A DNA stretch of 11,544 nucleotides from positions 1-11,544 of the forward strand of contig JAADFP010000115.1 in assembly GCA_013152825.1 (NCBI GenBank), written 5' to 3'. Shown one piece after another: positions 1-11,544 of the stretch. Under the pieces are notes generated by a model. That model saw only the letters and a program-made list of their open reading frames with translations, did not search any database and was not told where the DNA came from. The position numbers and the translations under genes were made by a program. Position 1 is the stretch's first letter. Each line of letters starts with the position of its first letter. Origin of the DNA: Caldisericota bacterium. GTDB lineage: Bacteria; CAIJMQ01; JAADFP01.

Positions 1-301
1 CTCCTGCAGTAACATAATATCCCAGGGCTATACAGGCCAGCACTGCTATGCTGGCAAGCTCGGTAAGCTCGAGCTTGCCGGTAAAGAACCCCTTAAACGA
101 ACCCACTATCATGGGAATACCCAGGAGAAGTGCTCCCAGCAAAGCACTTATACCAGAAATCTCCGGACGGTCCGGGAACATGCGCGTGGCTATAAAGGCA
201 TTGAAAATAAGAATTCCCCCGATAAGAGTGAATATGAGACGCCGGACTAATTCCCTTTCTTCTTCATGAGCATGTACTGGATGGTAAAGTTCTTCTTTCA
301 T
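1..301 (-). CDS. Probable P1B-type heavy-metal-translocating P-type ATPase (ZntA/CadA-like), N-terminal ~100 aa only; the gene continues beyond the left edge
   Basis: Hand-translated reverse complement from ATG at 301..299: MKEELYHPVHAHEEERELVRRLIFTLIGGILIFNAFIATRMFPDRPEISGISALLGALLLGIPMIVGSFKGFFTGKLELTELASIAVLACIALGYYVTAG. There is no stop before position 1. Hydrophobic helix pairs and the segment GKLELTELASIAVLACIALGYY resemble the first transmembrane hairpins of Zn/Cd P1B-ATPases. His-rich N-terminus, no HMA domain. The ATG directly abuts the hflK stop (TAA-ATG). It is missing from the supplied ORF track, presumably because it is truncated by the window edge. Confidence 0.45.
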   Translation of the reverse strand, partial: MKEELYHPVHAHEEERELVRRLIFTLIGGILIFNAFIATRMFPDRPEISGISALLGALLLGIPMIVGSFKGFFTGKLELTELASIAVLACIALGYYVTAG

Positions 302-1342
302 TTACTTACTCTCTTTCCATCGTTGTTTCTTTCCCAGGATTATTCTCAATTCATTCTCCTTGCCCGGGAATGGTCTTTTCAGGATGAATTTATTCTGTAA
401 ATTGGCCAGTATTTCTTCTATCTTTTCTTGATAGAAGTAAGCAAGATACACATTAAGCCCCTTAGACCCCTCCCCGAATTTCTGGGTAAGTTTTTCAATA
501 TACTCGGCATCAGCACGTGCTTCATTAACTACTTCGCTGCGGTAGGTATTTGCCTCTCCCACAATCCTCGCCGCTTCTCCCCGTGCAGTATTCACTACCC
601 GGTTGGCATAAGACTTAGCTTCATTTATGCGTGCACTTTTTATCTGCTCGGATTTAATCACTTTGTTAAATGCATCTGCTACCTGGAGAGGCGGAACCGA
701 ACGATCCAGGTACACGGCCACAAGGGTTAAGCCAGAACCCAGCTCGTCAAGAGTCTTCTGTGCCTCGTTTTTGACCATGCGAGAAAAGGTTTCCAGCCGG
801 GTACGCAATGCTTCATCAACCGAGAGTCTTCCTCCTACACGCACTATAGCATTAGAGACCGCGATTTTTATCATGGATTCTTCCTGGCTGGTACGGGTAA
901 GGTACAAAATGGGATCGTCTATCTGGTACTCTATATGCCATAAAGTGTGAATAATATTGTTATCTCCGGTTATCAAATACCCGTGCAACCACGGAATCAG
1001 GAAAGGAGCAGGGGTAACATTCTCCTTGTCTAAATCCGGATCCCAGAATTCCTTCAACTCTATAGACTTAACTTTCTTGACCGGTATACGCACAACTTTA
1101 TCTATAGGCTCGGGAAAAGACCAGTGGAAGCCAGGCTTCAGTACCCTTTCATCTCCAATTCCTTTAATCTTTCCCCAGCGAAGCACTACAGCTACTTCAT
1201 CCTGTTTAACGGTAAAAAAACCCGAGAGCAGATAGGAAATCACCAGAACAGCTACCAGAACCTTAAGGAAATAGAAACTTAACCTGAGAGCACGGGAAAA
1301 GTACTCTAATGCTTGGCTTTGTTCCTTACTTTTTTTCGCCAT
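302..1342 (-). CDS. hflK: HflK-like SPFH/band-7 membrane protein (FtsH protease modulator subunit)
   Basis: ORF 302..1378. One N-terminal TM helix, then an SPFH core (VKQDEVAVVLRWGKIKG...), then an HflK-type C-terminal coiled-coil/tail (ARGEAARIVGEANTYRSE... NVYLAYFYQEKIEEIL). Preferred start is the internal ATG at 1342 (MAKKSKEQ), which has the SD-like GGAGAAAG 6 nt upstream. The ATG at 1378 has a C-rich upstream region with no SD. The gene overlaps the hflC 3' end. Confidence 0.8.
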   Translation of the reverse strand: MAKKSKEQSQALEYFSRALRLSFYFLKVLVAVLVISYLLSGFFTVKQDEVAVVLRWGKIKGIGDERVLKPGFHWSFPEPIDKVVRIPVKKVKSIELKEFWDPDLDKENVTPAPFLIPWLHGYLITGDNNIIHTLWHIEYQIDDPILYLTRTSQEESMIKIAVSNAIVRVGGRLSVDEALRTRLETFSRMVKNEAQKTLDELGSGLTLVAVYLDRSVPPLQVADAFNKVIKSEQIKSARINEAKSYANRVVNTARGEAARIVGEANTYRSEVVNEARADAEYIEKLTQKFGEGSKGLNVYLAYFYQEKIEEILANLQNKFILKRPFPGKENELRIILGKKQRWKESK

Positions 1343-2253
1343 TGTCTTTCTCCAGGTATCCACCCAGGAGTAAATCATAGGGGGGAGTCCGACTATCCAG
1401 GATGATAGTGGAATTACTCTTAAGAGTGTTCTCCAGGGCTTCTAACTTTCTCAGGAAAATTGCCAGGTCCTCATTCTTGCTGAAAATATCGTAGTAGCGT
1501 GCAGCCTCTGCATCGCCTTCCCCTTTGATTCTTTTGGCCTGGGCCCGGGCTTCTGCCAGTATCTTGTCCTTTTCGGCATCTGCCTTCGCCTTTATGTCGC
1601 TGGCCATGCCTTCACCTTCTGCCAGGAATTTCTGGGCTATTCTCTCTCTTTCCTTCCGCATCCTTTCAAACACATCCTGAGTAACCTCCTGGGGAAACTG
1701 TATCCTCTTGAGTACCACTTCCAGGATTTTTATCCCGTATGTTTTCTCCGATTCCGCAGAAGATAATTCCTTAATTTTTTCCTGGATTTCGTCTAATTTA
1801 AGTAATTTCTTATCTATTCTTATCTACATTAATCAGCTGGGAAAGCTCATAAGTACCAATAACCCCGTTTTCATAATTTCTTACCAGGGAAACCAGTTTT
1901 CTCTCTGCTGCATCCTTGCTGCCTACAGAAGTAAAAAACTTGAGTGGTTCCTTTATTTTCCAGAAGGTAGAAGTAATCAAAATTATATTCTTTCCATCGC
2001 GGGTGTAGGTTTCCTCCATCTTACTCTCCAGCACATTAATCCTGCCATCGAAGTGGTACACCTCCTGGATGGGCCAGGGAGCCTTCCAGTAAAGCCCGGG
2101 TTCGTTTATAACCCGCACCGGTTTACCAAAAGTGGTGATCACCGCCATCTTCCCCACCGGCACCTGGAAGGCAATAAGGTATAGAACAAGTATGATGAGC
2201 AGGAACAACCCCAGAGAAAAAGTGTATGGGTTCCAGATTCTTTTTTTACTCAT
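1326..2253 (-). pseudogene. hflC: HflC-like SPFH/band-7 protein, reading frame interrupted by a 10-bp tandem duplication (fragments 1810..2253 and 1326..1718)
   Basis: The N-terminal fragment (TM helix + SPFH core ...NYENGVIGTYELSQLINVDKNR*) and the C-terminal fragment (VLKRIQFPQEVTQDVFERMRKERERIAQKF...GEGDAEAARYYDIFSKNEDLAIFLRKLEALEN) are collinear with HflC. The C-fragment frame stays open upstream to 1823 (…KKLLKLDEIQEKIKELSSAESEKTYGIKILEV-VLKRIQ). Removing one 10-bp repeat copy fuses both frames into a ~311-aa HflC. The start has a strong SD (AAGGAG, 9-nt spacer) and an ATGA overlap with the upstream gene. Confidence 0.75.
1807..1826. repeat. Perfect 10-bp tandem duplication TTCTTATCTA x2 (coding strand TAGATAAGAA x2) that causes the +1 frameshift in hflC
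   Basis: Read directly: 1807-1816 and 1817-1826 are identical. The minus-strand codon phase is ≡1 mod 3 upstream of the duplication and ≡0 mod 3 downstream of it. Confidence 0.9.
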
Positions 2254-4121
2254 TTTTTAATCTCCTTTGTTTCTGTTCCCAGACCTAAGGAAAGAATATC
2301 GGGCAGAGGAGTCTTCTCCAGGTCAAGCACAGTGACATTTCTTTCCCTCTCAGATGAAACCACAATATATTTTCTGGGAGAAAGGAGGCTCCTTTCCAGC
2401 GTTTTCAAATAGTGTCTATATTTGAAAATGCGGGGATTCTTCTGGTAAGCCTGCAATTCCTTTAAAAATTCTTCTCCCCGTGCCTCCGATTCCACAGACC
2501 TGGTCAATCTGTAAGACTCTGCCTGTACTTTTATCCGGGAGGCATCGTAATCCGCCAGGGTAAGCTCCCGGTTTCTGTAAGATTCCGCATCCAGAATATA
2601 TGCTTCCTTTCTTTCCATTGCACCCACAACTTTCTCAAAACTCAATGCCGTCTCCACGGGCGGGTGAACATTCCCCACACTCACCATGACTATCTTTATT
2701 CCCAGATTATGCTTATCTGCTTCTTTTTGAATATTCTCCTTGAGTATATTAGCCAGCGAAAGCCTCTTCACATTCAACACTTCAAAGAAATCGGCGTTCA
2801 TCATCATTCTGGTAAACTGGTTATAGACAAGACTCTCCAGGAGTTTATTCGGTTGAGCCTGGGTATATGCATAATCAAATAGTTTATCAGGGTCAATGCG
2901 ATAGTAAACCCAGACAACACCAGTAAGGAAATTCACCGGCACAGTGGTATAACGGGAAGAAGAAGTAGCTCCTTCCTTGCTGGCAATTATCCAGTTAAAT
3001 TCTTCTTCATAGTGCCTTTCCGTCCAGAGAACTCTTCCCCCTTCTTCGCCACGCACCCCGGCACGGATAGTCTTTATCCGCTCTACATCGTAAATCTTAG
3101 CCTTTCCAATAGGCCAGGGAAACTTGAGATGAATTCCGGGGCCAAAAACTTTCCCCCCTTCTATCGGCTTTCCCAGGAATTCTATGAAAGCTCTTTCATA
3201 GGGTCTCACAATTACCAAAGAAGTTAGTAAGTAAAGCAAGGCAATCTGCAATATAATAAGAGGAATAAGCCGCTTCTTCACAAACTGGTAAAACCAGGTT
3301 TGCGTTATACGAAAGCCAAACTGGTAATCAAGTATCTCCGAGAAAGAAGGGATAACTTCTTCAGGCGTGGAAAGCAGGTATAAAATTCGTGAGTCAAAAG
3401 AAAGCCGTCTCTCTGCCGTGGAAGAACGATAAAAAGAAAGGATAATATTCAGGGCATATTCGAACCCCACCGCGACGAGCAGGATATTAAGCAGATAGAA
3501 GACAAACCATTCTACCTTGGGAAGGCCAAAGTTTCTTAGAGTCAAAGATATAGCCACCAGGAAAGTGAAAAAGGCATTAACTCCCAGGAAGGTCCCGATA
3601 CTGCGCAGGTCATGCCATAACTTCTCCTTGGACATACCCAGGATATAGCGAGAGAACAAGAAAATGAGAAAAGTTAATCCGATTAGTAAAAGAGGAATGG
3701 CCGAATTTGGCTTGTAGAGTGCCCTTTCCCCCCAGAGATAGAGCATTATTCGGAAGGGAACATAAAAGAGAAGGAAGGAAAGTATTAAGGTTATCCCGGG
3801 GATTACCCACTTTTCAGTTTGTCTTAAACGTATACGGGAAATCAGCAGAGTGCTTTCCTCGTCCCTGAACATCCGCCCTTCTTTTTTGGCAAGCTCTTCT
3901 ACTTCCTCCCTTTCCAGTCTTTCTCTATACCTCTGCTGGAAAAGGAGAAAGAGCAGGGTAAAAATGGGGACACCTATTCCAGCATGAAAAGCTTCGGTAA
4001 GGAGAAGAGGAGATTTCACCTGCAAATACATTATGTAGAAGACGAGGGACAAGAAAACCTGGAAGAGGGAAGCTCCCAGGGCTACCTGGAAAGCCCGCCG
4101 CAATTTATCCTTATCTTCCAC
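2250..4121 (-). CDS. Membrane protein with an N-terminal ~6-TM domain fused to a C-terminal SPFH/band-7 HflK-like domain (623 aa)
   Basis: Residues 1-~310 are hydrophobic with ~6-7 predicted helices. Residues ~330-560 form an SPFH core (FIEFLGKPIEGGKVFGPGIHLKFPWPIGKAKIYDVERIKTI...) plus an HflK-type C-terminal region (AESYRNRELTLADYDASRIKVQAESYRLTRSVESEARGEEF...RIFKYRHYLKTLER). GTG start at 4121 is preceded by AAGGAGGT with a 5-nt spacer. It overlaps the permease stop by 11 nt and the hflC start by ATGA. Confidence 0.75.
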   Translation of the reverse strand: MEDKDKLRRAFQVALGASLFQVFLSLVFYIMYLQVKSPLLLTEAFHAGIGVPIFTLLFLLFQQRYRERLEREEVEELAKKEGRMFRDEESTLLISRIRLRQTEKWVIPGITLILSFLLFYVPFRIMLYLWGERALYKPNSAIPLLLIGLTFLIFLFSRYILGMSKEKLWHDLRSIGTFLGVNAFFTFLVAISLTLRNFGLPKVEWFVFYLLNILLVAVGFEYALNIILSFYRSSTAERRLSFDSRILYLLSTPEEVIPSFSEILDYQFGFRITQTWFYQFVKKRLIPLIILQIALLYLLTSLVIVRPYERAFIEFLGKPIEGGKVFGPGIHLKFPWPIGKAKIYDVERIKTIRAGVRGEEGGRVLWTERHYEEEFNWIIASKEGATSSSRYTTVPVNFLTGVVWVYYRIDPDKLFDYAYTQAQPNKLLESLVYNQFTRMMMNADFFEVLNVKRLSLANILKENIQKEADKHNLGIKIVMVSVGNVHPPVETALSFEKVVGAMERKEAYILDAESYRNRELTLADYDASRIKVQAESYRLTRSVESEARGEEFLKELQAYQKNPRIFKYRHYLKTLERSLLSPRKYIVVSSERERNVTVLDLEKTPLPDILSLGLGTETKEIKK

Positions 4122-5064
4122 CGGATACCTCCTTCCTTTCCCAGATACTCCAACCTAAAAAGGTCATACCCAGAGTATAGAAAAACATATATCCCAGCGT
4201 CTTCCACAGGTAATGAAGCGTTATGCCCCCTCCTTTTAACCAGGTTTCTTCACTCCAGAAAATCTGGAAATTGGGGATAAGAGAATATATTATTTTTATT
4301 CCTGGATTGTGCATAAACTTACCTAAAATGTAATCGGAAGTAAGTCCAAGCATAAAAATCAGGAAGGAAAAAGTCAGGGTAAAAAACAACTTTCCCCTCA
4401 GGGAAAACAGAGAAGCCACCGGCGCCATAACTATTCCTGCCATCCATAGAAAAACTGCCGGAAGGAATAAATTCAGCTGCAGTGCACTTTTATCAACGAA
4501 ATAAAGGATCAGGAGAGAAAGGACAAGAGAAACATTCAGCGAGATGACAAAAGCAGAAGCAAAATTTTTATCAGCATAATAATTAGCCCCACCTGCCAGA
4601 ATTACTGCCACCAGCAAAGGTAAAAATTCGAACCAGAGTATAGAATACTTAACTTCACTGTAAGCTGCTTCCGGCACACCCATCTTCAAGGTCATTATAA
4701 GAACGATAACCAGCGGAACGAGCACAAACAGGAGGGAAAGAGCAACCGCGAAAATCTTGGAGATAAGAAAAGTAAAGCGGGATACCGGCTTACTCAAAAG
4801 GAGGGTGCTGGTCTTCTCCTCCATCTCTCCTCCCACAATGGAGAAAATACCCAGCACACTCACTCCCAATTCGGATAAAAGAATAGTAGCCAGCCCCATA
4901 TCCAGAATCAGCTTTTTTGCATGCATTGCATGCATTAGAGTAAACATGGTAAATGCAGGACTGGCCAGGATAAAGAGGTATGCTCCCACGGTAACAAGAG
5001 AAAAAAACGGCTGTCGGATTACATTATAGAACGAAATATGGGCTAATGCAGGAAAAGCTCTCAT
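4111..5064 (-). CDS. ABC-2 family transporter permease (GldF/NosY-like), 6 TM
   Basis: Polytopic hydrophobic protein. The diagnostic ABC-2 loop motif is GGEMEEKTSTLLLSKPVSRFTFLISKIFA (E-x-GT-LLLs-PvsR...K). No ATPase gene is adjacent in the window. Confidence 0.65.
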   Translation of the reverse strand: MRAFPALAHISFYNVIRQPFFSLVTVGAYLFILASPAFTMFTLMHAMHAKKLILDMGLATILLSELGVSVLGIFSIVGGEMEEKTSTLLLSKPVSRFTFLISKIFAVALSLLFVLVPLVIVLIMTLKMGVPEAAYSEVKYSILWFEFLPLLVAVILAGGANYYADKNFASAFVISLNVSLVLSLLILYFVDKSALQLNLFLPAVFLWMAGIVMAPVASLFSLRGKLFFTLTFSFLIFMLGLTSDYILGKFMHNPGIKIIYSLIPNFQIFWSEETWLKGGGITLHYLWKTLGYMFFYTLGMTFLGWSIWERKEVSGGR

Positions 5065-5136
5065 AATAAGTAAGACATTACTTCAACTTGACTCCAAAAT
5101 TACCACGGAGCACATATCCAAATTATAAAGCTTTAA

Positions 5137-5145
5137 ATTATACCA
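5137..5145 (-). promoter_or_regulatory. Candidate extended -10 element (TGGTATAAT) for the permease/SPFH operon
   Basis: Minus strand reads ...TCTTGTGGTATAATTTAAAGCTTTATAATTTGG... about 75 nt upstream of the permease ATG at 5064. TGnTATAAT is a perfect extended -10. I found no convincing -35. Confidence 0.3.
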
Positions 5146-5280
5146 CAAGAAATGACTTTTCATATCTGTAATACTATTTCTCCATAATATACCATACCCC
5201 TGTATTGTATGGCAAGGGGGTTGGGAAAGATGGCAAATAGCCCCTGTTCCCGGAGGATGCGGGGAGGACAGACAGGTATG

Positions 5281-5631
5281 ACAGGCGGGCAATCAACCAG
5301 GAATACCAGGATAATAAGAAACCAGGATTACCCATTCACTACTTACTGCTCACCATTTACTTTTTACTGCTTACTAACTCTTCCCTCGCTACTCACTACC
5401 AAGTACTCCCCAGTCTATAGCCTCATTCGGTAACCGGTTGCGGTTGCGCCGCTCGAAACGGTATCCGTTATCCGTCTACCGTCTCCCCCCTCTGTGCCTC
5501 TCTTTCTCCTCCTCGTCATTCCCGCGCAAGCGGGAATCCAGGATTCTGTATCCTGCATCGCCCTTCCCTCACTACTAACTACTATCTACTCACTACTTCC
5601 CCCAGTCTATGGTCTAAAGTCTTTCTATCTC
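5281..5631 (+). repeat. Composite intergenic repeat element, copy A: GGCGGGCAAT/ACCAGGA end, YACT low-complexity tract, TAGACTN-type heptamers. It carries a unique 140-bp GC-richer insert at 5421-5560.
   Basis: 5281-5420 aligns by eye (~85-90 % in the first 60 nt) to the reverse complement of 11440-11523: acaggcgggcaatcaaccaggaataccaggataataagaaaccaggatta vs ataggcgggcaataaaccaggaataccaggatcctaagaaaccaggatta. 5560-5631 (cccttccctcactactaactactatctact...cccccagtctatggtctaaagtcttt) matches RC 11257-11340. The heptamer part overlaps the last ~5 codons and the stop of the oxidoreductase gene. Confidence 0.6.
5518..5555. other. Two adjacent perfect hairpins: ATTCCCGC-GCAA-GCGGGAAT (8 bp, GNRA loop) and CAGGAT-TCTGT-ATCCTG (6 bp)
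   Basis: Inverted repeats read directly within the unique insert of copy A. Neither strand has a following U-tract, so this is not a canonical intrinsic terminator. Confidence 0.45.
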
Positions 5632-6690
5632 CACGGGAGCTCCCTCCTTCTCCACGCTCTCCATCACCGCAGCAGCAATGCTCGTAGTTACCACTCCGTC
5701 TTCTCCCATGGCTACTTTCCCCTTCAGATTTTCAATTTTTCCGCCCTGCCTCAAAAACTGGAGGTTATAGATAAAGTCCATTATTGATTCAAAGCCGTAC
5801 CCGTGGTACTCCTCGTTACCCCATTTATCCTCGGTTTTCTCAAAGAAACCCAGGTTAAAAGTCTTCATTCCTCTTCCCCTAAAACAGCCTCTCATCCCCC
5901 GATACTGTGAATCCACCTCTATCATGCCCTTATCCCCCACCAGGCGGAATTCCTGGTTTACCACTGCCTCAAATTCCTCGGGAAGAATCCAGGAAGTATC
6001 AAAGGTAATGGATATTCCATCTTCATACTCCACCTTGGCCTGTATAGAATCGTAGGTGTCTATTCCCATATTCTTGAGAACTCTCTTTATCCCGGTAGCC
6101 ACCACCCTCACTGGCTTTTTCTTGATTATCCAGGTAAGCAAGTCATAGAAATGTACTCCCAGGAACCAGACGGGGGAAGAGCGGGGAGCCCAATTGGGGA
6201 AACAGTCCCGGGGCAGATTTATGACATCTTCCATCATTACATGGCCATACTGAATTTCTCCCAGCTCTCCGCTTTTTACTATTCTTTCTGCTTCCCTGTG
6301 ATAAGGGTCATAACGTTTATGAAAATCCACCTGCAGGAAAACCCCCTTATCCCGGGCCTTTCTATCAATTTCCCTGGCTCCCTGCACCGTAACATCCAGT
6401 GGTTTCTCCACTAAAAGAGGCAATCCCCGCTCAATAACCTCCAGAGCTATATCTTTGTGTAAATGGTCCGGGGTAGCAATGGTCACGGCATCCGGCTTTT
6501 CAGTCTCCAGCATCTGGCGAAAATCTGTATAACCTTTCACCCCGAAACTCTCGTATTGTTTTTTAAGTGTTTCTTCATTCAAATCAGACAGGGCAAGAAG
6601 TTTTACTTCTCCCCTTCTCTCCATTTGCTTGAAAGCTCTCAAATGATTTGTCCCAAAAGCTCCTCCTCCAATTACACAGATCTTAATCAT
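5614..6690 (-). CDS. Gfo/Idh/MocA family NAD(P)-dependent oxidoreductase
   Basis: N-terminal Rossmann motif MIKICVIGGGAFGTNHLRAF; family-typical EKPL motif (LLVEKPLDVTVQGAREI); 358 aa. SD GGAGGAAGAG upstream, embedded in the 3' end of the M20 gene (8-nt overlap). Confidence 0.8.
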   Translation of the reverse strand: MIKICVIGGGAFGTNHLRAFKQMERRGEVKLLALSDLNEETLKKQYESFGVKGYTDFRQMLETEKPDAVTIATPDHLHKDIALEVIERGLPLLVEKPLDVTVQGAREIDRKARDKGVFLQVDFHKRYDPYHREAERIVKSGELGEIQYGHVMMEDVINLPRDCFPNWAPRSSPVWFLGVHFYDLLTWIIKKKPVRVVATGIKRVLKNMGIDTYDSIQAKVEYEDGISITFDTSWILPEEFEAVVNQEFRLVGDKGMIEVDSQYRGMRGCFRGRGMKTFNLGFFEKTEDKWGNEEYHGYGFESIMDFIYNLQFLRQGGKIENLKGKVAMGEDGVVTTSIAAAVMESVEKEGAPVEIERL

Positions 6691-7933
6691 TCTCTTCCTC
6701 CCGGGTTAAAAAATGGATTAATATTTCAGAAGCCTTTATAATTTCATCAATACTGATTTTTTCCTCCCTGGAATGCGCTTCACAGATATCTCCCGGCCCA
6801 AAAACCACTACCGGCATTTTCCCCACATGGTAGAAAAGGCGAGCATCGCAACTCACAATAAACCCGGTAACACGCGAGGGAACCTCTGCTTTTTCCGCCG
6901 CACACTGCAACTCTTTAACCAGCCAATGTTCCGGAGAGATAGCATACGCTTCGTTACGAAGTTTCGGAAACTCCAGTGTGTAATTTTTCCGTATCCAGGC
7001 ATCCGGGTGCGAAGAAAGTATCTCTGCAAGCTCTTCTTTTACCTGCGAGATACTTTTATTCGGCAGAAATCCCACCCCCCCCTCGATAACTGCTTCATCC
7101 GCCACCATGGAGGGCCACTCGCCCCCTTTTATAGTTCCCACATTCACCTGCACAGGATAGGAGTACTCCTGGAAAAGAGGCACATTCTGGCTTTCCTTCA
7201 GGAGTTTTCTCTCGTATTCCTGGAGGGATTCTATCACCTGCATCATTTTTTCTATTGCATTAACTCCTTCATATTTTCTCCCCATATGCACCGGCTTTCC
7301 CTTTATGGTAATTCTGAACCAGATAGCCCCCCGATTTGCAGGATGAATATTGAGCCTGGAGGCTTCCATCACAATCACCCCGTCTCCCCTGTAACCAGAG
7401 AGGATAGCTGCCAGGCTGCCATTTCCCCCCACCTCCTCCTCAATTACTATCTGGATATGCCCTCTTTTCCTTATTTTAAGCCCCAAATCCTTTATGGCCA
7501 GAAAGGCAAGGTAGAGAGCAGCTATCTGTCCCTTGCAATCCACTGCTCCCCTGCCAATTACCCAATCTCCCTCTACCCGGGGGCTAAAGGCATCTTCCCA
7601 GTCAGCGGGACCTACAACATCGGAATGGGTATTGATAATAATAGACCTCTCTCCCTCCCCTTCCCAGAAAGCCAAGAGATTCTTGCGCTCGGATAGTGGA
7701 TATTCCTGCGGTAGAGAGATATACTCCTGATGCTTCTGCAGCTCTGGAGGAAAAGGAACAAGCTCGGTTTTCAAGGCAAGCGAAGAGAAAACCTCCTTAA
7801 GATGCTCCTGGATTTGTTTCTCCCCCCCGCCAGTAACACTGGAGAGGGAAATTAACTCTTTAAGAAAATTTATCAACTCCTGCTTTTTAGAAATTAGATA
7901 CGCCCTTTCTCTCCTGGCACTATGCTCAGACAT
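6683..7933 (-). CDS. M20 family metallo-amidohydrolase/peptidase (ArgE/DapE/acetylornithine deacetylase-like)
   Basis: 416 aa with M20 signatures: NTHSDVV, GRGAVDCKG, and an acidic EEEVGG metal-ligand region. Strong SD TAAGGAGT 8 nt upstream of the ATG at 7933. Confidence 0.8.
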   Translation of the reverse strand: MSEHSARRERAYLISKKQELINFLKELISLSSVTGGGEKQIQEHLKEVFSSLALKTELVPFPPELQKHQEYISLPQEYPLSERKNLLAFWEGEGERSIIINTHSDVVGPADWEDAFSPRVEGDWVIGRGAVDCKGQIAALYLAFLAIKDLGLKIRKRGHIQIVIEEEVGGNGSLAAILSGYRGDGVIVMEASRLNIHPANRGAIWFRITIKGKPVHMGRKYEGVNAIEKMMQVIESLQEYERKLLKESQNVPLFQEYSYPVQVNVGTIKGGEWPSMVADEAVIEGGVGFLPNKSISQVKEELAEILSSHPDAWIRKNYTLEFPKLRNEAYAISPEHWLVKELQCAAEKAEVPSRVTGFIVSCDARLFYHVGKMPVVVFGPGDICEAHSREEKISIDEIIKASEILIHFLTREEEND

Positions 7934-8037
7934 TTAACAAACTCCTTACAGATATACTTTTAAACCCTAAATCCAAAATCCTAAATAAACCCAAAATCCA
8001 AATGCTCAAGCTCAAAACTCGCGTACTGAGGGAACCC

Positions 8038-8073
8038 TGCCCGCCTCCCGATGGATATCGGGACAGGCGGGCG
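8038..8073 (-). terminator. GC-rich imperfect hairpin downstream of the aminotransferase stop: weak terminator candidate or repeat-element hairpin
   Basis: 8039-8052 (GCCCGCCTCCCGAT) pairs with 8057-8072 (ATCGGGACAGGCGGGC) around a 2-nt bulge and a GGAT loop, ~14 bp in total. On the minus strand the nearest U-rich stretch (GAGTTTT) lies ~17 nt downstream, so intrinsic termination is uncertain. Immediately followed by ACAGGCGGGC + CTACTAACTACT, motifs shared with the large repeat element. Confidence 0.3.
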
Positions 8074-8080
8074 CTACTAA

Positions 8081-9435
8081 CTACTTCCCGCAGATCGTCT
8101 CACTTAGAGCAGAATCAATAATCTCTATGCCGGTTTCCAGTTCCTTCCGGCTGATAGAAAGAGGAGGCGCAATTCTCAGCACATTACCGAACATTCCAAT
8201 AGGAGCAATCATTAAGAGTCCACGCTCATACGCTTTCTGCACTACCTTCCTGGCTTTTTCCGGCGAGGGTTTTTTGCTTTTTTTATCCTCTACTATTTCC
8301 AGCCCCCAGACAAGCCCCATTCCCCTCACATCGCCTAAAATACTGTGGCGAGAAAGCAATTCCTGGAAAGATTTATCTAAAAACTCCCCCTCCCTGCCTC
8401 GCATTCTCCACCAGGTTTTCTTCCATAATAATATTTATATTTTCCAGTGCCACCCTGGAGCAAAACGGGTTTCCTCCGTGGGTAGAAGAAAGAGAACCAG
8501 GAGTAAGAATATCCATAATACGCGCTTCTCCTATCAGGGCAGAAAGAGGCACAGAAGAAGTAATCCCTTTTCCCAGGCAAAGCAGGTTGGGAGTAATTCC
8601 GTAGTGCTCAAAACCAAATAACCGCCCGGTTCTTCCAAAAGAAGCCTGCACCTCATCGATAATCAATAAAGCTTCTTTCTCCCCGGCCAGCTTTTCCAGC
8701 TTTTTCATCCATTCCCGGGGAGGAATAATAGAACCTGCCCCCCCCTGGTAAGTCTCAGTTATAAAGGCAGCAATGCGGTTTTCTGACTCGCACGGCAACA
8801 CCCAATCCACAATAAAATCAAAACAGTAGGTTTTGCAGGCAGGATACGTCCGGTCAAAAGGGCAACGGTAACAATAAGGAAAAGGAGCCAGAATTATCCC
8901 GGGCAAAAAAGGCCCAAAACCACGCGTTCCTGCTCCGCTTTTCTTCCCTCCAATGGAAAGCGCTCCGTAAGTTCGTCCGTGAAATGCCCCGTAAAAAGCT
9001 ACTATCTCGTATTTCCCCGTATAAAGGCGGGAAAGTTTTACCGCTGCTTCCGTGGTTTCAGCTCCGGTAGTAAGTAAAAAAGCCTTATCCAGGTTGGGGG
9101 GAGTAATTTCCACCAATTTCCTGGCCAGCTGCAAACGGTATTCCGTGGGAAAATCGTAGCAATTTATCACCCTATCAGCCTGCTCTCTTATAGCTTTTAC
9201 CAGCCTGGGATGGGAATGCCCAATGCCCTACATTTGCCACCAGCACCCCGGAGGAAAAATCCAGGAAAACATTACCTTCCACATCCTCCACATAAACACC
9301 CTGAGCCTTTTCCCAGACTGCCGGCACCTGCTCGCTCATGGAACGAGGTTCATAGGTTTCCTTTAACTTCAGGATCTCTCTCGTTTTCCCACCAGGGAGA
9401 TTCTTGGTCAATTTAATCCCCTCGCTCATGTTCAT
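8081..9435 (-). pseudogene. Class III PLP-dependent aminotransferase (acetylornithine/ornithine/GABA-AT family), interrupted by two frameshifts (fragments 9175..9435, 8373..9170, 8081..8404)
   Basis: N-fragment: ...VFLDFSSGVLVANVGH. The middle-fragment frame stays open upstream as GIGHSHPRLVKAIREQADRV-INCYDF. The middle fragment carries the GRT motif, DEVQASFGRTGRLFGFEHYG and the PLP-lysine context LCLGKGITSSVPLSA. C-fragment: ...LLSRHSILGDVRGMGLVWGLEIV...GNVLRIAPPLSI. Removing one 7-bp repeat copy at 9215-9228 gives ANVGHSHPRLV. Reducing C5 to C4 at 8386-8390 gives ENARQGGEFLDKSFQELLSRH. The likely true start is the ATG at 9429 (SD AAGGAGGT, 6-nt spacer). Confidence 0.75.
9215..9228. repeat. 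Perfect 7-bp tandem duplication AATGCCC x2 (coding strand GGGCATT x2) that causes the first aminotransferase frameshift
   Basis: Read directly: 9215-9221 = 9222-9228. It sits exactly at the conserved GH-SHP motif. Confidence 0.9.
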
Positions 9436-9455
9436 ACCTCCTTATTTATTAGTTA

Positions 9456-11200
9456 TTAAGAAAAAGGCGAATATAAATTGGTTATAGGAAGGCGCCTGTC
9501 CCTTCCAAAAGCACGGGGAGATATTTTTATACCCGGGGGCGCCTGTCGCCTTTTATACTCGTTTCTATCTACCATACGAATAACATCCCTTACAACATCT
9601 TCCTTGTATCCGAGCCCAAGAAGTTCCTGGAAAGAATATTCCTTTTCCACATAGGCCTTAAGAATAGCATCCAGTACCTCGTAAGGAGGAAGGGTATCCT
9701 GGTCCTTCTGCCCCGGCCTTAATTCTGCAGAGGGTGGTTTTTTAATGATATTTTCCGGAATAATTTCCTTACCTTCCCTACAATTAATAAAACGGGCAAC
9801 TCTATATACTTCTGTTTTATATACATCCTTGAGGACAGCAAACCCGCCGGCCATATCTCCGTAAAGCGTAGCATACCCACAGCTCATCTCACTCTTCTTA
9901 TTCCCTGTAGTTAAAACCAGCCAGCCAAACTTATTGGACAAGGCCATCAAAAGATTGCCCCGTATTCTCGCCTGGATATTTTCTTCGGTAACGTCTTCCT
10001 TTAAAGCTTTAAAAACTTCCCTTTTTAGCACCTTACGATAAGCATTAAAAATTTCCTGGATGGGAAGAGTAAAAGTCTTAATCCCCAGGTTTTTAGACAG
10101 GATTTGCGCATCCTCCATGCTGGAAGGAGCATTATACTGAGAAGGCATGATTACTCCTACCACGTTCTCCTCCCCCAGCGCCTCCCTGGCAATACAGGCT
10201 ACCAGGGAAGAATCTATTCCCCCGCTCAACCCCACCAGAACCTTTTCAATTCAAATCCATTCTTCCTGACATAATCCCGGGTGCCCAGCACCAATGCCCG
10301 AAAGATCTCTTCTTCCTGTACAGGAACAGTCTCAATCCTTTTCTCCAGCCTTTTATCTTTATGCTTGCCTTCTCTGCTTATCTCTACCAGTGGAGGAGAG
10401 GGATAATCCAGTTTTTTTGCCCTTCTCCGGGGATCCTGCAGGTGGGAACGTAATACCCTATCCGGCTCCAGGTCTATTGTGACCAGGTCTTCCTGGAATA
10501 TCTTTGCCCTCACCATCAGATAGCCTTTTTCGTCAAACACCAGGCTCCCGCCGTCGAAAACGAGTTCATCCTGCCCCCCTACCATGTTTACATACGCCAC
10601 TATCGCCCCACACTCCTGCGCGCGCGTAGAAAGCATCTTTTCCCGTAATTCGCGTTTACCCACATGGAAAGGTGAAGCAGAAATATTGACAAGCACCTGG
10701 GCTTCTCCCCCTATTGCCTGGTTGAGATGCGGTCCTTCTGGATACCATATATCCTCGCAGATGCTCACTCCTACTCGGGTACCATTAATCAGGAAAACCG
10801 GTGTCTCCCGGCCTCTCTGAAAATACCTGTACTCATCAAACACCCCGTAATTTGGCAGAAAAATCTTACGATATACTCCCCTGACTTCCCCTTCTGAAAT
10901 TACTGCAAGCGCATTGAATATGTCATCTTCCACCTCTACAAACCCCACCACGGCCACTATTCCCCTGACCTCCCCGGCCAGAGAATTCAATGCCTCCATA
11001 TTCTCCTGCAAGAATTGCGGCTTGAGTAAAAGATCCTCCGGAGGATAACCGGTGAGAGCAAGTTCGGGGAATATCACAATATCTGATTCCCGGGCGTGTG
11101 CTTTTTCTATAAAGCTAAGGATTTTATCTGAATTGCCCTTTAAATCTCCCACAGTGGAATTTATTTGCGCCAGGGACACACGCAACAAATTTCTTTCCAT
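9456..11200 (-). pseudogene. nadE: Glutamine-dependent NAD+ synthetase NadE (N-terminal CN-hydrolase/nitrilase domain + C-terminal NAD synthetase domain), split by a -1 frameshift in an A4 run (fragments 10226..11200 and 9456..10235)
   Basis: Fragment 1 has the carbon-nitrogen hydrolase fold (IVIFPELALTGYPPEDLL...SICEDIWYPEG) and runs into the synthetase-domain start ([22 protein letters not shown]). Fragment 2 begins GLSGGIDSS (P-loop) and contains [21 protein letters not shown]. With five A's instead of four at coding AAAAGG (plus T4 at 10243-10246) the protein reads ...[20 protein letters not shown]. Confidence 0.8.
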
Positions 11201-11256
11201 ACCCCAAGTTTATCTCAAAAAGGTAAAAAATTCAAAAAAAACCCCGGGGGAGAGGT

Positions 11257-11298
11257 TAGAATTTAGACTTAAGACTATAGACGTTAGACTATAGACTG
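11257..11298. repeat. 7-bp tandem repeat (TAGAATT)-TAGACTT-AAGACTA-TAGACGT-TAGACTA-TAGACTG, 5-6 copies
   Basis: Read directly. The same heptamer family (as complement AGTCTAT/GGTCTAA/AGTCTTT) occurs at 5604-5631. Confidence 0.7.
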
Positions 11299-11523
11299 GG
11301 GAGTAGTTGGTAGCGAGTAGATAGTAGTGAGAGGAGAATTAGTTACTGGTTTTGGGTTGGTAGGTGCAAAATGCAAAATCCAGGGACAGTTTTCCCTATC
11401 TACTAACTACTGTCTACTATCTACTGAGATAGTAGCGAGGGAAGGGTAGTGAGCAGTGAATAGATAATCCTGGTTTCTTAGGATCCTGGTATTCCTGGTT
11501 TATTGCCCGCCTATCCCAACCCC
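11257..11523 (-). repeat. Composite intergenic repeat element, copy B, inverted relative to copy A
   Basis: The reverse complement of 11440-11523 matches 5281-5360. RC of 11257-11340 matches 5560-5631. The outer GGCGGGCAAT ends of A and B face away from each other across ~6.2 kb, and each is flanked on the outside by a short GC hairpin (CCCAAC...GTTGGG at 11514-11537). Confidence 0.6.
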
Positions 11524-11544
11524 GGCAGAACGTTGGGGAAGGCA

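Follow-up and report, generated by a model that had tools for sequence, protein, structure and literature searches.

Cryo-EM structures obtained since 2022 have shown HflK/C, flotillin, prohibitin, stomatin and erlin all to form membrane-capping cages. Among the known systems closest to the locus reported here is the HflK/HflC-FtsH complex of Escherichia coli (PDB 7vhp/7vhq, 7wi3, 9cz2), which contains two SPFH paralogues. In SPFH-NfeD pairs (QmcA-YbbJ, PDB 8z5g; stomatin-STOPP), the operon that encodes the SPFH cage also encodes a membrane protein dedicated to it. NosDFY(L), which acts in maturation of the copper centre of nitrous-oxide reductase (PDB 7o0y), combines a PF12679-type permease with a separate ATPase. 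In the PacL-CtpC/CtpG/CtpV systems of Mycobacterium tuberculosis, termed 'metal efflux platforms' or effluxosomes, a P1B-ATPase shares a small operon with a membrane scaffold by which the pump is clustered and stabilised, and the mycobacterial PacL foci form independently of the flotillin homologue (PMC9374683, PMC13043812).

The present locus was found in a stretch of 11,544 nucleotides from a Caldisericota bacterium (the window), in which five tightly packed genes lie on the minus strand: g1, g2, g3, g4 and the 5' part of g5 (Table 1). Three consecutive genes, g2 to g4, were identified as Band_7/SPFH genes in Pfam and NCBIfam searches, as a preliminary description of this DNA had proposed. 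The close junctions that it had taken as coupling were likewise read from the sequence: an 11-nt overlap of g1 and g2 (GTGGAAGATAA) with GGAGG upstream, a 4-nt ATGA overlap of g2 and g3, and TAAATG between g4 and g5, where the g5 ATG directly follows the g4 stop codon (0-nt spacer). A further overlap of 17 nt joins g3 and g4. The longest ORF of g4 starts at 1378; homologues favour 1342 (MAKKSKEQ, 346 aa) as the true start. Promoter and terminator scanning upstream of g1 gave nothing above shuffled expectation (promoter sites, 2 versus 1.3 expected), and a search of the entire window against Rfam, with E values up to 1, returned two sub-threshold chance matches only, so no RNA element is involved.

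Table 1. Features of the window, with positions counted from its first nucleotide.
Feature	Position	Strand	Basis
g1, 317-aa polytopic ABC-2-type (NosY-like) permease by profile, first gene of the cluster	4111..5064	-	ORF and profile comparisons
g2, whole 623-aa gene	2250-4121	-	ORF; Band_7 at residues 304-513
g2 N-domain, residues 1-300, six TM helices	3222..4121	-	No Pfam match; CDF-like predicted fold
g2 C-terminal half, residues 301-623, HflK-like SPFH, coiled-coil and beta-strands	2250..3221	-	PF01145, Foldseek
g3, HflC orthologue interrupted by a frameshift of +10 nt	1326..2253	-	Two ORFs on the hflC profile
Perfect 10-nt tandem duplication, minus-strand TAGATAAGAA x2, cause of the hflC frameshift	1807..1826	.
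g4, HflK orthologue, 346 aa	302..1342	-	TIGR01933; start from the L001 g4
g5, P1B-type ATPase, first 100 codons, runs past the window edge	1..301	-	Translation; match to the L001 g5
Weak sigma-70-like promoter match 5' of g1: TTGCCA, 18-nt spacer, TATATT	5186..5215	-	Chance level

Judged from gene order in related genomes, the window carries the first five members, g1 to g5, of an operon of eight conserved genes. In relatives, g6, g7 and g8 lie past the position of the window edge and encode an ABC ATPase, a second ABC-2 permease and a protein of ~520 aa. All eight genes were found in identical order in L001, a relative 87% identical to the window at the DNA level, and in loci L003 to L006, the identity of g2 ranging from 90% down to ~30%. 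The same arrangement is found in genomes that are Omnitrophota-like or belong to Calescamantes, Planctomycetota and Verrucomicrobiota, and g2 is encoded in at least 599 species-representative genomes. The proposal that one operon joins an SPFH scaffold to transporters is supported by the persistence of the gene order between phyla whose proteins share only ~30% identity.

Custom HMMs for g1 to g8 were run on 86 loci, and counts were taken only among loci with enough sequence, those for g1 and g3 being corrected by hand from the HMM listing. By this survey g1 was present in 70/70 loci, g3 in all, g4 in 72/73, g5 in 63/66, g6 in 58/61, g7 in 54/58 and g8 in 47/51; two loci were without g5, and a few had no g6 to g8 nearby. 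In most Planctomycetota g1 is transcribed divergently, and translational coupling of g1 and g2 is therefore not universal. Recurrent flanking genes (UvrD, GNAT, FabA/Z, KAS, plsX/fabH) were considered as parts of the system and set aside as lineage synteny. Searches of g1 to g4, g7 and g8 against the PADLOC defence models gave zero matches, indicating that the cluster is not a known defence system.

The PF01145 (Band_7/SPFH) scores were 48 bits for g2, 62 bits for the N-terminal half of g3 and 84 bits for g4 (cutoff 23.6). Pairwise identity among the three proteins is 23-27%, and positional HMMs separated them with margins of at least 78 bits; by these sequence measures they are three old, distinct SPFH orthologous groups. 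Hydropathy analysis gave g3 and g4 one hydrophobic segment each, corresponding to a single N-terminal TM anchor, whereas in g2 six hydrophobic helices and an SPFH anchor helix precede the SPFH domain (hydropathy and AlphaFold2, mean pLDDT 84), so that g2 has seven TM helices in total in place of the single anchor of HflK/HflC. All three SPFH domains are predicted to be periplasmic, on the same side of the membrane, because the N-termini are positive-inside and the TM counts odd (seven in g2, one in g3 and g4). The cluster resembles E. coli HflK/HflC in its predicted periplasmic SPFH domains, N-terminal helix anchors and adjacent overlapping genes, but differs in having three paralogues in the order K'-C-K rather than two, one of them with a six-TM domain of 300 aa. 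It resembles the SPFH-NfeD pairs in the operon pairing of SPFH genes with membrane partners; however, no NfeD gene is present, the SPFH proteins fall in the branch of HflK/C, and their membrane partners are primary transporters.

On the hflK model TIGR01933, g2 scored 110.6 bits, below the cutoff of 159.4, and is therefore HflK-like rather than an HflK equivalog. Its C-terminal half is built like E. coli HflK/HflC, with an SPFH domain, a long coiled-coil helix of ~73 residues and then C-terminal beta-strands, and its best Foldseek matches were HflK/HflC chains (7vhq_E and 9cz2_XA, E 1e-13 to 1e-14). The AlphaFold2 model places helices at 489-561 and 563-580 and strands at 584-588 and 596-600; as modelled, g2 keeps the coiled coil and the C-terminal elements with which HflK/C cages are built. 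That g2 is a real single-gene fusion and not a misprediction, as had been claimed, is borne out by >360 full-length homologues, by its presence in 752 clusters at 50% identity, and by the placement of the N-domain, which is nearly always N-terminal in proteins of 620-870 aa and is hardly ever found apart from an SPFH domain. The expected domain composition and topology of the 623-aa protein were recovered as regards Band_7 and six TM helices plus anchor, but the N-domain matched no Pfam family. The suggestion that the fusion is novel holds only in part: no paper characterising it was found, but the fusion is common and is automatically named 'protease modulator HflK'.

The N-domain contains a long charged cytoplasmic helix (residues 62-103), and its invariant or near-invariant residues are E221 in TM6 and a DYQFGF..TWFY motif in the cytoplasmic juxtamembrane segment. 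Two methods agreed that its predicted fold is nearest to the CDF metal (zinc) transporters, with a best Foldseek E value of 4.7e-3 at a sequence identity of about 9-15%. The N-domain was not assigned to the CDF family (YiiP, ZnT/SLC30), the likeness being structural only and the sequence-level tests negative: PF01545 matched none of 22 members, the N-domain profile found no CDF protein in the PDB, two N-domain alignments showed no conserved D/HxxxD pairs of the type that forms the CDF metal site in TM2/TM5 and did not conserve the site-A residues, and the CDF C-terminal domain is lacking. The sole N-domain match below 0.001 was marginal: Vph2, a V-ATPase assembly factor of yeast (E 7.7e-4), was matched over the charged helix and one TM helix, a similarity judged compositional.

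In direct searches g1 had no Pfam or NCBIfam match of its own, and its L006 orthologue had only a 'weak' precomputed PF12679 match. In profile comparisons, the g1 profile (36 orthologues) aligned to that of g7 with an hhalign probability of 99.2% (E 1.3e-19), g7 itself scored 37.2 bits on PF12679 (cutoff 27.2), and the g1 profile matched NosY (7o0y_D) at E 5.4e-5. On these profile matches g1 is an ABC-2-type permease, and g1 and g7 are paralogues. The second permease, g7, carries an extracytoplasmic insert of ~140 aa, and g6 (PF00005) encodes a DrrA/GldA/NodI-type ABC ATPase with LptB-like scores. The permease in the window had been called an orphan; it is not, because g6, as a cognate ATPase, and the paralogous g7 belong to the same cluster in relatives, just beyond the window edge. 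Two different permease genes imply a heterodimer. The remaining gene, g8, encodes a membrane-anchored protein that matched no family in Pfam or NCBIfam, and comparison of its profile with PDB sequences gave noise only (E at least 0.7). The cluster shares with NosDFY(L) a PF12679-type permease with a separate ATPase and a metal-related genomic setting, but it has no NosD-like beta-helix protein, NosL or nosZ context, its g7 has an extracytoplasmic insert of its own, and g8 is unrelated to the Nos proteins.

The P1B-ATPase that had been reported after hflK was confirmed through a relative: the 100 codons of g5 within the window matched no Pfam or NCBIfam family alone, and 99 of 100 residues match the N-terminus of the 621-aa P1B-ATPase of L001. 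The latter scored 526 bits on TIGR01525 (cutoff 346), matches the structures of CopA and sCoaT, and has a His-rich N-terminus (HPVHAHEEE); Pfam and NCBIfam searches of this orthologue found no HMA metal-binding domain. The DKTGT, TGES and GDGxNDxP motifs were invariant in 63-64 of 64 orthologues. TM4 carries CPC in 54 of the 64 and VPC in the clade of the window (8/64), which leaves metal specificity, and even metal transport, uncertain. A TM6 histidine was conserved in 61/64, at the specificity position, where CopA has Met, ZntA has Asp and P1B-4 pumps have His. A functional analogy to the PacL effluxosomes may be proposed, each combining a P1B-ATPase with a membrane scaffold; PacL proteins, however, are small DUF1490 proteins and not SPFH proteins, and no ABC transporter is present there.

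A conserved operon of three SPFH proteins and transporters suggests a cage for specific transporter clients, and from gene content and order we infer, as modestly probable, a dedicated heteromeric SPFH cage that would organise a metal pump and an ABC-2 machine. In outline, g2, g3 and g4 would together form a heteromeric ring or vault of the HflK/C type on the periplasmic side of the membrane; the enclosed membrane patch would hold the P1B pump and the g1/g7/(g6)2 ABC-2 machine, with the periplasmic parts of g7 and g8 under the dome; and the g2 N-domain with its invariant cytoplasmic motif might tether a client or conduct an ion. The most likely role, and the weakest step of the proposal, would be to confine and organise transition-metal export and hand-over, or to stabilise the transporters, in either case a role other than general FtsH control. 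A bolder version, which we regard as rather unlikely, is that a heteromeric SPFH vault, widespread among the PVC group and allied phyla, encloses the P1B pump and a NosFY-like heterodimeric ABC-2 machine with g8 as periplasmic partner, and so forms a closed periplasmic nano-compartment for metal or other exported cargo, with g2 acting as a CDF-derived transporter or ion-sensing domain in the cage wall. If that were true, it would be the first SPFH cage with clients set by its own operon, and g2 would be the first SPFH subunit in which a transport-type domain is built in.

By the curated HMM cutoffs g3 is an HflC and g4 an HflK. The intact g3 orthologue scored 161.9 bits on TIGR01932 (cutoff 134.4) and g4 scored 164.4 bits on TIGR01933, and the nearest solved relatives are E. 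coli HflC for g3 and E. coli HflK for g4 (E 1e-24), both from FtsH complexes. Since both pass the HflC/HflK equivalog cutoffs, g3 and g4 could be plain FtsH modulators of the host. On this reading, which we consider unlikely, they would be ordinary regulators of FtsH with g2 as an accessory paralogue, and the transporters would be neighbours, co-regulated genes or at most FtsH substrates; the synteny of the cluster could indeed reflect co-regulation only. However, synteny with g1 and g5 to g8 that persists across phyla at such low identity is unusual for unrelated neighbours, the order K'-C-K is not the canonical K-C, and g2 has an additional conserved membrane domain that canonical HflK lacks. 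Moreover, neither ftsH nor hflX was among the neighbouring genes that were called, or that recurred, in the loci studied, the conserved partners being the P1B-ATPase and the ABC-2 transporter.

Distinctly improbable, in our estimate, is a function in envelope biogenesis or lipid/glycolipid export, in which the ABC-2 heterodimer and g8 would transport a substrate that is hydrophobic or linked to a lipid, the SPFH proteins would organise the lipid domain and the P-type ATPase would be auxiliary. ATPases of the g6 type often serve lipid or glycan exporters; a PMT_2 (ArnT-like) glycosyltransferase gene and a GT2 gene sit between g7 and g8 in L001, a PMT_2 gene follows g8 in L005, and in several lineages genes of fatty-acid synthesis border the cluster. 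Neither these nor the glycosyltransferase genes occur consistently, however, and a role with metals is favoured by the conserved P1B pump, by the affinity of g1 to NosY and by the CDF-like fold predicted for the N-domain of g2.

The hflC frameshift that had been noted in this sequence is real. The two ORFs, at 1810-2253 and 1326-1718, cover hflC profile positions 9-144 and 200-309, and removal of one copy of the repeat restores a 305-aa protein, 293/305 residues of which match the L001 g3. Four insertions on the contig shift a reading frame, this lesion among them; of the other three, at window positions 8386, 9213-9221 and 10250-10256, one is a 5-nt duplication within nadE and two, a 7-nt duplication and an additional G, lie in an aminotransferase gene. 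In g1, a tandem duplication of 9 nt (4917-4936) leaves the frame intact and adds MHA when compared with relatives. The accompanying suspicion that the module is decaying did not hold: the insertions are spread over the whole contig and the genes for hflC, nadE and the aminotransferase are all intact in close relatives, which argues against module-specific decay, and both hflC halves are ~96% identical to the orthologue at the protein level while the DNA is 87% identical. It is thus extremely improbable that the locus is an artefact or is dying, as a mis-joined fusion pair or a module pseudogenised in this host, a reading to which the four frameshifting insertions lend themselves but which the full-length homologues of the fusion, the intact genes of relatives, the conservation of the hflC halves and the contig-wide spread of the lesions oppose.

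The eight-gene cluster is apparently unstudied. A literature search found no description of it or of a long polytopic HflK, and a term search of the 2009 survey of prokaryotic SPFH families (PMC2636767) gave no passage matching either. The proteins of 620-690 aa automatically named 'protease modulator HflK' are a distinct family, by which a routine mis-annotation is corrected. The locus offers a natural test case for what SPFH cages enclose, and why, with a three-paralogue set tied by gene order to two defined transporters in at least 4 phyla and at least 599 species genomes, and with an additional conserved membrane domain of transporter-like kind on one of the three paralogues. If the products form one assembly, client-specific SPFH cages would be identified in bacteria, and the locus would point to compartmentalisation of a step in metal handling or export in Planctomycetota, Omnitrophota and Verrucomicrobiota, genomes related to Akkermansia being included in the last.

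Every gene of the window is carried on the minus strand (see the table; g1 to g8 denote positions in a conserved gene cluster). Junctions were read from the sequence. The g1 and g2 genes share 11 nt, and a GGAGG ribosome-binding site is present at this junction; g2 and g3 overlap by ATGA and g3 and g4 by 17 nt, and g4 adjoins g5 at TAAATG. The Pfam Band_7/SPFH domain was found in g2 (residues 304-513), the first g3 fragment, and g4. In NCBIfam, g4 was identified as HflK, scoring 164.4 bits where 159.4 are required; the g3 fragments covered positions 9-144 and 200-309 of the HflC profile, and g2 was HflK-like at 110.6 bits, under the HflK cutoff. On the strength of these family searches and junctions, the preliminary description of three SPFH genes with coupled junctions is accurate. 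Upstream of g1, about 400 nt of the intergenic region (5220-5626) have no counterpart in a close relative; 21-nt and 7-nt tandem repeats are located there at 5332-5371 and 5571-5597, and no match was obtained for the region in Rfam or for three of its small ORFs in Pfam. Near the contig end, upstream of nadE, a run of degenerate tandem repeats with units of 7 and 14 nt (of the TAGACTA and CTATCTA types, 11251-11425) is accompanied by a local reversal of GC skew.

Genes of the window and of the conserved cluster, with coordinates where they lie in the window
Gene	Coordinates	Strand	Cluster position	Type	Remarks
GFO/IDH/MocA oxidoreductase	6690-5614	minus			5' of g1, then a ~550-nt gap
g1	5064-4111	minus	1	membrane protein	317 aa, polytopic
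g2	4121-2250	minus	2	long SPFH protein	623 aa
g3	2253-1326	minus	3	HflC-like	split over two reading frames
g4	1342-302	minus	4	HflK-like	start at 1342 (MAKKSKEQ) backed by homology
g5	from 301, past window edge	minus	5	P-type ATPase	100 residues in window
g6			6	ABC ATPase	
g7			7	ABC2_membrane_2 permease	~450 aa
g8			8	without Pfam match	~500-590 aa

By sequence comparison, the window covers the first part of a longer conserved cluster: the same eight genes occur in the same order on contigs whose g2 homologues are 90%, 65%, 59%, and ~31% identical. A scan of one genome per species detected g2 in at least 599 genomes, the matches listed including Planctomycetota (Pirellulales, Phycisphaerae, Sedimentisphaerales, and Brocadiia), Verrucomicrobiota (including Akkermansia sp., Pedosphaera, and Limisphaerales), Omnitrophota, and Calescamantes. 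HMMs built for the eight positions were searched in 86 loci, and among loci with enough sequence g1 was found in 70/70, g3 in all, g4 in 72/73, g5 in 63/66, g6 in 58/61, g7 in 54/58, and g8 in 47/51. In most Planctomycetota g1 and g2 are divergently transcribed. Within 10 kb, a Brocadiia MAG (L015) has only g1-g3, two loci (L075 and L085) are without the P1B-ATPase, and two others (L051 and L057) are without g6-g8 nearby. In the closest relative an inserted GT2 gene and an inserted gene for a PMT_2 (ArnT-like) glycosyltransferase separate g7 from g8 (L001:13873-16026), and a PMT_2 gene follows g8 at a distant planctomycete-type locus (L005:20209-21813). The g8 protein (L001:16023-17585 and orthologues, ~520-590 aa) is well conserved, has a single TM helix at its N-terminus, and contains numerous Trp, Asn, and Tyr residues that do not vary; no match was found in Pfam, NCBIfam, PADLOC, or PDB sequences, and it would seem to represent a cluster-linked family not described before.

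The g2, g3, and g4 proteins fall into three well-separated orthologous groups (margins of at least 78 bits between positional HMMs; 23-27% pairwise identity in the window), and the three-paralogue arrangement is therefore old. In its predicted structure the C-terminal half of g2 keeps the cage-building elements of HflK/C, namely the long coiled coil and the terminal strands; its best structural matches are HflK/HflC chains. Positive-inside N-termini and helix counts predict that all three SPFH domains are periplasmic, as in E. coli HflK/C.

The fusion of a polytopic domain to SPFH in g2 was borne out by over 360 homologues, full-length at 620-690 aa. Hydropathy agrees with AlphaFold2 models of the whole protein (pLDDT 84) and of residues 1-300 (pLDDT 83) in giving the N-domain six TM helices, with a predicted cytoplasmic helix (62-103), long and rich in charged residues, linking TM2 to TM3, an invariant Glu (E221) within TM6, and a near-invariant motif, D265-Y-Q-F-G-F270 ... 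T275-W-F-Y278, on a segment predicted to be cytoplasmic; a seventh helix is the counterpart of the usual HflK anchor. When the N-domain alone was searched against 1.84 billion representative proteins, nearly all of the 752 matching clusters were of 620-870 aa with the domain N-terminal, so a stand-alone form does not appear to exist. No Pfam model matched the domain. The top nine Foldseek matches were all YiiP/ZnT chains (best E 4.7e-3, TM-score about 0.5); the domain is CDF-like in predicted fold and is not classed as a CDF, because the fold match is weak, no sequence-level CDF signal was found, and the metal-site residues of CDF transporters are not conserved.

No direct family match was obtained for g1 in Pfam or NCBIfam. 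Its profile (36 orthologues) aligned end to end with that of g7 (hhalign probability 99.2%, E 1.3e-19), from which it is set apart by a ~140-residue extracytoplasmic insert in g7, and matched NosY (E 5.4e-5), which is the ABC-2 permease in the NosDFY machine. Among ABC ATPases, g6 is of the DrrA/GldA/NodI type. In the simplest reading, g1 and g7 would pair as a heterodimeric permease powered by a g6 dimer; g1 had been taken for an orphan permease, a view that does not hold, the ATPase lying just beyond the window edge in relatives and g7 being a paralogue of g1.

The 100 residues of g5 in the window match the N-terminus of a 621-aa protein (L001:9844-11709) at 99 positions. This orthologue scored 526 bits against TIGR01525 (P1B subfamily; cutoff, 346), matched CopA and sCoaT, a P1B-4 pump, to a similar degree, and lacked an HMA domain. 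The catalytic motifs do not vary across 64 orthologues, TM4 carries CPC in 54 and VPC in the window's clade, and TM6 has a conserved His at a position occupied by Met in pumps for Cu(I), by Asp in those for Zn, and by His in the P1B-4 group. In the window's clade the N-terminus is His-rich (HPVHAHEEE) and may substitute for the missing HMA domain.

We propose that g2, g3, and g4 would form a heteromeric ring or vault enclosing a membrane patch with the P1B pump and the g1/g7/(g6)2 transporter, that the g7 insert and g8 would lie under the dome, and that the g2 N-domain and its cytoplasmic motif would serve as a tether or would conduct or sense ions. Export and hand-over of a transition metal are suggested by the P1B pump, NosY-like permeases, and CDF-like domain taken together, and this step of the argument is its weakest. 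The closest functional parallel is found in M. tuberculosis, where PacL organises P1B-ATPases into 'effluxosomes'; these form independently of flotillin (PMC9374683; PMC13043812), and their scaffold is unrelated to the SPFH proteins here. Compared with this enclosed-transporter reading, it is unlikely that g3 and g4 are ordinary FtsH modulators whose synteny reflects co-regulation only. A system for envelope or lipid export is still less probable; hints of one are the PMT_2 and GT2 genes in or beside the cluster at some loci and the flanking fatty-acid synthesis genes. That the locus is an artefact or decaying is scarcely credible and is rejected by the conservation data.

Decay had been suspected from the frameshift in hflC (g3), which is real in this sequence and consists of a perfect 10-nt tandem duplication (TAGATAAGAA x2, 1807-1826); deleting one copy restores a 305-aa protein sharing 293/305 residues with the intact orthologue of the nearest relative, the two contigs being only ~87% identical in DNA. 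Compared with the contig of that relative, nadE is split by a 5-nt duplication (TTGAA x2, 10250-10256), giving CN_hydrolase and NAD_synthase ORFs of a glutamine-dependent NAD synthetase (9456-11200); a 7-nt duplication (GGGCATT x2, 9213-9221) and an extra G at 8386 split the class-III aminotransferase into three ORFs (8081-9435); and g1 has an in-frame 9-nt duplication (ATGCATGCA x2, 4917-4936). In relative L002 the aminotransferase and NAD synthetase are single intact genes of 447 and 573 aa. Every multi-base insertion is a perfect short tandem duplication, those of 9-10 nt being far beyond chance, and, counting the extra G, three conserved genes within 11.5 kb are put out of frame by four insertions. 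These lesions are a feature of the contig, caused by either assembly or sequence quality or an unusual slippage-prone lineage, and the module is not decaying.

A full-text literature search found no description of the long polytopic SPFH protein or the eight-gene cluster, and a term search found no matching subfamily in a 2009 survey of prokaryotic SPFH families. The earlier view that the fusion is not a characterised family stands to that extent, with the qualification that all cluster parts belong to known superfamilies and that g2 is automatically named 'protease modulator HflK' or 'SPFH domain-containing protein' in databases. What we rate as new is a putative HflK/C-type scaffold that has a domain-fused protein as third subunit and shares its operon with transporter partners. 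With this locus, the contents of SPFH cages can be put to a direct test.

Follow-up and report, generated by a model that had tools for sequence, protein, structure and literature searches.

Inverted repeat arrays around a four-gene metabolic block of a Caldisericota bacterium are probably local copies of a lineage-specific intergenic mosaic repeat family

Results

Genes and repeat modules of the locus

The window analysed here is an entire contig of 11,544 bp from a metagenome-assembled genome (MAG) of a Caldisericota bacterium. It contains a block of four genes encoding NadE, a class III aminotransferase, an M20 amidohydrolase and a GFO oxidoreductase, followed by an ABC-2 permease gene. Pfam matches of the window ORFs were to metabolic enzymes and SPFH proteins, while none was obtained for the permease ORF or for one split SPFH fragment. 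Microduplications of 5, 7 and 10 nt may reflect either pseudogenes or assembly errors. No transposase, invertase, integrase or other recombinase was found in the window, and exact-protein look-ups of the oxidoreductase and of protein P0122 gave no match.

Two repeat copies, A and B, flank the block and a mini-copy lies inside it, so that all three long spacers in the window carry repeat modules (Table 1). The oxidoreductase gene ends within the second unit of copy A, which covers its stop codon (5614-5616) and the three codons before it. Copy B is truncated by the contig end, leaving its terminal hairpin incomplete; the complete form of this GCCCGCCT...AAGGC hairpin is present in the orthologous contig of a sister species (L091). 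Full versions of the H module, CTGGAT-NCCNGC-N4-GCNGGN-ATGACAGGCGGGC, are common in the sister genome. In the centre of copy B, the YACT tracts occupy 11396-11425 on the plus strand and 11427-11466 on the minus strand. The mini-copy was confirmed as a true hairpin followed by an exact CTACTAACTACT; positions 8039-8072 are predicted to fold into a 14-bp bulged hairpin (-17.2 kcal/mol, z = -4.2). An Rfam scan returned no match apart from two sub-threshold chance matches inside coding regions.

Table 1. Repeat features of the window.
Feature	Position	Strand	Description
H module, copy A	5272-5292	+	degenerate half of GTCAT-type hairpin (ACAGGTATGAC), then AGGCGGGCAAT
W module, copy A	5293-5330	+	ACCAGGA x3 tract, period ~8-9 nt
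Y module, copy A	5332-5408	+	YACT heptamer tracts
T module, copy A	5409-5420	+	CCCAGTCTATAG; ends first unit of copy A
Inter-unit insert, copy A	5424-5513	+	GGTTGCG and CGTNNNC heptamer tracts, then pyrimidine-rich leader to NTS hairpin
P module, copy A	5514-5541	+	CGTCATTCCCGCGCAAGCGGGAATCCAG; NTS 28/28; dRS3 core 5518-5537; fold z = -5.2
Second unit, copy A	5561-5625	+	Y tract, T (5601-5612), S heptamer
Mini-copy	8039-8085	+	GCCCGCCT...AGGCGGGC hairpin (8039-8072) and CTACTAACTACT (8074-8085)
Copy B, inner end	11251-11336	-	S heptamers (TAGACTN), T (11289-11300), Y tract
Copy B, centre	11337-11466		unique 45-nt stretch between YACT tracts of both orientations
Copy B, outer end	11468-11515	-	W (ACCAGGA x3) and H motif; 68-nt arm paired with 5280-5347
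Terminal hairpin	11505-11544		GCCCGCCT...AAGGC, interrupted by contig end

Copies A and B are related and inverted

A repeat search within the window paired positions 5280-5347 with 11448-11515 as an inverted arm of 68 nt with 88% complementarity. Further inverted pairs were 5389-5423/11286-11320 (35 nt, 91%), 5563-5601/11298-11336 (39 nt, 79%) and 5600-5622/11279-11301 (23 nt, 91%). The 18-mer AACCAGGAATACCAGGAT occurs exactly twice, once per strand (expected 0.01), and CTACTAACTACT occurs eight times at ≤1 mismatch (0.04 expected), always in the window's three spacers. The original prediction had described A and B as related copies in opposite orientation, built from common modules and with outward-pointing ends, and had set ~70% identity over the 60-nt ends as the lower limit for their pairing. 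This description held: the arms lie well above that limit, ACCAGGA x3, YACT tracts and S heptamers occur in both copies, and the GGCGGGC/ACCAGGA ends face outward, at 5281 on the left of A and at 11515 on the right of B. The two arms resemble each other more closely than either resembles any copy of the sister genome (maximum 31 nt, 90%). This fits homogenisation within the genome, and recent duplication of one arm would also fit.

The family is dispersed and intergenic in the sister species' metagenome

A 22-nt module pattern, CCCAGTCTAYRGTCTAAMGTCT, was used as a seed on metagenome stretches and matched 43 of them, 41 being contigs of the sample that contains the sister species; many matches were located at contig ends. 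The GC content of these 41 contigs ranged from 0.30 to 0.49, so that more than one source population is possible. Repeat regions of at least 60 nt were mapped by 14-mer sharing in 40 of the 41 loci (272 kb), an 11-mer map being too permissive. The resulting 65 regions had a median length of 255 nt and accounted for 6.4% of the DNA. ORFs of at least 150 aa took in only 6.5% of repeat bases, compared to a background of 79%, and a repeat was present in 58 of the 109 non-coding gaps that measured 100 nt or more (18 of 69 once the seed gap of each locus was removed). The genes around the repeats were in tandem, convergent or divergent arrangement; between tandem genes, three repeats were co-oriented with transcription and five were opposite. 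Neighbouring repeats on the same contig were direct in five cases, inverted with H ends inward in two and inverted with H ends outward in two. The family is thus dispersed and confined to intergenic DNA, and the orientation of its units is independent of gene direction. For the genome of the window, we infer abundance from the sister species together with the presence of modules in all three long spacers.

The flanking genes are housekeeping genes (PGK, LpxB, LepA, Ddl, NDK, RuvC and others). No Pfam family was common to more than two of the 61 flanking genes, and no transposase was among the 25 families listed. In a genome-collection scan, the 18-mer gave 90 singleton matches in unrelated genomes, none sharing more than ~30 nt with the window, which places its source genome outside the GTDB representatives; scans of viral contigs with two module patterns gave no matches. 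Within copy A, plasmid and phage collections gave matches to the P module alone.

Units have a fixed module order and covarying hairpins

The canonical unit order, H-W-Y-T-S or with P for H in first position, was consistent across copies. H consists of a GTCAT...ATCCAG-type hairpin and AGGCGGGC, W of an ACCAGGA nonamer tract, Y of YACT heptamer tracts, T of CCCAGTCTAYRG and S of AGTCTNN heptamers; P is a second hairpin, an NTS/SRM of the exact Neisseria type, that can replace or accompany H. Units occur singly, in tandem, nested or head-to-head. Their H and S ends are unrelated and do not form mutual inverted repeats. The hairpin GGAT-N6-N4-N6-ATGAC was found 44 times in related loci vs 4 times in 639 kb of unrelated loci. 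In its stems, 96% of cells are paired across 33 distinct variants, with compensatory changes at two positions, a value reached by 0 of 500 shuffles. CTGGATGCCTGCTTTCGCAGGCATGACAGG is another hairpin variant. Half-hairpins at array edges, which might indicate site-specific integration, were also looked for; 23 sites were full and 9 were 'half', most of the latter being other, longer hairpins.

The P module is an exact Neisseria Transformation Sequence

Positions 5514-5541 match the published Neisseria Transformation Sequence (NTS), CGTCATTCCCGCGMAVGCGGGAATCYRG, at 28 of 28 positions, where its authors allow ≤1 mismatch (PMC11893778), and are predicted to form a hairpin of -13.2 kcal/mol. NTS and the Ssn-related motifs (SRM) are single-stranded DNA hairpin targets of the GIY-YIG nuclease SsnA, encoded by a small GIY-YIG (cd10448) gene that is usually flanked by the motif (PMC11893778, Nat Commun 2025). 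The degenerate SRM pattern HGTCWYN(0-2)YYVSBRHN(0-5)WNVSBRGN(0-2)RNCYNB (PMC11893778) has this single match in the window and six in 304 kb of related loci (1.1 expected), compared to one in 639 kb of control loci. In ~370 kb, a fraction of one genome, six-frame motif scans and Pfam searches of 136 small ORFs (best 25 families) revealed no gene for an Ssn/GIY-YIG protein, a RAYT or another candidate enzyme, and no transposase gene recurred among the ORFs of the related loci.

Genes are conserved between species while spacers are not

In the sister species, all genes have the order and orientation seen in the window at ~87% nucleotide identity. Its three orthologous spacers gave no BLAST alignment to those of the window and contain the same modules in another arrangement; since the divergence of the two species, turnover of these spacers has been complete. 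In L142, which is more distantly related, only aminotransferase-M20-GFO is present and NadE is missing. In all relatives examined, the permease heads a conserved cluster in which three SPFH genes and a P-type ATPase follow. No ABC ATPase precedes the permease in any of them; an ABC_tran/ABC2 pair is located at the opposite end of the cluster, past the P-type ATPase. Upstream of the block, L091 has a VIT-VWA gene, which is not the gene found upstream of the permease in another relative, L093 (UvrD-like helicase), so a simple insertion between two conserved neighbours does not describe the locus.

Gene neighbours change within repeats between contigs of near-identical strains

Two ENA contigs, L139 and L140, are 99.6-99.98% identical to the JGI contig L091, and their neighbours switch exactly within the repeat. 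L139 has the order GH130 / S-T-Y-P-H / permease and L140 the order block / S-T-Y-P / ...GlcN-6-P isomerase / repeat / DUF4954. The DUF4954 side of L140 corresponds to a second JGI contig, L129, whose left neighbour differs. Between L139 and L091 (99.6% identical), the Y tracts differ by a 14-nt indel, equal to two heptamers. The Logan assembly of the same population (L092, L141) breaks at these repeats.

Synteny breaks inside repeats in near-identical strains reflect either recombination or misassembly. That the repeats are hot spots of homologous recombination which reshuffle flanking genes between strains is compatible with a dispersed repeat family and would add a consequence to it. We regard this as possible but rather unlikely: the neighbour changes of L139 and L140 relative to L091 and L129 point to it, as does the same behaviour described for dRS3 arrays of Neisseria (PMC1797815), but short-read assemblers also make chimeric joins in repeats, exactly where the breakpoints sit. 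Moreover, the Logan assembly merely breaks there, assembly artefacts would more readily account for two switches within 4 kb, and the junction between block and permease is backed by two independent assemblies of two species.

Discussion

Local copies of a genome-wide repeat family

Taken together, we consider it highly probable that A, B and the mini-copy belong locally to a lineage-specific family of intergenic mosaic repeats that is spread over the genome, and are not the ends of a mobile unit. The original prediction had left open a REP/BIME-like family or a mobilised or invertible cassette and leaned toward rearrangement. The former is borne out by the dispersed, almost entirely intergenic copies of the sister genome; the latter is not. 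As two of very many dispersed copies, A and B do not mark a mobile gene cassette, and four genes lie between inverted units because most long spacers hold randomly oriented units. The geometry, expected where a large share of spacers is so occupied, was therefore a false lead.

The arms do face outward, and at 68 nt and 88% identity they are long enough that they could support homologous inversion of the NadE-aminotransferase-M20-oxidoreductase block. A composite transposon or invertible cassette is nevertheless extremely improbable, as order and orientation are unchanged in a species ~13% diverged, the window lacks transposase, invertase and integrase genes, and the block is not conserved as a unit, NadE being absent from the more distant relative. 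The arms are ordinary members of a family whose units, in every relative orientation, are present in a large proportion of spacers, with dozens of copies in the sister genome dispersed without regard to gene-block boundaries, and the H and S ends of the unit are not mutual inverted repeats. The permease, taken earlier as an orphan and a sign of rearrangement, simply heads its conserved cluster. A composite transposon was rejected in view of the non-coding arms, the lack of terminal IS copies or a transposase and the same locus and orientation in L091. An invertible segment was rejected since the window encodes no recombinase and a single orientation was seen in both species. There is just as little to be said for classical MITEs that stem from an insertion sequence: short, non-coding, dispersed and intergenic elements, some of them nested, would fit, but a unit lacks terminal inverted repeats, the tandem tracts make its length vary greatly, and no related transposase appeared among the 61 flanking genes (best 25 Pfam families). 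A function at the RNA level, where the modules would be expected to give defined transcript ends, processing or strand-specific RNA, is very unlikely. Stable hairpins, S modules that adjoin or overlap stop codons, and the precedent of heptamer arrays near gene starts (PMC4679880) speak for it; however, the units show no orientation bias relative to transcription and are found in convergent as well as divergent spacers, no T-runs follow the hairpins, the spacers differ wholly between species despite conserved genes, and Rfam matches are absent.

Possible mechanism and implications

Tandem tracts of the repeat family would grow and shrink by replication slippage, and recombination between spacers may homogenise and reshuffle copies. 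By analogy with known systems, the hairpins might be recognised as single-stranded DNA by a hairpin-specific enzyme, such as an Ssn-type GIY-YIG nuclease or a dRS3-type recombinase, and this candidate enzyme would seed or spread the arrays. It appears distinctly unlikely that the repeats are active substrates of a hairpin-directed ssDNA nuclease or recombinase system (Ssn-like or dRS3-recombinase-like) exchanging gene segments between spacers and that the switches between L139/L140 and L091/L129 are real. If so, blocks bounded by spacers (four genes here, one GlcN-6-P isomerase gene in L140) would be cassettes that can be exchanged within a deep-branching, uncultured lineage.

The family is undescribed and very abundant, amounting to ~6% of the sampled DNA of an uncultured hydrothermal lineage, and it fragments short-read assemblies; the window itself terminates in a copy. 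With it, an exact Neisseria-type NTS hairpin, the target of Ssn ssDNA nucleases described only recently, appears in a distant lineage, surrounded by ordered heptamer and nonamer tracts. The locus offers a setting in which to ask whether, beyond Pseudomonadati, mosaic arrays occur together with Ssn-type systems and whether they drive gene shuffling.

Comparison with known repeat systems

REP-BIME-REPIN families are associated with RAYT (a Y1 transposase) and comprise hundreds of sites. Like those of E. coli and Pseudomonas, the present family combines imperfect palindromes and short motifs in dispersed mosaic intergenic clusters of both orientations. In contrast, the GTAG head is absent, none of the 61 flanking genes was recognisable as a RAYT, and BIMEs have nothing that corresponds to the large tandem-repeat component. 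The CCCCAGT inside the T module is presumably the STRR1 sequence. Cyanobacterial STRR and TAACTGA-type repeats (PMC4679880) likewise consist of tandem heptamers confined to intergenic DNA; however, their heptamer sequences are different, and the tracts described here are tied to hairpins in a fixed order, with no preferred position or strand relative to start codons.

As in NTS/SRM, the hairpins of this lineage are multi-copy and intergenic, and the GTCAT...ATCCAG flanks are kept while stems covary. Most copies, however, have GCCTGC, ACCTGC or TCCTGC stems, which lie outside the published SRM pattern, and the host is a MAG labelled Caldiserica, whereas NTS/SRM hosts are Pseudomonadati. As positions 5514-5541 are an NTS, an Ssn target, the closest analogues are mosaic arrays of the NIME/BIME type. 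NIMEs of Neisseria consist of dRS3 and RS elements, dRS3 being a 20-bp ATTCCC-N8-GGGAAT-type hairpin (PMC1797815). The window has one dRS3-type site (5518-5537), its remaining hairpins having different stems, and thus no RS element bracketed by two dRS3 inverted repeats (ATTCCCN8GGGAAT) as in NIMEs. Unlike the ~100 unrelated RS families, the material between hairpins here consists of nonamer and heptamer tracts in the fixed order H-W-Y-T-S. Common to both are arrays of 20-bp ATTCCC-N8-GGGAAT-type hairpins interspersed with 50-150-bp repeat families, an array length and content that vary between strains (here the 14-nt indel at 99.6% identity and the unalignable spacers between two species), and an association with synteny or recombination breakpoints.

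Repeat copies in the window

Copies A and B are related repeats in opposite orientation on either side of the four-gene block. A repeat search of the window recovered inverted arms of 68 nt that are 88% complementary, and three further inverted matches connect the two copies through their YACT, CCCCAGTCTATRG and TAGACT parts. Each strand carries exactly one occurrence of the core 18-mer AACCAGGAATACCAGGAT (0.01 expected), and CTACTAACTACT, at one mismatch or fewer, is present eight times (0.04 expected). The pairing made in the original prediction is borne out, and the GGCGGGC/ACCAGGA ends point outward in agreement with it; the mini-copy folds as a strong hairpin with a bulge (z = -4.2), with CTACTAACTACT after it. 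Copy A proved to be two units, not one. Copy B is cut short by the end of the sequence within the repeat hairpin and, because the window is the complete 11,544-bp contig from an NCBI MAG labelled 'Caldiserica bacterium' (GXO71_ tags), lies at an assembly break, the expected outcome of a dispersed repeat.

All genes of the window are on the minus strand, and each of the three spacers longer than 100 nt carries repeat modules. The GFO oxidoreductase gene takes its final three codons and its TAG stop from the S (AGTCTNN heptamer) module; in its sister-species counterpart the repeat ends 4 nt before the stop codon. The window has split versions of NadE, the aminotransferase and the middle SPFH gene, all intact in the sister species; the splits are due to short perfect tandem duplications (TTGAA x2, GGGCATT x2, a 10-mer x2) and one extra G. 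Either the genome is prone to slippage and these are true pseudogenising microduplications, or they are errors of assembly.

Features of the window
Feature	Positions	Strand
NadE	11200-9456	-
Class III aminotransferase	9435-8081	-
M20 deacylase	7933-6683	-
GFO/IDH/MocA oxidoreductase	6690-5614	-
ABC-2-like permease	5064-4111	-
Three SPFH genes	4121-302	-
Copy A, first unit	5272-5420	
Copy A, insert between units (~90 nt)	5424-5513	
Copy A, hairpin between units	5514-5541	
Copy A, second unit (Y, T, S modules)	5561-5625	
Inverted arms	5280-5347 / 11448-11515	
Mini-copy	8039-8085	
Contig end within repeat hairpin	11505-11544	
S module at GFO 3' end	5614-5625	
A/C-rich tandem tract	7960-8003	
Gene-splitting sites	10245-10254, 9215-9228, 8384-8394, 1807-1826	

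Sister species and other relatives

The closest relative, contig L091 (JGI Ga0256830_1001952), has a permease 93% identical at the protein level and is about 87% identical in DNA across all genes. Gene order and orientation are those of the window (VIT-VWA, NadE, aminotransferase, M20, GFO, permease, three SPFH genes, P-type ATPase), with the BLAST alignment breaking off exactly at the three spacers. Visual inspection shows the same parts in the spacers of L091, in another arrangement: GCCCGCCT...AGGCGGGC hairpins, a ATTCCTGCGCAAGCAGGAAT hairpin that differs from the window's by a compensatory C:G to T:A change, YACT heptamers, and CCCAGTCTACAG with AGTCTNN heptamers. Upstream of the permease, the more distant relatives differ: L093/L094 (65% amino acid identity) carries a UvrD-like helicase and L095 (67%) an IS fragment; the repeat modules are absent from both. 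L142 (M20 84% identical) retains aminotransferase-M20-GFO only. Its spacer (L142:5908-5930) holds a AAACCCTAAATTCTAAATCC tract with AGTCTAA heptamers, similar to the A/C-rich tract (AAATCCA / TAAACCCAAAATCCAAA) between the M20 start and the mini-copy, and faint forms of the repeat family may thus be phylogenetically wider.

The absence of an ATPase partner for the permease had been offered as a sign of insertion. In every relative examined the permease is without an upstream ABC ATPase; this is therefore a conserved arrangement and no insertion scar. On the opposite side of the cluster from the permease's upstream flank, past the P-type ATPase, there is an ABC_tran/ABC2 pair. Conservation of the cluster, made up of the permease-like gene, three SPFH/Band-7 genes and the P-type ATPase, extends down to about 65% amino acid identity (window 302-5064; L091, L093, L139). 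The window permease has no Pfam match of its own, and some homologues carry an ABC2_membrane tag.

Dispersal of the repeat family

The 22-nt pattern CCCAGTCTAYRGTCTAAMGTCT, derived from the T-S junction and conserved between copies A and B and L091, matched 43 metagenome stretches, 41 of them different contigs of the Ga0256830 sample, with many matches less than 100 nt from a contig end. The other two (L114, L117) come from other metagenomes; L114, the one inspected, resembles a chance match. GC content of the repeat-carrying contigs ranges from 30% to 49%; the family may be common to more than one population in the sample or lie in compositionally atypical regions. Repeat regions, defined by 14-mers common to at least three loci over at least 60 nt, numbered 65 in 272 kb of related loci (6.4% of the DNA; median 255 nt, longest 698 nt). 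Only 6.5% of repeat bases fall inside ORFs of at least 150 aa, versus 79% for the loci overall, and a repeat is present in 58 of the 109 non-coding gaps that reach 100 nt (18 of 69 once each locus's own seed gap is discounted). Contig ends adjoin 41 of the 67 repeat regions in the sister metagenome; the family therefore fragments short-read assemblies.

Annotated copies follow one module grammar, hairpin H or P, then W (ACCAGGA nonamers), Y (YACT heptamers), T (a short motif) and S, with units single, tandem, nested or head-to-head. They occur between tandem, convergent and divergent gene pairs without strand preference (three in the direction of transcription, five opposite), and neighbours on one contig are direct (5), inverted with H inward (2) or inverted with H outward (2). 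The flanking genes, 61 in all, have ordinary housekeeping functions, no Pfam family appearing more than twice. The original prediction held that dozens of dispersed copies unlinked to gene-block boundaries would favour a simple REP-like family, and this is the pattern observed.

Hairpins and the NTS/SRM motif

The small H hairpin, CTGGAT-NCCNGC-N4-GCNGGN-ATGAC, occurs 44 times in related loci versus 4 times in unrelated control loci totalling 639 kb. The stems covary (GCCTGC/GCAGGC, ACCTGC/GCAGGT, TCCCGC/GCGGGA, TCCTGC/GCAGGA): when 33 distinct copies are compared, 96% of the cells in the stem are paired, compensatory changes occur at two stem positions, and none of 500 shuffles reached the observed covariation. 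Published parallels are the neisserial dRS3/NIME repeat system (PMC1797815) and the Neisseria Transformation Sequence (NTS), CGTCATTCCCGCGMAVGCGGGAATCYRG. The NTS was described in 2025 as a sequence that SsnA, a small GIY-YIG nuclease, targets in ssDNA form, with Ssn-related motifs (SRMs) reported across phyla (PMC11893778). The hairpin between the copy A units (CGTCATTCCCGCGCAAGCGGGAATCCAG) is identical to the 28-mer NTS at all positions and also fits the published degenerate SRM pattern; H is the reverse complement of an NTS stem variant (TGTCAT-GCCTGC-GAAA-GCAGGC-ATCCAG). An independent comparison with plasmid and phage collections agrees, copy A matching only around this hairpin (5504-5552); the matches include at least 40 places in each Neisseria gonorrhoeae record, at least 40 in a replicon of Photobacterium sp. 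GJ3 (NZ_CP073579.1), 10 in Microcystis phage MaAM05 (MW495066.1), and others in sphingomonads and Azospirillum. The cyanophage and Photobacterium matches indicate wide spread of the NTS-like motif. The DNA sampled, approximately 370 kb and too little to establish absence, yielded no GIY-YIG ORF.

Neighbour switches and origin of the repeats

The original prediction left a choice between an intergenic REP/BIME-like family and a mobilised or invertible cassette. In contigs L139 and L140, from a separate assembly (ENA ERZ27262676) and 99.6-99.98% identical to L091, neighbour genes change exactly inside repeats (L139:4705, L140:12505 and 13880 versus L091:7752-7919 and L129:12193). In L139 a GH130 region is joined to the permease via the same S-T-Y-P-H unit as in L091, with two more heptamers (14 nt) in its Y tract. 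In L140 the four-gene block adjoins a lone glucosamine-6-P isomerase gene that has repeats on either side and is joined across a repeat to DUF4954; in JGI contig L129 the left neighbour of DUF4954 is a different one. In the Logan assembly, which covers the same population, contigs break at these repeats (L092, L141). The switches reflect either recombination mediated by repeats within the population or chimeric joins made at repeats during assembly. Two species, each assembled independently, show the block-permease junction of the window.

The A/B repeat is true and was well described, and its bracketing geometry around the block is incidental. Copies A and B are best explained as members of a lineage-specific intergenic mosaic family, built around NTS/SRM-type hairpins with ordered nonamer and heptamer tracts. 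The tracts would turn over by slippage and the units spread and turn over by recombination between copies, possibly with a part for a hairpin-specific ssDNA enzyme. We regard the family as a functional analogue of the NIME and BIME arrays.
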